From UHGV virus genome UHGV-0174779: a stretch of 64,000 nucleotides of DNA. One strand, 5' to 3'. Origin of the DNA: a virus. A model generated the notes under the pieces. That model made no database searches. It saw only the letters and a program-made list of their open reading frames with translations, and was not told the DNA's origin. Both the position numbers and the translations under genes were made by a program. Positions 1 to 64,000 of this stretch are shown here, in pieces. Within the stretch, counting starts at the first letter, position 1, and each line of letters starts with the position of its first letter.

Positions 1-923
1 CCTTTCGTGATAGGTACAATAGATTCAGTAGCAACTAAACCTAATCCTAGATTAGTACGAGCCGATTCTGGAGTAGTTGCCCCCGTACCACCCTGACTAA
101 CCAATATTGCAGAAGTCAACCCAGACAAAGAGGTAATATCAGAGTTAGCTCCACTTTTTGCTGCCCCGGTAATCTGGTCCACAGAGTAATCACCTGCTTG
201 TGGAATAACATCACCTGTACGGCTCTTGAAGCTGGATACTGAATTAAAAGAAATATCTCCTGTTTGTTCTGGACCTCCATTGATAGAAACAGATCTAATA
301 GAGGGTACAAGATTCGCAATGTTATCCATTGAAGTGCGGTATAAACCCCCATCTGTTGAGTCAACATAGAACCCATAATCTTCCGAATCAGGAACCCCTA
401 TAGCAACAGATCCTATATCAGAAATAGTTCCGTCTGTGCCGTCTCGCCCGGGAGTCCCTTCTGGAATACCAAAAGAGAATTGACCTGTCTCATTATCATA
501 ACTACCGGTTGCTAAACTGCCCGGAGGGAGCAGAGATACCTGAACAGTCATGTTAGATATGATATCAAGCTGATCCAGCACTTTCTGTGTTGCTTCTTTT
601 GAAAGCTCTGTAGCTGCATTTGTGTTGTCAATAGCTTGTCCTGTAGACTGAATAAGTCCTAATAAGACTTGATTCTGATCTTCAAAATCTGCCTTAAGTT
701 GCTTAATATCTTCTTCAAGCAGACGGCCTTGGGCATAGAGCCGCTCTACTTCCGAGAGAATGTCTTCCACAGAGTTGTATTTAGTTTGAGACAAGAGTGC
801 CCAATATTTAGCATCAGCTGCATATTCTGCTGCTTGTTTATAGGCTCCGATAGAACCTTCAGTAGCACCAAATTGGCCTACGTTATTGATTGCATCGGGT
901 GCTGAATTATTATAACTGATCAT
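1..923 (-). CDS. Tail fibre protein, N-terminal part (partial; gene continues beyond window start)
   Basis: Uninterrupted minus-strand frame from ATG (rc of 921-923), preceded by AAGGAG, to the window edge. Translation MISYNNSAPDAINNVGQFGATEG... contains collagen-like GTPGRDGTDGT. ORF track missed it because there is no stop in the window. Confidence 0.6.
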   Translation of the reverse strand, partial: MISYNNSAPDAINNVGQFGATEGSIGAYKQAAEYAADAKYWALLSQTKYNSVEDILSEVERLYAQGRLLEEDIKQLKADFEDQNQVLLGLIQSTGQAIDNTNAATELSKEATQKVLDQLDIISNMTVQVSLLPPGSLATGSYDNETGQFSFGIPEGTPGRDGTDGTISDIGSVAIGVPDSEDYGFYVDSTDGGLYRTSMDNIANLVPSIRSVSINGGPEQTGDISFNSVSSFKSRTGDVIPQAGDYSVDQITGAAKSGANSDITSLSGLTSAILVSQGGTGATTPESARTNLGLGLVATESIVPITK

Positions 924-932
924 GGTTTCTCC

Positions 933-1685
933 TTATGGACGAGATGTACGAATGCCATAAATGTCAGGCAGGCTGCTCTGAAGTCGAGTCATGTTGTTCG
1001 GAATTGCGATAGGTGAACCTGAATACTCCTGTTTCTTATTCTGCTCTACCATTTCATCAAGGATAGCTTTTCCTAATGCTGACCATTTCTGAACACCGTT
1101 ATCATCTTGAACAAACAGACAAGCATGACGTAGGGTGAAGTACAGAAGAAGTTCTGGTGCGATAGTAAGGATAGCACTAGTGTCTGCGTCTTCATGGAAT
1201 TCCGGTGGGTCTGCATAGTAACTAAGAATTACTGAGTTTTCTGCTGGAATCAAAGGGCTTCCATCATCAGGGTAGTATGGAGTATCTGCTTCAATGCTAG
1301 GGTAGAAAATGAAACGACTCCCGAAACGAGCAAAATTAACAGGTTGGTTATTCCAGTGAGATGGGTTAATTGTTCCATGCTGCCTACGATAGCTAATCTC
1401 CTCAGGAGATGTTACTTGGAAGATTGTACCATCTTTGGCTCTCATCATCCATTGAGCTTCTAAGTAATCAGGAGGAATATAAGCCACTCCATCTTTGATA
1501 TCTAAATAGACTTCTTTTTCCAGAGGAGGAATACGTAAGTTACGATAAATCTCTTTCTCTGCAAAGTTAATAAAGTTTGGAATTTGATTAACAAATTCGT
1601 CATCATCTCGATCGGCCCACAAGGCAACAGCTTTCTTAAGCCAGCCATACGTGTTAATCGGGTTTTGTACTTCTGGCATGCTCAT
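933..1685 (-). CDS. Hypothetical virion or tail-associated protein
   Basis: ORF 933..1781; start moved to ATG 1685 (MSMPEVQ...) which has AAGGAG 8 nt upstream and avoids the overlap with the HNH gene. Sits between capsid module and tail fibre. Confidence 0.5.
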   Translation of the reverse strand: MSMPEVQNPINTYGWLKKAVALWADRDDDEFVNQIPNFINFAEKEIYRNLRIPPLEKEVYLDIKDGVAYIPPDYLEAQWMMRAKDGTIFQVTSPEEISYRRQHGTINPSHWNNQPVNFARFGSRFIFYPSIEADTPYYPDDGSPLIPAENSVILSYYADPPEFHEDADTSAILTIAPELLLYFTLRHACLFVQDDNGVQKWSALGKAILDEMVEQNKKQEYSGSPIAIPNNMTRLQSSLPDIYGIRTSRP

Positions 1686-2187
1686 ATTTAACTCCTTTCC
1701 AGTTTGTACCATTAATGATGAGAGATATTGTGCTTTTGTTAACACCAAATTTCCTAGATAAGGCTCTAGCGCCGAATTCACTATCTCTCGGTTTATAGTT
1801 CTCTATACAGAAGAGGACTTGCTCTTTAGTAAGTTTTGAATTTGGATTTTCTTCAAGACTTTTAACTTTCATAAGACCTGTATCTACAGAATGCTGGCAA
1901 TTTTCACTACCTGTGCACCATTCAAGATTCTCAAGTCTGTTGTCATCTTTAACCCCATTCTTGTGGTTAATCTGATCTTTACCTTCTATTCTAGGTATAA
2001 ACATTTCAGCTATGACTCTATGCTCTAGATATGATTTCTTCTTGAAGGTCAGTATACGATACCCCCTGCTATTAACACACCCAGCACGTTGTCCTTTCTG
2101 TTTATTGTAGATATTACTCATTGACCAGAAAAGGTGCCCAGTATTTGGATCGTATGTAAAAGCTCCTCTGAAATCTGGCATCGCCAT
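1654..2187 (-). CDS. HNH homing endonuclease
   Basis: 177 aa; HNH-type motif HKNGVKDDNRLENLEWCTGSENCQHS with C-terminal helix-turn-helix-like tail; free-standing inside the late operon. Confidence 0.7.
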   Translation of the reverse strand: MAMPDFRGAFTYDPNTGHLFWSMSNIYNKQKGQRAGCVNSRGYRILTFKKKSYLEHRVIAEMFIPRIEGKDQINHKNGVKDDNRLENLEWCTGSENCQHSVDTGLMKVKSLEENPNSKLTKEQVLFCIENYKPRDSEFGARALSRKFGVNKSTISLIINGTNWKGVKYEHARSTKPD

Positions 2188-2254
2188 AGATTGTCCTCCT
2201 TGTTATATGTAGACAAAGAATATACATTACACACTAGCTTGTATAAGTCTTAAA

Positions 2255-2285
2255 ACAAGAAAAGCCACCCGAAGGCGGCTTTATT
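2255..2285 (-). terminator. Rho-independent terminator (minus strand)
   Basis: On the minus strand AAGCCGCC-TTCG-GGTGGCTT stem-loop followed by UUCUUGUUUU, directly after the Ig-like ORF stop. Confidence 0.5.
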
Positions 2286-2316
2286 CTTATGCAATCTCTT
2301 TACTAGTTACTATACA

Positions 2317-3636
2317 TTATACTACTTTTGGAGTAGCAGGAATAGAACAAGTAGCTGTAACTGTAGTTTGAGATTTATGTGTTGCCTTGACTGTAACAGT
2401 TTCAGCACCCGGGTCATCTGCAAGAGTGAGACTACCAGAGCTGTCTACTGTACCAGCAGCAGTTGGAGTTACTACATAATTGAAGTTAGTTGCAGCATTA
2501 TTACTCGTAAACATATCAGCAAAAGGTACTACATCACCACCAACTTTAGCCTCTACAGTTTTAGCTGTGATGGTAGCTTTAGGAACTACACCACTGATTG
2601 TCCCTGTTGCAGTAACTGAGGTCTGGGTTTTATGAGTAGCTTTGATAGTAACATTACCAGTAGCGTTAGCTGCTAAAGTGACAAGACCTGTATTTGCATC
2701 AATAGAGGTTGCCATATTAGAAGGGTTGGCTACGAAAGTGTAATTGGAAGCAGAAGAGTTAGTTGCTGTGAATAAGGCAGCAAATGTAACAGTGTCTCCA
2801 CCAATTTTACCAGTTACTGTCTTAGCGGTCAAATCTGCTTTAGGAGTAACGTTGGACAATGTACAAGTTTCTGTTGCATTGGGTTGTGTTTTGTGAACAG
2901 CTTTAACAACAGTGCTTCCTGATGCATTAGCTGAAAGAACTACAGAACCACCAACGAAAGATCCATTAGCTTCAGGATTCACTGTAACTGTATAATCAGC
3001 TGCTGAGGAGTTGACAGTAGTAAACATGACATTGAAAGATACTGAATCACCACCAACAAGAGCAGTAGTTATTGGACCTTTAGTCACAATTCCAGCTTTA
3101 GCAGCAACTCCAGTAAAGGAAGTAGTAGCTGTAACTGAGGTCTGAGTCTTATGTGTAGCTTTAACTGTCACTGTTCCAGATGCATTGTCATCTAAACCAA
3201 ACACACCCGACAGATTAAAAGAACCTGCTGACGGGGGAGTGATTTCAAATTCATAATCAGAGAATGCTGAGTTAGTTGCCGTAAACATTGTGGTGAATGC
3301 TGTAGTGCTGCCACCAATCTTACCAGTAATAGGACCTTTTGATACAATGGTCGCTGGTTCATAGATAGAATTAACAGTAGCCGTTCCTTTCTTGGATGAC
3401 TTCGTTGCCGTAATAGTTGCTGGGGTTTCTTGCGACGCACTCGGTGCAGTATATAGCCCAGAAACAGAAACAGCCCCACCGCCCTCAACGGACCAACTAA
3501 ATCCGGTTGTGCTTGTGGAGCCGTCACTCATTTCTGCTGTAGCTGTAAACTGCTGAGTAGCCCCCGTCGGAAGACTTGCAACCGACGAAGGACTAACAGT
3601 TACGGAATCTACTGTTACGCCGCCGCTACCTTTCCC
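2317..3636 (-). CDS. Ig-like (BIG2-type) domain region, probably made as a C-terminal extension of the major capsid protein by -1 frameshift
   Basis: Four tandem ~90-aa repeats (VTVKATHKTQTSVTAT..., TKGPITxxxGG). The frame stays open upstream of the first ATG (3531) to 3696, overlapping the capsid gene 3' end in the -1 frame; no Shine-Dalgarno before ATG 3531. Confidence 0.55.
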   Translation of the reverse strand, partial: GKGSGGVTVDSVTVSPSSVASLPTGATQQFTATAEMSDGSTSTTGFSWSVEGGGAVSVSGLYTAPSASQETPATITATKSSKKGTATVNSIYEPATIVSKGPITGKIGGSTTAFTTMFTATNSAFSDYEFEITPPSAGSFNLSGVFGLDDNASGTVTVKATHKTQTSVTATTSFTGVAAKAGIVTKGPITTALVGGDSVSFNVMFTTVNSSAADYTVTVNPEANGSFVGGSVVLSANASGSTVVKAVHKTQPNATETCTLSNVTPKADLTAKTVTGKIGGDTVTFAALFTATNSSASNYTFVANPSNMATSIDANTGLVTLAANATGNVTIKATHKTQTSVTATGTISGVVPKATITAKTVEAKVGGDVVPFADMFTSNNAATNFNYVVTPTAAGTVDSSGSLTLADDPGAETVTVKATHKSQTTVTATCSIPATPKVV

Positions 3637-4676
3637 GCAGCAGTGAACAGCACACCGGAAGCATACGGGTTGCGGTGACGCAGACCAACTTCCATTTCAA
3701 TCATCCACTTCTCGTAAGAACCATCTTTTGCCAGTTCAGTACGTTTCGGAGCACGAAGAACCATCTGAGTCCAGTCAGCGCTACGGAAGAAGTAAACTGC
3801 ATCGGTAGGCATCCAACGGTTAACGATGATTTTGTAGCTCTGGCCCAGCGGGTCAGTGATGCTGTTAACTTCGTAGATGAACTGCTTGGTGTTCTCAAAG
3901 ATACGCTTACGTGAACCCTGAGTGTTTTCTTGCAGACCAGCGAAGATCTTAGCATGAGCCGGGTTAATCATGATGATATCTGCTTCAGAACCAGCGGTAT
4001 ACAGTTGCAGAGTCATATCAAAGATATCAGCTTCGTCAAAACCAATGTTAGTGGTCGGGTTAGAAGCATTCTGTGCAACTTTAACAGTTACTGCACCAGT
4101 GTCCGGGTCAGCAGGACCATTCTTGGTCTTGTCAACAACACCACCAGCCAGACCACCGTGAGCACACAGGAACTGGAATGCACCAGTCTTACGAGCTGCA
4201 TGGGTGTCATTCAGACCAACAACAGCAGGATCAGTTGCAGAGTTAGTCAGGTACTGGTCAGCCAGAACGTCGGTACGAGCCTGACCGGACAGAAGGATTT
4301 TCTCGAGGTCACGCTTGATCTCTTTACCTTTCTTCTCCAGCTGATACATCAGTTCACGACCACGACCATAGTTAGCGGTGGTGTTAGCAGTATCAGAAAC
4401 ACGAACAACCTTACGCAGAATCTGAGTAACGTTAGATTTGATAACAGTCGGTTTCATTTCGCCGTCTTCAGCACGAGAGCCTTCGACGTGTGCGTTATTA
4501 CCGTCAACGCTTGCCAGTGCATCGGTCTGCCAGCTAAAGATAGTCTGGTTGATAGACTCTTTACCGGTCATGGATACGAACGGGGTATCCTGAGGGGACA
4601 GAACAGAAATCCAGTTAGCAAAAGAAAGTTTTTTACCATTCTGGTCATACGATACAAATAAAGTTGGATTAGCCAT
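3615..4676 (-). CDS. Major capsid protein
   Basis: 353 aa ORF immediately downstream of scaffold and portal genes, strong codon bias, AAGGAG-like RBS; assignment by gene order and size, not by a verified motif. Confidence 0.6.
   Translation of the reverse strand: MANPTLFVSYDQNGKKLSFANWISVLSPQDTPFVSMTGKESINQTIFSWQTDALASVDGNNAHVEGSRAEDGEMKPTVIKSNVTQILRKVVRVSDTANTTANYGRGRELMYQLEKKGKEIKRDLEKILLSGQARTDVLADQYLTNSATDPAVVGLNDTHAARKTGAFQFLCAHGGLAGGVVDKTKNGPADPDTGAVTVKVAQNASNPTTNIGFDEADIFDMTLQLYTAGSEADIIMINPAHAKIFAGLQENTQGSRKRIFENTKQFIYEVNSITDPLGQSYKIIVNRWMPTDAVYFFRSADWTQMVLRAPKRTELAKDGSYEKWMIEMEVGLRHRNPYASGVLFTAAGKVAAA
3630..3636 (-). promoter_or_regulatory. Candidate -1 ribosomal frameshift slippery heptamer G_GGA_AAG
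   Basis: In capsid frame ...GCG GGA AAG GUA...; slipping to GGG AAA G enters the Ig-like frame, which continues GSGGVTVDSVTVSPSS... (start of a BIG2-like domain). Confidence 0.5.
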
Positions 4677-4716
4677 GTTATTTTAGCTCCTATACTATTA
4701 ATAATTAATTTGTCGA

Positions 4717-5793
4717 TTAATCTACGAGGAATTTGAATGCGTCTTCGTGACTAACGCGACCCTCTGCGAATGCCTTGGCAACTTTAGCGTTGTCGGGCTT
4801 ATTGGAAGTACGAGACTTTGCAGCATCAGACTTCACAACCTTGCGTGGAGCACCGGGACGTTTAATCTTAGCCATCACCTGTTGCTTACCTTTATCAAAT
4901 TGGTATGCTTTATGGAGAGCTAGGAAAATAGACGGACGGTTTTCCTTCAATACTTCTTCTTCAGTAGCACCTAAGTCAATTGCGTATTGCATTAAGTTTT
5001 GATATAAGTTTTCATCCCAATTTGGAATCTCACGTTTCAGAATATTAACACATTCAATACTCTTGGCTTGGAAAGCTTCCTGCTCTTTAGCTGCTGCTTC
5101 CTGCTTAATACGGACCTGAGCCTGTTCAAGCTGTTGACGGCGAGCTGTGTACTTCTCTAGGAAACGTTTGTTTTCAACATATGCTTGAGGATCTTCTACT
5201 GCAAGCTTGTCCCAATCAAAACCGTTATAATCTTCAATTACTCGGTCTGCTTCTAAAGACGCTAGTTCTAATACATCCTTCAAACCTACTACACGTTCCT
5301 CGAATGCTTCCATATGACGCTGAAGAGTTGATTCTCGTTCTGTCATATCAGCACCAGTAAGATAGCCATTAGAAAGTTCTTCAATAGTCATCTCACGTCC
5401 ATCAGGAAGGGTGATAACGGTTTCGTAGTCTACATCAAAGACTTCACCTTCACCGTCAGCAGAATCATCTTCATATCCTGCATCACTTGAATCTTCTTCC
5501 TCTTGCTCTTCTGCTTCAGAGGATTCATCTTCATCTTCTTCGACTTCGCCTTCCTCTTCACGATCTTCCCAACCATCTTCATCTTCGAACTTAAGCTCAT
5601 CGCTTTCACCGAGAAGGTCGGTATCAAAGTCAAAATCGTCACCGTCTTTTTCCGGGAACTCATCGTCAATGTCCACTTCTGGTTCTTGTTCAGATTCTAA
5701 TCGACCGAGTTCTTCTTTGAAAGAACCTTTCAGGTCATCCAGTTGGAGGAAAGATTTAAAATCGTTCGGGTCAATATAATTATCTTGTGGCAT
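4717..5793 (-). CDS. Scaffolding protein (putative)
   Basis: 358 aa, extremely acidic N-terminal half (D/E runs) and helical basic C-terminus; sits between portal and capsid genes. Confidence 0.5.
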   Translation of the reverse strand: MPQDNYIDPNDFKSFLQLDDLKGSFKEELGRLESEQEPEVDIDDEFPEKDGDDFDFDTDLLGESDELKFEDEDGWEDREEEGEVEEDEDESSEAEEQEEEDSSDAGYEDDSADGEGEVFDVDYETVITLPDGREMTIEELSNGYLTGADMTERESTLQRHMEAFEERVVGLKDVLELASLEADRVIEDYNGFDWDKLAVEDPQAYVENKRFLEKYTARRQQLEQAQVRIKQEAAAKEQEAFQAKSIECVNILKREIPNWDENLYQNLMQYAIDLGATEEEVLKENRPSIFLALHKAYQFDKGKQQVMAKIKRPGAPRKVVKSDAAKSRTSNKPDNAKVAKAFAEGRVSHEDAFKFLVD

Positions 5794-6029
5794 TATGAAA
5801 CATCTCCTGCACTATTGATAGCAGCTTTTATGACCTCTTTTAAGCTACCCACCATTTTATACTTTTGATAACAATCTTCGCGTTTCTTATTCTCATGAGG
5901 TTCAGTTTGAACTATCTCTGTCATGAGTCTTTCTTTCAATGCCTCTAATGCTGCGTCAAGACTGCCGTTAAGATTGAGAGCCGCCAAAGCGGCGGCGTGC
6001 TCTTTATTGAATTGATGCCTAATGTTCAT
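5793..6029 (-). CDS. Hypothetical protein
   Basis: 78 aa ORF between portal and scaffold genes, start and stop coupled to neighbours. Confidence 0.4.
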   Translation of the reverse strand: MNIRHQFNKEHAAALAALNLNGSLDAALEALKERLMTEIVQTEPHENKKREDCYQKYKMVGSLKEVIKAAINSAGDVS

Positions 6030-6038
6030 TCGACGTCC

Positions 6039-8282
6039 TTACTTTTTACTTCCAAGACGTTTGCCTGGAATCCGTGAATCTTTGAGAGAAGCTTGTTGCT
6101 CTTTCTTAGTTACATTTGCTTCTTTCTTCTGGAGTTCCAAAGTCTTATTTTGAATGCGTGATTGCTCATTAAGCTTCTCTTGGTCAACTTGATGGGACAT
6201 AACCATCTGCAATTCTTTCAGTACAGACTCATACTGACGGACCTGCTGCTGCATAAGAGCTAACTTGTGCTTAGCTTGTTCCAGAGTTGCACTGTTATCT
6301 TCTTTACGGTTTTCCAGAGTCATAGCATCTGCTGCATTTTCTTGCTTGAACTGCAACTCTTCCTGACGAAGACTTAACTCATCCGCAGCTTTCTGCTGTT
6401 CGAATGTAGTACGTTCACGCTGGTCGAATGCATCAGCAATCATCTTCTGAGAAGAGGCCTGTACGTTCTCAACCTGTGCTTTAGTCATCTCAAGCTGGAG
6501 GATTTCCATCGGAGAAGGCTGCGGAGGCTGATACTGTTCCAGAGGCAGAAGGTATTTGTGAGTGTCCTTAATACCCATCAACTCAAAGATCTGTGCAGTC
6601 ATGTAACGGTCTTGCTCCAAACCAAAGAGAGGTGCTAACTGTGCATCTGCTGCAATCAGCTGTTTCAAGCTAATCAGTTTCTGTGCACGTTCTGCTTTCT
6701 CATTAGGAGAAATAGCTACAACAACTTGAAGATTATGACGAGCTGGCAATTGTTTAGGGTTTACCTGAACCATACCACGAGGGGTTTGTACCTCAATAGG
6801 AACTTCACCATTTTCTCGGATAAGGCTGTAAATACCACGCATCAATTCAACCATACCATTGTGAGCAATGTTACGACATACCATACGGAGACGGTTCTGT
6901 GCAGCATTCATCATCAAACCTACGGTTGCATAAGCGTTATCATTCTTAAACACATCAGGGTTGATACCCATGCCAAGTTTAGTTACACCTGTACGTGTCT
7001 CTTTAAGCTCCTCAGACATGCCTAGGAGGCCGTCAATACCTTGAGGTAGGTTATGGTATGGGAACAGGTCAATAGCGTCCTGACGTTCCATTTCAACCAC
7101 TCCACCGGGGCGGTTATCAAGCAGAGAGCGACGGTCGTATGCACCAACAAGAGCTTTGTATCGACCATAGTTAGCATTGTTGACGTTATCAATATAACCA
7201 CGAACTAACGCGGTACGTAAATCCTGAATATCTTTCGTAATGTCATAGACTGATTGACCATAGAAGGAACCCGGAATCGGATACGGGCAGAAGGTTACAA
7301 ACGGAATGTGAGTTACTTCTTCAGTGTGAAGGATATGCTCACCAGCTTGAATAACCTGATAGAGTTTAGACTCTTTATTCTTATCTAGAACACCTGTACG
7401 AATGTAGTGCTCATAAACCCAAACCATAGAAGCAATATCTTCGGTATCTGTGCCAATATCAGCATCAATATCCTGACGCCAGTCAGTACGAGACCAAGCA
7501 ACTGTAGATTGAGTGGTATCCATCGTGTCTGTCCAGTCGTTGAATGCTTCAATCTCATCTTTAGGGAAGCCCATAGCAACCAGATCTTCTTTAGAACGAC
7601 GTACACGATGACAGAAGTATTGTGCATCTGCAAAAGAGGTAGCATGTTCATCAACAAAGATTTGCTCTGAAGGAACATATTCAACTTTCACACGTTTAAC
7701 AGTTTGTTCATAAGTAACTTTAACATCTACTGTACCATCTTCATTCTCTTCAGTGAAGATTTCCAGATTCTTAAGTCCACCAGCTTCTAGTCCCTGAACA
7801 TATGCAGCCAATGCTTCCGGTGGTACACCTTCAGCTTCTTCAGTTTGAGTAGAAGTGTGCTCATCCCAATAGTATTTGATAAAAGAGTTACGAGTAACCA
7901 GGCATTCTTGTGCAGCAGAAGAGATAATATTGTATCCCGGATTGTCACGCAGAAGAATTTGGTTAACTAATTTAGTTGCTACATCAGCAGCATCAGAATC
8001 CTGTTGGTTGTCAGCTACGAAAGTAACCGCTTCATCACCAGAACAGAATACGTTAATAATATCTTGCAGTGTACCGTTAACAGATTCCCAAACAGTACGA
8101 TCTACCCAACTAGAGCTGCCAGCAGTTACTGGTGCAGGTAAGTTACCATAGAAATATTCCCAAGCTTCACGAGCATAGCCCTTAACAGCCGTGTCAACGT
8201 AACCTTGAGCGTAATTAAAACGACGTTGAAGGTCAACACGTAACTCGTCCAACACCTCTTCACTATATTTTTGCTTAGCCAT
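6039..8282 (-). CDS. Portal protein (putative) with C-terminal coiled-coil extension
   Basis: 747 aa ORF directly downstream of terminase large subunit; C-terminal ~150 aa Q/E/K-rich heptad-like region; assignment by synteny and size. Confidence 0.6.
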   Translation of the reverse strand: MAKQKYSEEVLDELRVDLQRRFNYAQGYVDTAVKGYAREAWEYFYGNLPAPVTAGSSSWVDRTVWESVNGTLQDIINVFCSGDEAVTFVADNQQDSDAADVATKLVNQILLRDNPGYNIISSAAQECLVTRNSFIKYYWDEHTSTQTEEAEGVPPEALAAYVQGLEAGGLKNLEIFTEENEDGTVDVKVTYEQTVKRVKVEYVPSEQIFVDEHATSFADAQYFCHRVRRSKEDLVAMGFPKDEIEAFNDWTDTMDTTQSTVAWSRTDWRQDIDADIGTDTEDIASMVWVYEHYIRTGVLDKNKESKLYQVIQAGEHILHTEEVTHIPFVTFCPYPIPGSFYGQSVYDITKDIQDLRTALVRGYIDNVNNANYGRYKALVGAYDRRSLLDNRPGGVVEMERQDAIDLFPYHNLPQGIDGLLGMSEELKETRTGVTKLGMGINPDVFKNDNAYATVGLMMNAAQNRLRMVCRNIAHNGMVELMRGIYSLIRENGEVPIEVQTPRGMVQVNPKQLPARHNLQVVVAISPNEKAERAQKLISLKQLIAADAQLAPLFGLEQDRYMTAQIFELMGIKDTHKYLLPLEQYQPPQPSPMEILQLEMTKAQVENVQASSQKMIADAFDQRERTTFEQQKAADELSLRQEELQFKQENAADAMTLENRKEDNSATLEQAKHKLALMQQQVRQYESVLKELQMVMSHQVDQEKLNEQSRIQNKTLELQKKEANVTKKEQQASLKDSRIPGKRLGSKK

Positions 8283-8310
8283 CTATTCTCTCCCTCGGTT
8301 GATAGCTTAA

Positions 8311-8336
8311 ATAAAAGAAGGGAGGACAAACCTCCC
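8311..8336 (-). other. Intergenic stem-loop between terminase and portal genes
   Basis: GGGAGG-N5-CCTCCC hairpin followed on the minus strand by UUCUUUUAUUU; possible attenuator or processing site. Confidence 0.3.
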
Positions 8337-8342
8337 CTTACT

Positions 8343-9884
8343 TTAGTAGCTCTGATTCCATCTGCTTACGTTTGCCTCATACAAAGAAGCGCTTCCGTAG
8401 CTAACATCATGCTTAGAGCGACCACGATGTGTAACAGAGCACGCTGAATAGCGCATTGCATCCATTAAGTCATCATGTTCTTTAATAATCTTACCAACCT
8501 TACGGTGATATCTAGCTTTCTCTTCGAATAGCTTAGCGTTAGCGGCTGTGTTAAAGATTTTAAAGCGTCCACTCATCATTCTTTCACGGATATCTGTGAT
8601 TCCCGGTTCTACAAAGAAGTTCTTTTTACCATCCATTCCAATTTTGTTGTAGAAGGTATCACTCTGTACGTTAACTCCTGCATTCTTATAGAATTGAGCA
8701 ACAGATGAACCACTACCTTTCTCAATATTGTCCGCATCATGCGGTAGGATGACAGGAATCCACTGACCACGACCATTAATAGCTGGAGCATGATACACTG
8801 GAGTAAAGCCACCTTCTTTATATGAGTCGTAAACATAGATAGTATCCGTGTTTGCGTCGTAAGCTGTCCAAACAGCAGCAGTTGGGTGATCAATACCAAT
8901 ATCAATTGCACAGACACGTTTCCACGTATCAGGAATTTCGAATGGTTCACATTTAATTGTGTCATCCGATACATCGTAAATCAAACCACTTCCTAACAAT
9001 GGCATACCTTTTGAACGCATCTCTAATTGCCACGCTGGAATACCTTCAGTCATATCTTTTATATCTTGGTCAGTGATATGTCCACCTAGGTCTGCATGAG
9101 CATCCCACCAAGAAGCATTCTGGAAATATAGAGAACCTGTGTTCTCATCTCCTTCACCTTTCATAAATTTATCTACCAGTTCAGTTAAACCGTTCTCTGG
9201 TGTAGCTGTAATTGTAACTAGACCTTTAGTTGTGAGTGTACGTGTGACGCACTGTGCGAATATAGCCATAGACTCGTATGGATCTTCTTCGTCTAACCAA
9301 ATGTAATCAACTGTTGCACCCATCAATGTGTGTTCACCCTGTTGGGTTGAACGGAATTCTAATGTACTTAAACCGTCAAACTCTCCTCTCTCATTTTGAT
9401 GTTTGATTTGTACGATTTGAAGTTTGTTACCATCTCGTTCTATCGTATCAATGACGATAGCATCACGAGGAATGACACCTGTCCCTAATAAATTTGTATC
9501 CTTTCCGATAGGTGTACCAAACAATTCCTTTTGCAATACTTTCCTTGTGGAATCCCCTGTAATACCAACTGCCCATGCTAAGATAGGTCTTTTAAATTTA
9601 TATCCTGTCCACCAAGTTGGGTAGCGACCTGTGACATGACAAGCAAACTCGTATGCCTCGCTATAAGATTTACCAACACGGTTCGCTGCACACAAGAATC
9701 TAAAGCGATGCTTCAATCCTGCTGCATAAAATTTCTTTTGGAAGTCATACGCCTTGAAAGACAAAATCCTATTATACTTCCTCCATTGGTCACGCTCTTT
9801 CAACATATTCAATAGTGCTTTCTTTTCATCTACACTAAGGTTGTTACCAGTTAGAGCTTCATAAATTTGTTTATCTAATGACAT
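8343..9884 (-). CDS. Terminase large subunit
   Basis: 513 aa; ATPase Walker A-like AANRVGKS, Walker B-like DYIWLDEED, C-terminal nuclease region CAIDIGIDHPTAAV. Confidence 0.85.
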   Translation of the reverse strand: MSLDKQIYEALTGNNLSVDEKKALLNMLKERDQWRKYNRILSFKAYDFQKKFYAAGLKHRFRFLCAANRVGKSYSEAYEFACHVTGRYPTWWTGYKFKRPILAWAVGITGDSTRKVLQKELFGTPIGKDTNLLGTGVIPRDAIVIDTIERDGNKLQIVQIKHQNERGEFDGLSTLEFRSTQQGEHTLMGATVDYIWLDEEDPYESMAIFAQCVTRTLTTKGLVTITATPENGLTELVDKFMKGEGDENTGSLYFQNASWWDAHADLGGHITDQDIKDMTEGIPAWQLEMRSKGMPLLGSGLIYDVSDDTIKCEPFEIPDTWKRVCAIDIGIDHPTAAVWTAYDANTDTIYVYDSYKEGGFTPVYHAPAINGRGQWIPVILPHDADNIEKGSGSSVAQFYKNAGVNVQSDTFYNKIGMDGKKNFFVEPGITDIRERMMSGRFKIFNTAANAKLFEEKARYHRKVGKIIKEHDDLMDAMRYSACSVTHRGRSKHDVSYGSASLYEANVSRWNQSY

Positions 9885-9953
9885 ACTTCCTCCAGTTTAA
9901 AAATAGAAAAGGGAAAGTCCCTTCGTCAAAGAACCTCCCCTTCTTTCCTTTAC

Positions 9954-10427
9954 TTAACTCTCGTCCGCTTCCTCCCCCTTTTCAGCGTCCTCAGAGTTGT
10001 CTTCTTCTGGAGGCATAACGTCGATACCAAGTGCTCCAGTCAAGAAGTCCTTGATTTGTGCATTCAGTGAATCTTCGTTGATTACATTCTCTTCCTCAAT
10101 CTTAACTTCAACAGAGGCCGCCTTAGGATATACCAGATCTGCAACTTTTGATGCAGCCTTGAATCTAAGATCAGGTGGAATATTGGGATCTTCGTAAATT
10201 TGAATTAACACTTCATCAGGAGACAAATGACTTGCAGCAACACGGTCCAACATTAATTGTGTCAGCTTACCTCTACTACCTTTGGGTCGTCCGAATTTAT
10301 TTCCCTTTTGAAACTTCCCATTGCTTGGGTTCATACCACGGCCTTCAAGTTCTTCCGTTACTCCGGGTAATCTTCCTGTAATCTCAGCTACCTGTGCAGG
10401 CGTGAGTTCTCCGTTTTCTCCAAACAT
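9954..10427 (-). CDS. Terminase small subunit (putative)
   Basis: 157 aa immediately upstream of large subunit; N-terminal basic motif KFGRPKGSRGKLT, acidic C-terminus; AAGGAG RBS. Confidence 0.5.
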   Translation of the reverse strand: MFGENGELTPAQVAEITGRLPGVTEELEGRGMNPSNGKFQKGNKFGRPKGSRGKLTQLMLDRVAASHLSPDEVLIQIYEDPNIPPDLRFKAASKVADLVYPKAASVEVKIEEENVINEDSLNAQIKDFLTGALGIDVMPPEEDNSEDAEKGEEADES

Positions 10428-10453
10428 TTTATACTCCTTCTACATTATCAACA

Positions 10454-10480
10454 ACACAAAAAGCCTCCCAACGGAGGCAA
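10454..10480 (-). terminator. Terminator-like hairpin upstream of terminase genes (minus strand)
   Basis: Minus strand GCCTCC-GUUG-GGAGGC followed by UUUUUGUGUU. Confidence 0.4.
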
Positions 10481-10483
10481 ACA

Positions 10484-10885
10484 TTACTTACAATCACCAA
10501 CGGACAGATTAAACATCTTACCTAGAGCAATCGTCTCACCTTCCCACGGAAGTTCTGCACCCTTTCCTTCCTCTAAAAGAATAGAGCCGTCGACCAAAAA
10601 TTTTTCGTAGTCTCGCAGTGCGTCGTCTACTAATTCACTCTTGTGAATCCACGTAATTGTTTCTGTACCATCTTCTTCGATGCGAACATCACGATGCCAT
10701 TCATCTTTGGAGGTAATGTAATCATGGAGCATTTCATATTCAGCTTCTTCAATCATCTCAATCATTGCACGAGCATAGTCAGGGAGGTGATCATATTTAG
10801 TAGATTCGTATTCAACTACTTCCAGAGTAGATGGTTGTGTTTTAGTTTTAGAATCAGGGCGAGTAGTGTGGATTAAATCTAACAT
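10484..10885 (-). CDS. Hypothetical protein
   Basis: 133 aa ORF in the leading part of the late operon. Confidence 0.4.
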   Translation of the reverse strand: MLDLIHTTRPDSKTKTQPSTLEVVEYESTKYDHLPDYARAMIEMIEEAEYEMLHDYITSKDEWHRDVRIEEDGTETITWIHKSELVDDALRDYEKFLVDGSILLEEGKGAELPWEGETIALGKMFNLSVGDCK

Positions 10886-10888
10886 AAA

Positions 10889-11116
10889 TTAATATTCCTT
10901 ATAAGTGTGTGGTTTGATAGTGGTGAACGCTCGGAAAAATAACCATCCTAGGCTACTAACTTCCATCGTTGCATCAAATTCTTCATCGTCATCTAAGTCA
11001 ACCAGACGACCAATGCATTCTAATTCTTCAGGGGATATCTTAACAAAGGCACAAGTCTCTGTTCTGAACCGTGGAATCACCTCTGATAAAAAGTCTAATA
11101 TTAAATTCATGATCAA
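10889..11116 (-). CDS. Hypothetical protein
   Basis: 75 aa ORF, start overlaps stop of upstream gene (ATGA). Confidence 0.35.
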   Translation of the reverse strand: MIMNLILDFLSEVIPRFRTETCAFVKISPEELECIGRLVDLDDDEEFDATMEVSSLGWLFFRAFTTIKPHTYKEY

Positions 11117-11469
11117 TCTCCATAATCTAATTTAACCAACCGTCCGCCTAGGTATCCATAATTTTCTGGCTTAAGGTCTGACAGGTAAAATTCTTTAGGA
11201 AGGGAGCCTTTCAAGGTGTGAAGCTCTGCCATCCACAATCCTCTGTGCTTAACCACCTTACACCTCTTCATTATTACTAAGAAACCAAACTTATCAGAGA
11301 AGACTACAGGACAAAGGTTGGGGTCTTTCATCTCAGAGAAATGTCTCTCTTGTAGGTTAGCAAGAATCCCTTTTAAGAAAAGCTTCCAAGATTTAAAAGT
11401 AGGAATCTTGATAGCATAACCTCTGAACAATATAACTGACCTAGTACAACCTCTTAAATCCAATCTCAT
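11113..11469 (-). CDS. Small protein with protein-kinase-like catalytic motifs
   Basis: 118 aa; GYAIKIP (VAIK-like), LQERHF, FLVIMKRC (hinge-like), DLKPEN (catalytic loop), KLDYG (DFG-like) in kinase-like order and spacing. Confidence 0.4.
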   Translation of the reverse strand: MRLDLRGCTRSVILFRGYAIKIPTFKSWKLFLKGILANLQERHFSEMKDPNLCPVVFSDKFGFLVIMKRCKVVKHRGLWMAELHTLKGSLPKEFYLSDLKPENYGYLGGRLVKLDYGD

Positions 11470-11576
11470 AATTCATCTCCCTTCTTTATTCCTAATAAGT
11501 CAGCGGCTATGTAACCAAACACAACAACAATAGGAACAGTGACAAAAAGAATTAAACCCAACAGTAACCATCCCAT
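11466..11576 (-). CDS. Small membrane protein (36 aa)
   Basis: MGWLLLGLILFVTVPIVVVFGYIAADLLGIKKGDEL, GAGGA RBS, stop overlaps next start; below ORF-track size cut-off. Confidence 0.3.
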   Translation of the reverse strand: MGWLLLGLILFVTVPIVVVFGYIAADLLGIKKGDEL

Positions 11577-11624
11577 ACTTTTGTCCTCTGAGTAAAAAAA
11601 AATATAAAGGGCACATCATAAGAC

Positions 11625-12413
11625 CTACCCGTAAAGGCCACCTCACATTAACACCCGTGAGTATACCTGTATTCCTTTTCGTAGTCTTCTTCAGAGAAGC
11701 TACCATATTCATCTTCAGTCATACATCCCTCTGATAAAAGTTAAAACATAAAGGGGACGTCATGTTAAGGCACTATCACATTAAGGCCATGTCACGTTAA
11801 GGCTACTTCATGTGCAGTATCCAATCCCGTAATTAAACCCTCCATAGTTATATATAAGAGTTTAAAATCCTGATTTGACCGAGTGGGGCTAGCCGCTTCC
11901 CGCGCGTTTCCTAAAAAGGGGGAGTCCTCATTTAAAAAAGGGTTATTGGCAATGCCTTTACACCTCCTTCCACGTTCCAACCTTTCCCCGTGCCTACTCC
12001 CCGTTATTCTTTCCCCGTGTATACTACCCAATACATTACCTACCCGTTTATTTAGTTCCCCTTTAAAGAGTGGATGAGAGGCTAGTCTTCCACTGTACCA
12101 ATAGATTGAGGCGATATAATGCCCATGAGTAATAGTCACAAGCCCCCATAGTTTGAATGTAAATGATTCTAAATGTAATGATTATGAGTGCAATAATGAT
12201 GTATGTATTAATTAAGTGGATGATTGTATTTCTTTTAATAATTTCTTTTATTCCTTTCTTTTTTCAGCGTTCTGTTGGTCTTTTTCTTTTATGAGTTGAT
12301 GATTATTTAAGTGGTATATTACTACCGCACTATCTAGCTACCTTTCCCCGTGGTCTGTCCTGCGGTTGTATGTCCCCGTCCTATATAGATAGTAGAAATA
12401 GTTTACCCGTGGG
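11625..12413 (+). repeat. Cluster of eight same-strand CCCGT(G) repeats
   Basis: tacccgt/acccgtg/tttccccgtg at about 11627, 11653, 11985, 11999, 12013, 12042, 12345, 12374 and 12405, all on the plus strand in the divergent control region. Confidence 0.5.
11758..11805 (+). repeat. Three tandem 16-bp direct repeats (TCAYRTTAAGGC-N4)
   Basis: tcatGTTAAGGcacta / tcacaTTAAGGccatg / tcacGTTAAGGctact, perfect 16-nt periodicity. Confidence 0.5.
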
Positions 12414-12640
12414 CTTGCTTTCCTTATCAGGTAGTGGTAAATTGAATCTATCGATTGAGTGGTTGGAGTAGTAGAGATGATAATCTTAGTAATGATGGTA
12501 ATAGCTGTAGTGCTTCCTTTACTTGCTCTGATTGTTAGTGAAGTGGTTGAGTTGTTCACTGACAAAAGATTAGAAGTAGTTGATAAACCAAGCAAGTTTG
12601 ATGGTGCTCAGTTTAGTAGTAAGAAAGTTGAAATTAATTG

Positions 12641-12669
12641 TTGACATGTTAGGTAGTAAGAAATATATT
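12641..12669 (+). promoter_or_regulatory. Sigma70-type promoter (TTGACA-N17-TATATT)
   Basis: Consensus -35 at 12641-12646 and -10 at 12664-12669, about 40 nt upstream of gene 12711. Confidence 0.5.
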
Positions 12670-12710
12670 TATCTCATTGAAACGAAGCATACCAACTAAA
12701 GGAATCAATC

Positions 12711-13190
12711 ATGAATAAGGCAAACTTTGTAATCGGTGCTCTGGTATTAACCTTCGGTAGCATGGCTATCGCTGACAAGATTGCTAGTGCTCCAGTTGCT
12801 CAAGCTGCTGTAGTCATGAGTGATGCTGCTGACACCTTCGTTAGCAACGCCCCTAAAGGTTGGCTGGTTTGTAAAGGATTGGATTCAGATAATGTCACTA
12901 CGTTGATGAAAGTTAAATTATCTAACGTAACCAATCGTGGCATGGTATTGTCTACTCGTACACTTGACAACCAGAATAATGAGGATATTCTGCTTTCCCG
13001 TAAAGACAATGACCCAGAGTTGATTACTTTTGGCGATGTGCAGACTATTAAAGGTTCTAAAGTTGTGACTAATCTGGTAACATATGGCACAATGCAAGAA
13101 ACCATGTTAGCCACCTCTGTCTACAGTGGGGAAGATAACAGTATTTGGACTTTCCGCTTTCAGATGGGTGATTGTGTTAAAGCAAAATAA
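12711..13190 (+). CDS. Secreted early protein (signal peptide)
   Basis: 159 aa; N-terminal MNKANFVIGALVLTFGSMAIA signal-like segment; AAGGAA RBS. Confidence 0.6.
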   Translation: MNKANFVIGALVLTFGSMAIADKIASAPVAQAAVVMSDAADTFVSNAPKGWLVCKGLDSDNVTTLMKVKLSNVTNRGMVLSTRTLDNQNNEDILLSRKDNDPELITFGDVQTIKGSKVVTNLVTYGTMQETMLATSVYSGEDNSIWTFRFQMGDCVKAK

Positions 13191-13193
13191 TAG

Positions 13194-13222
13194 TTGACAC
13201 GGTTATAGATTGGCAGTATTGT
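13194..13222 (+). promoter_or_regulatory. Sigma70-type promoter (TTGACA-N17-TATTGT)
   Basis: Same architecture and shared leader (ctaaaggaatcaa) as the promoter at 12641. Confidence 0.5.
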
Positions 13223-13257
13223 TACCTCATTAAGACAACACTAAAGGAATCAAGACA

Positions 13258-13587
13258 ATGAAAACTCTGATTGCATCTGCTCTTTTATCTGTAGCTGTTC
13301 TCTCAACTGTAGGATGCTCTTCTTCTCCGCGTCCCAATGGTTGGTGTGCTCTGGAAGTTGAGGGCACTTGTGTGATGCGTTGGAAAGATGGTGTTAAGGT
13401 TCCTGCTGGTGAGATTGATATGAAGTACGAAGGTGCTAGTTGCTCTAATGGTGGATCTGTTGATGAGAAGGCCTATCGTGAGCGTGATATGAAAACACAA
13501 GCTGATTGGAAGAAGTCAGACTTTATTTCCCGAGCAACTCATTGCGGTGGCAACACTTCCACTAAGGGTAAAGAATGGGACATTTAA
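13258..13587 (+). CDS. Lipoprotein (paralog of 21232-21528)
   Basis: 109 aa; lipobox LSTVGC; RPNGWCALEVEGTCVMRWKDGVKVPAGEIDM shared almost residue-for-residue with the ORF at 21232. Confidence 0.65.
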   Translation: MKTLIASALLSVAVLSTVGCSSSPRPNGWCALEVEGTCVMRWKDGVKVPAGEIDMKYEGASCSNGGSVDEKAYRERDMKTQADWKKSDFISRATHCGGNTSTKGKEWDI

Positions 13588-13684
13588 AAAGAAGGGTTTG
13601 TAATACCAGTTCTACTTTGTTATCTTTGATTTTCACGGTGATTGCTACTGCAATTGCTTACTATTTCTTAATTGTTTTGGGAGT

Positions 13685-13957
13685 GTGATACCAATGGGTA
13701 ATGAAACTATTGCGCTGATTGATACGCATAATTACGGTGGCGTTACGCTCTCCTTTGATGAGTCAATCGACTATGCTTATTTGTCTTTTCTTACGAAAGG
13801 TGAGATAAAAACCATTAGCTTTCCTGCGGTCTATTTAGTGCAAGATTATCTCACTATTGGGAAGTATTTAGCTCAACGTGGGATTCTTCTATCGCTGGAA
13901 GAAGTGGAACAGATCAGTATAGCATTTTTTGTCGAGGGTAGTAATGAAGAAGAGTGA
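13685..13957 (+). CDS. Hypothetical protein
   Basis: 90 aa ORF, GTG or ATG (13694) start. Confidence 0.45.
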   Translation: MIPMGNETIALIDTHNYGGVTLSFDESIDYAYLSFLTKGEIKTISFPAVYLVQDYLTIGKYLAQRGILLSLEEVEQISIAFFVEGSNEEE

Positions 13958-14051
13958 TTATTTTTGGCGGTGCTTATTCGTTGTTACAGTGGCGTTATTT
14001 GTCTCTGATATGCTTTATTCTTACGTTTTATAACTATAGGTGACTATTATC

Positions 14052-14417
14052 ATGGGTGTTATCAAGTTTGTAGTGAAAGTGATTGTAGGCTTCTTTCTGG
14101 TTGTTCTTCTGTTAGGTGTCCTGCTGTCGTCTATTGGTAGTGTAAAGGCTGCAACGTTCACGCCTGATACTATCGAAGGCTTGCAATGCACCTATCTTAT
14201 AGAAGATTATGAAACTGGTAAAAAGTCACCTAAGGTTATTATTTTACATGTAGAAGATTTTGAGAGTGTCATAACCTACGACAAGTCTATCCACATGACT
14301 AACGAAACCACTGGTAAGCAAATTACGGTCGATCACTTGCTGCGCTCGTCGTTGACGCTCTTTGATGAATCTATGAACGAAATAAAATCCGGTAATGGTC
14401 AGTGTGTAAATCCATAG
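14052..14417 (+). CDS. Membrane protein (N-terminal transmembrane helix)
   Basis: ORF 14040..14417; ATG 14052 with AGGTGA 9 nt upstream; hydrophobic VIVGFFLVVLLLGVLLSSIG. Confidence 0.5.
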   Translation: MGVIKFVVKVIVGFFLVVLLLGVLLSSIGSVKAATFTPDTIEGLQCTYLIEDYETGKKSPKVIILHVEDFESVITYDKSIHMTNETTGKQITVDHLLRSSLTLFDESMNEIKSGNGQCVNP

Positions 14418-14493
14418 GCTTAATCTTTCTGCTGTATTGTGCCGTGGTCATGCCTATGGTCATAATTTATCTGATTCTCTAATCCTTCCTGTG

Positions 14494-14525
14494 AGCCTCC
14501 TAGTGAGGCTTTTCTCATTTCTAAG
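14494..14525 (+). terminator. Rho-independent terminator
   Basis: AGCCTC-ctagt-GAGGCT followed by TTTCTCATTT. Confidence 0.45.
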
Positions 14526-14776
14526 GCGATTGTATGCCTTACCCTCTTTTAGCTCGTTGTGATGCGTCTGAGAGCGTCAAATATTGCTTTACAAGCCTGT
14601 TCTAGTGTGTTATTCGCGTGCGCGTTCCTTTATATCTCTCCTCCCTGAAAATAATCAAAATAAAGGTTGCTTTCCTTCCTCACTTCCTCTATTATCTATT
14701 CATCGGTTAAGCAGTACCAAGTAGACAACCTGATAAGTCGTACGAAAAACAGGTAATCGATAAGAAATAAAAAAGA

Positions 14777-14805
14777 TTGACAAGATGCTCAAACGTAGTA
14801 AGATG
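14777..14805 (+). promoter_or_regulatory. Sigma70-type promoter (TTGACA-N16-TAAGAT) with A-rich upstream tract
   Basis: First of three tandem promoters in a 1.6 kb non-coding region. Confidence 0.5.
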
Positions 14806-14923
14806 GGTATCAGAAACAAAGCAAGGAAACTTGCAAATGCTCTTTAAAAACTTATCGTCCTGCCCTTTCGCAAAGATTCGCGCGAGATAAGGGAAAAGAA
14901 TAAAAAGAGGACGATAAAAAGAG

Positions 14924-14951
14924 TTGACAAGGTAATCTAATAAGTTATAAT
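14924..14951 (+). promoter_or_regulatory. Sigma70 consensus promoter (TTGACA-N16-TATAAT)
   Basis: Perfect -35 and -10 hexamers, preceded by aaaaagag A-tract. Confidence 0.6.
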
Positions 14952-15099
14952 GATTACCAGTTAGCAGATACACCGCTAACAAGTTCTTTAACAATATGAC
15001 CTGATTCACTAGCCGAGCCGCTTAGTAATCCTCAATCAAATATAGCTGATTGATATATCCTCCCAATAAAGGGAACGACGAAAAAGATTAAAAAGATGG

Positions 15100-15128
15100 T
15101 TGACAGGCGCTGAGAGATAGGTCATAAT
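15100..15128 (+). promoter_or_regulatory. Sigma70-type promoter (TTGACA-N17-CATAAT)
   Basis: Third tandem promoter, preceded by aaaaagatgg. Confidence 0.55.
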
Positions 15129-16051
15129 GAGCACATTAGCTAAGGGAAACATTCCGAAGCGAAGCGAGACAACGGCTAACAGTTGCATAGCGTGAGTAAA
15201 CATGCTGATAGATTTACCGCTCTTTAACAATTTAAACGTTCTTCTATATCGGTTGAACATGCTTGAAGATAATAACCATCGGAAAGTATGCCAGATAAAA
15301 CGGTGTAAGATTCTCTAAACTATCAGAGGAAACAATCTTGCAATCCCTTACTGGAAACGTCACCACTGACAAACGGATTCACTGAGTGCACGCAGAGACT
15401 TAAGCTAATCGCCCACGGTTAAGGGTAGCGGCGGTCATCGCTAACAAGGCGCTACAGTGAAAGAAGTTAATCAGGGTAGACAAGTCCGACGAATACAAGC
15501 TCAATTGCGAGCGGCGGGGAGCGGTTAAAAAGTGGCAAATTGCTATTTAACAATAAGGCTTAGTGTGAACGTTTACGATGTGAACGGCTTGAGATTCATC
15601 TTATGATGAAAGTACATAGTCGGTTTATGTAGTAAACTTGCCGAAAGATATAAAACGTCGGAACATTAGACGGTCAATGACTCTTTCGCAATAGTATCCC
15701 GTAGTGGGCGATGACTAGCGATTGAGAGTTGATACAAAAGGATAGGCGAGAGCGAAAACAAAGTAGACGATATTGCCGACGGTTACAATAAATGTAACTA
15801 ATTAGAGTCGGACGCACTGCCTTATTGTGATGATTGATCATCGCTATCAGGTCGGCTTAGTTTATAGCGACTAATTAAAGATACCAGATGAAACATCACG
15901 GATAAGGAGGCGGAAAGGTTAACTCCTGATAAGACCGCCTCACTTACCTGTAACTACTTAAAAAGTGAGTGGTTAGAGTTAAGTTAATAGTGACTTAAGC
16001 AAGCTCATAGAGAGCGGGGCATAGTGCCCTTACAATTGAAAGGTGAATATC

Positions 16052-16951
16052 ATGGCTAAAATCTTTACTCTGGTTAACGAATCTGGTTTTAACGCTCTGG
16101 CTAACAACATCCGCAGCAACAACGCAGCGATTAAGCAAGACGTATCTAACTTCCTGTTAGGGCACTTACAGCACTTCCGCAGCAACGGTAAGAAACTGGA
16201 CGTATTACAAGCGGCGGTTGATTTCCTGTTAACTGAACGCTTCCGCGATATGGATGTTATTGCTACCGCAATCACTTTCTTAACCCCTATCAAGTTTAAC
16301 ACCGATGCGGCAAATGGTCGTAAAAAGTGGATTAATCTGGAAGGTGAAGCGAAAGCTAAAGAAGATGCGAAAGAAGCGCAGATTAAAACCAAAATGGAGC
16401 AAAACCGCGCTCGCTGGTCAAACGCTTTCGAAAACTTTGCTTTAGGTCGTGCAATTGAAGTTGATAATCCTAACTTCTACAAAGGCTGTAACGACAACGT
16501 GGCGGCACACCTGCAAATCCCGGCGAAAAACAAGGAAGATTTTAACCAAGATATTTACGCTTTGGTTGAACGCTTGAACGCAATCCGCATTGAAGCCAAG
16601 TTGCTGGCTGATGAACGCAACGGCGCAACTAGTGATAACACTATTGCCTTAAGTGAAGAAGTTGGGAAGGTTAAGAAGTCTTTCGACTCACTCATCAAGA
16701 AAGTAACGGCCTCAACTGTAGCGATCTCTGATGACTATCTGATGAACGCATCAAGCAAGGAACTGGAATCACTTGATTCATATGCTGATGAAATGGAAAA
16801 GGCTGTTGCAGCTATGCAGGAGAAGTTAGAAAGTCTGCGCGGTCGTATCTCTTCAACGGTTGCTACCCGTACCGAACAAGCTGCGAAAGAAGAAGAGGAA
16901 GAAGTATTGCGTAAAGCGGCTGAAATTATGGCAGCACGTCAGGCAGCATAA
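16052..16951 (+). CDS. Early protein of unknown function
   Basis: ORF 16043..16951; ATG 16052 with AAAGGTGA RBS; 299 aa, helical, C-terminal EEEEE run; first long ORF after the promoter cluster. Confidence 0.6.
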   Translation: MAKIFTLVNESGFNALANNIRSNNAAIKQDVSNFLLGHLQHFRSNGKKLDVLQAAVDFLLTERFRDMDVIATAITFLTPIKFNTDAANGRKKWINLEGEAKAKEDAKEAQIKTKMEQNRARWSNAFENFALGRAIEVDNPNFYKGCNDNVAAHLQIPAKNKEDFNQDIYALVERLNAIRIEAKLLADERNGATSDNTIALSEEVGKVKKSFDSLIKKVTASTVAISDDYLMNASSKELESLDSYADEMEKAVAAMQEKLESLRGRISSTVATRTEQAAKEEEEEVLRKAAEIMAARQAA

Positions 16952-16973
16952 GTAAGACAATTTGAATAAACAT

Positions 16974-17010
16974 GAGGCGCTATCTTAACGGGTAGCGCCT
17001 TTTCTTTTAT
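16974..17010 (+). terminator. Rho-independent terminator
   Basis: AGGCGCTA-N10-TAGCGCCT followed by TTTCTTTTAT. Confidence 0.55.
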
Positions 17011-17062
17011 CAGTGCATTGATTCAGTGTGCTAATAAAAGAATCTAATCAAAGGTGACGATT

Positions 17063-17281
17063 ATGTTAACTACGCATACCACGATCTACAGAAACCTTCG
17101 CAACGGTCAGCATTACCGCCTATCTAAAAAGTATGGCGTTGAATGTAAATGTATACTTACTGGTGAATGGTATCCGTCTCCAATGAAGATTGAGACGTTA
17201 GAACATGAAGCGATTAGTTATACCATCACGCAAGAAACAACGTTAGGCCGTGTGCTACGTAAGTTAGGATTGAGAAAATGA
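17063..17281 (+). CDS. Hypothetical protein
   Basis: ORF 17054..17281, ATG 17063 after AAAGGTGA. Confidence 0.45.
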   Translation: MLTTHTTIYRNLRNGQHYRLSKKYGVECKCILTGEWYPSPMKIETLEHEAISYTITQETTLGRVLRKLGLRK

Positions 17282-17502
17282 TCATTAGTGAAGGCTTTGG
17301 TAAATGTCCTATTTGTAAGAAACATCGCAGCACCGGAAACCATCGCAAATGTAGTAGGATTCTCCAGAAACGCCATAACCATGAAGAAGCAAAGAAGGTT
17401 TACGAAAACCAACGCTTAGAAGAGGTTAGAGCAATGGCAATTAAAGCATCATACAAACACTCCCACCGCATTGAATATATGAAAAGGTATCAAGCATCAT
17501 GA
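17278..17502 (+). CDS. Hypothetical small basic protein (CPICKK motif)
   Basis: 74 aa, start overlaps upstream stop (ATGA). Confidence 0.45.
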   Translation: MIISEGFGKCPICKKHRSTGNHRKCSRILQKRHNHEEAKKVYENQRLEEVRAMAIKASYKHSHRIEYMKRYQAS

Positions 17503-17705
17503 TTAACATTAAACCTCTTAGCAAGACCCCTATCGCCCTTCTTGGCCGTCGTGTTTCATACCGATACTTAAATAAAGGTAAGGCAATGACAGGAGTAGTT
17601 GCAACGATTAGTACACAAGGAAAGAAATTTCTCAACATGTCCGTTAAGATGGATGATGGTACAGTTTTAACACGTAGTTGGAAGTCGTTCGGTTTACTCA
17701 ATTAA
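17499..17705 (+). CDS. Hypothetical protein
   Basis: 68 aa, translationally coupled. Confidence 0.45.
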   Translation: MINIKPLSKTPIALLGRRVSYRYLNKGKAMTGVVATISTQGKKFLNMSVKMDDGTVLTRSWKSFGLLN

Positions 17706-17774
17706 GTTGTTTGTTCAAGCCTATCGCCTTGATGGGCTTGCCCGATATAACTTATCACTGAAAGGAATAAGATT

Positions 17775-18218
17775 GTGGCTAAATCAAAAATCAGCATGAA
17801 GGGCGGTCGTTGTTTTGCTATCTCTGAATTAGAGAAAGAGAAACCAAAGGCAACCAATCACGTCAGTAAGCGTAGTTTAAAACGTCGTGCTGCAAAGGCT
17901 GAGGCTGAATCCCATACTCCTTCCAGTGTGGCAAAACGTGTAGGCCATCGTGTTCATCGTGCTGATGCGTTATTGTTAGCCGATCATAAACGTTCTTTAT
18001 TACAGAGCGGGGGAGCTAAAACAGAAGAGGAGAAGAAGTTAGAAATCTTCTGTAATGGTCGCACCCGTGGTAAGCAGAAGTTTAAGGGTAGCACGAAAGA
18101 CCCTCAAGCATTCCCTAAGACAAGCCAGTGCGCACCTGATGTTTTCTACGCAGATAGTAAACACAAGTGGGGAGTTGAAAAATACATTGACCCCATCAAA
18201 GAGGCAAGGGTTAAATAG
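17775..18218 (+). CDS. Hypothetical basic protein
   Basis: 147 aa, Lys/Arg-rich, GTG start with AAGGA upstream. Confidence 0.5.
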   Translation: MAKSKISMKGGRCFAISELEKEKPKATNHVSKRSLKRRAAKAEAESHTPSSVAKRVGHRVHRADALLLADHKRSLLQSGGAKTEEEKKLEIFCNGRTRGKQKFKGSTKDPQAFPKTSQCAPDVFYADSKHKWGVEKYIDPIKEARVK

Positions 18219-18298
18219 TAGGACTATAGCCCCCTCTTTTAGTACTATGACGCTCTCTCTGTCGCGTAGTGCCCTCTCCCCATTTGAAGCTTCCGCAT

Positions 18299-18322
18299 AG
18301 CCGCCTTTGAGCGGCTTTTTGC
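18299..18322 (+). terminator. Rho-independent terminator
   Basis: AGCCGC-ctttga-GCGGCT followed by TTTTTG. Confidence 0.5.
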
Positions 18323-18383
18323 GTTGCTGTAAGTGCATTTGCGAGTGTATTTATAGCAACGGTCATGTGTTGCTTTCAGGTTT

Positions 18384-18410
18384 GCCCCGGCTACGGCTGG
18401 GGCTTTTTTG
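18384..18410 (+). terminator. Rho-independent terminator
   Basis: GCCCCGGC-tacg-GCTGGGGC followed by TTTTTTG. Confidence 0.55.
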
Positions 18411-18458
18411 TACCCGTAGAATAGGAGGTAGCAAGTTCTGATAACAACGGCCCAGCTA

Positions 18459-18848
18459 ATGTTGACATTGACTATTTATTATGAGGCAGGGAATCAGCCA
18501 ACCGCATGTAAAGCTATGGTTGCGGATACCGTGATAAATAGAATGGCCCAACGAAAACTGACCGCTGAACAGGTGATAAGACAAAAGAACCAGTTTGAGT
18601 GGATTCCGGTACTATTAAAACAGGAGAAACCTTATAAACGTTATGTAAAGCTGATTCGTGATAAAAATCCGATGACTAAGCAAGCCATTGGAGAAAGCGA
18701 GCGGCTAGCTAAACGTGCCCTTAAGAAGAATTATGTTCCGCTGTACAGTGGGACTTACTTTCAGAGTAAGAGCGAAGGGGTGCCAAAATGGTATGCCAAT
18801 CCTATGTATTGTGGTGATTTAGTGTTCGATAACAGCTCTAGGGAATAA
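18459..18848 (+). CDS. SleB-like cell-wall hydrolase (candidate endolysin)
   Basis: 129 aa; YYEAGNQ...CKAMVADTVINRMA...QKNQFEWIP resembles the SleB/Hydrolase_2 core. Confidence 0.55.
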   Translation: MLTLTIYYEAGNQPTACKAMVADTVINRMAQRKLTAEQVIRQKNQFEWIPVLLKQEKPYKRYVKLIRDKNPMTKQAIGESERLAKRALKKNYVPLYSGTYFQSKSEGVPKWYANPMYCGDLVFDNSSRE

Positions 18849-19046
18849 TCACTGGTGCCAGATTTGACAAACTAAATTCCTTTATAAACCAACCACTTAG
18901 TAAATTTATTGAAAAAGATGGTAGTATTCTGGGACTATGGTAATGCTCTGTATATAGACCCTTTGAAAATTTCTTAGAAAATAAGTTTACTAAATATAAC
19001 TTACTTAAATAATATTACTTTTAATCTCTGATAAAGGGTAAATAAT

Positions 19047-19349
19047 ATGACTTTAGAGATATATAAATTCCTTTTTGTAAGCTGTTTAACTATCAGCGTT
19101 ATAGGATTTATTGTTCTAAGAAACAAAGCAGCAAGCTGGGAGAGAAAGTATAAATCTTTGATTCAAGTAGATGAGATGTATAATGAGAAAGTTAAAGTAA
19201 CACTCAACGATCTTATTATGCAAGTAGAGGACAGAAACAAGCGTCTTCAGAATCTTAACCATGAAGTATTACGCCTTGCTCGTGCTAATGAAGACTTGCG
19301 AGTAGCTATTGCTAAGCAGCAGGAGCTCTCTGACGAGCTTAAAGTATAA
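19047..19349 (+). CDS. Membrane protein with coiled-coil (N-terminal transmembrane helix)
   Basis: 100 aa; FLFVSCLTISVIGFIVL then heptad-rich region. Confidence 0.5.
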   Translation: MTLEIYKFLFVSCLTISVIGFIVLRNKAASWERKYKSLIQVDEMYNEKVKVTLNDLIMQVEDRNKRLQNLNHEVLRLARANEDLRVAIAKQQELSDELKV

Positions 19350-19360
19350 AAAACTAAGTA

Positions 19361-19500
19361 ACATCAACCTATAGCCCTTGTGTTTATCAGAGGGCTATGT
19401 GAGGGTGTTCCTCATTAACTTATTAATTCAGGCATATGCCACACCGCTAGGGAGAGCTTGCTCAAACATCCGGTGCTAGACTAAAACCTGTTAATTTTCG
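19361..19500 (+). repeat. Conserved intergenic module, family 1, copy A
   Basis: ctatagccc-loop-gggctatgtgag hairpin then gctagggagag...ctcaaacatccg; homologous to 23276-23410. Confidence 0.5.
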
Positions 19501-19660
19501 ATATACTTTCTGATATGTAGGGGTACATATTGGTTTGGGATTTAGGAGACTCTCTAGGGGTAGGGAGTCTTCACTAGTTTGTAGAGTAATTGGCTCTATA
19601 GTGAGAGTCATCCGCTATATCAACTGGCAATAATGCCTCCACTAATAGAGAGAGATAGGT

Positions 19661-19801
19661 ATGAAAGTATCAACCAAACGTATGAACCGCCCTGAACGTA
19701 TGGATGCAGTAGCTAATGGTGCTCTGAAACTGGAAGGCTTCTGGCTTCATGCAATGTCAGCCATCCGTAACAAGCAAGGCAATTGGACCTATAACAGTTA
19801 A
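19661..19801 (+). CDS. Small hypothetical protein (46 aa)
   Basis: MKVSTKRMNRPERMDAVANGALKLEGFWLHAMSAIRNKQGNWTYNS; followed directly by a strong terminator. Confidence 0.4.
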   Translation: MKVSTKRMNRPERMDAVANGALKLEGFWLHAMSAIRNKQGNWTYNS

Positions 19802-19806
19802 TAAAT

Positions 19807-19840
19807 AAAAGGCTGCCTTCGGGTGGCCTTTGTTGTTTTA
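19807..19840 (+). terminator. Rho-independent terminator
   Basis: AAAGGCTGCC-TTCG-GGTGGCCTTT followed by GTTGTTTT. Confidence 0.6.
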
Positions 19841-19883
19841 ATTAAGGGACAGCTCTTACTTAAACTAACAAGAGGAAGCTAAA

Positions 19884-20060
19884 ATGTCTAAGCAAACAAT
19901 CAAGAATACGCAAGCTGGTTACTCTTATGTTAACTCTCCTTGCTGTGGTGCTCGTGTTAATCTGGTTAAGGAAGAGGTTCATATCATTCAGCGTGGCGCT
20001 ACTGTTGTTCGTTCATGCTGTGTCTGTGGTAATGACATTTTTATCAAAGGTAAAGTATGA
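19884..20060 (+). CDS. Small zinc-ribbon protein (58 aa)
   Basis: CCGARVN...CCVCGND Cys pairs; AGAGGAAG RBS; stop overlaps next start. Confidence 0.45.
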   Translation: MSKQTIKNTQAGYSYVNSPCCGARVNLVKEEVHIIQRGATVVRSCCVCGNDIFIKGKV

Positions 20061-20329
20061 AAAAGCTTATAATCCTAGTGTGTCTTATCTCTGCATTTGG
20101 CTGTAAGGAAAGGGAGAGTATCTACAAAAGTGACTATGAAAGTTCTGGGTTTTGGTACGGAGGTTTCAGGTCAGAGCCACATACAGCAGATAATATGCTA
20201 TTCTCCGTAAAAAGAAGCTCACAAGAACTTTCTTACTATGCATGTGCCTCTTTAGCTGAAGCTCATACCAAAACATATCCGGACGGTGGTAGAATATATT
20301 GTCTATATCTAGGAAAATGGGAAAACTAA
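20057..20329 (+). CDS. Lipoprotein
   Basis: 90 aa; MKKLIILVCLISAFGC lipobox. Confidence 0.55.
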   Translation: MKKLIILVCLISAFGCKERESIYKSDYESSGFWYGGFRSEPHTADNMLFSVKRSSQELSYYACASLAEAHTKTYPDGGRIYCLYLGKWEN

Positions 20330-20331
20330 TC

Positions 20332-20583
20332 ATGAAAAACTTCCAAGCTGCACCAATAACTAAAGTGATCGCAGTTAATGATGTGATGATGACTGTTCCT
20401 CTGAACACTCGTCACATTGCGATTGATAAGATGGGCTATGTGTGGGCTTGGAAGATTAAGCCCTCGTACAATGAACTCTTTGATGAGTTTGTTTGTACTG
20501 GCACATATAGCCCTACGTTCTTGGGTTTGTTTGGAGAGTTTGAAGGTCAGTATAAAATCATCACTCTCCCTGCTTGTGCTTGA
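20332..20583 (+). CDS. Hypothetical protein
   Basis: ORF 20299..20583; ATG 20332 immediately after upstream stop. Confidence 0.45.
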   Translation: MKNFQAAPITKVIAVNDVMMTVPLNTRHIAIDKMGYVWAWKIKPSYNELFDEFVCTGTYSPTFLGLFGEFEGQYKIITLPACA

Positions 20584-20590
20584 GGATTAA

Positions 20591-20696
20591 CGAGAGCTCT
20601 TAGTGAGGGTGTATCTTCCCCGCCTTCTAAGCGGTCGTTAAAGAAGTAAATGGAGTATGCAGGTTCGAGTCCTGTCACCCTCGCTAAGAGCTCTTG
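20591..20696 (+). other. Long inverted repeat forming a 21-bp stem that encloses a tRNA-like T-arm (candidate RNase III site or structured RNA)
   Basis: cgagagctcttagtgagggtg (20591-20611) pairs with caccctcgctaagagctcttg (20676-20696) with two G-U pairs; enclosed GGTTCGAGTCC matches the tRNA T-loop consensus. Confidence 0.4.
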
Positions 20697-20703
20697 AGGT
20701 ATT

Positions 20704-21219
20704 ATGAAGCTAGATCTAAGTAAAGCAGTTGTTGATAAAGGTGTTGGTTATTTGTATGTGTACCAACCAACACACCCTATGGCCAATAAAGCTGGAAAGG
20801 TGTATGTTCATAGATATGTTGCTCAAAATTTCTACGGTGTCGAACTGAACTCTGACCTAGTGGTTCATCACAAGGATGAGAATAAGTTAAACAACGAACC
20901 ATCTAATTTAGAAATCATGACTTATGAGGAGCATAGCAGGCACCATCATGGGGCTGTCATGGAAGAAAGGTTATGTTCTTTTTGTGGAGAGATTTACCTT
21001 GTTTCAGAGAATAGCAACCAAAGGTTTTGCTCACAGCTTTGTGCCAAATTAGATAGCAGACGGTTTGAAATAACAAAAGAATCTCTTCAGTCTTTAATAG
21101 ACATTTACCCCGTGTATGTAGTAGGGAGGTTACTGAGTGTTAGTGATTCGGCTGTCCATAAGAGATGTAGGATTCTTGGTGTTGTTAAAAAGCCGAAAGG
21201 TTTTTGGTTAACTAAATAG
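20704..21219 (+). CDS. HNH homing endonuclease
   Basis: 171 aa; VHHKDENKLNNEPSNLEIMTYEEHSRHH HNH motif, C-terminal helix-turn-helix-like region. Confidence 0.7.
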   Translation: MKLDLSKAVVDKGVGYLYVYQPTHPMANKAGKVYVHRYVAQNFYGVELNSDLVVHHKDENKLNNEPSNLEIMTYEEHSRHHHGAVMEERLCSFCGEIYLVSENSNQRFCSQLCAKLDSRRFEITKESLQSLIDIYPVYVVGRLLSVSDSAVHKRCRILGVVKKPKGFWLTK

Positions 21220-21231
21220 AATGAGGTAGTT

Positions 21232-21528
21232 ATGAGTTGGGGTGGTGTAATATCCTTAATCTGTATCTTCCTTGTCTGTGTGGTCCTTACAGGCTGCGTA
21301 CAGAGCCGTCCTGATGGATGGTGTGCAGTAGCAGTGGAAGGTGTTTGTGTTTCTCGCTGGCATAAGGGTGAGAAGGTTCCTTCTGGTGAAATTGATATGC
21401 GCTGGAACGGAGCAACCTGCTCTAATGCTAACCCGTCTATCAACGAAGAGAAATCTACGCCAGACAATGTTGTGATTGACACAGCGTTGTGGTGTGGTGG
21501 CTCAGTAAAAACAACCGGTAAGGAGTGA
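21232..21528 (+). CDS. Lipoprotein (paralog of 13258-13587)
   Basis: 98 aa; lipobox LTGC; RPDGWCAVAVEGVCVSRWHKGEKVPSGEIDM. Confidence 0.65.
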   Translation: MSWGGVISLICIFLVCVVLTGCVQSRPDGWCAVAVEGVCVSRWHKGEKVPSGEIDMRWNGATCSNANPSINEEKSTPDNVVIDTALWCGGSVKTTGKE

Positions 21529-21532
21529 TAAT

Positions 21533-21775
21533 ATGACAGCTCATTATTGGAACACAAAGAAGCTTCTTGAAGAGATGGCTGGAAGTAGCAGAGTACAGCT
21601 AATATCTATGCTTCGAAGGGATGCTCGCTCTTTACGCTTCCAAGTAAAGATTGGTAACTTCAGTGATGGTCTTTATTACACATTGAAGGAAAGGATTAAG
21701 AAGACATACTTCATTATATATGGTTGCCCTAAGGGCGATTTTACTTATGACTTTTGGAATACTGACTACGATTAA
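21533..21775 (+). CDS. Hypothetical protein
   Basis: 80 aa ORF, tight spacing. Confidence 0.45.
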   Translation: MTAHYWNTKKLLEEMAGSSRVQLISMLRRDARSLRFQVKIGNFSDGLYYTLKERIKKTYFIIYGCPKGDFTYDFWNTDYD

Positions 21776-21784
21776 GGAGTTATT

Positions 21785-22006
21785 ATGTTGTTAGAAGCTG
21801 AGCAATCATTGCCAGTAGTCCCTCTGTCCTCACTTCCTATCGGAAGTGCTTTTAGACATGGGGAGGTTTTTTGGATTAAGGGTAATCAAGTGGTTGGAGG
21901 GTATATCACCTGCATCAACATTGGCAACGGTGTTGTTGATGGTTTTCGTCCAGCCGCTGAAGTCACTCCTCAAGCTGATGCAAAGGTTGTAGGTTTAGTT
22001 TATTAG
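21785..22006 (+). CDS. Hypothetical protein
   Basis: 73 aa ORF with GGAG RBS. Confidence 0.45.
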   Translation: MLLEAEQSLPVVPLSSLPIGSAFRHGEVFWIKGNQVVGGYITCINIGNGVVDGFRPAAEVTPQADAKVVGLVY

Positions 22007-22323
22007 AGAGTTACCATGATCAAATCGTGACTATCGTGAAGGATTCTTACGAGAGTCCTTTGAGATAGGACTTCAGATCTCCTATCAAACTAACATTCAC
22101 GTAACTAGCCCATAAGGGGCGTTACCCTTTAATAACCCAGCCCACTAAGGGGGGCGGGAGTTTAGTGCTGGATTAGCATAACGCTTATTCCTACAAAGGC
22201 AACCGATTGTTAGATCTTACATGCAAACTTAATTAATAGGATATGGGAGGATTCGTCCCCTCCCCCTATTTTATTGAATCTTTATCTAAGCAAGTCTTAT
22301 ATAAATGTTTAATAGGAGGTTAT

Positions 22324-22635
22324 ATGAAACCCGCACAAATCCAATGGACTCCTTGGCAGATTGATTTGCTGAAGAAGCTTATCAGTGAACATTCTGTTGA
22401 AGAAACGGCTGTCATGATGGGAACAACAGCACAGATTATTAATGCTGCGTGTTCTCGTTTTAAAATCTCTCGTGCTAAAGCTCGATTGAAGTGGTCTGAA
22501 GAAGAAGATCAGTTTGTTATCCGTAATGCCGGGTTCATGTCTATTCAGAGAATGGCTGACATGCTCGGTAGAAGTTATGCTGCTGTACAGAACAGGGCAT
22601 GTATGCACCTTAATATTAGCCTCAAACTTAAATAG
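22324..22635 (+). CDS. Myb/SANT-like DNA-binding protein (putative regulator)
   Basis: ORF 22243..22635; ATG 22324 after AGGAGG; two W-x-EE/W-x-P...A-x-Q helix-turn-helix-like repeats. Confidence 0.5.
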   Translation: MKPAQIQWTPWQIDLLKKLISEHSVEETAVMMGTTAQIINAACSRFKISRAKARLKWSEEEDQFVIRNAGFMSIQRMADMLGRSYAAVQNRACMHLNISLKLK

Positions 22636-22643
22636 GAATCAAT

Positions 22644-22889
22644 GTGAAGATCATTCCCAAGATTAAAGATAATACTGTTTCCTTGTCTACTATCATTCCC
22701 GGAAACCCATTCGTAATTCAACGTGGCTCAGCATCTCCTCAATATTACATGAGAGTTGAAAACACTTCTAGCAATATTAGTGTAGTTAACGGTTGGATTA
22801 CTGTGGTAAATCTTCTCACAGGGGTCTTATGTGCTAAAGGTGCTGATACTCAGGTGGAAATGATTCGCATGTCAGTGGTTCAGGAGTAG
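22644..22889 (+). CDS. Hypothetical protein
   Basis: 81 aa, GTG start. Confidence 0.4.
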   Translation: MKIIPKIKDNTVSLSTIIPGNPFVIQRGSASPQYYMRVENTSSNISVVNGWITVVNLLTGVLCAKGADTQVEMIRMSVVQE

Positions 22890-23040
22890 CGTAATTATTC
22901 GGTTCGTAAACGGACAGAAAAAGGTAGCTAAATAAGCCCTCTTCTCTCCTCCTTTTAGTACTATGACGCCTCTTTTTAGGCGGCCCAATTTGCGTAGGGA
23001 ATTCCCTCTACGCAGCCATAATTTTTAAGGAATTTCCCCT

Positions 23041-23274
23041 ATGTCTAAAGTAAGTGCAATTGATGCAATCCGTCAACCGTTCCAGTTCCAATCCAAATCA
23101 ACCCAAACCTTCAGCGAATCTAAGCAAATTCGCTTGGGTGGCACAGAGAAAACTGTGTTCGATCTGGCTAAAAACAAGAGCGTTACCGTAGTTGATGGTG
23201 GCACTCTGGTTAACGTTTCTCATCGCATCCGCACTGGCAAAACTGCCAAAGACCGTACCAAGAAAGGTGAGTAA
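23041..23274 (+). CDS. Hypothetical protein
   Basis: 77 aa ORF. Confidence 0.45.
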   Translation: MSKVSAIDAIRQPFQFQSKSTQTFSESKQIRLGGTEKTVFDLAKNKSVTVVDGGTLVNVSHRIRTGKTAKDRTKKGE

Positions 23275-23275
23275 C

Positions 23276-23410
23276 ACCTATAGCCTTCTTCGGAGGGCTA
23301 TGTGAGTTATTCTGACTCAACTAACCTAATCTTAATATATTTCCCGTATGGGGCCGATGCTAGGGCGAGGAGTATTCCTCAAACATCCGTCGGATAGATA
23401 TTTTAAGAGC
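23276..23410 (+). repeat. Conserved intergenic module, family 1, copy B
   Basis: ctatagcc-loop-gggctatgtgag hairpin then gctagggcgag...ctcaaacatccg; homologous to 19361-19500. Confidence 0.5.
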
Positions 23411-23456
23411 AGGTTATCCACAGATATTGGGTAATATCTTTTTGTGTTTAAAGCTT

Positions 23457-23482
23457 GACTCTTTTCGGAGAGTCCTTTTTTA
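23457..23482 (+). terminator. Terminator-like hairpin
   Basis: GACTCT-tttcgg-AGAGTC followed by CTTTTTT. Confidence 0.4.
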
Positions 23483-23500
23483 AATTCAAAGAGAGGAAAT

Positions 23501-23653
23501 ATGTCTAAATTAGATTTAAAACTGCTAGCAGCAGCGGTAGTGATTTGTGCACTAGCACTGGTAACGCAGAGAACATCTGGATTTATTCAGTGTTTCTTTT
23601 CTGGGCAATCCACTTATCAGTGGATTATTGACGAGTGTAAACAACAGGAGTAA
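23501..23653 (+). CDS. Small membrane protein (50 aa)
   Basis: MSKLDLKLLAAAVVICALALV...; GAGAGGAAA RBS. Confidence 0.35.
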   Translation: MSKLDLKLLAAAVVICALALVTQRTSGFIQCFFSGQSTYQWIIDECKQQE

Positions 23654-23655
23654 GC

Positions 23656-24018
23656 ATGAATACACGTCCCATTAAGGGCAACGTTAATATTGAAACTCTG
23701 AACAAGGTTGCATCAAACCTCGGTGGTATGTCCAACGAAGAACTTGAGCAAGAGCTTGCTTGGATTGCAAATGGTATTACGGTAGCGAAAAGTAAGATTG
23801 CTCGTGAGCAAAGTAATATGAAAGCTCACAAGTATGTTATACGTCGCGCAAACACGTTACCAGAGCGGGTTGTACATCTTGCCCGCCAGAACTACGAAAG
23901 TGCTAAAGAAGCTCTGCTTGAAGCTGAGTTTCAGAAGCACCAATTTATGAACAACTACAGAAACTTCCGAGATATTCTTTATATCCGTAAGTCAATTGAG
24001 TTGATTAAAAACCAATAG
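23656..24018 (+). CDS. Hypothetical protein
   Basis: 120 aa, leads the enzyme block. Confidence 0.5.
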   Translation: MNTRPIKGNVNIETLNKVASNLGGMSNEELEQELAWIANGITVAKSKIAREQSNMKAHKYVIRRANTLPERVVHLARQNYESAKEALLEAEFQKHQFMNNYRNFRDILYIRKSIELIKNQ

Positions 24019-24029
24019 AGGTTGGTACA

Positions 24030-25229
24030 ATGTTTCCAGTAACATTAGAAGATACTGAAGGTAATGTTTTAACGGTTTATCCTCCTTGCTATGGATTCCT
24101 TCAGCTCCGCAACTATAACGGTGGTGCTGATGAAGGTGATGATGGCAAATACGATGAATATTTTGAACCTAACACCTATGAGGCAACTCGTGGGTGGAAT
24201 ATGCACGTTAAGGTTTGGAGCGAAGCATCTAATATTCGTAGTGCAGATGGGCAAGACTGCCTGTTAAGTGACGAGATGGATATGTGCGATATTAAACATA
24301 TCTGGAACTCTGGAACCCACTTAGATATGTTAGGTTTTCTGAGTTATCGTGACAAAAAGCCTGTAACCAAAGGGTTGGGTTGGGGTAATATTGATCAGGA
24401 AGGTGAGCTTAAAAATAACATTGAACGTTGGAATGACAAAAACCCTGAGTATCAAACCACACCTCGTGCTGTACTGGAAGCTATGGAAGCATTTGTGGAC
24501 AAAGACCGTCCCTCCTGTTTACGCTGGCACGAAAAAGGTTTTATGGGTGTAGCAACTGAGAATGTCCATGCTGACCGTTGTCTGTTCTATTTGATGTTAG
24601 ACCGAACCTTCTATTGTGAAGATGAAGAGAGTCAGGTTGAAACCTTCCTTCATAAATGGTTGGTTGAAGGCTGGACAATCCTTCAGGCCTATGTTTACTC
24701 ACGAATGGTTAGCACTTACACTAACCTCTTAGGAGAAACAAAAACAACTCTGGTTGGTAATGATTGGGATGCTTGTATCTTCCCAGCATCACTGTTTACA
24801 GTTGGTATGGCTGATAAGTATACTGAAGCATTTAAAGTGCCTTGGCGTCAGCAGTCGTACAATCATGGTTGTGGTCACTTCCGTGATGAAGATTTTAAAT
24901 GGATTAGTTATGAAAATAACGAAACATCAGATTTACGAGTTAATAACTCAATGTTCTTGCCGGTGATGCACCCCGATTTAGTAAAGAGTGGATCAGAAAC
25001 ACTTGAATGTGACAACCTTCTGGTTAACTTTGTTCGTCGGGTATCTAAAGGTGAAAGAACAGCTGACAAATTACTCTACGGTAATCGTATCGAGACTAAG
25101 GATATGTTCAACATCTATAACATTATTCAGCGATTTAGTAGTGGAACTCTGGACCAAAGTTCGGAGTATTCAGTGGTTCCATCCTCTGAATGGGATGGTA
25201 TTATGAGCGGATTATTTTTAGGAAAATAA
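24030..25229 (+). CDS. Hypothetical protein (member of ligase/amidotransferase block)
   Basis: 399 aa, no motif recognised by eye; tightly packed with downstream enzymes. Confidence 0.55.
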   Translation: MFPVTLEDTEGNVLTVYPPCYGFLQLRNYNGGADEGDDGKYDEYFEPNTYEATRGWNMHVKVWSEASNIRSADGQDCLLSDEMDMCDIKHIWNSGTHLDMLGFLSYRDKKPVTKGLGWGNIDQEGELKNNIERWNDKNPEYQTTPRAVLEAMEAFVDKDRPSCLRWHEKGFMGVATENVHADRCLFYLMLDRTFYCEDEESQVETFLHKWLVEGWTILQAYVYSRMVSTYTNLLGETKTTLVGNDWDACIFPASLFTVGMADKYTEAFKVPWRQQSYNHGCGHFRDEDFKWISYENNETSDLRVNNSMFLPVMHPDLVKSGSETLECDNLLVNFVRRVSKGERTADKLLYGNRIETKDMFNIYNIIQRFSSGTLDQSSEYSVVPSSEWDGIMSGLFLGK

Positions 25230-25239
25230 AAGGTTAGTT

Positions 25240-26211
25240 ATGTCAATCTCCACAACGATCGTACCTCTGAATCTTCAACAAGATTTAGGGGAACAGAAGT
25301 TCTTAGGTCGTGGGTGCTTCGGTATTCACAACTACATGCAAGGCCAAGTCATAAATGACATTAATGGCGACTCTGTAATGGAAGAAGGGATTCATAAACG
25401 CTTCAACCGTGATATCAACTTGCAATTGGAGATGTTGAATTACTGGACTCACTCTTTTCATGGTCTCGCTGCATCTGACATTGAAAAGAACTTGGTTGAA
25501 ACAGCAGACATTATGAACTCTATGTCTTGCTATCGTGATGTATTTACGATCACTTCAGCGAATAGTGTTGCTGTCAACCTCCGTGAGCATCCAGCAGATC
25601 AAATCTTCACAGGACTTATGCTCTTCCGTAGTATTCTGGAAGGGCAGTATCGTGGAATGGATTTCCTATCAGAAGGAATTGAAGACAGGGAAGAGTGGCT
25701 GAAGCGTAAACGCATCGGAATTGCTCTAGTGTTAGCTGGGTTAGGTCGAGACTTCTTCGGTGGATGGTCTCAACGAGGAACCTCCAATGGGAGTGGAGAG
25801 AACACATCCATTGTTATTAACAACAATATGTCAGCAGCAGCATTCCTTCCTTTGGTTGTAGACTCTGATGAATACACGAAACAAGTGTGGGTTCAAAACC
25901 CCTTCGGTGTTGGTGACAACAAGGACGGTTATGTTCGCAACCATAACCAAGATGCCTTACGAAGATTTGCTCGTGCTAAAGATCAAGACCCGGACGAGTA
26001 TGAAACAATGTCAGAGTGGTTAAGACTCTGGTCCAGCTGTCATGGTCACAAACGTGAAACAATAGACAATAAGTTGGAAAACATTACAGTACAAAACTTT
26101 ACAGCCCGATTGATTCAGCGTACTGGTCCAACTTCTGGCCTTACGACTGAAGAAGTTGGTAACACAATCTCATCTCTCTTTTCTGAACTAGTGGAGTATT
26201 ACAATGACTAA
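25240..26211 (+). CDS. Hypothetical protein (member of ligase/amidotransferase block)
   Basis: 323 aa, 10-nt gap from upstream gene, overlaps downstream start. Confidence 0.55.
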   Translation: MSISTTIVPLNLQQDLGEQKFLGRGCFGIHNYMQGQVINDINGDSVMEEGIHKRFNRDINLQLEMLNYWTHSFHGLAASDIEKNLVETADIMNSMSCYRDVFTITSANSVAVNLREHPADQIFTGLMLFRSILEGQYRGMDFLSEGIEDREEWLKRKRIGIALVLAGLGRDFFGGWSQRGTSNGSGENTSIVINNNMSAAAFLPLVVDSDEYTKQVWVQNPFGVGDNKDGYVRNHNQDALRRFARAKDQDPDEYETMSEWLRLWSSCHGHKRETIDNKLENITVQNFTARLIQRTGPTSGLTTEEVGNTISSLFSELVEYYND

Positions 26212-27010
26212 GCGCAAATTCTTAATAGGCAGCGACCCTGAGCTCTTCGTTCGTACTAGCAACGGAATCATCACCTCTGTAGCCGGTCTTCTAGGCTGCT
26301 CTAAGGACGATAAGATCGCTCTGGCTAAGGATGTTCGTCTTCAAGAGGACAACGTATTGGCTGAGTTTGATATTGACCCACAGAGCGGTTTTGAAGCGTT
26401 TAATGATAACATGCAACGTGGTATTGATCTCACCAATAGAGTCCTGAACAAACTGGACATGGAAACAGCTCCGGGTGTTAGCTCTCACATCTTCACTGAA
26501 GAGGAGATGAAGACTTTCAATGAATCAGCGTTCATCTTCGGATGTACTCCTGATTTCAACGCTTTCACTGGTCAGAAGAATCCATCCCCGACTTCTCAGA
26601 ACAAGGGGCTTCGTACTGCCGGTGGTCACGTACATCTTGGCGTAGTTGGTTCTTTGGATATCACTCTGCAAACTCAGATGATGCTGGGTGTGCTGTGTGA
26701 CTACTTCCTATCACTCCCAGCAGTTATCATGGATAAAGATACTCGCCGTAAAGAACTTTATGGCAAAGCATCTGCAATCCGTTATAAGGACTACGGTATT
26801 GAATACCGTTCACTGTCCAACTTCTGGATTAACGATCGTGAAAATCGTAAGTTTGTTTACGATCAGGTTGACAAGGTTGTTCAGCAGTGTGATATGTCCA
26901 CTCTGATGGCATTGCACTCTCGTCTTCCGATTGAGAAGCTTCACGAAATTATTAACGGTAATAACGTTAAAGAAGCGGACCAGCAGATCAAACTCCTTCA
27001 GGTAGCATAA
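26204..27010 (+). CDS. Possible carboxylate-amine ligase (amidoligase-like, weak)
   Basis: 268 aa; N-terminal GSDPELFV and central GGHVHLG loosely resemble the G-x-E-x-E and H-x-H elements of the neighbouring amidoligase. Confidence 0.4.
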   Translation: MTKRKFLIGSDPELFVRTSNGIITSVAGLLGCSKDDKIALAKDVRLQEDNVLAEFDIDPQSGFEAFNDNMQRGIDLTNRVLNKLDMETAPGVSSHIFTEEEMKTFNESAFIFGCTPDFNAFTGQKNPSPTSQNKGLRTAGGHVHLGVVGSLDITLQTQMMLGVLCDYFLSLPAVIMDKDTRRKELYGKASAIRYKDYGIEYRSLSNFWINDRENRKFVYDQVDKVVQQCDMSTLMALHSRLPIEKLHEIINGNNVKEADQQIKLLQVA

Positions 27011-27019
27011 GAGGTTATC

Positions 27020-27637
27020 GTGAGCTTAGTAGCTGATTTTTCTCATTACTATAGTGGCACATGGATTGCTAAACGAGCAGGCAACATCAACCTTCCCTGT
27101 TTTGTGATTGGTGTTGAGCAGAGAGGTAACTTCCGCAGCGACGACTTCTCACATGAAGCAGAACAAGCTCTGTACTTTGTTGTAGAGCAATGGTACAAGA
27201 ATGAGAACGGGATTCTCCGAAACACTACGATGAATATTCCAGTGTTTGACCCAACCTTGATTCTTGAATCACCTGATGTTGGCTATCTGTTCCATAATGG
27301 TAACACTGTAAGCTGGACTCATATCAACCCTGTTCGTCAGAGAGCGAAGGGTTTGGTGGGTAACAAGATTCGAAATGCTCCGGGGGTTGGTCGTTCTATC
27401 TCTGGGGAAATGGTTTACAGTCTATTCAATCCTGAATTTGATGGATTGGTTACTCGTTACATTTACATCAACCCTACAGATGGTAAAGTGCATTATAAAG
27501 GTGCACGGGTAGGTCAGGTAGATCTGGAAGCACCTCGTGACTCTTACGGTCAGCAACCGATGCGACTTCTGGAACATTTTCATCACATCTCTGAAAACCT
27601 TAGCAATTATAATATTACGTTGGTGGATTCGTTATGA
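27020..27637 (+). CDS. Hypothetical protein (member of ligase/amidotransferase block)
   Basis: 205 aa, GTG start, stop overlaps next start. Confidence 0.5.
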   Translation: MSLVADFSHYYSGTWIAKRAGNINLPCFVIGVEQRGNFRSDDFSHEAEQALYFVVEQWYKNENGILRNTTMNIPVFDPTLILESPDVGYLFHNGNTVSWTHINPVRQRAKGLVGNKIRNAPGVGRSISGEMVYSLFNPEFDGLVTRYIYINPTDGKVHYKGARVGQVDLEAPRDSYGQQPMRLLEHFHHISENLSNYNITLVDSL

Positions 27638-28737
27638 CAACTGTAGCGCAAACTTTTGGATATCGAGAAGGTCGTTTAACTGAGGCGCATAGTTCAATTG
27701 CACTTCAGTGCGGTGTCGGTATTGAACTTGAACTCGAAGGTTCTGAACATATCGAAGCAGATATGTGGGATTGCACAGAGGATGGTTCCCTGCGTAACGG
27801 TTGTGAAATGGTATGTTCACGACCTTACAACGGACAGGAGTTGTTAGACGCTATCAACAACCTGAGTGAAGCAGTAGCTGAATCGCACGCCGAGGGGACT
27901 TGGCGTTGCTCTACTCACGTTCATATGGATATGAGGGATGCTGATAGTAATATCCTCAAGAAGACCATTCTAGCTTGGACCTTCTATGAAAAGATGTTGT
28001 TCAAGTGTTCAGGCTACCATCGTTACCGTAGCAACTTCTGCCCTGCTTTCGCAGTGGTACAAGCACAGGTAATGAATGCCTCTGACGCATTTAACTACGA
28101 CGATGAAGAGTTCTTCAACCGTCTGGTTCGTTCATGGGATAAATATACATCTCTGAACCTTCTGCCACTTGCCCAATATGGTTCGATCGAGTTCCGTATC
28201 AGTGAGCCTAAGTGGAAACGTGGTCAACTTCTCAATCTGGTTAACCGCTTCTTAATGTTGAAGAAGCTGGCTTTAGATAACGCAGAGATGAGCAATGATC
28301 AGTTTATCGAGCATTTAAATACTGTACGATTTGCCCCAATGCTTCCTTATCTTCCACTAGATTACAGTCTGGATGAATTGGATTTGCATTCAGGGTATTG
28401 TATGGCCCGTGATGTTTTGTACTGCCGTTCTCATGAAGTAGAGCAGTCTGGTCGTATTCGTTTACGTCGAACCAACCCAAGTGGAGAAGTTCTTGTTGAC
28501 TTACGTCTTATCTCAGACTTCTATGGATACCTTGGATATGTCCGAGGGAATGCTAACAACTTGTACCAAGAGATTTTGGTCATGCTTAATACAACAGATC
28601 TATCTACTGTACGATCTGCACCAGAGCAATGTATCCGTGAGATCTTTGACTTACTTCGTGAGTCAGGCCATATTGATAATAATATCACAGGGTACATTCC
28701 AGATCATCTGGAGTATCAGTTAGAGCAAGCGCTGTAA
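27634..28737 (+). CDS. Amidoligase (glutamine-synthetase-like carboxylate-amine ligase family)
   Basis: 367 aa; GVGIELELEG, EDGSL, CSTHVHMD, FRISEPKWKRG motifs typical of phage-type amidoligases. Confidence 0.6.
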   Translation: MTTVAQTFGYREGRLTEAHSSIALQCGVGIELELEGSEHIEADMWDCTEDGSLRNGCEMVCSRPYNGQELLDAINNLSEAVAESHAEGTWRCSTHVHMDMRDADSNILKKTILAWTFYEKMLFKCSGYHRYRSNFCPAFAVVQAQVMNASDAFNYDDEEFFNRLVRSWDKYTSLNLLPLAQYGSIEFRISEPKWKRGQLLNLVNRFLMLKKLALDNAEMSNDQFIEHLNTVRFAPMLPYLPLDYSLDELDLHSGYCMARDVLYCRSHEVEQSGRIRLRRTNPSGEVLVDLRLISDFYGYLGYVRGNANNLYQEILVMLNTTDLSTVRSAPEQCIREIFDLLRESGHIDNNITGYIPDHLEYQLEQAL

Positions 28738-28816
28738 TCAATGGGTGCCTCTGATAAAGGGGCACAATTTAAAGGTTAATTAGATGAAAGGGTTTACCCT
28801 TCAGGTGGATTAGAAA

Positions 28817-30847
28817 ATTTGCGGCATCGTATTAGCTGGCGGTAATCTGTCAAGCACCGATTTAGACGTATTCAACCAACTCTTTTATGCTGGGGTATTC
28901 CGAGGACAACATTCCTCTGGTATCTTTGGTCAGCGTAAAAGTACTAAGGAAGTCTTCACTTATAAGGAAGCTCTTCCCTCTTTCGCATTCATCCTACAAG
29001 ATGAGTATAAGAAGCACACCACTGGTGAAACATCTTATACTGTAGCACCTTCATGGATTGTTGGTCACAGTCGTCATGCAACGAAAGGTGCAGTTAACGC
29101 CAAGAACGCCCATCCTTTCCAACACGGTAACATCACTCTGGTTCATAACGGAACCTTGATGGACCAAGATCTGTTACCTGACAGTAAAAACTTCGAGGTA
29201 GACAGTGAGAACATCTGCTACTCTATTAACACTATTGGTGCAGCAGAGACTATTCAAAAGCTGGATGGTGCTTTCACCTTAATCTGGCATGATGCTTCTG
29301 ATAACCGTCTTCATATTATTCGTAACGAAGAGCGTCCTTTCCATCTCGCACGTTGTAATAGAGATTGGTTTGGTGCTTCTGAAGAAGATATGCTGATGTG
29401 GATTCTGAAGCGTTCTAAGTCTCACAAAAACCGAATTGATGAGCACTTTGAATGTAAAGTTGGTACAGAATATATCTTTGATATGTCAAACAACAGCATG
29501 ACTCTGGTTGAAGAGGTCGCCCATGAGCTTCCGGTTTTTACGGTAGTCAATCGTTGGGCCAGTTACTACTCGAACAACTACAGCCAAAGCAATTATCAAA
29601 GCTCCTCAAAAAGCAGTACAAGCAATCCTTACGACACGAAGCCGGGAGTGACAGCGGCAGACGTTCGTCGAAGAAACGCAGTGGTAAGTCAAAACAAAAT
29701 CGCAAGCGATCGAAACATTGATATTCGCCGCGACATGACTGTGGAAATCACACCACATGAATTTGTTCCCTATGCAACTGCTGGTGCTGTTCCTTCTCGT
29801 GGTAAGATGATTGGTTATATCTACGATGAGAAATCTCAAGAGTACATTGAAGGTGATGTTCATAACGTAGACATTAAGGCTTATCAGGATGCCCTGAAAG
29901 ACCCTAAAATTGTTTACCGTGGGACAGTATCCTGCATCTCCGAAGTCGATGCTATGGTTCGTTTAGTAATCACAGCAGGTCGTTTTGTTGACCCATCTCT
30001 GGAGAAAAAGGAGCCTGAGTCAACTACTGCTGACTTCGATGATGATATCCCTTTTGACATGAATGATAGTTTCGTCAACAAGAATGGCGTTACTATCACT
30101 CGTAAATTCTGGGAAGCACACTCTCATGGTGATTGTGGTGGTTGTGACAAGCACATTGATTGGAAGGATGCACCTAAAGCAGTCTTCGCATATCAGTGCT
30201 ACTGGCATCCCGAGTGTCTGGAAAGGTTGACTAAACCTAAAGAGGAAGAAGAGGAGGAGACTCCTATCGGTGTTTGTGAAATCTGTGGTGAGGTTAAAAC
30301 AGAGAATGAGTTCGATGAAGAACTTAGCCGCCTCCGTGGTGAAGATATCTGTAAAGACTGTGCTGTAGAAGTAAAGAAGAAAGTGTCTAATGCTACGATC
30401 AAAGATGGTTATGTCTGGATTAAAGCAACAGATACAACAAACACCCGTCGTCCTGAAATTGCTGTACGTGTAACTGAGGAAATGATTGGTCGTATGACCG
30501 TATTACCCTCCTCAGCGAAACAAACAGGTATCACTCTGGAAGATGTTGTTGATGCTTATGTTGAGAAACGTGGCAACAGTATTTTTGCAATCTCGACTAA
30601 GCCAAAAAAGGAGGAACCTGCTGAGAAAGCAGGTGTGTTTCCTGAATCACGAACAGCTCTCCGCAAAACTGTTGTCAGCTTCGACGGAAATCGAAGCACT
30701 GACTTCACCAAAGCCATGTGGTCAACCCTCGGATACTGCTCAGAGTGTTTTAAGCAGATTCCGTGGCGCGATGCTGAAAGTTGTACGCTTGGTTCTATGA
30801 ATCAAGTTTATTGTAATTCTCCTAAATGTTCATTGAATAGAGGTTAA
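28817..30847 (+). CDS. Class-II glutamine amidotransferase (Ntn-hydrolase) fused to Cys-cluster C-terminal domain; probable AUU start
   Basis: ORF track starts at 29156, but the same frame upstream encodes (I)CGIVLAGG...FRGQHSSGIFG...NAHPF...LVHNGTL, the N-terminal Cys and HPF/HNG signature of class-II GATases. No ATG/GTG/TTG precedes the Cys; AGGTGGA lies 8 nt before ATT 28817. C-terminal part has three Cys4-like clusters. Confidence 0.55.
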   Translation: MCGIVLAGGNLSSTDLDVFNQLFYAGVFRGQHSSGIFGQRKSTKEVFTYKEALPSFAFILQDEYKKHTTGETSYTVAPSWIVGHSRHATKGAVNAKNAHPFQHGNITLVHNGTLMDQDLLPDSKNFEVDSENICYSINTIGAAETIQKLDGAFTLIWHDASDNRLHIIRNEERPFHLARCNRDWFGASEEDMLMWILKRSKSHKNRIDEHFECKVGTEYIFDMSNNSMTLVEEVAHELPVFTVVNRWASYYSNNYSQSNYQSSSKSSTSNPYDTKPGVTAADVRRRNAVVSQNKIASDRNIDIRRDMTVEITPHEFVPYATAGAVPSRGKMIGYIYDEKSQEYIEGDVHNVDIKAYQDALKDPKIVYRGTVSCISEVDAMVRLVITAGRFVDPSLEKKEPESTTADFDDDIPFDMNDSFVNKNGVTITRKFWEAHSHGDCGGCDKHIDWKDAPKAVFAYQCYWHPECLERLTKPKEEEEEETPIGVCEICGEVKTENEFDEELSRLRGEDICKDCAVEVKKKVSNATIKDGYVWIKATDTTNTRRPEIAVRVTEEMIGRMTVLPSSAKQTGITLEDVVDAYVEKRGNSIFAISTKPKKEEPAEKAGVFPESRTALRKTVVSFDGNRSTDFTKAMWSTLGYCSECFKQIPWRDAESCTLGSMNQVYCNSPKCSLNRG

Positions 30848-30852
30848 ATCAG

Positions 30853-31086
30853 ATGGAAATTCGTAAGATGATGTTGGATAATGTTGTAACTACTCGACGT
30901 ATCCCGATGACGAGCACAGGATGTGACAACCTTCGTGCAATCCAGAAGTGGATGCAAGCTGGTATTGGTCAAGTACTTGAGACACAGGTTGAGGTTCCGT
31001 TCCCAACGGTGATCAATAACGTACTTGCTGATTATGTAAAAATCAAAGGCATTAAGGTAGAACCTCATGTCAAATCTGGTTCCTAA
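30853..31086 (+). CDS. Hypothetical protein
   Basis: 77 aa ORF inside the enzyme block. Confidence 0.4.
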   Translation: MEIRKMMLDNVVTTRRIPMTSTGCDNLRAIQKWMQAGIGQVLETQVEVPFPTVINNVLADYVKIKGIKVEPHVKSGS

Positions 31087-31291
31087 GAAACCGAAGATTA
31101 CTCTCCTACAGTATTACATAGGAGTTCATATCGAATTAGTAACGGAGCAGCGAAAGCTGTATCCGTTCGCTTTCGGTCTGATTGATGCACCATCCGATGA
31201 AGTAGAGAACGATGCGTTCAATGACTACTTCGAAATTGAAGCTCAGATTCAAAAAACTCGTAACGAAATTCTTAAACTTAAAGGTATCTAA
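31067..31291 (+). CDS. Hypothetical protein
   Basis: 74 aa ORF overlapping upstream gene end. Confidence 0.4.
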   Translation: MSNLVPKKPKITLLQYYIGVHIELVTEQRKLYPFAFGLIDAPSDEVENDAFNDYFEIEAQIQKTRNEILKLKGI

Positions 31292-31293
31292 CA

Positions 31294-32490
31294 ATGACTA
31301 CTCGTATCCGTGTTCTCCCTTATGGCCCTTCTGATTCAGTTCGTGAACTTACTTCTGCTATTAATGCTAAGATTCAGGAACTTCGACTGAATGCTAACGT
31401 AATGTCTCTGGTATCAGAAAACTCTCGTTATCGTTCTCGAGCCGGTGATATTGTTGTAAACTATGGCAACCGTCGTTATGATGCTTCTTTCTTTGGTGGT
31501 GCAACCGTACTGAACCCTGTTGAAGCCCTGAACCGAGCAGCTAATAAAGTTGCAGCATTTAACGCATTACGGTTGGCTGGAGTTAAGACTGTTGAATATA
31601 CCGTTGATCGTGAAGTAGCTCAGAGCTGGAACCAAAACGAAATCGTTTATGAGCGTGCAACCTTAACTGGACATTCTGGTGAAGGCATCACCGTACGTCT
31701 TCCGGGAGAAGGTACTGCAAGTGCTCCTCTGTATACGAAAGGTATTCAAGGTCCGCGTCGTGAATGGCGTGTTCATGTGTTCGAAGGTGTTATCACTTAC
31801 GTTCAGAAGAAGATTCGTCGTAATGGATATCGTGAACTGGAAAGCTATCGTGAAAATATTCGCAACCATCACACTGGCTGGGTTTACTCTAACTCTTTCA
31901 CTGAAGCTCCTCCTGATCAAGTTCTGATTCAAGCCCACAAAGCTGTGTCTGCTCTGGGTTTAAACTTCGGCGCTGTTGACCTGATTAGTAAAGGCTCTAA
32001 CGCTTGGGTTCTGGAAGTAAACACTGCTCCGGGTCTGACTGGTACAACTCTGGAAACTTACACTCACAACATTGTTGAGTTTGTTAAGAGCTTCTCTGGT
32101 GTTGAGCCTGACTACCGCGTTGCTTACGAACTGCCTGTTGAAGAGTCGGAAGTTGAGTTTGCTGACTCAGCGGATGATGAGAACTTTGCATTGACAGCTG
32201 AGCCAGTTGCTGAAGAGTCATCTGAACCTGTTCCTGAAACAATGCAAGTGGAAGAACAAGGGTTAGAGATCAACCCAATCACCCGTCGTACCCTGCGTCG
32301 TGGTTATTATATCGCGAACATCAAGCATCCTGAAAACGGCTCAACTGTAGCAAGTAATGTAATTGTTTTCTTCTGCGGTCGTAACTTCTACCGCTCTGGT
32401 TGGAACGCACCAATTAGTGATCGTCAGCTTGGTCGTGTGTTGCAGATTAATAGCCTTACCCTGAATGATGGCACTGTTGTAAACTACTAA
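31294..32490 (+). CDS. ATP-grasp family ligase (RimK-like)
   Basis: 398 aa; EWRVHVFEG, GWVYSNS, LGLNFGAVDLISKGSNAWVLEVNTAPGL are characteristic ATP-grasp C-terminal motifs. Confidence 0.75.
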   Translation: MTTRIRVLPYGPSDSVRELTSAINAKIQELRLNANVMSLVSENSRYRSRAGDIVVNYGNRRYDASFFGGATVLNPVEALNRAANKVAAFNALRLAGVKTVEYTVDREVAQSWNQNEIVYERATLTGHSGEGITVRLPGEGTASAPLYTKGIQGPRREWRVHVFEGVITYVQKKIRRNGYRELESYRENIRNHHTGWVYSNSFTEAPPDQVLIQAHKAVSALGLNFGAVDLISKGSNAWVLEVNTAPGLTGTTLETYTHNIVEFVKSFSGVEPDYRVAYELPVEESEVEFADSADDENFALTAEPVAEESSEPVPETMQVEEQGLEINPITRRTLRRGYYIANIKHPENGSTVASNVIVFFCGRNFYRSGWNAPISDRQLGRVLQINSLTLNDGTVVNY

Positions 32491-32496
32491 GGATAT

Positions 32497-32745
32497 ATGG
32501 ATATGTTTTCATTGGAAGATCTAGTACAAAATGGAATGATGGAACAAAAAGAGCCTCTGATTGTAGGCTCTCGTAAAGAGTTGCGTAAGTTGTGTGAGGA
32601 ATGGGGTATTACTAATCAGCGAATGATTGGTAATCAATTCTCTGCAATTGTAACTTTCCTGAAACGTGGTGATAAGTATTCTATGGAATGTGTAGAACGT
32701 ATCATCGCTGAAGCACAACAAGACAAAGGAGTGACCTATCTGTGA
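32497..32745 (+). CDS. Hypothetical protein
   Basis: 82 aa ORF. Confidence 0.4.
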   Translation: MDMFSLEDLVQNGMMEQKEPLIVGSRKELRKLCEEWGITNQRMIGNQFSAIVTFLKRGDKYSMECVERIIAEAQQDKGVTYL

Positions 32746-32927
32746 ATAAGTATAAAGTTCTGTTTAAAGATACCAATGCCGCTGGTGAAATGCGAGCTAT
32801 GGACCTAGATGCTGATATGTTTAACTTCTCTGATGGCAAAGTGACCTTCTTTCAGGGAAGTGAAGCTGTTGCAATGTTTGAGAGTGCAGCAATCTGTGGT
32901 GTAATCAAAATCTTTATTACAGAGTAA
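32742..32927 (+). CDS. Hypothetical protein
   Basis: 61 aa ORF, GTG start overlapping upstream stop. Confidence 0.35.
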   Translation: MNKYKVLFKDTNAAGEMRAMDLDADMFNFSDGKVTFFQGSEAVAMFESAAICGVIKIFITE

Positions 32928-32996
32928 TCTGCTTTAGCCTCTTCGAAAGAGGGGGCTAGTTCGGATAAACTAAACAAACCAACAAAGGTATAGATA

Positions 32997-33416
32997 ATGT
33001 CAGAAGTAATTTACGTAGCAACTTATGGAAGTTTGAGAAGCGGTCAAGCTAACTATTTAATTAATGACCGAGCTGGTGCTAAATCTATTGGTGAAGGTTG
33101 GACTGAAGATAACTTCGATCTGTTCCGTTACGGTGGTTCCTACTTCCCGAGCATCTCTCTCGCACACAGCAATAACAATAAGCCTGTTCGTGTAGAAGTG
33201 TTTGCTACTGACAAAGCAGGTCTGGAAGGTCCATATGACCGTCTGGAAGGCTACAACAAACATAGCCCTGAAGATAGCTTCTATCAGCGTACCCAGATTG
33301 CTGTTAAGATGGACTCAGGTGAAACTGTTATCGCTTGGATTTATCATATCGACGAAGAACAAGATGTTCTGGTTGAGTCAGGAGACTGGTCAGAGTATCT
33401 AAAAAACGAGGGTTAA
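32997..33416 (+). CDS. Gamma-glutamyl cyclotransferase-like (AIG2/GGCT fold) protein
   Basis: 139 aa; N-terminal YVATYGSLRSGQANY and downstream acidic residues match the GGCT-like signature. Confidence 0.55.
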   Translation: MSEVIYVATYGSLRSGQANYLINDRAGAKSIGEGWTEDNFDLFRYGGSYFPSISLAHSNNNKPVRVEVFATDKAGLEGPYDRLEGYNKHSPEDSFYQRTQIAVKMDSGETVIAWIYHIDEEQDVLVESGDWSEYLKNEG

Positions 33417-33417
33417 T

Positions 33418-33651
33418 ATGGAGTTCGAAAAGATAAAATGTGTATCCGCATTCTATGATGAGGATACTGATATTGTTTTTTATAACTTCTCCACAATCCC
33501 CCAGATAGAGAATGGAGATTGGGCCATCTCTGAGGGAGGTGATGTAGCCTATAATACAAGAACTGACCGTATCACTCAAGATGATTTCCCGCCTGAGCTC
33601 CTAGAGCTTCTACCCTATATTGACTATGATATAGAAGTAGAGTATGACTAA
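33418..33651 (+). CDS. Hypothetical protein
   Basis: 77 aa ORF. Confidence 0.4.
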   Translation: MEFEKIKCVSAFYDEDTDIVFYNFSTIPQIENGDWAISEGGDVAYNTRTDRITQDDFPPELLELLPYIDYDIEVEYD

Positions 33652-33856
33652 AATGAATTTTGAGAAAAGGCAGGCTCTTCGGAGGCTTGAAGCCAAGTAT
33701 TTAATGTTACGGTGCAAAATCAACCGACACGAGCGTTTCGTTGAAGCTGCACAAACCAAAAACTTTGAATCATCAGTGGAGATGTTCAAGACCCAACTTT
33801 CTTTTTATAGGAAAGAACAGGAACAAGTGTGGGATGAAATCCGTTCGTTCTACTAA
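33644..33856 (+). CDS. Hypothetical protein
   Basis: 70 aa ORF. Confidence 0.4.
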   Translation: MTKMNFEKRQALRRLEAKYLMLRCKINRHERFVEAAQTKNFESSVEMFKTQLSFYRKEQEQVWDEIRSFY

Positions 33857-33882
33857 GCTCAAGGATTCCAAGGAGGAAGAGC

Positions 33883-35428
33883 ATGTCAAAGATCATTTTG
33901 GGAGACACAGGCTGTAAGGAATGTATCTCTCATGGTCGTGATAAAACCCACAACCACATGATTCTCTTCCGTAACGAAGAGACCGGTGAGGAGTGGGGAA
34001 GTTGTAACCGTTGTGGGAATTACGAAGTGTTCGAAAAGGGCACTACACCTACTCCAAACGAGAAGAAAGAGTTATCCCCTGAAGAGTTGAGAGAAGTCTT
34101 AGATGATTGCTTAGAGCTTCCTCAGGGTGAACTTACTCGACGTTTAATCCCTAAAGCCGTATCAGAGCGTTTTGAGTGTCGCATTGGCCTCAGCCAAACT
34201 GATGGTCAGACACCAGACAGTTACTTCTTTCCTCGTGAACGTGATGGAAACATCGTTGGTTACGAGGTTAAACTGCTAGATAGTAAGAAGTTTTATTACG
34301 TTGGCAGTGTGAAAGAAGCAGATTTATTTGGTATGGCACAGGCTCAGCGTGGTGATGTGTACAACAAGAAGCTATTCATTTTTGAAGACCCGCTATCTTG
34401 TATGTCTGGTTTCCATGTCCTTACAGCTTTTACAAATGCAACAAACATTAAGCCAGCATGTGTTTCTTTACCGTTCGGTGCAGGTTCAATCTCTTCTGTG
34501 TTGTCTCGTAATCGAGACTTCGTAAATGGTTTTGAGGAGGTTGTGCTCTGCATGGACAACGATGATGCAGGTGAGATAGCTTTAACAAAAGGTCGTTCTT
34601 TATTCCCTCATGTCAAGTTTGCTCGTATTCCTAAAGGAACTTTCCCATACAACGGTGTGGAGAAAGAGATTAAGGATGCGAATGACATGCTTCTGTCTGG
34701 TCGTGGTCAAGAGTTATTCAACATTCTCAAGTATTCAGCAAAGCGGGAATCTCCTGCTGGTGCTGTAACAATCTTTGATTGTCTTGATGATGCTCTGAAG
34801 AAAGCAGAATGGGGTATCCCCTATCCGTGGAAGACTCTGAATGAAATGACCTTCGGTATTCGATGGGGAGAGGTGGTAGCAATTGGTGGTGGAGTAGGGA
34901 GTGGTAAAACACTCATTGCTCACGAGCTGGTTGCTCATCTGTGCTTAGAGCATGGTTTTAATGGAGGTGGCTTCTTCTTGGAAGAGAAGGTAGGCATGTC
35001 TGTTAAGAACATTGCTGGTAAGTCAGCATCTATTCCTTTCCACCGACCAGATGTTGAATATGATGAGGAGGATTTGCGTAATGAAGCACTTCGTTATGCA
35101 GACAAATTCTTCTTGTATGACAACTTCGGACAGAACGAATGGGAAGACATTAAACAGTGTATCCGTTTCTGGGTAGTTGAAAACCAGTGTAAGTTTATCA
35201 TCCTTGATAACATTACCGCTCTGGTATCTCATTTAACACCTTCAGAGATTAACACTGAAATCAGTAAGATTGCTTCCGAGCTTGCTGGTATGTGTAAAGA
35301 ATTAGACTTTACCGCTTTCGTTCTATCTCACCTCAATGCTCCGGCAGGTGGTGCTCCTCACGAAGAAGGTGGACAGGTACGTGAAGTGCAGTTCACTGGT
35401 TCTCGTTCCCTTATGCGTAAACAAACCT
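33883..35428 (+). CDS. DNA primase-helicase (T7 gp4-like), 5' exon or N-terminal part
   Basis: N-terminal zinc ribbon CKEC...CNRC, helicase Walker A GGGVGSGKT, Walker B FIILDNITAL; reading frame breaks after ...EVQFTGSRSLMRKQT within helicase motif H4. Confidence 0.8.
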
Positions 35429-36047
35429 GCGCATGTAAAACCTATTGAACTCAGGGAAAGCTAAGTCGAAAGATATGCCAATCCTGAGCTAAGCTAGACA
35501 GTCTTCCAAGAGCAAGGAGGCTTTATGGAAGAGAAACAAATAGAAGGTGCATCTAATTATTGGGTGCGGCCTGATGGTACGATTTATAATAGTAAAACAG
35601 GCAATGTTATCTTAGGGGCCAGACATGGCAACGGATATTTAACTGTTTACTTAAGAATGGATACGGGACAAAGAAAGAAATTCTACATGCACCGACTAGT
35701 AGCTATTGCCTTTGTTCCTAACCCTCACAATTATCCATTTATTGATCACTTGGACCATACAAGAGATAATAACGTGGCAACTAATTTGGAGTGGGTAACC
35801 AACGCTGAGAATGTTCAGAGAGGTTACAATTTCTTTAATTATAAACGGAAGACTGTTTAGAAAGTGCAGAGACTAGGGTGGTCATAAGACCGAAGTACAG
35901 CCAAGTGGTGTCATTAACATTGACTTAAATGGAAGCAGTAGGCACACTTTTGTGTGGTGAGATAGTCCGATCTTGCAGGAAACTGTAAGCAGCATGTAGT
36001 GGTGCGGGGTATGAGTAGCGATCATATCTGAACTTTTGTGGTGTCAG
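35429..36047 (+). mobile_element. Probable group I intron (or HNH-mediated gene split) interrupting the primase-helicase gene
   Basis: About 620-nt insert between helicase segments; contains a free-standing HNH ORF with its own AAGGAGG RBS. Exon boundaries inferred by alignment logic, uncertain by a few nt. Confidence 0.55.
35525..35860 (+). CDS. HNH homing endonuclease (intron-encoded)
   Basis: 111 aa; HRLVAIAFVPNPHNYPFIDHLDHTRDNNVATNLEWVTNAEN HNH-type motif. Confidence 0.7.
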   Translation: MEEKQIEGASNYWVRPDGTIYNSKTGNVILGARHGNGYLTVYLRMDTGQRKKFYMHRLVAIAFVPNPHNYPFIDHLDHTRDNNVATNLEWVTNAENVQRGYNFFNYKRKTV

Positions 36048-36293
36048 TGTATCATTGGCTTTGAGCGTGACAAGCAAGCTGATGGCTTAGCTAAGAACCT
36101 CTCAGTCATTCGATTACTGAAAGAACGTAACTACGGTCAGACAGGTGTCTGTTATACTAAGTATATCAGTGAGACCGGCAGACTTGTAGAAAGGGAAGAC
36201 TTTGAAGTTGACGAAGATAATCCATTCGTTTTAACTAACGGAGAGGATGCAGCTTCTCTCGTCAGTCAAGCAGATGGAGCTTCACCGTGGTAA
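36048..36293 (+). CDS. DNA primase-helicase, 3' exon or C-terminal part
   Basis: Translation [33 protein letters not shown] continues helicase motif H4 and C-terminal acidic tail in T7 gp4 order. Confidence 0.7.
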
Positions 36294-36844
36294 AGAAAAA
36301 GAAGAAAGTGTTTGCATTCGATATCGAGAGTAATGCACTATACGATGATATAACCAAAGTGTGGTGTATTTATATTTTCGATGTTGAAACTGATGAAAGG
36401 TGGGGCTATCGGCCTCACCAAATTGAAGATGGGATTCGTAAGCTTACAGAAGCTGATGTGATCTTAGGTCATAACATTATTGACTTCGACCTTTGTGCTC
36501 TGAAGAAAATGTATCCCAATCTGATCGACTATCGTTTTAACGTCTTCGACACTTTATGTCTTAGTCGATATCTTAAACCTGACCGTATTGGTGACAGTCC
36601 TGAGTATCCGAAAGGCGACCCTAGACATGGCCCAAGAGGTCATGGCTTGAAGCAATGGGGTGAGTTCTTAGGGGAACTTAAAGGTGATTACGGTGAGCAA
36701 GAGGAAGCATGGGATGCTTTCACTGAGGATATGTTTACTTATTGTGAACAGGACGTTAACTTAACTGTTAAGGTTTATAAATACTTGTGTGAACTCACAG
36801 GATTTGACCCTTACGACCCACCTTCATTATATTGGAAAATGTAA
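36287..36844 (+). CDS. DNA polymerase, 3'-5' exonuclease subunit (T7 gp5 N-terminal domain as a separate gene)
   Basis: FDIESNAL (Exo I), [13 protein letters not shown] (Exo II), FTYCEQDV (Exo III); ORF stops where the T7 polymerase domain would begin. Alternative GTG start at 36308. Confidence 0.8.
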
Positions 36845-36845
36845 A

Positions 36846-38132
36846 ATGATTGTTATCCCGATTAACCGAATTGCAGATAAGGTTGCTCAACAACCTGATA
36901 TCACTGTTGGTCGTCACTTCATTGAACAGTTGATTAACAACAACTTGATTCCAGACTGTATTTGTCCCATCATCACTGGTGGGGCTGTTCGTGATGCTGT
37001 TCTTAATAACAGAGCACCTCATGACATTGATATCTTTATTGTCAGAGGACAGGCCCCAAGAACTCGAAATACCTTTATCCACCATGACCAGTGGCAAGAT
37101 CTCGGACGAGAGGTTGAAAGTAATGTGAAGGAATGGCTAGAATCACAAGATATTGAATATGCATCCCTTCTTGCTGAATCTACAGATGAGCCGTATACTG
37201 GGACTTCTCAACTAACATTCACTGATATTATTGAGTTTCAGTGGAATGGGGTTCGTATCCAATTCATGTTTAATTATCCTACTTCTATTGAAGAGGTATT
37301 GGATAATTTTCCTATGATGTGCCGTGGTGCGATGACTCTTGACAAGCTGTTCATGACCCCCCAGGGATATTTGGCTATGACCTCTCCTTGTCCAGTGGTT
37401 GTCTCTAGTCGTGAAATCAAGTATGTTCACAAGAAGTGGCCTAATTCACAGGTATTAAGATTCTCCGATCCATCTGTTGCATATCAATATATGGCACAAA
37501 CTCGATACCTTCCTACACCTCAACCAGTTAGTCATCTGGTCAACGAACGAGGTCAGGTTGCTCTTATTGAGGATACAACAAGTGCTCATTATTGTGTTAA
37601 TCGTGACATGAGTCGATTCTTTGGGATCCCTTATGAAGAGATTCAGTTAATGTCAAGCATTCATAGCTCTAGCCAGATTCATGCGTATTGGTCTGAAGGG
37701 TTGACAAATTTAACAACTAACACGGGTGGTGATCTGCTTGGTCGAGAAGAAGACTCTAACCGACACAATGCAATTGAAGGGGTTTTTGTATCCCCTACAA
37801 TGCGTCGAGCACAAGAGTCACGAAGAGTAAGCCCTACTCGTAGAATATCTTTTGAAGATCTTGGTATTACAAGCGATTCTATGGAGCAATGGATGGCTAG
37901 ACCTTCTCGTGGTCGATCAAATGGCTTTACTGTCGGCGCACGTCAGTTCTCTGGTCAGGGTTTTGCTGTTGGTGATATCAACGCACCTGTTAGGGCTGTG
38001 TGGACTGATGAAGATATGGTAGAGAGTCGCGCTGATCAATTTGTTTCAAATAATCCTGAAGTATTAGAACCTCAAACCCGTACAGTTCGGTTTGCCGATG
38101 AATCGGGTCGCGGTTTCTCTTTTGAAATGTGA
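36846..38132 (+). CDS. Nucleotidyltransferase of the CCA-adding / poly(A)-polymerase head type
   Basis: ORF 36789..38132; ATG 36846 directly after the exonuclease gene stop. Motif ITGGAVRDAVLNNRAPHDIDIFIV matches the GGxVRD...DxD signature of class-II tRNA nucleotidyltransferases; C-terminal 300 aa unrecognised. Confidence 0.55.
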   Translation: MIVIPINRIADKVAQQPDITVGRHFIEQLINNNLIPDCICPIITGGAVRDAVLNNRAPHDIDIFIVRGQAPRTRNTFIHHDQWQDLGREVESNVKEWLESQDIEYASLLAESTDEPYTGTSQLTFTDIIEFQWNGVRIQFMFNYPTSIEEVLDNFPMMCRGAMTLDKLFMTPQGYLAMTSPCPVVVSSREIKYVHKKWPNSQVLRFSDPSVAYQYMAQTRYLPTPQPVSHLVNERGQVALIEDTTSAHYCVNRDMSRFFGIPYEEIQLMSSIHSSSQIHAYWSEGLTNLTTNTGGDLLGREEDSNRHNAIEGVFVSPTMRRAQESRRVSPTRRISFEDLGITSDSMEQWMARPSRGRSNGFTVGARQFSGQGFAVGDINAPVRAVWTDEDMVESRADQFVSNNPEVLEPQTRTVRFADESGRGFSFEM

Positions 38133-38153
38133 ACAAATAACTAAGGAATAAGA

Positions 38154-38708
38154 ATGAGTTTACTAGGAAGCCCAGAGTTACATAAATTAATTGACGATGG
38201 TGTTATTGATGCACCACACTCAGCTGTTAATTCCTCCAGCATTGATGTTCGTATTGGAGATCGCGTTCTGATGGAAGGTGCAGCTAATGGGGTTGTTGAT
38301 ATCTCTGCTAAAGAGTCCCCTAACTTCAATGAGGTTATGATTCCAGAGGAGGGGTTGGTGATCAAACCGGGTGAGTGTTTCTTAGCTCATACAGTGGAGA
38401 CATTCAACCTTCCAGACAACATTAGCTGTGACTTCATGCTACGGTCTACTGTCGGTCGTTGCTTCTTAGAGCACATGCACGCTGGTCATGCTGATGGCGG
38501 TTGGCATGGCAGTCAGTTAACTATGGAATTCAAGAATGTCCTACAGCACCACTCTTTGCTAATTAAACCGGGGATGCGTATAGGTCAAATGGAGTTCTTT
38601 AAACATTCCTCCTCGGAAGAGGATAGCTACGCAACGAAAGGTTCCTATAATAATCAACAAGGGCCAACAAAAGCTTTTGGTGGAACAAATCATGCTGATA
38701 TGGTATGA
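38154..38708 (+). CDS. dCTP deaminase / dUTPase-family protein
   Basis: 184 aa; SSIDVRIGDRV, GxxxxGHADGGWHG, LIKPGMRIGQMEF, YNNQQG in Dcd-like order. Confidence 0.65.
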   Translation: MSLLGSPELHKLIDDGVIDAPHSAVNSSSIDVRIGDRVLMEGAANGVVDISAKESPNFNEVMIPEEGLVIKPGECFLAHTVETFNLPDNISCDFMLRSTVGRCFLEHMHAGHADGGWHGSQLTMEFKNVLQHHSLLIKPGMRIGQMEFFKHSSSEEDSYATKGSYNNQQGPTKAFGGTNHADMV

Positions 38709-38750
38709 TGAAGTCTACTTCATCTCTCTTTTAATGTGGATGAAAGATAA

Positions 38751-38945
38751 ATGAAAAAATTCTGGTTAGCAAAGATTAAGTGGGCATCAGGAAGTATGAC
38801 TATGACCGCATTACCTACTCGTCAACAGGCTCGAGATTTTAAAAAGTCTATGTTCCATGGGGACTTAACTAAGAGCGTTAGTATTCATAAGGCCAAGGAG
38901 TACTCCTCTGGTCGTGTTTATATCAGTGGAAAAGTGCACTACTAA
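38751..38945 (+). CDS. Hypothetical protein
   Basis: 64 aa ORF. Confidence 0.4.
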   Translation: MKKFWLAKIKWASGSMTMTALPTRQQARDFKKSMFHGDLTKSVSIHKAKEYSSGRVYISGKVHY

Positions 38946-39017
38946 TTGGTAGTAGATATGATAACTCTCAAATGTATATAGAGTACAATAAGAATTTGTA
39001 TTTTACAGGAGAGAGTT

Positions 39018-39347
39018 ATGTTAGATTTGAGTAAAGTGGCCCCGCCCACTGAAGAGATTACAAAATCCAAGGTGATGCAACAGTTTTATCATCGTGATAT
39101 GCTTGGTCGCTTTATCAAGAATCGTGATGTTGTTGCTTGGTCTATCGGTAATCAGGGATATCTGTTGAAGGTTCTTCAGGTTACAGGTTCAACTGCTAAG
39201 CGAGTTAAGGTGTATGACCCTGAAATGGGGCGTTCTAAGTCAGTAGACCCACAGAACTGCATCGTAATTACCCAGCAGGTAATGGATAATATTGCACGTA
39301 ACGTTGCTAACTCAGTTGAACTTGATGGAGAAAACCCAAATGCATAA
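39018..39347 (+). CDS. Hypothetical protein
   Basis: 109 aa ORF, GAGAG RBS; preceded by an AATGTATATAG element. Confidence 0.45.
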   Translation: MLDLSKVAPPTEEITKSKVMQQFYHRDMLGRFIKNRDVVAWSIGNQGYLLKVLQVTGSTAKRVKVYDPEMGRSKSVDPQNCIVITQQVMDNIARNVANSVELDGENPNA

Positions 39348-39903
39348 GAATGTCTTTGATTTACCTGAGATTGGTCGTGACAGCTATAGTGTGTTAGACC
39401 GGTCTGAGCTTTCAATCTCTCGCCTTGAAACAATGCAGGGTATGATTAGTGGAAACAGCCTAGAACACATCCTGAGCTGCTTACAAGCTAACATGGAACT
39501 CTTGCATATCAAAGCTAAAAACTACCACTGGAACGTCTCTGGTGCAGGATTTCAGGGTGTTCATGGTATGTTTGATGAGCTGGAAGATTACGCACGACAA
39601 GTAGGAGATCGTATTGCTGAACGTATGCGATACCACTGTGTTAAGGTGGATGCTACAGCAGCTAATTATCTTTCTCACGCTTGGTTCTCAGAGGGTAATG
39701 CTGACCTAGATATGGACGGTATGCTCTCTGATATGTGCATGACCTTGATGTGTATTATCGAGAAGATGGATGAGTTTGATGGCGATTTAGCCTCCTATCC
39801 TGTCGACCAGAGTATGCTTCAAGAAATTAATGAAGGTCTTGGCAAGTATTGTTACTTCGTCAAGAGTAACATGTCCCATTCCAGTGGTGATGTGTCTTAC
39901 TAA
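39340..39903 (+). CDS. Dps-like ferritin-fold protein
   Basis: ORF 39292..39903; ATG 39340 overlapping upstream stop; HIKAKNYHWNVSGAGFQGVHGMFDELEDYARQVGDRIAERM matches the Dps signature. Confidence 0.6.
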   Translation: MHKNVFDLPEIGRDSYSVLDRSELSISRLETMQGMISGNSLEHILSCLQANMELLHIKAKNYHWNVSGAGFQGVHGMFDELEDYARQVGDRIAERMRYHCVKVDATAANYLSHAWFSEGNADLDMDGMLSDMCMTLMCIIEKMDEFDGDLASYPVDQSMLQEINEGLGKYCYFVKSNMSHSSGDVSY

Positions 39904-39963
39904 AACTCAAGCCCTGCCTCCTAACCCGAGGTGGGGCGAACTTATTTATAAGGATATAGATAT

Positions 39964-40143
39964 ATGTTATCAGCAATCGTATGGGGTATTTGGGCTATCT
40001 TTATCGGTGGTGGTATTTATTGGGCTTCTGGTAAGCTTATTGAAGAAACTCCTGATAAGAAAGGTGAGATTCAAACAGCATCAACCATCATGGTTATCGT
40101 AGCTGTTGTTATCCCGTTCCTGCTTCACCTCCTGACTGCATAA
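39964..40143 (+). CDS. Small membrane protein (59 aa, two hydrophobic segments)
   Basis: MLSAIVWGIWAIFIGGGIYWASG...MVIVAVVIPFLLHLLTA; not in ORF track because it is under 60 aa. Confidence 0.4.
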   Translation: MLSAIVWGIWAIFIGGGIYWASGKLIEETPDKKGEIQTASTIMVIVAVVIPFLLHLLTA

Positions 40144-40151
40144 GGATTTAC

Positions 40152-40430
40152 ATGTCTAAAGTAATTAAGTTTTATAGTGATCAGTGTGCTCCATGTAAAG
40201 CAATGGCTCCTACCTTTGAGAAGGTTGTTAAGGAGTTTGATGTAGAAGTGGAAGAGATTAACATCCTTGAAGGTGATGGTCGTGAACAAGCTGTTAAGTA
40301 TGGTGTACGAAGTATCCCTGCTTTCGTTGTGCCTGACCGTAACAGTGGTGCACACTACAGCCTCTCTGGTATGCAGACTGAAGCAAACCTGAAAGCATTT
40401 TTGGATACAGCTCTGAATGGTAATCGATGA
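40152..40430 (+). CDS. Thioredoxin-like protein
   Basis: 92 aa; CAPC active-site motif in thioredoxin-fold context (KFYSDQCAPCKAMAP...IPAFVV). Confidence 0.7.
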   Translation: MSKVIKFYSDQCAPCKAMAPTFEKVVKEFDVEVEEINILEGDGREQAVKYGVRSIPAFVVPDRNSGAHYSLSGMQTEANLKAFLDTALNGNR

Positions 40431-40887
40431 TTTAGAGTATATCCCTGAAACTGGAGAGTTCTTTCGAAAAGGTAAGAAATTAGGAGGAACTCGAAGTAAG
40501 TACATAACCCTGCGGTTTAAAGGGAAAGTACACAAAGCTCATAAAGTGGCATGGTTCTTTTACTATGGAGAATGGCCTTCTTCTCAGATAGACCATATCG
40601 ATAGAAATAAGAAGAACAACTCAATACAGAACTTGAGGTTGGTGGACACCTCGACAAACTGCCACAACCAGTTCGGGGCTAGAGTATCAAACAAGGAAAC
40701 AGGGCTTCAAGGTGTTAAGGTTGTCAAATACAGATCAGGCACTATCAGATATAGGGCTGTTATTTGTATTGATAAAGTAGATATACATCTAGGTATGTAT
40801 GGAACTGCCGAAGAAGCTCATCAAGTTTACATGAATCGAAAAAAGGAACTTTTAATTGAACGAACAACTACAAGCAACACTGATTGA
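40417..40887 (+). CDS. HNH homing endonuclease
   Basis: 156 aa; HKVAWFFYYGEWPSSQIDHIDRNKKNNSIQNLRLVDTSTNCHNQ. Confidence 0.7.
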   Translation: MVIDDLEYIPETGEFFRKGKKLGGTRSKYITLRFKGKVHKAHKVAWFFYYGEWPSSQIDHIDRNKKNNSIQNLRLVDTSTNCHNQFGARVSNKETGLQGVKVVKYRSGTIRYRAVICIDKVDIHLGMYGTAEEAHQVYMNRKKELLIERTTTSNTD

Positions 40888-41512
40888 AGCAATGGGAAGT
40901 GACAAATCTGTAGTCAATGCAGCTAGAGTATCTTTCGGTGTTGTTCGAGAAGGTGACTTAAATGAGAGAGACACAAAACTTATCAACTTCCTTGCACGGG
41001 AAAAACACTGTACTCCATTCCGACACCCGCAAGTCAGTTTCCGATGCAAAGCACCTATCGCAATTGCGAGACAGTTGGGCAAGCATCAGGTTGGATTCTC
41101 GTGGAACGAAATGTCCCGGCGGTATAAAGATGGAGCAGTTGAAGTCTTCATCCCTAAAGAGATTTTTGCGAGACCTTCGGACCTCCATGCAGGTTCAGGG
41201 ATTCAACTCCTCAACGGAGAACGAGCTGAAGCATTAATGCTGATTAACGATGCATATGAAGCTTCTCTAGCAGCATATGACAAGTTGATTGAATTCGTTG
41301 CACCAGAGCAAGCCCGATTTGTTCTTCCTCAGGGGATGATCACTGAGTGGGTGTGGACTGGTTCTTTATATGGCTGGTTTGAGTTGTGTCGTCAGCGACT
41401 CTCCTCTCATGCTCAGTATGAAGTTCGAGTGTTTGCCCAATCTCTAGATGAAGAAATGGCTAAGCTCTACCCAGTCTCATGGGCAGCTTTGAAGAAAACT
41501 TTGGAGAATTAA
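40856..41512 (+). CDS. thyX: Flavin-dependent thymidylate synthase ThyX-like protein
   Basis: VVNAARVSF, LINFLAREKHCTPFRHPQVSF and KHQVGFSWNEMSRRY align with ThyX core motifs, but the RHR signature reads KHQ. Alternative ATG start at 40892. Confidence 0.6.
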   Translation: MNEQLQATLIEAMGSDKSVVNAARVSFGVVREGDLNERDTKLINFLAREKHCTPFRHPQVSFRCKAPIAIARQLGKHQVGFSWNEMSRRYKDGAVEVFIPKEIFARPSDLHAGSGIQLLNGERAEALMLINDAYEASLAAYDKLIEFVAPEQARFVLPQGMITEWVWTGSLYGWFELCRQRLSSHAQYEVRVFAQSLDEEMAKLYPVSWAALKKTLEN

Positions 41513-41513
41513 A

Positions 41514-41756
41514 ATGGTTAGGAAGAATATTTGGATTCTGAGTCGTGTTGAGGATACAGACAGAGGAGAGGATACAGAAATTCTTTGCTCTTTCACTGAC
41601 TATCCTACAAAGCAGCAGCTTGAGGATGTTGGAGTAGAAGAGGATGTTTCTCAATCTCTTTTTGATAAAAGGGTTTCCAACTTAACAGCCAAACCCTTTG
41701 GTTACTCCTACTACATGCTTGACAGTGTGGAATTATTCTCACCCAACAACATTTAA
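41514..41756 (+). CDS. Hypothetical protein
   Basis: 80 aa ORF. Confidence 0.4.
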   Translation: MVRKNIWILSRVEDTDRGEDTEILCSFTDYPTKQQLEDVGVEEDVSQSLFDKRVSNLTAKPFGYSYYMLDSVELFSPNNI

Positions 41757-41771
41757 ATTTAAGGTTGTGAA

Positions 41772-41975
41772 ATGAAAACATTGTGGACTTTTGACTGCCA
41801 AGATGATGATGGAGAACGTTGGACTTGGAAATATTTCCTAGGGAAACCAACACCTGATACTCCTGCTTTGGATTGTGTTTCATACAAAGATGCTAAGAAA
41901 TTAGTAAATGGAGAAAAGGTTTGGTCTCCGGATAATGAAGTTCAGTACTTTTTAACAGAACGGAAATTTTCATAA
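41772..41975 (+). CDS. Hypothetical protein
   Basis: 67 aa ORF. Confidence 0.4.
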   Translation: MKTLWTFDCQDDDGERWTWKYFLGKPTPDTPALDCVSYKDAKKLVNGEKVWSPDNEVQYFLTERKFS

Positions 41976-42304
41976 TGATTGACAGTAATACATTTAAGAC
42001 TTCAAATGGAAGTGAGATAAGTCCCGCTGAAGTAATCAATCGGCACAGAAGGCAATTGATCATCCATTCCTATTTGTATTACTGGTTGGATGACCCTATC
42101 TGGTCTGATGATAAATGGCAACAAGTTGCTAATGATTTGGTTGAGTTGCAAGCTTTGTATCCAGATCCTACCGGAGTCTTTGACAATGAGTTCAGGGATT
42201 GGGATGGTTCTACAGGGATGCACCTCCCACATAATGAGGCTGTTGCTTGTATGGCTACAGCTGTTTACAGGATTCATAAAGATATGAACCATGAAGTGCT
42301 CTAA
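41975..42304 (+). CDS. Hypothetical protein
   Basis: 109 aa ORF. Confidence 0.45.
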   Translation: MIDSNTFKTSNGSEISPAEVINRHRRQLIIHSYLYYWLDDPIWSDDKWQQVANDLVELQALYPDPTGVFDNEFRDWDGSTGMHLPHNEAVACMATAVYRIHKDMNHEVL

Positions 42305-42476
42305 ATGCGAAGGAACAAACCTTCATTTAAGTAACAAGGTTATCAGAGAGCTTGCCAAAGGCTCTCCAACCAAAGGGAAGAACAAACGATTTACTAACGT
42401 CAGGGTTTATACAGCAATCTGTAAAGACTGTTTAACCACTGAGTGTCATTACGAAGAAATTGGAGAGCGTAAATGA
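42291..42476 (+). CDS. Small zinc-ribbon protein
   Basis: 61 aa; CSKCEG...CKDC. Confidence 0.4.
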   Translation: MKCSKCEGTNLHLSNKVIRELAKGSPTKGKNKRFTNVRVYTAICKDCLTTECHYEEIGERK

Positions 42477-43210
42477 GTCGTCGTCAATCACGGAAAGAAT
42501 CACGGAAAGATCTTCGTCGGGAAGCACTTGTTACTCGTAAGGGTAAGCGAGAGTATGAAGAGGTGGTTTTAGCAAAGCCTGTAGTCCCTCAGAACCAGTT
42601 TCAGTCTGAGCTACTCAATGCTATTAAGACTAAACAAGTTGTGTTCACAGACGCTCCTGCGGGCTGTGGTAAGACCTTTGTAATCACTTCCACGGTTATT
42701 GATGCACTGAAGAGTGGTAAGATTCAGAAGATCATCCTAAGTCGACCTTCAGTTGGCATGGGTAACTCTCTTGGGTTACTTCCTGGAGGGATGCGTGAGA
42801 AGTTTGAACCGTACCTGATGCCTATTATTGATGTTATTACTCAGCGATATGGTAAGGGATTCTATGAATGCCAAATCGGAAATGGTAACATTGAATTTGT
42901 ACCTCTGGAATATCTCCGTGGTCGTTCTTTCAATGATGCTATTGTTATCGTAGACGAGTTCCAGAACACAACTAAGGATGAAGCCTTCTCCATCATGACT
43001 CGATTGGGAGAAACCTCTCAACTGTTCTGCATGGGTGATACAAACCAGCATGATATGCGTGGTCGTGAGAGTGGCCTAACTTGGGCTACTAATTTTATTG
43101 ATGAACACGATCTGTATGAGTATGCTGAGATTGTAGATGGTGAATCGGATGACATTGTTCGTTCTGGTTTCTGTAAGGCGATTGTTAAAGCAATGGAAAA
43201 GAAAGCTTAA
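42473..43210 (+). CDS. phoH: PhoH-like ATPase
   Basis: 245 aa; Walker A APAGCGKTF, ILSRPSVGMGNSLGLLPG, Walker B IVIVDEFQN, MGDTNQHD. Confidence 0.8.
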   Translation: MSRRQSRKESRKDLRREALVTRKGKREYEEVVLAKPVVPQNQFQSELLNAIKTKQVVFTDAPAGCGKTFVITSTVIDALKSGKIQKIILSRPSVGMGNSLGLLPGGMREKFEPYLMPIIDVITQRYGKGFYECQIGNGNIEFVPLEYLRGRSFNDAIVIVDEFQNTTKDEAFSIMTRLGETSQLFCMGDTNQHDMRGRESGLTWATNFIDEHDLYEYAEIVDGESDDIVRSGFCKAIVKAMEKKA

Positions 43211-43266
43211 ATAGTAACTTATAATGTATACTCCTTAGTGTACACTGATATATTAAGGAGTTCTAA

Positions 43267-43584
43267 ATGGCAGACCATGTAGGAAAGAGAGATTATGCAC
43301 AAGAAAGACGTACCGCAATTGCCCGTGGTGAAACAGGCGTTGGGAGCAAGAGCGGAGATGCTCAGCGCCACCGTGCACGTCGCATCGTTGAAAAGCGCGA
43401 TGGAAAAGCTGCTGTCAGAGGTAAAGACGTTGGACACAAACGAGCTGTCAAGTCTGGAGGCTCTAATGCGTCAAGCAACTTACGTGTTGAATCAGTCAGC
43501 TCAAACCGTTCAAACGGCGGCAAAAGTGGTGATCGAGCTGGAAAAGCAGCTGGATCTCGCAAAGGAGCTTTAAGCTCATCATAA
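43267..43584 (+). CDS. Hypothetical basic protein
   Basis: 105 aa with AAGGAG RBS 7 nt upstream; a 92-aa ORF in another frame (43295-43573) overlaps it completely. Confidence 0.4.
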   Translation: MADHVGKRDYAQERRTAIARGETGVGSKSGDAQRHRARRIVEKRDGKAAVRGKDVGHKRAVKSGGSNASSNLRVESVSSNRSNGGKSGDRAGKAAGSRKGALSSS

Positions 43585-43587
43585 TAT

Positions 43588-43620
43588 GAGGCTACCCAAT
43601 CGGGTGGCCTTTTCTTTTAT
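43588..43620 (+). terminator. Rho-independent terminator
   Basis: GGCTACCC-aatc-GGGTGGCC followed by TTTTCTTTTAT. Confidence 0.55.
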
Positions 43621-43655
43621 ATAAACTAAAATTAATCTTATTAGGTAAATAAAAT

Positions 43656-43904
43656 ATGTCTATTGTAAAAACTGTAACCATTACTGATAACACTAAATTT
43701 GGCTCCATTACAACTACCTTTTACGCTGCAACCAAATTGACTTCCCAGCAATGTGTATCAGCTATCAAGCAGGTCCCTTCTACAGCTCGTACTAATGTAA
43801 TCCTTCGTGGAGCTGACGGGAAGTTTATCTCTTATAAGAATAAAAAAGTAAACAAAGGAATTCGCGTTGCAGTAGAAAACCTGATCCCATTCCCAAAAGG
43901 TTGA
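43656..43904 (+). CDS. Hypothetical protein
   Basis: 82 aa ORF. Confidence 0.45.
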   Translation: MSIVKTVTITDNTKFGSITTTFYAATKLTSQQCVSAIKQVPSTARTNVILRGADGKFISYKNKKVNKGIRVAVENLIPFPKG

Positions 43905-43907
43905 GTT

Positions 43908-44312
43908 ATGTCATTACCAACTAGACATCAAAACAGATTCTTAGTCCTCAAGTGGGATGATATCGAAATGAATCTCACTGAACATGAACTAGATTTGTTT
44001 CATGAATTATTATCAGAGATTCGCTCTGGTATACCTGAACGTCAGTATGTAGTTATCAGTGATAAGCACCCTCAAGAGTTTGAAGAAGCTTGGGGTATGA
44101 AGCTGGCTTACATCCAAAGAGCTATTCGAGAAAGAGAAGAAGTTGCTAATCAGAGGGTCATGGCCCATCTAGTCAGAGAGCAGCCTCTTGAAGTTAGGTC
44201 TTCACCTACGTCATCTCCGTGGAGAGTTGAAGGTAACATTATCCGAGTATCCCCTAATGACCTAGATGCAATAGCTGACAATCAAGCATTTACAGATTTA
44301 CTTTACCAATAA
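43908..44312 (+). CDS. Hypothetical protein
   Basis: 134 aa ORF. Confidence 0.45.
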   Translation: MSLPTRHQNRFLVLKWDDIEMNLTEHELDLFHELLSEIRSGIPERQYVVISDKHPQEFEEAWGMKLAYIQRAIREREEVANQRVMAHLVREQPLEVRSSPTSSPWRVEGNIIRVSPNDLDAIADNQAFTDLLYQ

Positions 44313-44328
44313 TTTAAAGGAGTATAAA

Positions 44329-46173
44329 GTGAGCAACCCGGACGCTCTTCCATTTTTGACAGAGATGACTGTCGCTGATATAATCTCTAAGCAAGCAAAG
44401 CACGGAGTGAGTTTCAACCGAAGAAATGCTCGGTGGTATGTTCACCTCCTTAAAGAGATTATTGTTAATATTGATAAAGAACTAATTCCTCTCTTACCTA
44501 AGATGAGATTAGACGGCTCTACTTATATGAAGCCGTTTAAGAAGTCTGGAGCTTTGCAGAAGTGGCCTCAAGCCTATTGTGATAGGGTTGGGCTGAAGAG
44601 GGAGGACATTGGTGGAGCTTTCACCTGTGTCGAATACGTAGACTTTGACCCATCGAAGGATGCACGAGTTAAAGAAGCTCTTATGGATGAGGGCTTTCTT
44701 CCTCCAGAGTTTAACGTATCTAAAAAGCCTTGGAATACTTTCGAAATTAAGAAAGATATGAGAAAGTATGGAACATACCAAGCATGGTATACTGCTTGGA
44801 TGCGAGGCAATGCTAAGCAAAAGCAGACAGCCGAGATGGTTGACGCTGATATAAAGAAATTCTTAGAAAAGCATTTTAGATTTAAGACTAAGAATTACAT
44901 GAAGGCTTACGTATTTGGTTTGGGATTAAACCCGAATCGCCGTAATCCTGTAACGTTTGATGAGATTAAGAAAGCACTAGCCACATCAAACAAGTGGCCT
45001 ACAGCTCCTACAAACCTCGAGGAGACTCTTGAAGAAGGGCTAGGGGGTGAGCTAGGGAGTGTTGGGAGTTTGCTTAAGAGACGCGTTGTAGCGGCTCACA
45101 GGCTAGGTCTTATCAGTGGACTTATAGCAAAGGAACGCGAAGATGGTAAACTTTCAGCAGAAGCTAACAGCTGCGCTACGCCGACTTTTCGATTCAAACA
45201 TCGTATCGTGGTTAATATTCCCTCCCGTGGTCTGTTTGGTCACGAGTGTCGCAGTTTGTTTGAGTCTGACTATAACTCAGACAGTGATCACTCTCGTCCT
45301 TTCGTTATTACTAACGTTGTTCCTGATGGTTGTTATATACGAAAAGGTACTAACGTAATTTACGAGAAAGGTAAGCCGGGGAAGAAAGACAAACCTGTAG
45401 GTGCTTACAAATATTACATACCCGCTGGTAAAGAAGTATTCTTAGGGTATGATGGTTCTGGGTTAGAGTTGCGTATGTTAGTGCACTATCTTGTGAAAGA
45501 GTGCCTTGACATGATGGAAGAAGCCAAAGCAGAGAACGATAAAATTAAGTATCTTAGGGCTGAGAAAGGCTTAGAGGCTGCTTATACTTATCGAGAGGTT
45601 CTTCTCTCAGGTGATATCCATTCCCACAATCAGAAACTAGCTGGCCTACCAACTAGAGATAATGCAAAAACTTTTATCTATGGATTTCTATATGGGGCAG
45701 GCGCAGCTAAGATTGGAGAGATTGTTGGAGGAGGTGCTCAAGAGGGTGAAATTCTCAGAGAACGTTTCTTAGCAGAATGCCCTTGTATCCCAATTGTCTT
45801 GGAGAGAGTACAAGCTCGTGCAGAAACAGGTACTCTTGAAGGTGTGGATGGTCGTAAGTTGACCATGAGACGGGATGCTACTGGTAAGGTTATGGTGCAT
45901 AAAGCCCTGAATACCCTACTCCAGAGTGCAGGTGCCATTGTCATGAAATACTCCATTTTGTTCACAAATAAATGGGTAGAGCAGCAGGGTATTAGAGGAA
46001 ATAAGGTGATTGACTATCATGATGAAGCACAGTGGTCTGTCAACCGTAACGACATTGATAAAATGAAAGAGATAGCTGAGACTTGTGTTAAAAAAGCAGG
46101 AGAATATCTAAACATGCACTGTGAATTAGCATCTGATTGTCAGATTGGATTAAATTGGATGCACACCCATTGA
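44329..46173 (+). CDS. DNA polymerase, polymerase subunit (family A, T7 gp5-like thumb/palm/fingers)
   Basis: 614 aa; motif A YDGSGLELRML, motif B RDNAKTFIYGFLYGAG, motif C DYHDEAQ; begins where T7 gp5 resumes after the exonuclease domain. Confidence 0.85.
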   Translation: MSNPDALPFLTEMTVADIISKQAKHGVSFNRRNARWYVHLLKEIIVNIDKELIPLLPKMRLDGSTYMKPFKKSGALQKWPQAYCDRVGLKREDIGGAFTCVEYVDFDPSKDARVKEALMDEGFLPPEFNVSKKPWNTFEIKKDMRKYGTYQAWYTAWMRGNAKQKQTAEMVDADIKKFLEKHFRFKTKNYMKAYVFGLGLNPNRRNPVTFDEIKKALATSNKWPTAPTNLEETLEEGLGGELGSVGSLLKRRVVAAHRLGLISGLIAKEREDGKLSAEANSCATPTFRFKHRIVVNIPSRGLFGHECRSLFESDYNSDSDHSRPFVITNVVPDGCYIRKGTNVIYEKGKPGKKDKPVGAYKYYIPAGKEVFLGYDGSGLELRMLVHYLVKECLDMMEEAKAENDKIKYLRAEKGLEAAYTYREVLLSGDIHSHNQKLAGLPTRDNAKTFIYGFLYGAGAAKIGEIVGGGAQEGEILRERFLAECPCIPIVLERVQARAETGTLEGVDGRKLTMRRDATGKVMVHKALNTLLQSAGAIVMKYSILFTNKWVEQQGIRGNKVIDYHDEAQWSVNRNDIDKMKEIAETCVKKAGEYLNMHCELASDCQIGLNWMHTH

Positions 46174-46365
46174 TTCAGAACTGAAAAACTGGAACACTAA
46201 TGAACTAGTCTTATTGATTGGTTCATAACAAGGAGATTGAAGTGGAAGAGATGCCATCGGATTGGTGCTATCGTCAAAGCACCATCTGTAATGAACAAGG
46301 ACGTGCTGATGAAGCGCAATACTATTTGGAATTAGCTGAATTATGGAAAGAGAGAGAGGAAAAGA

Positions 46366-46542
46366 ATGACTGCAACTGAACTGAAAGAAACCCTATCCAC
46401 TGAAGAAGGTAAAGCTTTCTTCTTATCTCAAGTACACTCCATGGGTAAAGATGCCCTTCGCCAAGCAGTTGTTGAGCTTACTGGTGTAGTGATTGATTTG
46501 AGCATTGAAAATGAAACACTTGAAGCTAAAGTGAACAGTTAA
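46366..46542 (+). CDS. Small hypothetical protein (58 aa)
   Basis: ATG with GAGGAAAAG RBS; followed by terminator. Confidence 0.35.
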   Translation: MTATELKETLSTEEGKAFFLSQVHSMGKDALRQAVVELTGVVIDLSIENETLEAKVNS

Positions 46543-46546
46543 ATAA

Positions 46547-46576
46547 AAAGCTGCCTTAGGGCGGCTTTTCTTGTCT
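46547..46576 (+). terminator. Rho-independent terminator
   Basis: AGCTGCC-ttag-GGCGGCTT followed by TTCTTGTCT. Confidence 0.5.
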
Positions 46577-46589
46577 AAAGGATTTGGAT

Positions 46590-46982
46590 ATGAATATTGG
46601 TTTAGATTATGACGACACTTACACAGCAGATAGACGTCTGTGGAGAGATGTAATAGGCTTGATGAAAGAGTATGGACATGATGTAAGATTCGTGACTTTC
46701 CGTTTCTCAGAGCCTAATGGTTATGATAACGTGGATATCCTGTACGATGCAGAGACCCTGCAAATCCCTGTCATCTTTTGTAATGGTGTGCAGAAGGATG
46801 AGGTATGTCGACAGTTAGGTTTCTTTGTAGATATCTGGATTGACGACTTCCCTGTTGGAATCCCCAAAAAGGACCACCTAGACGGTATGCTGAAGGGCGT
46901 AAGACTTAATGACCTTAGGGCAGCACCTCCTGTAGAAATAGCCGCTCCTGTGTACTCTGAAGAGCCTCTGGTTATACGTTAA
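46590..46982 (+). CDS. Hypothetical protein
   Basis: ORF 46584..46982, ATG 46590. Confidence 0.5.
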   Translation: MNIGLDYDDTYTADRRLWRDVIGLMKEYGHDVRFVTFRFSEPNGYDNVDILYDAETLQIPVIFCNGVQKDEVCRQLGFFVDIWIDDFPVGIPKKDHLDGMLKGVRLNDLRAAPPVEIAAPVYSEEPLVIR

Positions 46983-47131
46983 TAAGGAAATTAAATGATT
47001 TGGATTCACACCTATAAGATTGGAAAGAAAGAGATCACCGTTGTGCATCACTCTGAAGAAAGTGCTAATGCTTCCAAAGAAGTTCTTAAAGGAGAAGTTA
47101 AAGTATACGCTGAAGTAAAAGGAAATGAAGA

Positions 47132-47320
47132 ATGATTAATAAAATTAAAGATAATGAATATTTACTTAACTCTTCTATTTTAGATAATGGAAATACTATT
47201 GATTTCATTACTCTTTCAGAGTTAAAAGAGTTAGTAGATTCTTTATATTCAGAGGAACAAAATCGTTTGTTACAAGAGTCTCTTAGTGGAGATTATGTTT
47301 GTGATGGATGCTTGATTTAA
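47132..47320 (+). CDS. Hypothetical protein
   Basis: 62 aa ORF. Confidence 0.35.
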   Translation: MINKIKDNEYLLNSSILDNGNTIDFITLSELKELVDSLYSEEQNRLLQESLSGDYVCDGCLI

Positions 47321-47339
47321 CTTTCTTTATAATAGGTAA

Positions 47340-47745
47340 TAAGTAATGGGTGTTTATGAGAAGTTTCTTGTTTTTGTATCAATTTGTTTAGTGTTAGATG
47401 TAATAATTATCTATTCTTTTAAATAGAGAATCAAAGTCCCTAGGAGTCCCTACAACCTAAATCAAGGATTCCTTAATTCTCTATTTTTATCACGCAGGTG
47501 GCTCCTGCCCTTCCGGTAGTCTCTCAATTTCTTACAAACTTATGAGAGATTGTCGTCTGCGCCTTATCGTCGTCAGTCCCGTGCAATAACTTTATCAGCT
47601 ATACAATATATACATTACTGGTATGTTATATCTACTACCAAAGATACTTATACTATATAGTACTCTTATCGGTATAAGCGTAATGTATACTATACATAAC
47701 CGCTCAAAGAGAGCAACAATCTTTCAAACTAAATAAGGAAATTTA
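47340..47745 (+). repeat. AT-rich structured non-coding region with inverted and TATAC-type repeats (candidate origin or middle promoter region)
   Basis: aatagagaat ... attctctatt inverted repeat enclosing gtccctaggagtccct, then tatacaatatatac / tatactatatag / taatgtatactatac repeats, immediately upstream of the SSB gene. Confidence 0.35.
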
Positions 47746-47748
47746 ATA

Positions 47749-48495
47749 ATGAGCATGATTCCAACTATCGCAACTTCTTCCCGTAAATCCAACTACGATG
47801 TAATCCCTGATGGTGAATACGAAGCACGTATTGTTCGTGTAGTAGGTTTGGGTGTTCACAATCGTGACCCTTGGATTGACCCGAAGACCAAAGCAGTAAC
47901 TCCTAAGAATCCAGCATTCCGTATGGATTTAGCTTTCGAGCTGATTGGCGTTGATGCTACTGGTAAAGATTCCGATGGTAAGGCATTAGAACCACGTCCG
48001 GCTTGCCAGTTCAAGAGCTATGATGTAAACCCACGAGCTAAGAACTCTGGTATTCTTGATCTTTGCAAGATGATTGACCCAAGCATTCAAGCACTGAAAG
48101 GTGATCTATCTTGGTTCAAGGATGTTCTGTTAGGTCAGCCTGTTAACATTCTGGTTAACTCTTACACTAATAAAGCTGGTGAAGTTAAAAACTCCATCAA
48201 GACCATTTCTCCAATCCCAACCAAATACCGTGCAGCAGTTGGTGAAGCTCGTAGTCCTCTGGTATTCTTCGAACCATATGCTGAAACCGATGAGAACGTA
48301 GCATCCTATCAACTGATGTTCCCGTTCCAGCGCAACCTGCTTACTCAAGCTAATGACGCTAAGAACATGCCTCTGGCTGGTCGTGAAATTACTCGTGCTT
48401 CTGAAACAGAACAGAAAGAAGCTACTCCTTCAATCCCTACGATTGATAAAGAGCCTGCTTCTACTTATGAAGATGATAACGATTCGCCTTTCTGA
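47749..48495 (+). CDS. Single-stranded DNA-binding protein (putative)
   Basis: 248 aa; acidic C-terminal tail ending ...STYEDDNDSPF (SSB-like D-D-x-P-F terminus); position in replication module. Confidence 0.6.
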   Translation: MSMIPTIATSSRKSNYDVIPDGEYEARIVRVVGLGVHNRDPWIDPKTKAVTPKNPAFRMDLAFELIGVDATGKDSDGKALEPRPACQFKSYDVNPRAKNSGILDLCKMIDPSIQALKGDLSWFKDVLLGQPVNILVNSYTNKAGEVKNSIKTISPIPTKYRAAVGEARSPLVFFEPYAETDENVASYQLMFPFQRNLLTQANDAKNMPLAGREITRASETEQKEATPSIPTIDKEPASTYEDDNDSPF

Positions 48496-48509
48496 TAACT
48501 CTCCTTGTT

Positions 48510-48545
48510 ATAGCTTAGCCACCTTCGGGTGGCTTTTTTCGTTGG
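48510..48545 (+). terminator. Rho-independent terminator
   Basis: GCCACC-ttcg-GGTGGC followed by TTTTTTCG. Confidence 0.6.
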
Positions 48546-48787
48546 AGACAATATGAAAAGTACATTAAGTGATAATGTAGGTTTTATCATCTTCTCTGCT
48601 CTCGTGTTCTTTGGAGGTATGAAGTTCAATGAATACCGAACAGACAGTAACAATCTTGATAAAGAGAAGCATCAACAAGAGTTAGAGATTGAAAGAAGTA
48701 AGGCAGCTGATGAAGTTGCTCAGAGGGTTCTTACTGGTTTATCCGACTGGAAGAAGAACACGGAAACTGTTTATAAAGAGATGCATT

Positions 48788-49958
<1,171 letters not shown>

Positions 49959-49959
49959 C

Positions 49960-50781
49960 ATGGAAGAAGTTAAGCTCCCTGAAGTAGCAATTGTGGACGC
50001 GGATGTTCTTCGATATGAGGTGGGTGCCCTTACTCAGGAGCATCCATTCCTTGACACAGGACGTGTTCCAGTCGATTACAATTTCATGATTGAACGACTT
50101 CAGTACAAGATTGATACAATTATAGCTCGCTCGGGTTGTAGTAAGGTTGTATTCTACTTCAGCGAAGGTGGTAACTTCCGTTTCGATATCGCTAAGCAAC
50201 AGGATTATAAAGGTAATCGAGCAATATCTGAGAAACCCTTCCACTGGAAAGCGGTCGGAGATTATATCAAAGAGCACTATGAGTATATTGACGTCTTTGG
50301 TAGAGAAGCAGATGACGCTTTAGCTGAAAGGCAGCGTAGAGACAAGAACACTATCATCTGTACTAGAGACAAAGATTTATTAATAACCCCCGGATGGCAT
50401 TATCGCTGGGCTTGTGGAGAAAGGCAGAAAGAGGTTCCCCCTCACTACGTATCCGATTTAGTTTCATGGCAAAACTTCTTCTATCAAATGTTGATTGGAG
50501 ATGGTACGGATAATATCCCCGGATGTGGGGAACGCAAAGAAGTTATGTGGGGTGGTAAGCTTCAGCTTCGACGTCAAGGAATAGGGAAGAAGGCAGCAGC
50601 TAAATTACTAGCTGGTGTTACAGACAAATGGACCATGTATCATATAGTGCGAATGGAATATTATAAGAAGTTCGATACTGAAGATGAAGAGAAAATGCTT
50701 GAGAATGCTCGGCTTCTCTTTGTTGGTCAGACTCCAGAAGACCTATTTGATTGGTCATGGTTAAACAAATCTTGGGAATAA
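49960..50781 (+). CDS. 5'-3' exonuclease (T7 gp6-like)
   Basis: 273 aa; YKGNR, EADDALA, ICTRDKDLL, LIGDGTDNIPG in the order of T7 gene 6 exonuclease. Confidence 0.7.
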   Translation: MEEVKLPEVAIVDADVLRYEVGALTQEHPFLDTGRVPVDYNFMIERLQYKIDTIIARSGCSKVVFYFSEGGNFRFDIAKQQDYKGNRAISEKPFHWKAVGDYIKEHYEYIDVFGREADDALAERQRRDKNTIICTRDKDLLITPGWHYRWACGERQKEVPPHYVSDLVSWQNFFYQMLIGDGTDNIPGCGERKEVMWGGKLQLRRQGIGKKAAAKLLAGVTDKWTMYHIVRMEYYKKFDTEDEEKMLENARLLFVGQTPEDLFDWSWLNKSWE

Positions 50782-50791
50782 GGATGTTATA

Positions 50792-50971
50792 ATGGGTAAA
50801 TTTGATTATCGTTCATATGATGAAAACTCCTCCAATCGTGAATCTCGTAAAGACCAAAAGATTAAGCATCAACTGTTTGATCAGCGGACTGGACGTATTC
50901 CTCGTGAAGGCAAAGTAAGTCATCGTGTAAACAAACGAGTTTGGGAAGAAGCTGATTATGGCGAAGTCTGA
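50792..50971 (+). CDS. Small hypothetical protein (59 aa)
   Basis: ATG after AAGGA; basic; overlaps next start. Confidence 0.3.
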   Translation: MGKFDYRSYDENSSNRESRKDQKIKHQLFDQRTGRIPREGKVSHRVNKRVWEEADYGEV

Positions 50972-51359
50972 GAAGACACGCTGTAGCGGAACGTGGACTG
51001 AAGCTCGTTACAACTCTTTCATCAAGTCAGGGATTCGTTCTCTGACTAGAAAGTGGAAGCCCATGTTCGATGCACTAGCAGACGCCAAGACAGAGCAGAA
51101 GATTAACCCGAAGACAGGTAGACTGGCAATGCACTTTAAGTGTGCCATGTGTGGTTCTGACCACCCTGTAAAGGATATGGCTTTAGATCATATAAATCCT
51201 ATCGTTCCTCTAGACCATGAGGCTAGCTGGGATGAAATTATCTCTCGTGCTCTGTGTGAGAAAGAAGGTTTTCAGGTTCTGTGTAAAGACCCTTGTCATA
51301 AACTAAAAACAAAGATGGAAAACGATGCAAGAAAACAATTCAAGAAAGGAAACGAGTGA
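50958..51359 (+). CDS. HNH-type nuclease-like protein
   Basis: 133 aa; CAMCGS...DHINP...CKDPCHKLKT. Confidence 0.5.
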   Translation: MAKSEKTRCSGTWTEARYNSFIKSGIRSLTRKWKPMFDALADAKTEQKINPKTGRLAMHFKCAMCGSDHPVKDMALDHINPIVPLDHEASWDEIISRALCEKEGFQVLCKDPCHKLKTKMENDARKQFKKGNE

Positions 51360-51580
51360 TGATCAAAAAATCTACGCAACAAGTGCTTCGCTTTCGCTAT
51401 CGCAACTGGAGAGGCGAGGTTGCTGACCGGTCCGTTATTCCACTCCGAACCTCCGTTGCTAGCTCCCGTTTTCATAACGGTGGCAAACCTTGTTGGATTA
51501 TGACAGCGATAGATATAGAGAAAGATGAGATTCGAGAGTTCAAGCTCTCTGATATTATTCAATATTATGATTTGATCTAG
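51356..51580 (+). CDS. Hypothetical protein
   Basis: 74 aa ORF. Confidence 0.4.
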   Translation: MMIKKSTQQVLRFRYRNWRGEVADRSVIPLRTSVASSRFHNGGKPCWIMTAIDIEKDEIREFKLSDIIQYYDLI

Positions 51581-51588
51581 GAGAAAAT

Positions 51589-51714
51589 ATGATCTATAGT
51601 CAAGATATTCTGGATGAATTGCTTAAAATGACAAATCGCCTTACAGAGATTATTGAAGAAATAAAAGCCAGAGAAGAGTCTTACTTAGCATCCGAGGAAA
51701 ATTGGGATGTATGA
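51589..51714 (+). CDS. Small hypothetical protein (41 aa)
   Basis: ATG after GGAGAAAA; last plus-strand ORF before the convergent terminator. Confidence 0.3.
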   Translation: MIYSQDILDELLKMTNRLTEIIEEIKAREESYLASEENWDV

Positions 51715-51746
51715 TGAATTTGACGGTTTTTAAAACTTAGAAACAA

Positions 51747-51790
51747 ATAAAGCCCTCTTGGATTTCTCCTTGAGGGCTTTTCTTTTATCA
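51747..51790. terminator. Bidirectional rho-independent terminator between convergent operons
   Basis: AAAGCCCTC-N14-GAGGGCTTT with T-runs on both sides. Confidence 0.6.
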
Positions 51791-54700
51791 CTCCTTAGGT
51801 CGAACTCTTACACGGAGTCTCGATTGACGCTTACTGCGTTCAAGCTTCTCTGACAATGAGCCACGTTTAATCTTCGGCTTCCCTTCGTCATTAAACTTCT
51901 CCAAGAACTGTAAGTACTCAGTACGATTCGTTGTCTTGTAAGAAGGAATCTTAATATCAGGGTTCTCTTCAATCACGCGTCTCATCTTCGCTACATCATC
52001 CCTGCCAAGCAACTTACTCTTAGCCTGTTCAGCTGTAGAACCAAAGATCTTCTCCAGTGCTCTGGATTTGTTACCACCTGCGGAAGAAGCACCAAGTTTA
52101 GCAATGGCAGAATAATCATCAGCACTAAACCAAGCTACTGGATTATCACCATACTTCTTCTTGTTTTCAGCAGCAGTCTGCAATGCACGTACAAAGCGAC
52201 GGTTGTTACCAGCCTTGTCAGCACCATGAACCCTGTCTAAAACTTCAGCCACACTGACTAACTCATCTAAGCTCTTCCCATTTAAGAAAGCTTTCTCTGC
52301 TTTATCAGCAAAGGCTTCTTCCTGTTGTTTGATACTTTCCAAGATATCGGAACTTGCTTGAGATCTTTCATCGTCAGGCAGAGCAGAACGAACCTTCTCC
52401 ATCTCCAACTCTTCCTCTTGCAGTTTCTTAATATCAGAGTCAACCTTCTGAGCCTCCTCAACAGCCTTCCTAGTATCCGCATCCAAGTTATCAAGCTTAC
52501 CTTCAGTATCTCCAGTAACCTTAACAATCTCTTTCTCGATAGGAGTCATTGATTCGTACTTCTTAGCAAACTTCTCAACATCAGCCTCGATACGAGAACG
52601 AGCATTCTGATGCTCAGTCGGAGTCATAGGCTTCTCAAGAAGTGCATAACGGTTATCCATATAGGAACCAGCAAATGCTTCAGCATCCTCTCTAGATATG
52701 CCCTTATCTTCCATAGTACGCATCAGGCGGCGATGAATATCATCACGTTGACGTTGTACTGCCATAAGATCATTCTCACGCTCTTGGGCCGCTTTAAGCT
52801 CTTCACTGCGCTTAACTCTCTTGTCCACATCAAACTTACGGTTCATTTCTTCCGCTTGCTCATACATCCTGTTCCACTTAGCCTGACGAGCATCTTCCTC
52901 TGCATCAGTTAAACGACGCTGACGATCAAGGTAATCTGACTCGGCGTTATGGATACGTTCAATGTAACTACGGAACTTCTCTGGAGGAACTGGAGAGTTC
53001 TTATCGTGGTGAGCAGCCAACTGTTTCAATGTACGAGATTCCTGAGCCTCACGAACAGGTTTAGGTAAACCTTCCATCATCTTCTCAATCTCACTCTTCT
53101 GAGCTGCAATAGCCTCTAGAGTTTTACGTTCATTCTCAACAGCAGCCTTAGCATCTGAACGAGCCTGAGCTTTGTTTTTCAGAGTAGCAAGACGTTCTTC
53201 ACGAGCTTGTATGTGTTTAGCAAAAGCTTCGTACTGAGAGTTTTTGTTAGCTTTATTGAAGGCATTCACTTCTCTGTTATAGGTGTTAATAAACCCATCC
53301 CAAATATCCTTCATCTGACCAACTTCCAAAGCCTCCTCCCTACCAGCCTTCTCTGAAGATTTAAACTTCCCATCTACAAAGTCATTCATCAACTTACGCA
53401 TAGCATCTTTCTGAGCAGGACGTAAAGGTTCTGAATCAATCAAAGCATCAATCTCAGACTGAAGCTCTTTCTTCTGGTCAACCAGTTTAGGAGCATCTTT
53501 CCTATCAAAAGCTTTGTTCTCTTCTAGAGCTTGTTGATACAACCTATCAAACTCATCCTCACGCTGCTTCTGATACAATCTTTCAGCACGACGTTTCAGA
53601 CTATCCAAGTTAGTCACGTTCCCACCTAAACCTTTCTCCTCAGCACGTAATGCCTTAGTAGCAATGTCTTCTGGTAGACCACGTTCCTTAACCCATTCAG
53701 CAAAATTAGTTCGTACAGTGTTGTTCTTAGCAGTAGCAATACCTTGCTGAGAAGCTAGCTGGTTACGAGCCATTTCTTCATGACGTTCAGTGTTGATAGC
53801 ATTATCTTCCTGACGAATGCGACGCATCAATTCCTTAGGGTCACCTTTATAAGCCAAGAAGTTTTCAGCAGTAGCTTTAGCCTTAGCAGCTTTAGAGTAC
53901 AGAGAACGAGCAAAACGTTCTGCACGATCTTTAGTAGCCTGACGAGCAGCACTAGACATAGCAGCTAAACGTTCTACACCACTTGCCGGTTTAACGTCCT
54001 GTACAGCTTCCTTAGGAGCTTTAGGAGCACGGGCAGGTAATGGCTCAGCTTTGACTGTTGGTTCCTCTACAGTTGGTTCTGGAGCCTGTGCGGCCTCTTC
54101 TTGAGCACGACGTTGTTCTGCCTGTTTAACTGCGCGTCTTTGAGCAACTAAATCACGAGCCGTAAGAGGGGTTTCTTGAGGAGCAGAGGAAGGAAGATTT
54201 TCTTCCGTCACAGTACTAGAAGAAGGCTCCCGAACCGGTTCGGTTTCCACATCATTTTGAGTCTTAAATTTAATGTCATCAACAACTGGTTCTTCTTCCA
54301 TCTTAGCCCGAGCTTCATCAGCAGTAGATTTAGCACGAGCAACTTCCAAATCACCACGAGCTAAAGAGCGGATAGCTTCACTGTTAGATTCTTGTTGCTT
54401 AACACGTTGAGAGCGAGCACGCTGAGAAGAGAAGCGATTCAGAGCATATTTAGCAGCACCGAGAGTATTCATTACCAGACTAGGAGAAGAAGCCTCACGG
54501 AAGCCATCATCAGTCAGGGAAGTCCAGCCACGATCTTGGTTGCTCATGAACTTAGCCGTATTGTTCAGAGTGTAAGCATCTTGGATAGGATTAAAACCTT
54601 CAGGCATACCTTTCAGTTTCTTCAACCCACCGATAGCTTTCTTCATCTCTGGAGAAACATTATCAGCCATCTTCTGTAGTTCAGTAGCTTTCTCTACAAA

Positions 54701-56095
54701 GTTATTAAAATCTTCACCTTCACGAGCTTTGAATCGATTTGCTTCATTGTAGAAAGTCTTGTAAGCATCAATGAAATCACGGTCAGCTTGTGTACGATTC
54801 TTAATATCAATCGGACTACCAGTAAAATCACCAGAAGCTCGGAGAGAAGTTAATTCACGGTCTAGGTTATCTAGAACATCTGTAAGAGCTTTCGTGTTGT
54901 CTTTGGTGTAGTCAGCCATCGCATCCTTCATAGCAACAGCCTGTTTCTGGTTGTGCTCATTATCAGCGAAAGCTTTACCACGAGTCTTAGCAGGAGAAGC
55001 TAAAGGATTAAGGCCAGGAATATTGGAATGTTCTTTCTGAACAGAAGCAGCTTTCTCAGCACGAGCTTGGTCAGTATTAAGAATACGCTGAGCAGCAGGA
55101 GAATCTACAGCAACAGCATCTGTAATACGGAATCCATTCTCATCCAGAAGATTCAGAGCAGAAGCAGCGTTAGCAGTTTCAGCTTTAGAGTAAGCTTCTT
55201 TCAATTCATCAATATTTTTAGCACTACGAATCAGTTCGTCATCAGCAGCAATATCAGTCTTCGCATACTCTGGAGTGTTCTTGAAGACAGCAGAATCCGG
55301 ACGGCTAATCAAACCATGAACTCCACCAACTGCGCCACCAAATGCAGCACCCATAGCCCCTTCTTCTATAACACCTTCCAATGTCTTAGCTAGATCATTG
55401 TCATCACCATATTTGTTCTGAACCTCAGCAGCACCAACAAGAGCACCACCTTTAGCACCAGCCACTGCGTTACTAGCAACGTTCTGACCGATACGACCAA
55501 GAGCTGATTCAGCTGTCCCAACAGCACCCGGAAGGATTCTTTGAGCTGCATAGTTAGCACCACCAACTAGGGCTGCATCTAGAACAGACTTATCTTCCCC
55601 CTCTTTAGGGGTTTGGTCTGCATATGCACGACCGGTCTCACGACCTGCAATGATAGCAGCGGCAGCTAATGGGTTAGCAACTGTCAGACCAATGTCGGCA
55701 ACCACCCCAGCATACTGACCAGCAGACTTACCAATCCCATCCTCAATCTTATCCATACGTTCTTTCAAGAGGTTTTGAGCGTTCTCTTGCATACGCTTCC
55801 CGTAACCAGTTTGTGCTCCAGTTAGATCTTCACCAATCTCAACTAAGCCTCCAATACCTCTAGCAAGATTAGCAGAGATATTTGCACCACCAGATTGAAG
55901 AGCATTTGACACACCTTGAGCAAACTCACCTATAGCACCACGTTCTTCTTGTTGTGGTTGTGCTACTGGTTGTTCCTCAGGAATAGAGCCACCTGCTGCC
56001 TTATATTGTTCTCTCATTTGAGCTTGACGCTCCGGAGAGGCATTCAGATACGCAGGAGCTTTGGAAGCTTCTTCCCACGGTTTAATGTTAGCCAT
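51788..56095 (-). CDS. Large virion protein (about 1435 aa; internal or ejection / tape-measure-like)
   Basis: ORF 51788..56140; start moved to ATG 56095 (MANIKPWEE...) with AAGGAG RBS; Ala/Gly-rich N-terminal region then very long charged helical regions. Confidence 0.55.
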   Translation of the reverse strand: MANIKPWEEASKAPAYLNASPERQAQMREQYKAAGGSIPEEQPVAQPQQEERGAIGEFAQGVSNALQSGGANISANLARGIGGLVEIGEDLTGAQTGYGKRMQENAQNLLKERMDKIEDGIGKSAGQYAGVVADIGLTVANPLAAAAIIAGRETGRAYADQTPKEGEDKSVLDAALVGGANYAAQRILPGAVGTAESALGRIGQNVASNAVAGAKGGALVGAAEVQNKYGDDNDLAKTLEGVIEEGAMGAAFGGAVGGVHGLISRPDSAVFKNTPEYAKTDIAADDELIRSAKNIDELKEAYSKAETANAASALNLLDENGFRITDAVAVDSPAAQRILNTDQARAEKAASVQKEHSNIPGLNPLASPAKTRGKAFADNEHNQKQAVAMKDAMADYTKDNTKALTDVLDNLDRELTSLRASGDFTGSPIDIKNRTQADRDFIDAYKTFYNEANRFKAREGEDFNNFVEKATELQKMADNVSPEMKKAIGGLKKLKGMPEGFNPIQDAYTLNNTAKFMSNQDRGWTSLTDDGFREASSPSLVMNTLGAAKYALNRFSSQRARSQRVKQQESNSEAIRSLARGDLEVARAKSTADEARAKMEEEPVVDDIKFKTQNDVETEPVREPSSSTVTEENLPSSAPQETPLTARDLVAQRRAVKQAEQRRAQEEAAQAPEPTVEEPTVKAEPLPARAPKAPKEAVQDVKPASGVERLAAMSSAARQATKDRAERFARSLYSKAAKAKATAENFLAYKGDPKELMRRIRQEDNAINTERHEEMARNQLASQQGIATAKNNTVRTNFAEWVKERGLPEDIATKALRAEEKGLGGNVTNLDSLKRRAERLYQKQREDEFDRLYQQALEENKAFDRKDAPKLVDQKKELQSEIDALIDSEPLRPAQKDAMRKLMNDFVDGKFKSSEKAGREEALEVGQMKDIWDGFINTYNREVNAFNKANKNSQYEAFAKHIQAREERLATLKNKAQARSDAKAAVENERKTLEAIAAQKSEIEKMMEGLPKPVREAQESRTLKQLAAHHDKNSPVPPEKFRSYIERIHNAESDYLDRQRRLTDAEEDARQAKWNRMYEQAEEMNRKFDVDKRVKRSEELKAAQERENDLMAVQRQRDDIHRRLMRTMEDKGISREDAEAFAGSYMDNRYALLEKPMTPTEHQNARSRIEADVEKFAKKYESMTPIEKEIVKVTGDTEGKLDNLDADTRKAVEEAQKVDSDIKKLQEEELEMEKVRSALPDDERSQASSDILESIKQQEEAFADKAEKAFLNGKSLDELVSVAEVLDRVHGADKAGNNRRFVRALQTAAENKKKYGDNPVAWFSADDYSAIAKLGASSAGGNKSRALEKIFGSTAEQAKSKLLGRDDVAKMRRVIEENPDIKIPSYKTTNRTEYLQFLEKFNDEGKPKIKRGSLSEKLERSKRQSRLRVRVRPKE

Positions 56096-56162
56096 AACGT
56101 CTCCTTTTATAAATAAAAATGTCCTACCCCCTATATACATTATAGAAGGCAGGACTTAGGTC

Positions 56163-57812
56163 TTATTGCGTGAACCAGCTAGTGTCTTCGACAGCTGATA
56201 AAGCACCATTAAGCTTAGGGTTGGTTGCTGCACCCCCAACAGATTCTTCCGCTTGCTCAGAGAAAACACCTAGAGGGTCATAGAAACCACCAGAAGGAAT
56301 TGCACGGTTAACCAATGCAGTAGCTCTCTTCTTATCCATACCAGAACCGATGTAAGCTTCAATTGTCGCTTTCTTAGCATCAGCAACACCTTTCATTGCA
56401 GAGGTGTGACCAACGTTAGCTTGCTTACGAGCATAAGAAAGAGCAGCATCAGTAGGACGCCATCCAGACTTCAGTGCAAACTTGTTGCCAACACGAATGA
56501 AGATTGATGGGTCTTCTGCAAAGTGCCCCAAGTCTTCTTCGGTAAGAGAACGAGTAGCACCAATTTCAGCCCTTGCGGAGTTCATGATAGCCTGCATGTA
56601 AGCAGAACGAGCTGTCTGATAGTCTTTATCCTTAACAGCCTTGTCAGCCAAATCCAAGTCTTTGTTGGACTGGTTAAACAGACCACCTTTCTCTGCCCAC
56701 TGCTTAGCAACTGTACCCTCAGCTGTGTTCTGAGCAAGACGAACTTCTTTCGGGTTAAAGTTAAAACTCTGAGCAGCTTGTTCAGCACGTTCAGCCTTAA
56801 CCTTATCACGGAAGCCAATCAACTCTTTCTGACGTTCAAAGTTCATGTTAGCTCTTTCTTCAGCGGCACGACGAGTCTCATCAGCACGCTCACGCATAGT
56901 CTGCTCTTGAATCTGTTGACGTCTATCCCATTCAGCATTCTGACGTTCTTCACGAGCAGCATACAATGCTTCTTTCTGAGCAGGGTCTACAGCTTTCATC
57001 TTCAGCAGTGATGGGTCTCCGTTAGCAATAGCAGCTGCGATTGAGTCTTGAGAGAAGCCTTGTTCAATCAAAGCATCACGGTTAGCTTCCAGTTGCTTCT
57101 TAGTCTCGTCTTGGTTAGCCATACCTTGACCAATCTGGAAAGCTTCGATAGGAGACTTACCTGACATGATTGAAAGACCAACACCCATCAAACCTGTATA
57201 GAAACTAGAGTTCTGATAGAATGGCTCTTTCTGTAGCTTGTTCCAAGCTTCTGAAGGGTCTTTAGCTTTCGCAACTTGCAAGATATCATTGTTAACACGC
57301 TCTTGATCTTTAGCACGAGTAGCAGCAGCCATTCCATCACCAGTGTCTTGTCCTTGAGCAAGAGTGTTAATCACACCTTGTGCCTGTTCCACCTGAGAAG
57401 GAGTAAACTCCATAGGACCAGCTTCTAGCGGTTTAGTAGGAGGCGTTACCGGAAGAGGTTCTGATTCTTGAGGAATAGAAGAAGGAGAAAGTCCAGCAGC
57501 TTGCATGGTTTCTTGGTTCTCAAACTCAGGAAGAGTTACAGCCTGTTGTGCTTGAGGTTGTACATCATTCGGAATATCAGAAGGAAGCCCGTTACTCTGA
57601 ACAGGATTCAACATATTCTGATAGTCGACTGAAGTCTGACCTACAAGAGAAGAAAGTCCAGCAGGTATAGCAGGTCGTTGATACATAGAAATATCTGCTG
57701 TCTGAGTAGGTCTCGCCATATAAGGAGAGGCCGAAGCCGCTCCCGGATTAACACCATAGAAAGTATTTCTCGGGTCACGACTTCTGACCTGAGCGTAAGT
57801 TGTCTGTTGCAT
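56163..57812 (-). CDS. Virion protein (putative internal or tail protein)
   Basis: 549 aa ORF in structural block; P/Q-rich N-terminus, helical C-terminal half. Confidence 0.5.
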   Translation of the reverse strand: MQQTTYAQVRSRDPRNTFYGVNPGAASASPYMARPTQTADISMYQRPAIPAGLSSLVGQTSVDYQNMLNPVQSNGLPSDIPNDVQPQAQQAVTLPEFENQETMQAAGLSPSSIPQESEPLPVTPPTKPLEAGPMEFTPSQVEQAQGVINTLAQGQDTGDGMAAATRAKDQERVNNDILQVAKAKDPSEAWNKLQKEPFYQNSSFYTGLMGVGLSIMSGKSPIEAFQIGQGMANQDETKKQLEANRDALIEQGFSQDSIAAAIANGDPSLLKMKAVDPAQKEALYAAREERQNAEWDRRQQIQEQTMRERADETRRAAEERANMNFERQKELIGFRDKVKAERAEQAAQSFNFNPKEVRLAQNTAEGTVAKQWAEKGGLFNQSNKDLDLADKAVKDKDYQTARSAYMQAIMNSARAEIGATRSLTEEDLGHFAEDPSIFIRVGNKFALKSGWRPTDAALSYARKQANVGHTSAMKGVADAKKATIEAYIGSGMDKKRATALVNRAIPSGGFYDPLGVFSEQAEESVGGAATNPKLNGALSAVEDTSWFTQ

Positions 57813-57825
57813 ATTTGTCTCCTAA

Positions 57826-58794
57826 TTAAGTACTAGCCAACCCACCGATCACGCCCCCAGCTAATGCACCCCAAGGTCCAAAGGAAGAACCTGCTGCTGC
57901 ACCACTCATAGCTCCACCAAGGAAACCACCTTTGCCACCAGATGTTTTAGTAGTTGTAGTTTGTCCGAGAGCACCGTTAAGTACACCTGCTGCACCGAGT
58001 TGGTTGTTGATATCTTGCCATCCCCAATTAGCTGCGTTCTGAGCATTCTGGTAGGCATTATCATATTCATTCTGTTGTTGCTGTTGTTGCTGCAACCCTG
58101 CATTCCATTGATTCATCATTTGCTGTTGAGACAAATTAGCACCTTGCTGACCTAAGTTAGAAAGATTAGAACCGATAGTAGAAAGACCTGAGAGAGCAGC
58201 TGCCTGATTCTGTCTGTTACCAGAGAGGATACTTTCAGCCTGATTGATAGCAGAGTTATAGGCACTGTTGGTAATATCTGTTGCTTGCCCTTGCATCTGA
58301 TTCAGAGCATCACCTTGGGCAAAAGATTTAGCCATACGAGCACCTGAGCCTTGCTGACCAGCATACTGTTGAGCTAACTGAGGAAGAGCATTACGTGCTA
58401 GATTCTGTTGAACCTGTTCATTATTAGCTGTAATGGCTGCTTGCACAGCGTCATCATCATACAGTTGACCAGCGAGAGCACCAATCTGTTCTCCAGTAAT
58501 CCCACCTTGTCCAGAGAGGCTCTGATAACCTTTATAGGCATTATCTAGGTATCCTAACCCTTGACCTGCTGCATCCATATATTGCTGTGAGAGAGTTCCT
58601 AGAGCGCCAGATTGTGCCAAGTTATTAAGAGCTTCTGTCTGGTTGTTATTAAACCCTACATTGTCACGATAAACATAATCCCCTGAACTAGTATTACCAA
58701 TCTGTTGGTTAAGCTGGTCAATATACTGTTGAATGTATTCAGGGCGAATCATTTGGGAAGTAGTTTTACTACCCCCGCCTCCGAAAAGTCCCAT
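57826..58794 (-). CDS. Gln/Asn/Gly-rich virion protein (paralog of 58807-59859)
   Basis: 322 aa; N-terminus MGLFGGGGSKTT, Q/N-rich middle, C-terminal GALAGGVIGGLAST. Confidence 0.5.
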   Translation of the reverse strand: MGLFGGGGSKTTSQMIRPEYIQQYIDQLNQQIGNTSSGDYVYRDNVGFNNNQTEALNNLAQSGALGTLSQQYMDAAGQGLGYLDNAYKGYQSLSGQGGITGEQIGALAGQLYDDDAVQAAITANNEQVQQNLARNALPQLAQQYAGQQGSGARMAKSFAQGDALNQMQGQATDITNSAYNSAINQAESILSGNRQNQAAALSGLSTIGSNLSNLGQQGANLSQQQMMNQWNAGLQQQQQQQNEYDNAYQNAQNAANWGWQDINNQLGAAGVLNGALGQTTTTKTSGGKGGFLGGAMSGAAAGSSFGPWGALAGGVIGGLAST

Positions 58795-58806
58795 ATCAAA
58801 TCTCCT

Positions 58807-59859
58807 TTAGTTTGCTCCGAATGCCCCTAAGACACCACCTAAGATATTACTACCTGCTGTGGATAACCAGTTAGACTGACCTCTCTGTTGAGAAAGATTA
58901 GAACCTCCAATCATAGGACCAGCCATTCCAGATTGCCCACCTGAGTTGTTATAGGAACTCCAAGCATTCTGAGTCTGTTGATTAGGAGAGAAAGCACCCA
59001 TACGCCCTGCAATACCTAATCCAGTGATACCAGCACCTAGGAGCTGTTGTCCAGTGTTAACCCCCGGAGCAGCATTCTTAATCGTGTACCCAGCCATTGG
59101 GCTTACACTGTTTAATACATTAAGCTGGTTGTTAAGCTGATTCCACCCATACTGCTGAGAACCAATAGCGTTCTGCCAATTAATATCAGCTTGAGCTTGG
59201 GCTTGTTGCTGTTGTAGATTACCAGCCATGAGTTGATTCTGAATAGCCTGTTGAGTTGCCTGAACACCTTGGGCACCAAGATTGAGGTTCTGTCCAGCTA
59301 AACCAGACTGAGCACCAAGCAAACCTCTCTGGAAGTTCTGATCTTGTTGAAGAGCACTTACACCCATGTTCTTGCCACTGATAGTACGAGACAGGTTAGT
59401 GTTAGCACCATTCAAAGCAGCCCCTTGAGCCGCAGCCCTACGGAGGGAGCCGGAGTCAGAGCCATTGCCAAGAGAGACATTAGAAGCTGCTTTGCTAGTA
59501 GCTTGTGCAAGAGCCGAATTATTCAAACCTTTACTAAAGTTATTAACCCCTTCAGCCGTTACTCCACCACCATTAACAATATTCTGATACTGTTGAGCAA
59601 GAGCGTTTAATTGGTCCAACCCTTGCTGTGTACGAGGTGTGTACATATCAGCCAATTGCTTCTGAGTAGTAGAAGCTGCTAAGTTGTTCAGAGCACCCTG
59701 TTGGTTGCCATTAAACCCAGCCAGCTGTTGGGAGATGAATCCCGGATCGTTGTTCTGCATATTCTGAGCATTAGCAACAATCTGCTTCAGCAGGGCATCA
59801 ACCTGAGAGGAAGGGGCTACTGTGGTTTTGCTAGAAGCTGATTTTCCAAATAAAGACAT
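58807..59859 (-). CDS. Gln/Asn/Gly-rich virion protein (paralog of 57826-58794)
   Basis: 350 aa; N-terminus MSLFGKSASSKTT, C-terminal ILGGVLGAFGAN. Confidence 0.5.
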   Translation of the reverse strand: MSLFGKSASSKTTVAPSSQVDALLKQIVANAQNMQNNDPGFISQQLAGFNGNQQGALNNLAASTTQKQLADMYTPRTQQGLDQLNALAQQYQNIVNGGGVTAEGVNNFSKGLNNSALAQATSKAASNVSLGNGSDSGSLRRAAAQGAALNGANTNLSRTISGKNMGVSALQQDQNFQRGLLGAQSGLAGQNLNLGAQGVQATQQAIQNQLMAGNLQQQQAQAQADINWQNAIGSQQYGWNQLNNQLNVLNSVSPMAGYTIKNAAPGVNTGQQLLGAGITGLGIAGRMGAFSPNQQTQNAWSSYNNSGGQSGMAGPMIGGSNLSQQRGQSNWLSTAGSNILGGVLGAFGAN

Positions 59860-59878
59860 AAGTCCTCCTTAAAGATTA

Positions 59879-60661
59879 TTACTTTACACCAATGCTAGCC
59901 AAACGTCTGAGCACTGCCTGTGTTTGTGGACTGTACTGAGAACCTGCTGCATGTGGTGCACTTGCCCTCTGAACTGTTTGAGAAGTAGGAGGTTTACCTG
60001 CAAGCATAGCAGCTACTCCTAATACTGCATTACCAAAGTTCTGTTGAGGCTTCTGATCTTCTCCATCTTGCACTTCATCAGAGTAAAACTCTACCGGATT
60101 GCCACCTAAAACACCAGTCTTAGAAGCAGCAATTTCTGCCTGAGTCGGAGCTTGTGCGGCCTTCTCTCTATCTAACAAGTCAGGACTAAACTGATTAACT
60201 GGTTGAACAGCTTGCAAAGCTCCAACAGGGTTAGCAATCTGAGAAGCTGCATCACCATAGAAAGGAAGAAAGTGTTTATTGTTCATAGAGTCAAGAGCTT
60301 GTGGAGTAAACCCTCTTTTACCAGCGAACATTTGCTTAGCACCACCGATACCTTCCGAGTAACCAACCATTGCTTTCTTAACATCGCCATTAAAAGCTTT
60401 TAAGTTATCTCTGATATAACGAGCACCCATGTCAATATTCTTTGCTGGGTCCAGTCTATCTTCCAGTTTGTATCCATAGTCTTTAGCCAACCCCTTACTA
60501 ATCTGCATTAAACCTACAGGACCAGTTCCAGAAGCCACCGTAGGACGACCACTAGACTCTCTTTGGATTACAGCATGAATCAAAGCAGCAGGAATCCCAT
60601 ACTTCTTTGAAGCCTGTTGAACCATTGGGTCTAGTTCTTCAATACCCATCTTAATTGCCAT
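59879..60661 (-). CDS. Lytic transglycosylase (SLT domain), virion-associated
   Basis: 260 aa; ALIHAVIQRESSGRP...GPVGLMQI...MGARYI is the SLT-domain signature. Confidence 0.75.
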   Translation of the reverse strand: MAIKMGIEELDPMVQQASKKYGIPAALIHAVIQRESSGRPTVASGTGPVGLMQISKGLAKDYGYKLEDRLDPAKNIDMGARYIRDNLKAFNGDVKKAMVGYSEGIGGAKQMFAGKRGFTPQALDSMNNKHFLPFYGDAASQIANPVGALQAVQPVNQFSPDLLDREKAAQAPTQAEIAASKTGVLGGNPVEFYSDEVQDGEDQKPQQNFGNAVLGVAAMLAGKPPTSQTVQRASAPHAAGSQYSPQTQAVLRRLASIGVK

Positions 60662-60673
60662 AATATCTCCTTG

Positions 60674-61705
60674 TTATAGTCCAGCAAAAACCTTAGCTGC
60701 ATTTATTACAGGAACCGATAAATTAACTACAGTGTCAGCTCCTAGGTCGTAATTTTGATCCCACTGAAACAGATACCTTCCATAGCCAGTTCCTATCGCA
60801 GAACCACTCATGGTGTGAGATCTCATTTGCTGATATCTCCATCCACTGCCTTGGCCTTTTATTGCACCTATTCCAGAGGTAAGAGGTATCATGGGGTATG
60901 ACATTCCAGTGTTACCACCTCCTGAGCCTATAAAAGTATCCACAGTGAAAGGTGTTCTGTTAGTAGAGAAGACACATTGTGTGGTACCCGGAGAGTAGAT
61001 ATTCAAACCTCCATTATGTTCCGGAACCCCTGCCCCATTGCAGAATACTGCAACTCTAGCAAACACTGAACCACCCTCATTAGTGTTGCCGTTTACGTAA
61101 GGTCTGTTCTGGTAGACACGAATAACTCTGTCATCAGATGTGTAAGACAGGCCAAGACCTCCATCAGACCAGTTAGCGAACACAACAGCGTTTGCCATAT
61201 TGAACCCACCGATATTTGGTATCTGAAGGGCATTGTTTATGACCCCCTGCCAAGCCCAAATACATTGACCAACAACTCCAGCATCTGATATGGAAAAATA
61301 GTCTGCTGTATTTGAGAAAGTGATTCCGTAATTCCTATCAGCTCTAGGCCAAATTTGATAAACGTTGAACCCACAATCAAACAGGGGGTTACTGCCAGGA
61401 TTCTGGTTCAGAGTAACCCTAAAAGATGAGGCATTTTCTACATAGATGTTATTTACACAATAAACATCAGGGACTAAGTTAGGAGGGACTTCCCATTGCC
61501 AGCACAGAGAACCAGTGGGGACAATAATTATCTGACCACTACCATCCCATCCACTAATAGGGAAAGATCTCCCAGCTCCATTAAAGTTAAAACTCCCTCT
61601 TATACTATTCTTGAACTGAGGGAAAGTACTTCCGCTATCAATAAATAAGGGAGCAGGGGTTGCTGGCCCCGGCCCTACTGGTTGTGCCCATATTCCATAT
61701 GCCAT
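60674..61705 (-). CDS. Tail protein (putative)
   Basis: 343 aa, Gly/Asn/Ser-rich, in tail block. Confidence 0.45.
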   Translation of the reverse strand: MAYGIWAQPVGPGPATPAPLFIDSGSTFPQFKNSIRGSFNFNGAGRSFPISGWDGSGQIIIVPTGSLCWQWEVPPNLVPDVYCVNNIYVENASSFRVTLNQNPGSNPLFDCGFNVYQIWPRADRNYGITFSNTADYFSISDAGVVGQCIWAWQGVINNALQIPNIGGFNMANAVVFANWSDGGLGLSYTSDDRVIRVYQNRPYVNGNTNEGGSVFARVAVFCNGAGVPEHNGGLNIYSPGTTQCVFSTNRTPFTVDTFIGSGGGNTGMSYPMIPLTSGIGAIKGQGSGWRYQQMRSHTMSGSAIGTGYGRYLFQWDQNYDLGADTVVNLSVPVINAAKVFAGL

Positions 61706-61706
61706 A

Positions 61707-62675
61707 TTACCAACTCCCTATTCTAATTCTCAGAGCACCACTTCCATCGTAGAAGTCTATTCTGTTTCCATTCATCCACAACTGTGCCCCACCTGTACCA
61801 CCCATAACAAAATCACCACCAACGGTGAATCTCCAGTTAGTCCCTGACATTGTACCGGCTGTTATTTTATCCGCTGATAGACTTTGGATCTGAGCGTTGG
61901 TTATTGATACATTAGTAATCTGTCCCCACTCAATAGTCGCAGTTGCAATTTGAGCAGAGGTGATAACTACGTTAGTAATGTCAGCAAACTCCATAACAGC
62001 CCTACCGTTCTCAACCTTGAATGGTGTACTTCCTGATGTGCCATCAGATACCACAAACTTATCAGCTGTTACTTGGAATTGGCTTATAGATCCATTGTTT
62101 GTTAACTTTACCCCTGCTGTCTTACCATTTACTGTGGAATTAACACCCCAAGTAGCTTCATACTCAGTTAGTTTCATATACTGAGAAGCACTACCTGTCC
62201 CATTCGTTAAATCAGATTGAATAAGGGCAATCTCTTGTCCTTGATCATTGACGATACCTTCAACAGTTTGAATAGATGCCGTATTGCCTTCTATTGAAGT
62301 CTTAATACCAGACATAGTTGAATCCAATTTGACAGGAGGGCTAACCGAATTATCCCAAATATCATCGGTGGATAGATTACCCATTTGTGTTATGATATCT
62401 GCAATGGCAGTCTCAATCTCTGTCGTAACACGGTTCTCTAGTTCATCGAATTGCAAATTCATAGCATGAAGGGCTTTAATACGAACATCAATCTCCTCAT
62501 GGATTTCATCTATAGCTTGGAACATTTGATTAGTTGCAGTACTAATATTCTGGAGTTCATCATATATTGCAACGTTATTAGTTTCTACACTCTCAGAGGT
62601 GTTTAGAAAGCCCACACTATAAGGTTGTGTTGTGTTGTTTCTTCCGGTATTCTTACGAAAGCCACCAGCACCCAT
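61707..62675 (-). CDS. Tail fibre or tail-associated protein (putative)
   Basis: 322 aa; N-terminal coiled-coil then Thr/Ser/Gly-rich beta-like region. Confidence 0.45.
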   Translation of the reverse strand: MGAGGFRKNTGRNNTTQPYSVGFLNTSESVETNNVAIYDELQNISTATNQMFQAIDEIHEEIDVRIKALHAMNLQFDELENRVTTEIETAIADIITQMGNLSTDDIWDNSVSPPVKLDSTMSGIKTSIEGNTASIQTVEGIVNDQGQEIALIQSDLTNGTGSASQYMKLTEYEATWGVNSTVNGKTAGVKLTNNGSISQFQVTADKFVVSDGTSGSTPFKVENGRAVMEFADITNVVITSAQIATATIEWGQITNVSITNAQIQSLSADKITAGTMSGTNWRFTVGGDFVMGGTGGAQLWMNGNRIDFYDGSGALRIRIGSW

Positions 62676-62725
62676 AGAACCTCCTTACAATAAACAAGAA
62701 AAGGGAGCACGAAGCTCCCTTGTTA

Positions 62726-64000
62726 TTATCTTCGCCCGCCAACAGCAAACTCAATAGTTAACCCATTGATAGCTGCATTACTGTTAACATCATTATCTAT
62801 AACATTATAGAATAGATACGGATGGTTCAGTCGGACGCTTACATGCCTGTCCACACCAATTATATAAGGCTTTTCACTGTGGATATGCCTATCCTCCTGG
62901 TCCGAATACTGACTACCGCCAGCTTGGAATATGTAGGTACCCGACCCTGTTACTTGTGGACGGAATCGATTTATGTGCTTCTGATTCCATTCATTAGTTA
63001 CATTGTCAAAATCAATACCAGTTCTTTCCAGTCTCATCTCTAAAGGCTTTTTGACAACAATGTCATTCAGCCTATCATAAGAATAGTCATAAGGGCCTAT
63101 GTCTACTTGGTAAAAACCTTTCATCCAAGAACCTACTACAGTTACTCTCTGACGGAAGTTAGTAGAATCCTTTCTCCACACAAGCTCACTAATTGATGGA
63201 TCATCCCAAGTATACTCTTGGAAATCAACCCAAGTAGGACCTTTCTCTAAAGTCGGAGGATCCACTAAACCAATACAATGAGAGAATGGAATTGTACGAA
63301 AAGACCATGTATCAAACTCATAATTCCATACAGCAGCTTTTGTACAAGCAAAACTCCCAGCAGGTTCTCCGGGACCAACATAGAGGATCCACACTTCCTT
63401 CTTATCCTGATGCAGATGAACCTTAGTGGCTAAAGGGTTTACTAAACACACCTCATTGATAAGCATATTCTTGACCCTGTTGGATGCAATAGACTTCTTG
63501 GTTGCACCATTGTGTAGAATAACATCATTCTGAGTAACAACAAAGTGACCACTTTCAACTTCAACTACACACTCAGGTGCTAAGATTCCAGAATCATTGA
63601 ATAGTTTCTTGAACATCAGTGGCTGATATGTGTTGTTAGTTGGAGATCCAATGTAAGTCTCAAACTCTGTATAGATAAACAGGTAATCTTTAAGAGGAAG
63701 AATCTCAACTAAACTACCATTTGAGTCAGCTAGATCTATATACCCGGCATACCCATTTTCCAGAGCCTCAGTCTGTCCTACAACATTTGCTGCTAAGTCT
63801 GAAGTCACATATCTATCATAAGCAAAATCATCCCATAGAGTAGGTGCCTTATTCTCATTAGCATAGTTAGACCAGCGAAGGCGAAGAGGGTAATGAGTAG
63901 TAACCCCTGATGCATTAGACTCTCGCATATTAAGAGCAAATAGGCGATTATTAAATGCACGAATCCTCTCGCACTTCCAGTTATATTTCACAACAGATGG
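62726..64000 (-). CDS. Virion or tail protein (partial; 5' end beyond window)
   Basis: Frame remains open upstream of the first start codon (GTG 63991) to the window edge. Confidence 0.5.
   Translation of the reverse strand, partial: PSVVKYNWKCERIRAFNNRLFALNMRESNASGVTTHYPLRLRWSNYANENKAPTLWDDFAYDRYVTSDLAANVVGQTEALENGYAGYIDLADSNGSLVEILPLKDYLFIYTEFETYIGSPTNNTYQPLMFKKLFNDSGILAPECVVEVESGHFVVTQNDVILHNGATKKSIASNRVKNMLINEVCLVNPLATKVHLHQDKKEVWILYVGPGEPAGSFACTKAAVWNYEFDTWSFRTIPFSHCIGLVDPPTLEKGPTWVDFQEYTWDDPSISELVWRKDSTNFRQRVTVVGSWMKGFYQVDIGPYDYSYDRLNDIVVKKPLEMRLERTGIDFDNVTNEWNQKHINRFRPQVTGSGTYIFQAGGSQYSDQEDRHIHSEKPYIIGVDRHVSVRLNHPYLFYNVIDNDVNSNAAINGLTIEFAVGGRR

What the first reader, a model, noticed from the sequence alone, without database searches (positions are those of the whole stretch)
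3600..3700. Probable -1 ribosomal frameshift fusing the major capsid protein to four Ig-like domains
Six codons before the capsid stop lies the classic slippery heptamer G_GGA_AAG (3630-3636). The -1 frame is open from 3696 through the capsid gene end and continues without a start codon or Shine-Dalgarno into the 404-aa Ig-like ORF. The residues encoded across the junction (GSGGVTVDSVTVSPSSVASLPTGATQQF) look like the true beginning of the first BIG2-type domain. This predicts a minor capsid-Ig fusion of about 785 aa decorating the head, analogous to T7 10A/10B.
Basis: partly seen in the sequence, partly recalled or inferred. Interest (0 to 1): 0.75.

Follow-up and report, generated by a model that had tools for sequence, protein, structure and literature searches.

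The report
Known capsid frameshift adding Ig-like domains
The phage's major capsid gene ends with a slippery GGGAAAG site that lets a minority of ribosomes slip back one base and add a chain of Ig-like domains to the capsid protein; the prediction is correct, but the feature is already published for this phage group (phiEco32-like kuraviruses).

Summary
All genes here are on the minus strand. The 353-aa major capsid protein (MCP) gene (4676..3615) carries G_GGA_AAG in the right phase at 3636..3630, 12 nt before its TAA. The -1 frame is open from 3696 and runs 437 codons to 2317. The fusion is 786 aa (81.7 kDa).

The Pfam Big_2 domain starts 27 residues upstream of Met-3531. That Met has no Shine-Dalgarno and is Lys or Leu in several relatives. 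The start-less linker evolves as coding sequence (dN/dS about 0.18). All 23 related Gordonclarkvirinae junctions examined keep the heptamer.

It is not new. The window is a phiEco32-like kuravirus. GenBank annotates the same joined CDS in its closest relative, phage Paul ("Frameshift at GGGAAAG"). Papers describe it for phiEco32, SU10, YF01 and Privateer, with mass-spectrometry or gel support.

One correction: the extension has five Ig-like modules (one Big_2 plus four ~86-aa repeats), not four.

A small extra: an RNA hairpin about 38 nt downstream of the slip site shows compensatory base changes, and I did not find it described in the papers I read.

Verdict: real, correctly interpreted, already known. 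Low interest.

The parts
3615..4676 (-). Major capsid protein gene (zero frame): 353 aa, 38.7 kDa, HK97-fold SU10_MCP family.
   Evidence: ORF list. Pfam SU10_MCP PF17236, E=9.4e-77. PHROG 1328 major head protein. 100% amino-acid identity to the MCPs of SGF2 and phiEco32.
4686..4691 (-). Shine-Dalgarno AGGAGC, 9 nt upstream of the MCP ATG. It is the only ribosome-binding site serving both products.
   Evidence: Read directly from the sequence. Paul's annotation assigns one RBS to both MCP CDSs.
3630..3636 (-). Slippery heptamer G_GGA_AAG, the -1 tandem-slippage site. Zero frame reads GGA-AAG (Gly348-Lys349); after the slip it reads GGG-AAA and then GGT.
   Evidence: Conserved in 23/23 related junctions. 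Named as the slip site in Paul's GenBank note and in PMC9965538, PMC4281155 and PMC7881722.
3615..3617 (-). TAA stop of the short (major) capsid product, 12 nt after the heptamer.
2317..3630 (-). -1 frame extension: 437 codons plus a stop, translated only after the slip. Fusion CDS = join(4676..3630, 3630..2317), 786 aa, 81.7 kDa.
   Evidence: dN/dS about 0.18 in the part upstream of any start codon.
3379..3612 (-). First Ig-like domain (Pfam Big_2), extension residues 7-84. It begins upstream of Met-3531.
   Evidence: Pfam PF02368, E=5.7e-9, 36.2 bits against a cutoff of 22.8.
2320..3357 (-). Four tandem ~86-aa Ig-like repeats: 3357..3097, 3096..2839, 2838..2578 and 2577..2320.
   Evidence: Repeat boundaries. 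42-51% identity to the first repeat. PHROG 13745 'Ig domain containing protein', 4 stretches. AF2 model of one repeat has pLDDT 90. Foldseek matches Big_2 domains, the Ig-like domains of T5 pb6 and lambda gpV, and the phi29 capsid protein.
2261..2282 (-). Rho-independent terminator (AAAGCCGCCTTCGGGTGGCTTT followed by a T-rich tail) closing the MCP and extension transcription unit.
   Evidence: Paul has an annotated terminator at the equivalent place.
3561..3591 (-). Conserved RNA hairpin (CCUUCGUCGG / CCGACGGGGG, -16 kcal/mol) inside the extension coding region, about 38 nt 3' of the heptamer. Possible modulator; function unproven.
   Evidence: Fold z=-3.1. 99.4% of cells paired over 19 distinct sequences, with one pair GC:8/UA:8/AU:3 and another GC:13/UG:5.
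3594..3617 (-). Weak AU-rich hairpin UAACAGU-N10-ACUGUUA (-5.1 kcal/mol). Its 5' arm starts with the MCP stop codon, 12 nt (9 nt in phiEco32-type phages) 3' of the heptamer. The arms are essentially invariant, so there is no covariation evidence.

Best explanation
This is the -1 programmed ribosomal frameshift of the kuravirus (phiEco32-like, Gordonclarkvirinae) major capsid gene. Most ribosomes read ...GCG GGA AAG GUA GCG GCG GCG UAA and release the 353-aa capsid protein. A minority slip back one base while tRNA-Gly and tRNA-Lys occupy GGA-AAG and re-pair with GGG-AAA. These ribosomes continue in the -1 frame for 437 codons and make a 786-aa capsid protein. Its C-terminus carries a Gly/Ser linker, one Big_2 domain and four further Ig-like repeats. 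Inferred steps: the long form co-assembles at low copy number into the prolate head; its Ig-like chain projects from the surface; and that chain probably mediates weak adhesion to carbohydrate-rich surfaces. Shown here: the site, phase, open frame, domain continuity, lack of an own start, coding-type evolution and conservation. Taken from the literature on relatives: two MCP forms in virion preparations. Not measured: slip efficiency and the function of the extension.
For: The heptamer phase and frame continuity are confirmed. Big_2 begins at extension residue 7, 27 residues before the only ATG. That ATG has no Shine-Dalgarno and is not conserved (AAA/AAG Lys or CTA Leu in other clades), and no other start is shared. 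The linker evolves under purifying selection in the -1 frame. GGGAAAG is kept in 23/23 relatives, while the extension among the 14 full-length related loci varies from 178 to 545 aa, apart from SU10. Proteus phage J3S, whose MCP is only 57% identical, has GGGAAAG abutting its stop and a different, 169-aa extension in the -1 frame. Salmonella phages 7-11 and PKM.Hi.22.6 reach the same end with two MCP paralogs, one short and one directly fused to extra C-terminal domains, so a short-plus-long pair recurs across the group. A single RBS and a single strong terminator bracket the unit. The GenBank record of Paul joins the CDS at GGGAAAG and cites the phiEco32 work. PMC9965538 describes the same slippage in YF01 and 'other group phages'. 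PMC4281155 reports MCP forms of 38.5 and 55.4 kDa by MS in SU10. PMC7881722 reports the longer form in Privateer virions and cites its observation in phiEco32 and SU10. Background knowledge, not tested here: G_GGA_AAG is the heptamer of the lambda G/GT frameshift, which works at a few percent in E. coli without a strong stimulator.
Against: No protein data exist for this particular phage. No canonical stimulatory structure lies 5-9 nt downstream. The best-supported hairpin is about 38 nt away, and the nearer one is weak and invariant. The SU10 cryo-EM study saw no extra capsid density and, as summarised by the YF01 paper, no long band on its gel, although SU10's -1 frame is closed after 11 codons. 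Many GenBank records annotate the Ig ORF as a separate gene, but those calls come from automated ORF finding.
Confidence: 0.92

Rival explanations
1. The Ig-like protein is an independent gene product initiated at Met-3531 (404 aa). It attaches to the head non-covalently as a decoration protein, and the heptamer is coincidental.
For: An ATG exists at 3531, and the ORF listing reports a 404-aa ORF. Many database records annotate a separate 'Ig domain containing protein'. The SU10 cryo-EM authors treated gp10 as a possible separate minor capsid protein.
Against: There is no Shine-Dalgarno before the ATG. The Met is Lys or Leu in other clades, and no alternative start is conserved. Big_2 would lose its first ~27 residues. 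The 33 codons upstream of the Met are under purifying selection in that frame. The heptamer is conserved in 23/23 relatives.
Confidence: 0.04
2. Transcriptional slippage by RNA polymerase at the GGGAAAG tract produces a minority mRNA with the frames joined, rather than ribosomal slippage.
For: Both mechanisms would give the same protein. Nothing computed here distinguishes an RNA-level shift from a ribosome-level shift directly.
Against: The homopolymer runs are only 3 nt (GGG, AAA), far below the runs of about 7-9 A or T known to support polymerase slippage (background knowledge). The exact X_XXY_YYZ phase is conserved, which matters only for tRNA re-pairing.
Confidence: 0.02
3. The frame break is an assembly or sequencing artefact or a recent pseudogenising indel. 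The true gene would be either one continuous MCP-Ig ORF or a dead remnant.
For: Single-base indels are a common error. SU10 carries a 1-nt insertion in this very region that closes the -1 frame.
Against: The same frame arrangement, with the MCP stop 9-15 nt after the heptamer, appears in 23 independently sequenced related genomes. The extension is under purifying selection. The literature reports a dominant short MCP plus a minor long form.
Confidence: 0.01

Closest known systems
phiEco32 gp11/gp12 and its orthologues in Kuravirus, Suseptimavirus and Nieuwekanaalvirus (Paul CPT_Paul_009/010, YF01 gp8, SU10 gp9/gp10)
   Same: The MCP is orthologous (93-100% amino-acid identity). The GGGAAAG heptamer sits at the same ...TAAGK codons. 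The direction is the same (-1). The first Big_2 domain after a Gly-rich linker is the same. The transcription unit ends at a terminator after the extension.
   Different: Only the length of the extension differs. This phage has Big_2 plus 4 repeats (437 aa), against 178 aa in phiEco32, 264, 351, 372 and 457 aa in others, and 543-545 aa in YF01 and Paul. The genome as a whole is about 92% identical to the nearest records over about 75% of a 25-kb stretch, so it is probably an undeposited or new species-level relative.
Proteus phage Privateer / J3S (Grimontviridae) capsid frameshift
   Same: GGGAAAG lies at the end of a homologous MCP (57% identity), and a -1 extension gives a longer minor capsid protein detected in virions.
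   Different: The heptamer abuts the stop codon directly. The extension is a different sequence of 169 aa, resembling the domain annotated as immunoglobulin I-set in Aeromonas phage LAh_9.
T7 / T3 gene 10A/10B
   Same: A -1 frameshift near the 3' end of the major capsid gene yields a minor, C-terminally extended capsid subunit that co-assembles into the head (PMC7881722 and PMC9965538 make the same analogy).
   Different: The capsid sequence family is different: Pfam assigns SU10_MCP here and no T7 capsid family was hit. From background knowledge, the slip site differs and the T7 extension is short rather than a five-module Ig-like chain.
Lambda G/GT tail-assembly-chaperone frameshift
   Same: The heptamer G_GGA_AAG is identical, and the host translation system is the same (background knowledge). 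A slippage rate of about 3.5% is quoted in PMC9965538.
   Different: The genes and purpose differ: a tail chaperone ratio rather than capsid decoration.
Salmonella phages 7-11 / PKM.Hi.22.6 duplicated capsid genes; phi29 gp8
   Same: The outcome is the same: capsid protein carrying C-terminal extra domains. The AF2 repeat model matches the phi29 capsid protein chain.
   Different: No recoding is involved. 7-11 and PKM.Hi.22.6 encode a short and a long MCP as separate paralogous genes. From background knowledge, every phi29 subunit carries the Ig-like domain.

Membership tests
Kuravirus-type MCP -1 programmed ribosomal frameshift (phiEco32 gp11-gp12) | X_XXY_YYZ heptamer (GGGAAAG) in the zero-frame phase near the 3' end of the MCP gene | tested here: met
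   3636..3630, phase G_GGA_AAG, 12 nt before the TAA.
Kuravirus-type MCP -1 programmed ribosomal frameshift (phiEco32 gp11-gp12) | The MCP is an orthologue of phiEco32 and SU10 MCP | tested here: met
   Pfam SU10_MCP E=9.4e-77. 100% identity to phiEco32 MCP over residues 1-352.
Kuravirus-type MCP -1 programmed ribosomal frameshift (phiEco32 gp11-gp12) | The -1 frame is open across the overlap and continues into an Ig-like extension that has no start signals of its own | tested here: met
   Open from 3696 to 2317. No ATG, GTG or TTG before Met-3531. No Shine-Dalgarno. The Met is not conserved.
Kuravirus-type MCP -1 programmed ribosomal frameshift (phiEco32 gp11-gp12) | The slip site is conserved at the orthologous position across the group | tested here: met
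   23/23 related junctions. 100 phage records hold the junction region.
Kuravirus-type MCP -1 programmed ribosomal frameshift (phiEco32 gp11-gp12) | The region upstream of any start codon is translated (coding-type evolution) | tested here: met
   Variable columns by codon position are 6/27, 5/28 and 17/28. dN 0.14, dS 0.78.
Kuravirus-type MCP -1 programmed ribosomal frameshift (phiEco32 gp11-gp12) | A long MCP form is detected at the protein level | not testable with these tools
   Reported for relatives only: SU10 forms of 38.5 and 55.4 kDa; Privateer, and phiEco32 by citation. The primary phiEco32 paper (PMID 18294652) could not be read.
Canonical stimulated -1 PRF (slippery site + spacer of 5-9 nt + stable hairpin or pseudoknot) | A stable downstream structure at canonical spacing | tested here: inconclusive
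   The weak invariant hairpin (-5.1 kcal/mol) lies 12 nt away (9 nt in phiEco32-type phages). The stable, covarying hairpin (-16 kcal/mol) lies about 38 nt away. The stem that encloses the slip site shows no covariation.
Big_2 bacterial Ig-like domain (PF02368) | The sequence matches the family model above the gathering threshold | tested here: met
   Extension residues 7-84: 36.2 bits against a cutoff of 22.8.
Big_2 bacterial Ig-like domain (PF02368) | The four downstream repeats also belong (by sequence or fold) | tested here: inconclusive
   Only 1 of 4 repeats hits Big_2 (E=1.8e-5). The profile gives weak matches to intimin and T5 pb6. The AF2 model (pLDDT 90) matches Big_2-CBM56, T5 pb6, phi29 gp8 and lambda gpV with TM about 0.6 and Foldseek E about 2e-3. 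The fold is Ig-like; sequence membership is marginal.
T7 gene 10A/10B | Homologous capsid protein family | tested here: not met
   Pfam assigns SU10_MCP only, and no T7-type capsid family appears at E<=1. This is an analogy of mechanism, not membership.
Separately encoded head-decoration protein (Hoc-like) | Own translation-initiation signals and a complete domain set in the free-standing ORF | tested here: not met
   No Shine-Dalgarno, a non-conserved Met, and a first domain truncated by 27 residues if started at Met-3531.

The most novel reading that the evidence does not exclude
The hairpin at 3591..3561 may be a non-canonical, long-spacer element that tunes how often ribosomes slip, or that otherwise controls expression of the long form. 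It lies about 38 nt downstream of the heptamer. A synonymous Ser third position covaries perfectly with the second position of a Pro/Glu/Gln/Leu codon (GC, UA, AU). An invariant AU-rich hairpin that contains the MCP stop codon may act with it. I did not find this element in the kuravirus papers I could read. Together with the 1-to-5 copy variation of the Ig-like repeat, it would give the group two independent ways to adjust capsid decoration: how many long subunits, and how long each one is.
Probability: 0.2. Interest if true: 0.35.

Novelty: already known. Interest (0 to 1): 0.15.

Why it matters
It matters mainly for annotation. Most database records of these phages still list the Ig-like ORF as a separate gene with an arbitrary start, and it should be a joined CDS as in phages Paul and YF01. 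Biologically, the frameshift sets the ratio of plain to Ig-bearing capsid subunits on an unusual prolate head. The Ig-like chain is a candidate for adhesion to mucus or cell surfaces, which is relevant because kuraviruses are being used in phage therapy of E. coli. None of this is new in principle. Only the downstream covarying hairpin and the repeat-number series add anything to what is published.

Tried and rejected
- The primary phiEco32 paper (PMID 18294652 / PMC2587145) is not held, so its protein evidence is cited second-hand through.
- Single-sequence AlphaFold of the whole 437-aa extension gave pLDDT 40 and was discarded. A model of one repeat, using the four repeats as the alignment, worked (pLDDT 90).
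- An IMG/VR scan for the junction gave only 3 loci. Two have the contig lengths of NJ01 and phiEco32, so they are probably those genomes. Diversity was therefore sampled from GenBank phage records instead.
- Mirzaei et al. proposed a stem-loop enclosing the slip site (CUGCUGC...GCGGCGG). It folds, but it has no compensatory changes and is broken in LAMP and KBNP1711. Its 5' arm would also lie inside the ribosome at the moment of slipping. I rejected it as a classical stimulator.
- A closing helix GUAGC/GCUAC that would bring structure right up to the heptamer is not conserved when the aligned sequences are read by eye. Rejected.
- An upstream Shine-Dalgarno-like stimulator of the dnaX type: none is visible in the 30 nt before the heptamer.
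- Stop-codon readthrough is impossible because the extension is in a different frame.
- Terminator-based separation of the two ORFs: no convincing terminator lies between them. The match at 3492..3475 has 3 GC pairs and a poor T tail.
Full report
**What is in the sequence**

All genes in this part of the window are on the minus strand. The 353-aa ORF at 4676..3615 ends ...F-T-A-A-G-K-V-A-A-A-stop. On the coding strand the end reads GCU GCG GGA AAG GUA GCG GCG GCG UAA. G_GGA_AAG therefore occupies 3636..3630 in the X_XXY_YYZ phase, 12 nt before the stop codon.

The -1 frame has its last upstream stop just above 3696. From there it runs without interruption to the stop at 2319..2317. The first possible start codon in that frame is the ATG at 3531. 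No ATG, GTG or TTG precedes it, and the 18 nt before it contain no Shine-Dalgarno.

A slip at the heptamer gives MCP residues 1-349 followed by 437 residues. The product is 786 aa and 81.7 kDa, against 38.7 kDa for the short form.

**Is it more than chance?**

The heptamer itself is not rare. GGGAAAG occurs 11 times in the window on both strands. Only this copy lies in the zero frame of a long ORF.

I also counted in-frame X_XXY_YYZ heptamers in ORFs of at least 150 codons. There are 37. This is the only one whose -1 frame continues more than 30 codons past the zero-frame stop: 437 codons, against a median of 4.

**What the proteins are**

The short ORF is a major capsid protein of the Pfam SU10_MCP family (E=9.4e-77; PHROG 'major head protein').

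In the extension, Pfam Big_2 matches residues 7-84 (36.2 bits, cutoff 22.8). The first Ig-like domain therefore starts 27 residues before Met-3531. A protein begun at that Met would lack the domain's first strands.

After this domain come four tandem repeats of about 86 aa, 42-51% identical to the first repeat. PHROGs labels them 'Ig domain containing protein' with 4 stretches. One of the four hits Big_2 on its own (E=1.8e-5).

An AlphaFold model of one repeat, using the four repeats as its alignment, reached pLDDT 90. It matches Big_2 domains, the Ig-like domains of T5 pb6 and lambda gpV, intimin and invasin, and the phi29 capsid protein (TM about 0.6). The extension therefore has five Ig-like modules, not four.

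**Where the window comes from, and what is annotated there**

The region matches phiEco32-like podophages of the Gordonclarkvirinae (Kuravirus and sister genera). The best hit is Escherichia phage Paul, at 94% identity. No record matches closely over 25 kb; the nearest are about 92% identical over about 75% of the stretch. The phage is therefore a relative that is not in the collection.

Paul's GenBank record carries a two-piece 'major capsid protein' CDS. Its note reads 'Frameshift at GGGAAAG; Frameshift in PhiEco32 major capsid protein product as well (PMID: 18294652)'. YF01 has the same joined CDS.

**Comparative test**

In 23 related junctions (14 full-length loci, one IMG/VR contig and eight short junction loci) GGGAAAG is present at the same ...TAAGK codons in every case. 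About 100 phage records hold this junction region.

The extension begins G(S)GGVTVDSVTVSP... in nearly all of them (LAMP and Bas94 begin VGSATVDS...). Its length among the full-length loci is 178, 179, 180, 264, 351, 372, 437 (this window), 457, 543 or 545 aa. The main steps of about 86 aa (178, 264, 351, 437) fit differing numbers of the repeat.

Met-3531 is Lys in the phiEco32, LAMP, IME267 and KBNP1711 types and Leu in TH42 and Bas88. No other start is shared.

The stretch between the MCP stop and Met-3531 evolves as coding sequence in the -1 frame. Variable columns at codon positions 1, 2 and 3 number 6/27, 5/28 and 17/28. Against phiEco32, dN is 0.14 and dS is 0.78.

A strong terminator follows the extension at 2282..2261. 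Nothing convincing lies between the MCP stop and the extension; the only consensus match there (3492..3475) is weak.

More distant relatives point the same way:

- Proteus phage J3S, with an MCP 57% identical, has GGGAAAG directly before its stop and a different 169-aa extension in the -1 frame.
- Salmonella phages 7-11 and PKM.Hi.22.6 instead carry two MCP paralogs, one short and one directly fused to extra C-terminal domains.

The pairing of a short and a long capsid subunit therefore recurs, by recoding or by duplication.

**Literature**

- PMC9965538 (YF01, 2023) describes the GGGAAAG slippage. It gives a 353-aa and an 892-aa MCP, says the same holds for other group phages, and notes that SU10's -1 frame is closed early.
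- PMC4281155 (SU10, 2014) identifies the site 'as in phage phiEco32' and reports MCP forms of 38.5 and 55.4 kDa.
- PMC7881722 (Privateer, 2021) finds the longer form in virions and states that both forms were observed in phiEco32 and SU10.
- PMC9509320 (SU10 cryo-EM) saw no density for extra capsid proteins. That agrees with the 1-nt insertion that truncates SU10's -1 frame after 11 codons.

I could not read the primary phiEco32 paper.

**Mechanism**

- *Shown by sequence:* there is a tandem-slippage site whose P-site and A-site codons (GGA, AAG) can re-pair as GGG and AAA.
- *From established knowledge:* X_XXA_AAG sites are intrinsically shifty in E. coli, and G_GGA_AAG is the lambda G/GT site. 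PMC9965538 quotes its efficiency as about 3.5%.
- *Inferred:* a few percent of capsid subunits carry the Ig-like chain, they co-assemble into the prolate head (715 MCP copies in SU10), and they project outward.

The function of the extension is not established for this group. Weak adhesion to carbohydrates is the usual proposal for phage Ig-like domains (discussed).

**Stimulatory elements**

I found no canonical one.

- The stem that encloses the slip site, proposed for SU10, folds. It shows no compensatory change.
- A weak AU-rich hairpin (UAACAGU-N10-ACUGUUA, -5.1 kcal/mol) starts at the stop codon, 12 nt after the heptamer (9 nt in phiEco32-type phages). Its arms are almost invariant.
- A stable hairpin at 3591..3561 (-16 kcal/mol, z=-3.1) is paired in 99.4% of cells across 19 distinct sequences.

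In that stable hairpin one pair is GC:8/UA:8/AU:3 and another is GC:13/UG:5. The 5' base of the first pair is the synonymous third position of a Ser codon (TCG, TCT or TCA). The 3' base is the second position of a Pro, Glu, Gln or Leu codon (CCG, GAG, CAG or CTG).

This is suggestive of a conserved RNA structure. However, it lies about 38 nt from the heptamer and rests on few independent events, so its role is open.

**Verdict**

The corrections are minor: five modules rather than four, and about 82 kDa rather than 85 kDa. The feature is already known for this phage group and is annotated in the nearest relative. Interest is therefore low. The only points that go beyond what I found published are the covarying downstream hairpin and the repeat-number series.

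Noticed in passing
window 3561-3591 (-); alignments A2/A3: A stable RNA hairpin lies inside the extension coding region, about 38 nt 3' of the slip site. It shows compensatory changes: one pair is GC/UA/AU and another is GC/UG. In the first pair a synonymous Ser third position covaries with the second position of a Pro/Glu/Gln/Leu codon. The kuravirus papers I read do not mention it.
   Followed up: partly
L004 (SU10) about 4070-4085, against L003 (phiEco32): SU10 has a 1-nt insertion (GACACTGTCTACTG against GACAGTGT-GACTG) that closes the -1 frame after 11 codons. Yet the 2014 paper reports a 55.4-kDa MCP form by MS. This could be a sequencing error, stock heterogeneity or a genuine loss.
   Followed up: partly
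L007 (Salmonella phage 7-11) 1982-2920 and 3001-4758; L014 (PKM.Hi.22.6) 3001-3945 and 4020-6356: These phages carry two tandem MCP paralogs. One is short and one is fused in frame to extra C-terminal domains. In 7-11 an annotated terminator lies between them. This is a duplication-based alternative to the frameshift.
   Followed up: partly
L008 (Aeromonas phage LAh_9) about 3900-4190: The MCP ends ...CUG AAG GUA AAG CCC UAA. The -1 frame is open across the end and encodes the Ig domain annotated as a separate I-set protein. The site is a degenerate heptamer (GGUAAAG) in place of GGGAAAG, so this may be an unannotated frameshift, perhaps less efficient.
   Followed up: partly
window 2320-3357 (-) and relatives L001, L009, L010, L015-L019: The main length steps of the capsid extension (178, 264, 351 and 437 aa) differ by about 86 aa. 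This fits copy-number variation of the Ig-like repeat, about 1 to 5 copies across kuraviruses. The window has 4 copies.
   Followed up: partly
window 1654-2187 (-): An HNH_3 endonuclease ORF (Pfam E=5.8e-13) lies between the capsid-extension terminator and the SU10_adaptor gene (within the 933..1781 ORF). It overlaps the upstream part of that listed ORF. IME267 has an HNH gene at the same spot, while Paul and phiEco32 do not, so it is probably a mobile homing-endonuclease insertion.
   Followed up: partly
GenBank records seen: Most deposited kuravirus genomes annotate the Ig-like region as a free-standing gene. The start codons are inconsistent (GTG or ATG at different positions), and some records omit the MCP or the extension entirely. 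Only Paul and YF01 carry the joined CDS.
   Followed up: no

What the first reader, a model, noticed from the sequence alone, without database searches (positions are those of the whole stretch)
11113..11469. Miniature ORF with protein-kinase catalytic motifs at the head of the late operon
Within 118 residues the order GYAIKIP (VAIK-like) ... LQERHF (helix-C Glu) ... FLVIMKRC (hinge-like) ... SDLKPEN (catalytic loop) ... KLDYG (DFG-like) reproduces the spacing of a protein-kinase N-lobe and catalytic core, ending right after the DFG-like motif. It could be a minimal kinase acting on host or phage proteins, or a kinase-derived pseudoenzyme.
Basis: partly seen in the sequence, partly recalled or inferred. 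Interest (0 to 1): 0.5.

Follow-up and report, generated by a model that had tools for sequence, protein, structure and literature searches.

The report
Miniature kinase-like phage accessory protein
A 118-residue phage protein is predicted to fold like the ATP-binding, catalytic half of a protein kinase and keeps every catalytic residue but has none of the usual substrate-binding half, so it belongs to a large, undescribed phage family that may be the smallest kinase-type enzyme known.

Summary
A 118-codon ORF lies at 11113-11469 on the minus strand. It carries, in kinase order and spacing, a beta3 Lys (K21), a helix-C Glu (E41), the catalytic loop SDLKPEN (D98, K100, N103) and DYG (D115). It then stops one residue later.

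It is a real gene. It belongs to a family of at least 1,130 clusters at 50% identity (PHROG 4301, function unknown), with median length 122 aa. About 88% of members end within 3 residues of the D-Y-G.
- K21, E41 and D115 are invariant in 264 sequences.
- Position 98 is always D or E.
- R10 is also invariant.

In this Kuravirus (phiEco32-like) the gene is part of a roughly 470-bp two-ORF cassette next to the left genome end. A terminator and the conserved P6 late promoter lie downstream of it, so it is not inside the P6 late transcript.

Most likely it is an active, Hanks-derived minimal phosphotransferase used as an accessory host-modifying gene. It probably needs self-association or a partner. 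Catalysis and substrate are untested.

The parts
11113..11469 (-). 118-codon ORF (plus TGA stop) encoding the kinase-like mini-protein
   Evidence: ORF list and sequence. 100% identical to a clustered 'hypothetical protein [Caudoviricetes sp.]'. PHROG 4301, E 8.8e-35. Against the 96%-identical copy in L016 there are 6 codons with a synonymous change and 5 with a replacement.
11477..11481 (-). GGGAG Shine-Dalgarno 8 nt upstream of the ATG. The ATG overlaps the stop of the upstream 36-aa ORF (ATGA).
   Evidence: Read directly from the sequence.
11434..11451 (-). Glycine-rich-loop equivalent G7-C-T9-R10-S-V12. It has one Gly only and carries the family-invariant Arg10.
   Evidence: G7 257/258, T9 230/258 and R10 258/258 of non-gap residues. 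Lies between strands beta1 and beta2 of the model.
11401..11421 (-). beta3 strand GYAIKIP with the ATP-anchoring Lys21
   Evidence: K21 261/261. Aligned to YAMK (K72) of PKA by hhalign.
11338..11355 (-). Helix-C segment LQERHF with Glu41 (Asn38 lies just upstream)
   Evidence: E41 263/263 and N38 259/263. Helix 28-45 in the model. Aligned to NEK (E91) of PKA.
11260..11283 (-). beta5/hinge segment FLVIMKRC
   Evidence: M67 217/264. Aligned to MVMEY of PKA and IVMEY of PknB.
11161..11181 (-). Catalytic loop SDLKPEN (Asp98, Lys100, Pro101, Asn103)
   Evidence: Position 98 is D 183 / E 78, K100 is 228/261, position 103 is N 190 / S 69. Aligned without gaps to HSDLKPANF of TTK and RDLKPEN of PKA.
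11119..11133 (-). beta8 plus the Mg-binding motif KLDYG (Asp115). The protein ends one residue later.
   Evidence: D115 261/261, Y116 238, G117 237. 88% of family members end within 3 residues after this Gly.
11466..11576 (-). 36-aa hydrophobic (single transmembrane-like) ORF, translationally coupled to the kinase-like ORF. It is the first half of the inserted cassette.
   Evidence: called as a gene on the ENA and Logan contigs. Conserved next to the gene in L016, with 6 replacements and 1 synonymous change. No family match.
11111..11592 (-). Roughly 470-bp two-ORF cassette absent from phiEco32, MN05 and the other kuraviruses in the phage collection. It is inserted between the shared TCAGAGGA ribosome-binding site after phiEco32 gene 3 and the ATG of the gene-4 homologue.
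   Evidence: Alignments to MN05 and phiEco32. No phage record shows more than 60% protein identity. A 96%-identical copy exists in IMG/VR L016.
10889..11110 (-). Downstream phiEco32 gene-4 homologue (73 aa from the ATG at 11110; PHROG 12698). It is conserved in kuraviruses that lack the cassette, so it is not a dedicated partner.
10439..10478 (-). Terminator-like hairpin GCCTCCGTTGGGAGGC + TTTTTGTG (10478-10463), followed by TAATGTAGA (10447-10439). This is the phiEco32 gp36-sigma promoter upstream of gene 6. It marks the true head of the packaging/structural transcript, about 670 nt downstream of the kinase-like ORF.
   Evidence: The identical arrangement is at phiEco32 nt 1634-1684. The promoter consensus tAATGTAtA and a mapped promoter before gene 6 are described in PMC8948821.

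Best explanation
The ORF is a real, horizontally acquired accessory gene. It encodes a miniature protein-kinase-like domain: the N-lobe (beta1-3, helix C, beta4-5), a shortened connector, the catalytic loop and the Mg-binding D-Y-G. Nothing follows, so there is no activation segment, APE motif or helices F-I.

Shown here:
- The gene, the family and the predicted fold.
- Strict conservation of the ATP/Mg-binding and catalytic residues K21, E41, D98, K100, N103 and D115, and of Arg10 at the tip of the glycine-rich loop, which is not part of the kinase motif set.
- Its position in a short unit next to the left genome end.

Inferred:
- It binds Mg-ATP between K21/E41 and D115/N103, and D98 acts as the catalytic base. 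That would make it an active phosphotransferase.
- The D-x-K-P-x-N signature points to descent from Hanks-type Ser/Thr protein kinases, so protein Ser/Thr is the most likely acceptor.
- With no substrate-binding lobe and no helix F to cap the hydrophobic core, it probably works as a homo-oligomer or docked on a host protein, with an open and poorly selective active site.
- Like T7 gp0.7, it would then serve host takeover or counter-defence rather than virion assembly.
For: - Family: PHROG 4301 E 8.8e-35. 188 homologues in the word-indexed search. 1,130 representative clusters at E<=1e-3 and 575 at E<=1e-10, almost all 115-135 aa.
- Conservation in 264 sequences: K21, E41, D115 and R10 are 100%; position 98 is D or E in all; K100 is 87%; position 103 is N or S in 99%. 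The joint pattern is KEDKND in 150 sequences and KEEKSD in 68. 88% end within 3 residues after D-Y-G.
- Sequence: the PDB profile search returns only TTK, aligned SDaKPeNfGY...iDYG against SDLKPANF...IDFG. hhalign against PKA gives 105 collinear columns, E 0.004, pairing YAIK/YAMK, QER/NEK, IMKR/VMEY, SDLKPEN/RDLKPEN and DYG/DFG. Against a 10-sequence Hanks profile E is 0.005. Sub-threshold ABC1 kinase hits occur in several members, best 4e-4.
- Accessory nature: absent from the kuraviruses in the phage collection. Present in jumbo, T4-like, Aeromonas and Pseudomonas phages, in variable regions with no conserved neighbour across 18 locus groups.
- Precedent for phage kinases as broad counter-defence: PMC13645617 and PMC12345140.
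Against: - No biochemical data exist for any member.
- No Pfam, NCBIfam or PADLOC model matches, even at E<=1 to 10.
- Profile-profile scores against real kinases are weak: hhalign E 0.004-0.03 with reported probability below 10%. The homology claim therefore rests mainly on predicted structure plus motifs.
- The canonical GxGxxG, the His-Arg of HRD, the APE motif and helices F-I are all missing.
- Engineered SteC kinase constructs that stop before helix F (200-377, 210-375) are inactive (PMC13395416). A lone N-lobe plus catalytic loop may therefore be unable to phosphorylate proteins unaided.
- In Acinetobacter prophages the homologue sits between capsid and tail-tube genes, which does not look like a host-takeover position.
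- The substrate is unknown.
- The expression class of the leftmost Kuravirus unit could not be established, because the relevant papers were not available.
Confidence: 0.5

Rival explanations
1. It has the same fold and an active ATP site, but the acceptor is not a protein. It would be a small-molecule, nucleotide or RNA-end kinase, or simply an ATPase, as with the aminoglycoside kinases or the archaeal tRNA kinase ArkI in the same superfamily.
For: - There is no protein-substrate-binding lobe at all.
- Invariant Arg10 and Asn38 sit near the phosphate site and could bind an anionic substrate.
- In phage JS10 the homologue lies directly upstream of RNA ligase 2. In QOTSP it is in the ipI-tRNA region. 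In PaMx11 it is among ligase, exonuclease and NTP-hydrolase genes.
Against: - The catalytic loop D-x-K-P-x-N, with Lys and Pro, is the Hanks Ser/Thr protein-kinase signature. From my own knowledge, small-molecule kinases of this fold typically have HGDxxxxN without the Lys.
- Small-molecule kinases of this fold bind their substrate with C-lobe helices that are absent here.
- The RNA-ligase and tRNA neighbourhoods are not conserved: there is no shared neighbour across 18 locus groups, and IME341 has the gene without rnlB.
Confidence: 0.2
2. It is a pseudokinase or nucleotide-dependent binder. The mini-domain binds ATP or a host protein and acts as a switch, decoy or inhibitor, without transferring phosphate.
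For: - Helix F and the rest of the C-lobe, normally required to assemble an active kinase, are missing.
- Truncated SteC lacking helix F is inactive.
- About a quarter of members replace the catalytic Asp by Glu and the Mg-binding Asn by Ser (KEEKSD).
- The minimal kinase OspG needs a partner to be active.
Against: - Pseudokinases usually lose one or more of the Lys, the catalytic Asp and the DFG Asp (my own knowledge). Here K21, E41 and D115 are 100% conserved, and position 98 is always acidic, in 264 divergent sequences.
- The D-to-E and N-to-S changes co-occur as one coherent variant (68 sequences) rather than as random decay.
Confidence: 0.22
3. It is a virion or neck structural protein whose resemblance to a kinase is incidental.
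For: - In Acinetobacter prophages the homologue lies between the major capsid and tail-tube genes, among small connector-sized genes.
- In this window it is on the structural-gene strand upstream of terminase.
Against: - The position is inconsistent elsewhere: replication and nucleotide modules in PaMx11, variable regions of T4-like and jumbo phages, and next to lysozyme or primase-polymerase genes in others.
- Kuraviruses build virions without it.
- Invariant catalytic residues are not expected in a structural protein.
- The 'virion structural' label at the Shewanella phage SXP01 locus belongs to neighbouring genes, not to the homologue.
Confidence: 0.04
4. It is a chance ORF with fortuitous motifs, not a gene.
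For: It is short, has no Pfam match and lies in a variable region.
Against: - More than 1,000 homologous clusters of the same length.
- A good Shine-Dalgarno sequence and translational coupling.
- A confident fold prediction.
- The motif pattern is absent from shuffled sequence.
- Synonymous-rich divergence from the 96%-identical copy.
Confidence: 0.01

Closest known systems
Hanks-type (eukaryotic-like) Ser/Thr protein kinases, e.g. TTK/Mps1, PknB, PKA
   Same: - beta3 Lys, helix-C Glu, catalytic loop D-L-K-P-E-N and D-[FY]-G, in the same order and almost the same spacing.
- Residues 97-117 share 10 of 21 residues with the TTK catalytic segment, without gaps.
- Predicted N-lobe and catalytic-loop topology superimposes on these kinases.
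   Different: - 118 aa against roughly 250-300 aa.
- One Gly instead of GxGxxG, with an invariant Thr-Arg in the loop.
- LSD instead of HRD.
- A shortened helix D/E region.
- No activation segment, P+1 loop, APE motif or helices F-I.
- Pfam Pkinase does not detect it.
T7 gp0.7 kinase (T7K) and JSS1_004
   Same: Phage-encoded, non-essential accessory kinases near a genome end. They are promiscuous and counter many defence systems (PMC13645617, PMC12345140). This is the functional model proposed for the mini-protein.
   Different: - No detectable sequence relationship (hhalign E 0.86, probability 0.04).
- T7K has a 242-aa kinase domain plus a DNA-binding shut-off domain.
- T7K has a DPV motif instead of DFG.
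Minimal effector kinases OspG and SteC (NleH, from my own knowledge, belongs with them)
   Same: Kinases with a depleted C-lobe whose activity depends on an outside factor. OspG needs E2~ubiquitin and SteC needs phosphorylation of S379 (PMC13395416). That is a precedent for partner-dependent minimal kinases.
   Different: - They retain helices E and F (and G) and a putative activation segment, in about 200 aa.
- SteC constructs cut before helix F are inactive, whereas the phage family naturally stops there.
- Sequence relationship was not tested here.
Small atypical kinases of the same fold: Bud32, RIO1/2, archaeal RNA kinase ArkI/Ark1
   Different: All keep a helical C-lobe. From my own knowledge, their catalytic loops lack the Lys-Pro signature. 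No sequence match appeared in any search here.
PHROG 4301 (phage protein family, function unknown)
   Same: The window protein is a member (E 8.8e-35, residues 4-117).
   Different: The PHROG has no functional annotation. A few GenBank records label distant members 'serine/threonine kinase' without experimental evidence.

Membership tests
Protein-kinase-like (PKL) fold superfamily | Five-stranded N-lobe sheet with helix C, followed by catalytic loop, beta7-beta8 and the Mg-binding loop | tested here: met
Protein-kinase-like (PKL) fold superfamily | beta3 Lys / helix-C Glu pair, catalytic Asp and Asn in the catalytic loop, and Asp of DFG | tested here: met
   K21, E41 and D115 are 100% conserved; position 98 is D or E in all; position 103 is N or S in 99% of 264 sequences. 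The register is confirmed by alignments to TTK and PKA.
Protein-kinase-like (PKL) fold superfamily | Helical C-lobe core (helix F and following helices) that anchors the catalytic loop and binds substrate | tested here: not met
   The protein ends one residue after DYG. 88% of family members end within 3 residues of it. No conserved neighbouring gene could supply the missing part.
Protein-kinase-like (PKL) fold superfamily | ATP-dependent phosphotransfer activity | not testable with these tools
   Needs biochemistry.
Hanks-type protein kinases (Pfam PF00069 Pkinase) | Match to the family HMM above the gathering score | tested here: not met
   No Pfam hit for the window protein at E<=10. None of 93 relatives, nor the longer members tested, hit Pkinase at E<=1 or E<=0.1. 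hhalign against a 10-sequence Hanks profile gives E 0.005 with low reported probability.
Hanks-type protein kinases (Pfam PF00069 Pkinase) | D-x-K-P-x-N catalytic-loop signature of Ser/Thr-specific kinases | tested here: met
   SDLKPEN in the window protein. In the family K100 is 228/261 and P101 is 150/264.
Hanks-type protein kinases (Pfam PF00069 Pkinase) | GxGxxG loop, HRD, activation segment ending in APE | tested here: not met
   The loop is G-x-T-R-x-V. The residues before Asp98 are Leu-Ser. Nothing follows DYG.
T7 gp0.7 / JSS1_004 phage kinase family | Sequence or profile similarity to the T7K kinase domain; DPV motif; C-terminal shut-off domain | tested here: not met
   hhalign of the family profile against T7 gp0.7 gives E 0.86 over 16 columns in the wrong region. 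The motif here is DYG, and there is no C-terminal domain.
ABC1/UbiB atypical kinases (PF03109) | HMM match above the gathering score (22.9 bits) | tested here: not met
   Only sub-threshold hits covering the catalytic loop to DFG in some relatives (best 20 bits, E 4e-4). None for the window protein.
PHROG 4301 | HMM match | tested here: met
   E 8.8e-35, 121 bits, residues 4-117 against profile positions 42-167 of 225.
Known anti-phage defence or NCBI-curated families | Match to any PADLOC or NCBIfam model | tested here: not met
   No hits at E<=1.

The most novel reading that the evidence does not exclude
The roughly 120-residue domain is a self-sufficient, or homo-oligomeric, active kinase. 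That would make it the smallest catalytic unit of the protein-kinase-like superfamily, working without helix F or any substrate-binding lobe. Phages of many lineages would use it as a mobile, promiscuous host-phosphorylating or counter-defence module that arose independently of the T7 gp0.7 family.
Probability: 0.3. Interest if true: 0.8.

Novelty: new variant of a known kind. Interest (0 to 1): 0.6.

Why it matters
Kinase structural biology treats helix F and the C-lobe as the indispensable scaffold of the active enzyme. A large natural family keeps every catalytic residue but stops right after the DFG-type motif. It either defines a new lower size limit for a kinase or shows a new way of completing a kinase in trans, by dimerisation or by docking on a host protein.

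For phage biology it would add a second, unrelated and much more widespread class of phage-encoded kinases to the T7 gp0.7 family. That family was recently shown to disarm many defence systems by promiscuous phosphorylation. The gene is small, mobile and easy to express, so the question can be tested directly.

Tried and rejected
- Pfam, NCBIfam and PADLOC scans of the protein and its neighbours found nothing.
- phmmer against PDB with the single sequence gave only a chance phytase hit.
- Comparison with T7 gp0.7 showed no similarity.
- I searched for a conserved partner gene that could supply the missing C-lobe. All-against-all BLAST of ORFs within 3 kb in 38 loci (18 distinct groups) gave no shared neighbour. 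The hits were antisense artefacts, homing endonucleases, and a 162-189-aa protein shared only by the 121Q and PaMx11 groups. PaMx11's copy is annotated 'putative nucleotide triphosphate hydrolase'.
- I looked for informative domain fusions in longer relatives. The extensions have no Pfam match. One 1,073-aa 'hit' (P0145) is a low-complexity repeat artefact.
- Two scans of GTDB representative genomes found no confirmed relatives, probably because the search patterns were narrow.
- The afdb50 fold library was unavailable.
- The phiEco32 transcription papers (PMC3275717, PMC2587145) are not held, so the expression class of phiEco32 genes 1-5 remains unknown.
- Literature searches for a described phage mini-kinase or for PHROG 4301 found nothing.
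- Base composition does not mark the cassette as foreign: GC 0.38 against 0.37-0.44 for neighbouring genes.
- The sigma-70 scan gave no convincing promoter for the unit.
Full report
**1. Observation**

The ORF is real and lies at 11113..11469, on the minus strand. It starts with ATG 8 nt after a GGGAG, and that ATG overlaps the stop of a 36-codon upstream ORF (ATGA). It ends with TGA, 2 nt before the ATG of the next gene.

The translation is MRLDLRGCTRSVILFRGYAIKIPTFKSWKLFLKGILANLQERHFSEMKDPNLCPVVFSDKFGFLVIMKRCKVVKHRGLWMAELHTLKGSLPKEFYLSDLKPENYGYLGGRLVKLDYGD.

A regular-expression scan of all six frames finds the catalytic-loop-to-DFG pattern only in this ORF. Shuffled windows gave 0.015 occurrences on average, and the full Lys...Glu...DxKxxN...D[FY]G pattern appeared in none of 200 shuffles.

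**2. A real gene in a large family**

The protein is 100% identical to a clustered metagenomic 'hypothetical protein [Caudoviricetes sp.]'. It matches PHROG 4301, function unknown, at E 8.8e-35.
- A profile search of the word-indexed database found 188 homologues.
- An exhaustive HMMER search of 1.84 billion representatives found 1,130 clusters at E<=1e-3 and 575 at E<=1e-10. Nearly all are 115-135 aa and are matched end to end.
- tblastn finds homologues in 116 of 50,697 phage records: 121Q-like jumbo phages, T4-like phages, and Aeromonas, Pseudomonas, Erwinia, Ralstonia and other phages. Some carry 2-3 copies per genome. None exceeds 57% identity to the window protein.
- Against the 96%-identical copy in an IMG/VR kuravirus contig there are 6 codons with a synonymous change and 5 with a replacement. 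All the replacements fall in the variable 61-83 segment.

**3. Conservation**

I aligned 264 family sequences to the family HMM.
- K21, E41, D115 and R10 are invariant.
- G7, V12, P23, G34, N38, G105 and Y116 are nearly invariant.
- Position 98 is Asp (183) or Glu (78).
- K100 is Lys in 228 sequences.
- Position 103 is Asn (190) or Ser (69).

The residues form two coherent variants. KEDKND occurs 150 times and includes the window protein. KEEKSD occurs 68 times, with the catalytic loop reading VENKxDSFG.

Median length is 122 aa, and 88% of members end within three residues after the Gly of D-Y-G. The truncation is therefore the native state of the family, not a pseudogene or an assembly artefact. 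The few longer members have unrelated N- or C-terminal extensions with no Pfam match.

**4. Fold**

AlphaFold2 with a 93-sequence alignment gives pLDDT 91.8 and pTM 0.81. The elements are beta 2-4, beta 10-14, beta 18-23, helix 28-45, beta 55-58, beta 65-68, helices 76-83 and 92-96, and beta 104-107 and 110-113. This is the order beta1-beta2-beta3-helix C-beta4-beta5-(helix D/E remnant)-catalytic loop-beta7-beta8-DFG.
- The Foldseek PDB top 50 are all kinases: TTK, PknI, Lpg2603 and FGFR1, with E about 2e-3 and probability about 0.8-1.0.
- Foldseek against viral models returns small uncharacterised phage proteins of 117-216 aa, and giant-virus Ser/Thr kinases.

**5. Sequence-level tests are weak but consistent**

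- Pfam finds nothing for the window protein, even at E<=10. Among relatives the most frequent sub-threshold hit is the ABC1 atypical kinase domain, over the catalytic loop to DFG region.
- A family profile searched against all PDB sequences returns 22 sequences, all TTK/Mps1 kinase (E about 0.05). It aligns SDaKPeNfGY..klvkiDYG with [21 protein letters not shown].
It pairs YAIK/YAMK, QER/NEK, IMKR/VMEY, SDLKPEN/RDLKPEN and DYG/DFG.
- hhalign against PknB gives E 0.03. The typed PknB sequence was validated by its strong tblastn hits to phage Hanks kinases.
- hhalign against a 10-sequence Hanks profile built from those phage kinases gives E 0.005.
- The reported hhalign probabilities are low (below 10%). 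Homology to kinases therefore rests on predicted structure plus motif register, not on sequence statistics alone.
- T7 gp0.7 shows no similarity.

**6. Genomic setting**

The window is a Kuravirus (phiEco32-like) genome, 93-95% identical in DNA to MN05, PGN6866 and others.

Window 12083 downward on the minus strand corresponds to nucleotide 1 of the linear phiEco32 genome. The contig therefore runs across the joined genome ends, and the ORF lies about 600-970 nt from the left end.

Relative to phiEco32 and MN05, a roughly 470-bp cassette is inserted exactly between the ribosome-binding site that follows gene 3 and the ATG of gene 4. The cassette consists of a 36-aa hydrophobic ORF plus the 118-aa ORF. 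No kuravirus in the phage collection has it. One IMG/VR kuravirus contig and a few metagenomic contigs do.

Downstream come the gene-4 and gene-5 homologues. Then comes a terminator-like hairpin (10478-10463) and TAATGTAGA (10447-10439), in an arrangement identical to phiEco32 nt 1634-1684. phiEco32 gp36-sigma promoters have the single element tAATGTAtA, and one was mapped before gene 6 (PMC8948821).

The kinase-like gene is therefore not in the P6 late transcript. It is in a short leftmost unit whose promoter and timing I could not determine.

**7. Context elsewhere**

The homologue sits in many different neighbourhoods:
- the ipI-tRNA variable region of a Tequatrovirus;
- directly upstream of RNA ligase 2 in JS10;
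- among ligase, exonuclease and NTP-hydrolase genes in PaMx11;
- after a lysozyme or near small terminase in unclassified phages;
- between capsid and tail-tube genes in Acinetobacter prophages.

All-against-all comparison of neighbours in 18 distinct locus groups found no conserved partner. The gene behaves as a solitary mobile accessory gene. No phage gene in cis is available to supply the missing C-lobe.

**8. Mechanism**

Shown: every residue that a Hanks-type kinase uses to bind ATP and Mg and to catalyse transfer is present and under strict selection. These are the beta3 Lys, the helix-C Glu, the catalytic Asp and Lys, the Mg-binding Asn and the DFG Asp.

Inferred:
- The protein binds Mg-ATP in the cleft and transfers the gamma-phosphate.
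- The Lys-Pro in D-x-K-P-x-N is, to my knowledge, specific to Ser/Thr protein kinases. Small-molecule kinases of this fold lack it. This argues for descent from a protein kinase and makes protein Ser/Thr the most likely acceptor.
- Invariant Arg10 aligns with the tip of the glycine-rich loop, at the F54/G55 position of PKA. Invariant Asn38 lies one turn before Glu41. Both are extra polar groups near the phosphates and may compensate for missing elements.
- With no activation segment, the site is permanently open. With no helix F, the hydrophobic face must be covered by self-association or by a host protein.

Evidence from SteC cuts both ways. Constructs ending before helix F are inactive, and a crystal structure of SteC 202-375 was dimeric (PMC13395416).

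I put about 0.9 on 'kinase-like ATP-binding fold'. I put about 0.5 on 'active protein-directed phosphotransferase acting in host takeover or counter-defence'. The rest goes to a non-protein substrate (0.2) or a non-catalytic nucleotide-dependent binder (0.2).

**9. Comparison and novelty**

In fold and motifs this is a member of the protein-kinase-like superfamily, but it fails the membership tests for Pfam Pkinase, ABC1 and the T7 gp0.7 family. It also lacks the C-lobe that all described members retain, including the 'minimal' ones: OspG and SteC at about 200 aa, Bud32, RIO, and ArkI at 173-216 aa.

I found no paper describing the family. The compendium of anti-defence proteins that I checked mentions only the T7 and JSS1 kinases. 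A few GenBank annotators have labelled distant members 'serine/threonine kinase'.

I therefore class it as a new variant of a known kind. It is interesting mainly because it challenges the assumed minimal architecture of a kinase, and because phage kinases have just been shown to be broad counter-defence tools.

Noticed in passing
window 11860-12352 (minus strand): Window position about 12083 corresponds to nt 1 of the linear phiEco32 genome, so the contig runs across the joined phage ends. The region is highly conserved among kuraviruses. It carries three copies of CACGGGGAAA (11983-11992, 12010-12019, 12343-12352; 0.07 expected by chance).
   Followed up: partly
window 11760-11803 (minus strand): There are three head-to-tail copies, at a 16-bp period, of GCCTTAAYRTGA (0.03 expected). 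They lie just upstream of the small gene-2/3-like ORFs, and phiEco32 has related copies of the motif (nt 411-450). They may be an operator or iteron array, or a promoter cluster for the leftmost unit.
   Followed up: no
window 10439-10478 (minus strand): An intrinsic-terminator-like hairpin is followed by TAATGTAGA, identical to phiEco32 nt 1634-1684. It is most likely the P6 gp36-sigma late promoter that heads the terminase, portal and capsid transcript.
   Followed up: yes
window 2221, 2311, 43222, 47609, 47681, 56134: There are six exact copies of the phiEco32 middle/late promoter element TAATGTATA (0.61 expected). They presumably mark the other gp36-dependent promoters of this phage.
   Followed up: partly
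window 11466-11576 (minus strand): A 36-aa, very hydrophobic ORF (MGWLLLGLILFVTVPIVVVFGYIAADLLGIKKGDEL) is translationally coupled to the kinase-like ORF and was co-inserted with it. It is kept in the related contig L016, with mostly hydrophobic-to-hydrophobic replacements. In phage 121Q the homologue is also preceded by a small, very hydrophobic ORF that looks like a membrane protein (83 aa).
   Followed up: partly
window 10484-10885 (minus strand): The gene-5 homologue is only 133 aa, against 231 aa in phiEco32. It matches only positions 88-210 of PHROG 12176, so the N-terminal third is missing in this phage. The 'ABC transporter' name carried by this family is not supported by any Pfam or NCBIfam match.
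   Followed up: partly
family alignment (A3); e.g. P0116, P0257, P0258: About a quarter of the family has a coherent variant catalytic loop, VENKxDSFG. Glu replaces the catalytic Asp, and Ser preceded by Asp replaces the Mg-binding Asn. This suggests a second functional subtype.
   Followed up: partly
L010-L012 (Acinetobacter prophages), 5001-5767: The homologue sits between capsid and tail-tube genes. Overlapping it immediately downstream is a 136-aa protein with an HExxH (zincin-like) motif.
   Followed up: no
L015 (phage JS10) 2977-4354; L002 (QOTSP) 2501-2881: In JS10 the homologue is immediately upstream of RNA ligase 2 (rnlB). In QOTSP it lies in the ipI-tRNA variable region, near a homing endonuclease. 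This may hint at an RNA-related role, but it is not conserved.
   Followed up: partly
L013 4344-4895 (PaMx11_74) and L019 5711-6226 (121Q): A homologous 162-189-aa protein lies just downstream of the mini-kinase gene in two unrelated phage groups. Its N-terminus (GLPRSATTW) looks like the PAPS-binding loop of sulfotransferases. PaMx11's copy is annotated 'nucleotide triphosphate hydrolase'.
   Followed up: no
P0145: A 1,073-aa 'protein' made of 16 near-identical 67-residue repeats scores E 6e-26 against the family profile. It is almost certainly a spurious translation of repetitive DNA, not a relative.
   Followed up: partly

Follow-up and report, generated by a model that had tools for sequence, protein, structure and literature searches.

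The region studied lies between two oppositely oriented sets of genes in the window (the whole stretch of viral DNA that was analysed, 64 kb in length), with the genes to its left read leftward and those to its right read rightward. On the left are found a homolog of phiEco32 gp6 (9954-10427, - strand), a putative small terminase subunit whose gene directly precedes that of the large terminase (8343-9884, - strand), and portal-side genes, and on the right homologs of the early genes from the right end of phiEco32. No record of the phage collection matches the window identically, and identity around the junction is approximately 80-90%. Judged by sequence similarity, the window is a Kuravirus coliphage (phiEco32-like, Gordonclarkvirinae) in the reverse orientation with respect to phiEco32.

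The true first genes on the two sides appear to be that of a 36-aa membrane peptide at 11466-11576 (- strand) and a small early ORF that begins with the ATG at 12477 (+ strand) and matches phrog_7482 with an E value of 2e-12, which leaves approximately 900 bp of non-coding DNA between them. Two other ORFs in this interval, one of 115 aa that runs across the terminal repeat (11792-12139) and one of 43 aa in an AT-rich block, are not conserved.

The record of phiEco32 carries an identical 193-bp repeat at its two ends. This direct terminal repeat (DTR, positions 1-193) aligns to positions 12083-11891 of the window with 87.8% identity and an E value of 2e-62, and no second copy is present in the window. 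PMC9965538, citing Savalia et al. 2008, recounts that the termini of phiEco32 were located with restriction analysis, primer walking, and subcloning. Two other phages point to the same interval: the left end of Paul, for which PhageTerm predicts a DTR at 1-193, agrees in its coordinates with 11891-12083 (Paul 1-234 aligns at 93.2%), and the right end of YF01, with a DTR determined from nanopore reads, also matches 11891-12083. Over its full length, the DTR homolog of the window is 88-93% identical to the DTRs of Kuravirus phages and has the same length of 193 bp, with position 12083 corresponding to the left terminus of phiEco32 and Paul and position 11891 to the right terminus. The flanking genes are the same as those around the DTR of phiEco32, Paul, YF01, and SU10.

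By homology with these phages, the region is a concatemer junction in which the 193-bp DTR has been collapsed to a single copy, and the termini of the window's own phage would lie at 11891 and 12083. Short-read assemblies of DTR phages often show such a collapse (PMC10438801). The window thus differs from the phiEco32 genome in having a single internal copy of the DTR, which comes from a permuted or collapsed assembly, and in being without a segment of approximately 150 nt that carries 'gene 1' of phiEco32. Given the collapse, 11891-12083 would occupy both ends of the virion DNA, and its left and right flanks would be approximately 77 kb apart. The preliminary description of this DNA had treated the region as one divergent control region, which holds for the concatemeric or circularly assembled form only, since in the virion the two halves would be found at opposite ends of the genome. 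Its proposal that a packaging site or genome termini lie here is supported by homology, given that the mapped DTRs of phiEco32, Paul, and YF01 all align to 11891-12083.

Both boundaries of the DTR carry the sequence GGCT/AG, where the slash marks the predicted cut. At the right-terminus boundary it occupies 11887-11892 (+ strand, cut between 11890 and 11891) within the palindrome GGCTAGCC, and at the left-terminus boundary, 193 bp away, it occupies 12080-12085 (+ strand, cut between 12083 and 12084). The alignment shows that these boundaries are conserved in relatives. The extended sequence GGCTAG-N23-AAGGGGGAGTCCTCA is found exactly in 14 fetched loci, distant Logan metagenomic contigs included, and one distant contig (L028) carries two copies of GGCTAG exactly 193 bp apart. 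With 18 copies in the genome, the hexamer is too common to be the signal by itself. Conservation within the DTR is highest in a core at 11910-11958 (TAAAAAGGGGGAGTCCTCA ... TTGGCAATGCCTTTAC), which shows invariant alignment columns and is exact in 14 loci. It corresponds to the conservation described in the YF01 paper at DTR positions ~130-170 (PMC9965538), a core that the window shares with phiEco32, Paul, YF01, and SU10. The DTR is adjoined on the late-gene side by a nearly invariant block of 31 nt, GTTTAAAATYCTGATTTGACCGAGTGGGGCT (11860-11890), which may represent the context of the cut site, a leftward sigma-70 promoter, or both. In Table S2 of the SU10 study, the equivalent of this block is listed as a 'potential sigma-70 promoter' upstream of CDS1, just past the DTR boundary.

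Two families of same-strand repeats

In the interval 11628-12410, the + strand carries ten copies of the pentamer CCCGT (starting at 11628, 11654, 11826, 11987, 12000, 12014, 12043, 12347, 12375, and 12406) and the - strand carries none. Half of the ten (5/10) read CCCGTG. The preliminary description had counted at least eight same-strand copies of CCCGT(G), so that the true number is higher than was claimed. With respect to the DTR, three copies lie in the late arm in a 2+1 arrangement, four within the DTR, and three in the early arm. In the late arm, on the side of the phiEco32 left end, the first two copies belong to two composite units (11606-11659, + strand), each made of one repeat of a second family (AAAGGS-N4-TCAY) and one CCCGT, and the single copy at 11826-11830 (+ strand) lies at the edge of the ~150-nt deletion that removes the 'gene 1' region of phiEco32. 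The four repeats within the DTR (YMCCCGTK, 11985-12047, + strand) are spaced by 13, 14, and 29 bp. The three on the early-gene side, that of the phiEco32 right end (12345-12411, + strand), are spaced by 28 and 31 bp and lie 260-325 bp past the DTR.

Over the full 64 kb, CCCGT is about as frequent as chance predicts (46 observed versus 42 expected), and it is the clustering of the copies that departs from chance. With a background of 0.23 copies per 800 nt per strand, the Poisson probability of the observed cluster is approximately 1e-13, and the largest same-strand cluster across 200 dinucleotide-preserving shuffles had five copies, compared with the ten observed. Elsewhere in the window the biggest same-strand cluster has three copies, and this lack of a comparable cluster fits a signal that is used at a single site.

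The second family, WAAGGSNNNNTCAY (WAAGGS-N4-TCAY), has six matches in the 64-kb window, all of them on the + strand and in the late arm of this region, with starts at 11606, 11633, 11750, 11766, 11782, and 11798. The number expected is 1.19, and none of 100 shuffles reached six. The last four matches (11750-11811) follow each other in exact 16-bp phase, and Tandem Repeats Finder reports a period of 16 with 2.4 copies and 82% matches at 11765-11803. The 16-bp array that had been described as three phased repeats is therefore real but larger, comprising four phased repeats and two more outside the phased run.

Conservation among relatives

The CCCGT layout of 2+1 copies in the late arm, four in the DTR, and three in the early arm is found in 13 of 14 related junctions, the exception being TH42; now and then a copy has been gained or lost, but the strand is the same throughout. 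In an alignment of 13 genomes, the motif columns have a major-allele frequency of 98%, versus 90% in the remainder of the DTR and 85% in the flanks, and CCCGT is retained at the four positions within the DTR in 12-13 of the 13 genomes. TH42 and ECBP2 carry mostly TACCCAT mixed with TACCCGT, and the site of family 1 is for this reason better written as CCCRT. Same-strand CCCRT arrays are also present in TH42, ECBP2, EP335 (Nieuwekanaalvirus), Bas89, and KBNP1711. Equivalents of the right-hand triplet, in the form of triplets or quartets with a spacing of 27-31 bp, are found in TH42, EP335, Bas89, and the loci L030 and L031. EP335, Bas89, KBNP1711, and Logan contigs in which gp6 is just 69-88% identical retain same-strand arrays and the exact core within surrounding DNA that can hardly be aligned, and the arrays are conserved more deeply than the nearby promoter-like blocks. 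A scan of IMG/VR for further loci found five, at least four of which are copies of GenBank phage genomes. The junction of GAP52, used as an outgroup (gp6 49% identical), is non-homologous, has different repeats, and contains no such array.

Family 2 behaves in a related manner: relatives carry three to six same-strand copies in the same relative place, and the number changes by whole units, seen as unit-sized indels in the alignment, with strand and location remaining constant. The preliminary description had named the loss of the repeats in relatives, together with termini mapping elsewhere, as the outcome that would speak against it; what is found is that the repeats are conserved and that the termini map here by homology.

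The distances between neighbouring CCCRT copies in eight lineages are either 12-18 or 26-32 bp, with almost none in between, and give a resultant length of 0.70 for a period of 14.5-15 bp. This quantisation of the spacing at ~15/30 bp is suggestive, as a pattern described in eight mutually related lineages and not the outcome of a formal test.

These comparisons bear on the explanation that the repeats are without function, having been left by slippage or duplication in non-coding DNA or arising incidentally from small ORFs that overlap there. Relatives do differ in how many 16-bp units they carry, and ORFs do overlap the region, such as the 115-aa ORF at 11792-12139 and 'gene 1' of phiEco32, which in that phage reads through the 16-bp repeats. 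However, the positions, the strand, and the core of the motif are conserved where the flanks have diverged, none of the spacings (13, 14, 16, and 29 bp) is divisible by three, and the ORFs are not conserved, with 'gene 1' deleted in the window and truncated in most relatives, where it stops after 19 codons. Repeats of this kind are very improbable as functionless relics. A coding origin of the repeats was rejected given that the ORFs at 11792-12139, 11883-12077, 12163-12294, and 11500-11712 are unconserved, do not account for spacings that are non-triplet, or are without a family hit.

AT-rich block and promoter-like sites

To the right of the DTR lies an AT-rich block (12150-12300, GC ~0.29), within which 12183-12220 is invariant among relatives and a T-tract at 12221-12262 varies, with indels. 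The GC content of 12100-12299 is 0.29, compared with 0.42 for the window, which confirms the AT-rich segment of the preliminary description. The two 13-mers reported in it (12155-12167 and 12170-12182) are both present, but only the first is common to most relatives.

Direct repeats that adjoin an AT-rich segment are also a property of iteron-type origins, and the region could be a replication origin in which the AT-rich DNA at 12150-12300 unwinds between flanking CCCRT iterons, the origin being close to the genome end like phiOL and phiOR of T7. The geometry fits this explanation, with four repeats at 11987-12043, a block of 29% GC, and three repeats at 12347-12406; in the T7 record, phiOL and phiOR are annotated no more than a few hundred bp from the terminal repeat, and the junction of GAP52, from a related family, contains four same-strand perfect DnaA boxes. 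The cumulative GC skew has its minimum at ~12000-12200, but this coincides with the switch in gene orientation and is therefore not independent evidence for an origin. In the window itself, no DnaA box (TTWTNCACA) is found within 11400-12700, no neighbouring ORF matches a replication initiator, and the T-tract of the AT-rich block is variable in sequence, with indels. Unlike those of iteron-type origins, the repeats span approximately 800 bp and cross the genome terminus. Taken with the fit in geometry, these observations make an origin conceivable but unlikely.

Three promoter-like sites lie to the right of the AT-rich block. The first of them, TGGTATATT (12312-12320, + strand), is conserved, resembles an extended -10 element, and may act as an early promoter that reads rightward from near the genome end. 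In close relatives, TTAAGTGGWATAWT is found unchanged in 15 loci. The two-hexamer promoter scan did not pick the element up, and its function as a promoter is putative. The second, TTGCTT-17-TAAATT (12415-12443, + strand), is upstream of the first small early ORF and is conserved in the relatives that carry that ORF. The third is a strong rightward promoter, TTGACA-17-TATATT (12641-12669), which corresponds to an early promoter of SU10. The position of the AT-rich block upstream of these sites fits end-proximal early transcription.

The region could also be devoted to transcription control, with the repeats serving as operators for an early or middle phage regulator or as a roadblock, and the AT-rich block acting like an UP element. 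The right-hand triplet lies between the sites at 12312-12320 and 12415-12443, upstream of the first early ORF, the strong promoter at 12641-12669 that matches the SU10 early promoter is downstream of it, and the SU10 authors predict a sigma-70 promoter just past the other DTR boundary. A regulator-binding array, which had been offered as one reading in the preliminary description, is thus possible for this triplet, but it leaves the copies in the DTR and in the other arm unexplained, those copies being without an obvious promoter on which to act. The CCCGT motif is absent from the other early, middle, and late promoters of the window, the number of promoter-like sites does not exceed that expected from shuffles (3 versus 4.3), and distant relatives that keep the arrays are missing the extended -10 element and the invariant 12183-12220 block as exact sequences. 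The gp36-type element tAATGTAtA likewise has no conserved match in the region: the only one in the region with at most one mismatch is at 12030-12038 on the - strand, where phiEco32 and most relatives read TAATGAATA, and the + strand copies of AATGTA at 12154 and 12172 are not conserved. Transcription control as the function of the whole region is, on this evidence, quite improbable.

An Rfam search of 11000-13200 gave nothing credible. A terminator-like hairpin at 12348-12365 was rejected, being weak and about as frequent in shuffles. It can also be observed, against a packaging function, that the arrays are located beside an AT-rich block and promoters, and that origin or regulatory roles fit this geometry equally well.

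A probable packaging role of the junction

The arrays are unique in the window, straddle both cuts, run in one direction, are regularly spaced, and are deeply conserved, and a packaging platform is the most economical reading of these properties together. We therefore infer that the arrays form a multi-site platform for the packaging machinery at the DTR junction, with end-proximal early promoters beside it, and we assign a probability of roughly 55% to this reading as a whole. According to it, the virion DNA would be cut at GGCT/AG on each side of the DTR and the DTR would be duplicated, as in packaging of the T7 type. The CCCRT and WAAGGS-N4-TCAY arrays would bind the packaging machinery at multiple sites, the leading candidate for the binding protein being the gp6-like small terminase. 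The tasks of such a platform would be to mark the concatemer of the phage, to set the direction, and to position both cuts. Early transcription would start out from the genome end, driven by the AT-rich block together with the promoter-like sites that lie to the right of this block.

The assignment of gp6 as a small terminase is weak. A profile of the gp6 family built from 21 sequences has the NV1 small terminase (7joq, E value of 0.002) and the PaP3 small terminase (6w7t, E value of 0.15) as its top two PDB matches, and the YF01 authors annotate the gp6 homolog as a putative small terminase. A family search assigned no Pfam or PHROG function to gp6, and its AlphaFold2 model, of low confidence with a pLDDT of 65, gave no significant match in Foldseek. 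Relatives without the helix-turn-helix-like segment at the N-terminus of gp6 still carry the arrays. No co-variation between motif and small terminase was found: gp6 is nearly identical in CCCGT-rich and TACCCAT-rich phages, as seen in KBNP1711 (CCCGT) and ECBP2 (mostly TACCCAT); the two genomes are ~83% identical overall, a level too noisy for a whole-genome scan of co-variation. The apparent switch from CCCGT to TACCCAT is probably drift within a degenerate CCCRT site.

The hexamer arrays of P1 pac are a multi-site region of small-terminase recognition. The R sites of lambda cosB and pacL/pacR of SPP1 are regions of the same kind (PMC7672466). The Kuravirus junction is like these in having short repeats on both sides of the predicted cleavage, at a unique locus, with a putative small terminase gene (here the gp6 homolog) nearby. 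It is unlike them in that they belong to cos or headful systems with one cut region, whereas here two exact cuts would be made 193 bp apart and the repeat would be duplicated. According to a 2026 review of packaging motors (PMC13595956), the cos and headful modes are better understood than packaging with exact-length DTRs, as in T3/T7 and T5.

A more specific mechanism, which we regard as speculative and rather unlikely, would make the junction a self-contained ruler for two exact nicks on opposite strands. The core of the DTR contains at 11913-11925 on the - strand the sequence ACTCCCCCTTTTT, an inverted and degenerate family-1-like (CCCRT-like) element that is part of the inverted repeat I8. 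The direct CCCRT copies would run toward the cut at 12083/12084, and the inverted CCCRT-like core ACTCCCCCTT (- strand) toward the cut at 11890/11891, so that both elements would show the same face to the palindromic CT/AG, at distances of 36 and 26 bp that are one helical turn apart. A terminase complex seated on the arrays with their 15/30-bp phase would then place its two nicks on opposite strands, at a distance of exactly 193 bp. If true, this would provide a concrete and testable mechanism for the formation of ends and the duplication of the repeat in exact-length DTR phages.

The literature on Kuravirus DTRs that was searched, a set distinct from the primary phiEco32 papers (Savalia 2008, Pavlova 2012), already knows the DTR itself and mentions the conserved core, but describes neither the CCCRT and WAAGGS-N4-TCAY arrays, nor their quantised spacing, nor the shared GGCT/AG boundaries. 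Isolation of Kuravirus phages as therapeutic coliphages is widespread, and the genomes deposited for them are often permuted, with the repeat collapsed, as in the window. The conserved elements at both cut sites offer precise markers for re-orienting such assemblies and explicit targets for experiments on the packaging signal.

The platform reading has a counterpart in T7. Dunn and Studier are said to have named, in 1983, the short-repeat arrays that flank the T7 terminal repeat SRL and SRR. To our knowledge, no function has been proven for them. When both ends of T7 were fetched and the junction was examined, CCTAAAG was found 13 times on one strand and not on the other, with two copies before, three inside, and eight after the 160-bp repeat, and with a period of 13 nt. 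The window shares with T7 a short motif on one strand before, inside, and after the terminal repeat (CCCGT 10:0, arranged 3/4/3), host-type early promoters (candidates in the window) just inside one end, close to which T7 also has phiOL and phiOR, and, as predicted by homology, packaging of the exact-length DTR type. The two differ in that the motifs, the terminases, and the phage families are unrelated (Gordonclarkvirinae for the window, Autographiviridae for T7), and in that the Kuravirus junction combines two families of motifs and is spaced at ~15/30 bp. The likeness is thus an analogy of architecture only, and not of mechanism or homology. As such, the Kuravirus junction would be a second, independent example of the one-strand repeat architecture of T7, and its independent recurrence suggests that this architecture has a function and is not an oddity of T7.

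Short repeats of the junction in relatives of the phage

In one sublineage, comprising TH42 and ECBP2, TACCCAT largely takes the place of CCCGT at the positions equivalent to the CCCGT arrays in and around the 193-bp direct terminal repeat (DTR), and a small number of TACCCGT copies are intermixed. The strand count of ACCCAT in TH42 is 10:0. Despite arrays of the TACCCAT type, gp6, the putative small terminase subunit, is still approximately 91-93% identical.

For the outgroup, Cronobacter phage GAP52 (NC_019402), the junction was read by joining the end of the record to its start. The non-coding stretch of approximately 2.4 kb upstream of the gp6-like gene contains four copies of CTTATCCACAGG, all on one strand, and one further copy that is inverted, together with five copies of ATTGAGG. 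CCCGT is present in about six dispersed copies, on the strand opposite to that of Kuravirus. Each CTTATCCACAGG repeat contains a perfect DnaA box (TTATCCACA), and the presence of such repeats at the junction suggests that in the related family Grimontviridae an origin with DnaA boxes lies close to the genome 'ends'.

DTR boundaries and neighboring reading frames

CTAG is rarer in the whole window than expected from base composition (136 observed versus approximately 238), and one copy falls exactly on each DTR boundary, at 11889 and 12082. The first annotated CDS of phage Paul (NC_070992; 104..415) begins within the DTR and has probably been over-called, in a way comparable with the unconserved ORF of 115 aa at 11792-12139 of the window. 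'Gene 1' of phiEco32 (296..496) is probably not a real gene, given that this ORF has just 19 codons in most relatives and that the phiEco32 version continues by reading across the 16-bp repeats; the approximately 150 nt that hold it are missing from the window, at 11830/11841.

Two small ORFs are found on the minus strand. The first (11466-11576) encodes a hydrophobic peptide of 36 aa and has a good Shine-Dalgarno site, and its stop overlaps with the 118-aa gene's start. The second (11648-11722) encodes an acidic peptide of 24 aa and lies in a segment common to phiEco32 and MN03 only.

Promoter-like elements and an early 'terminase' label

Directly upstream of the gp6 homolog, TAATGTAGA (10439-10447, minus strand) matches the late promoter of gp36 type listed for SU10 between CDS3 and CDS4. 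Several exact matches to TAATGTATA occur on both strands at 46000-48400, which is the lowest-GC 2-kb bin of the window (GC 0.377) and probably marks the boundary between the middle and early promoter regions. CCCGT is found there three times on the plus strand, which is the chance level.

The early ORF at 14040-14417 (plus strand) matches phrog_13168, labelled 'terminase', and its homolog phi32_125 is annotated in the same way. This label looks like an inherited misannotation, because the product starts with a strongly hydrophobic helix and the neighbors of the ORF are early genes.
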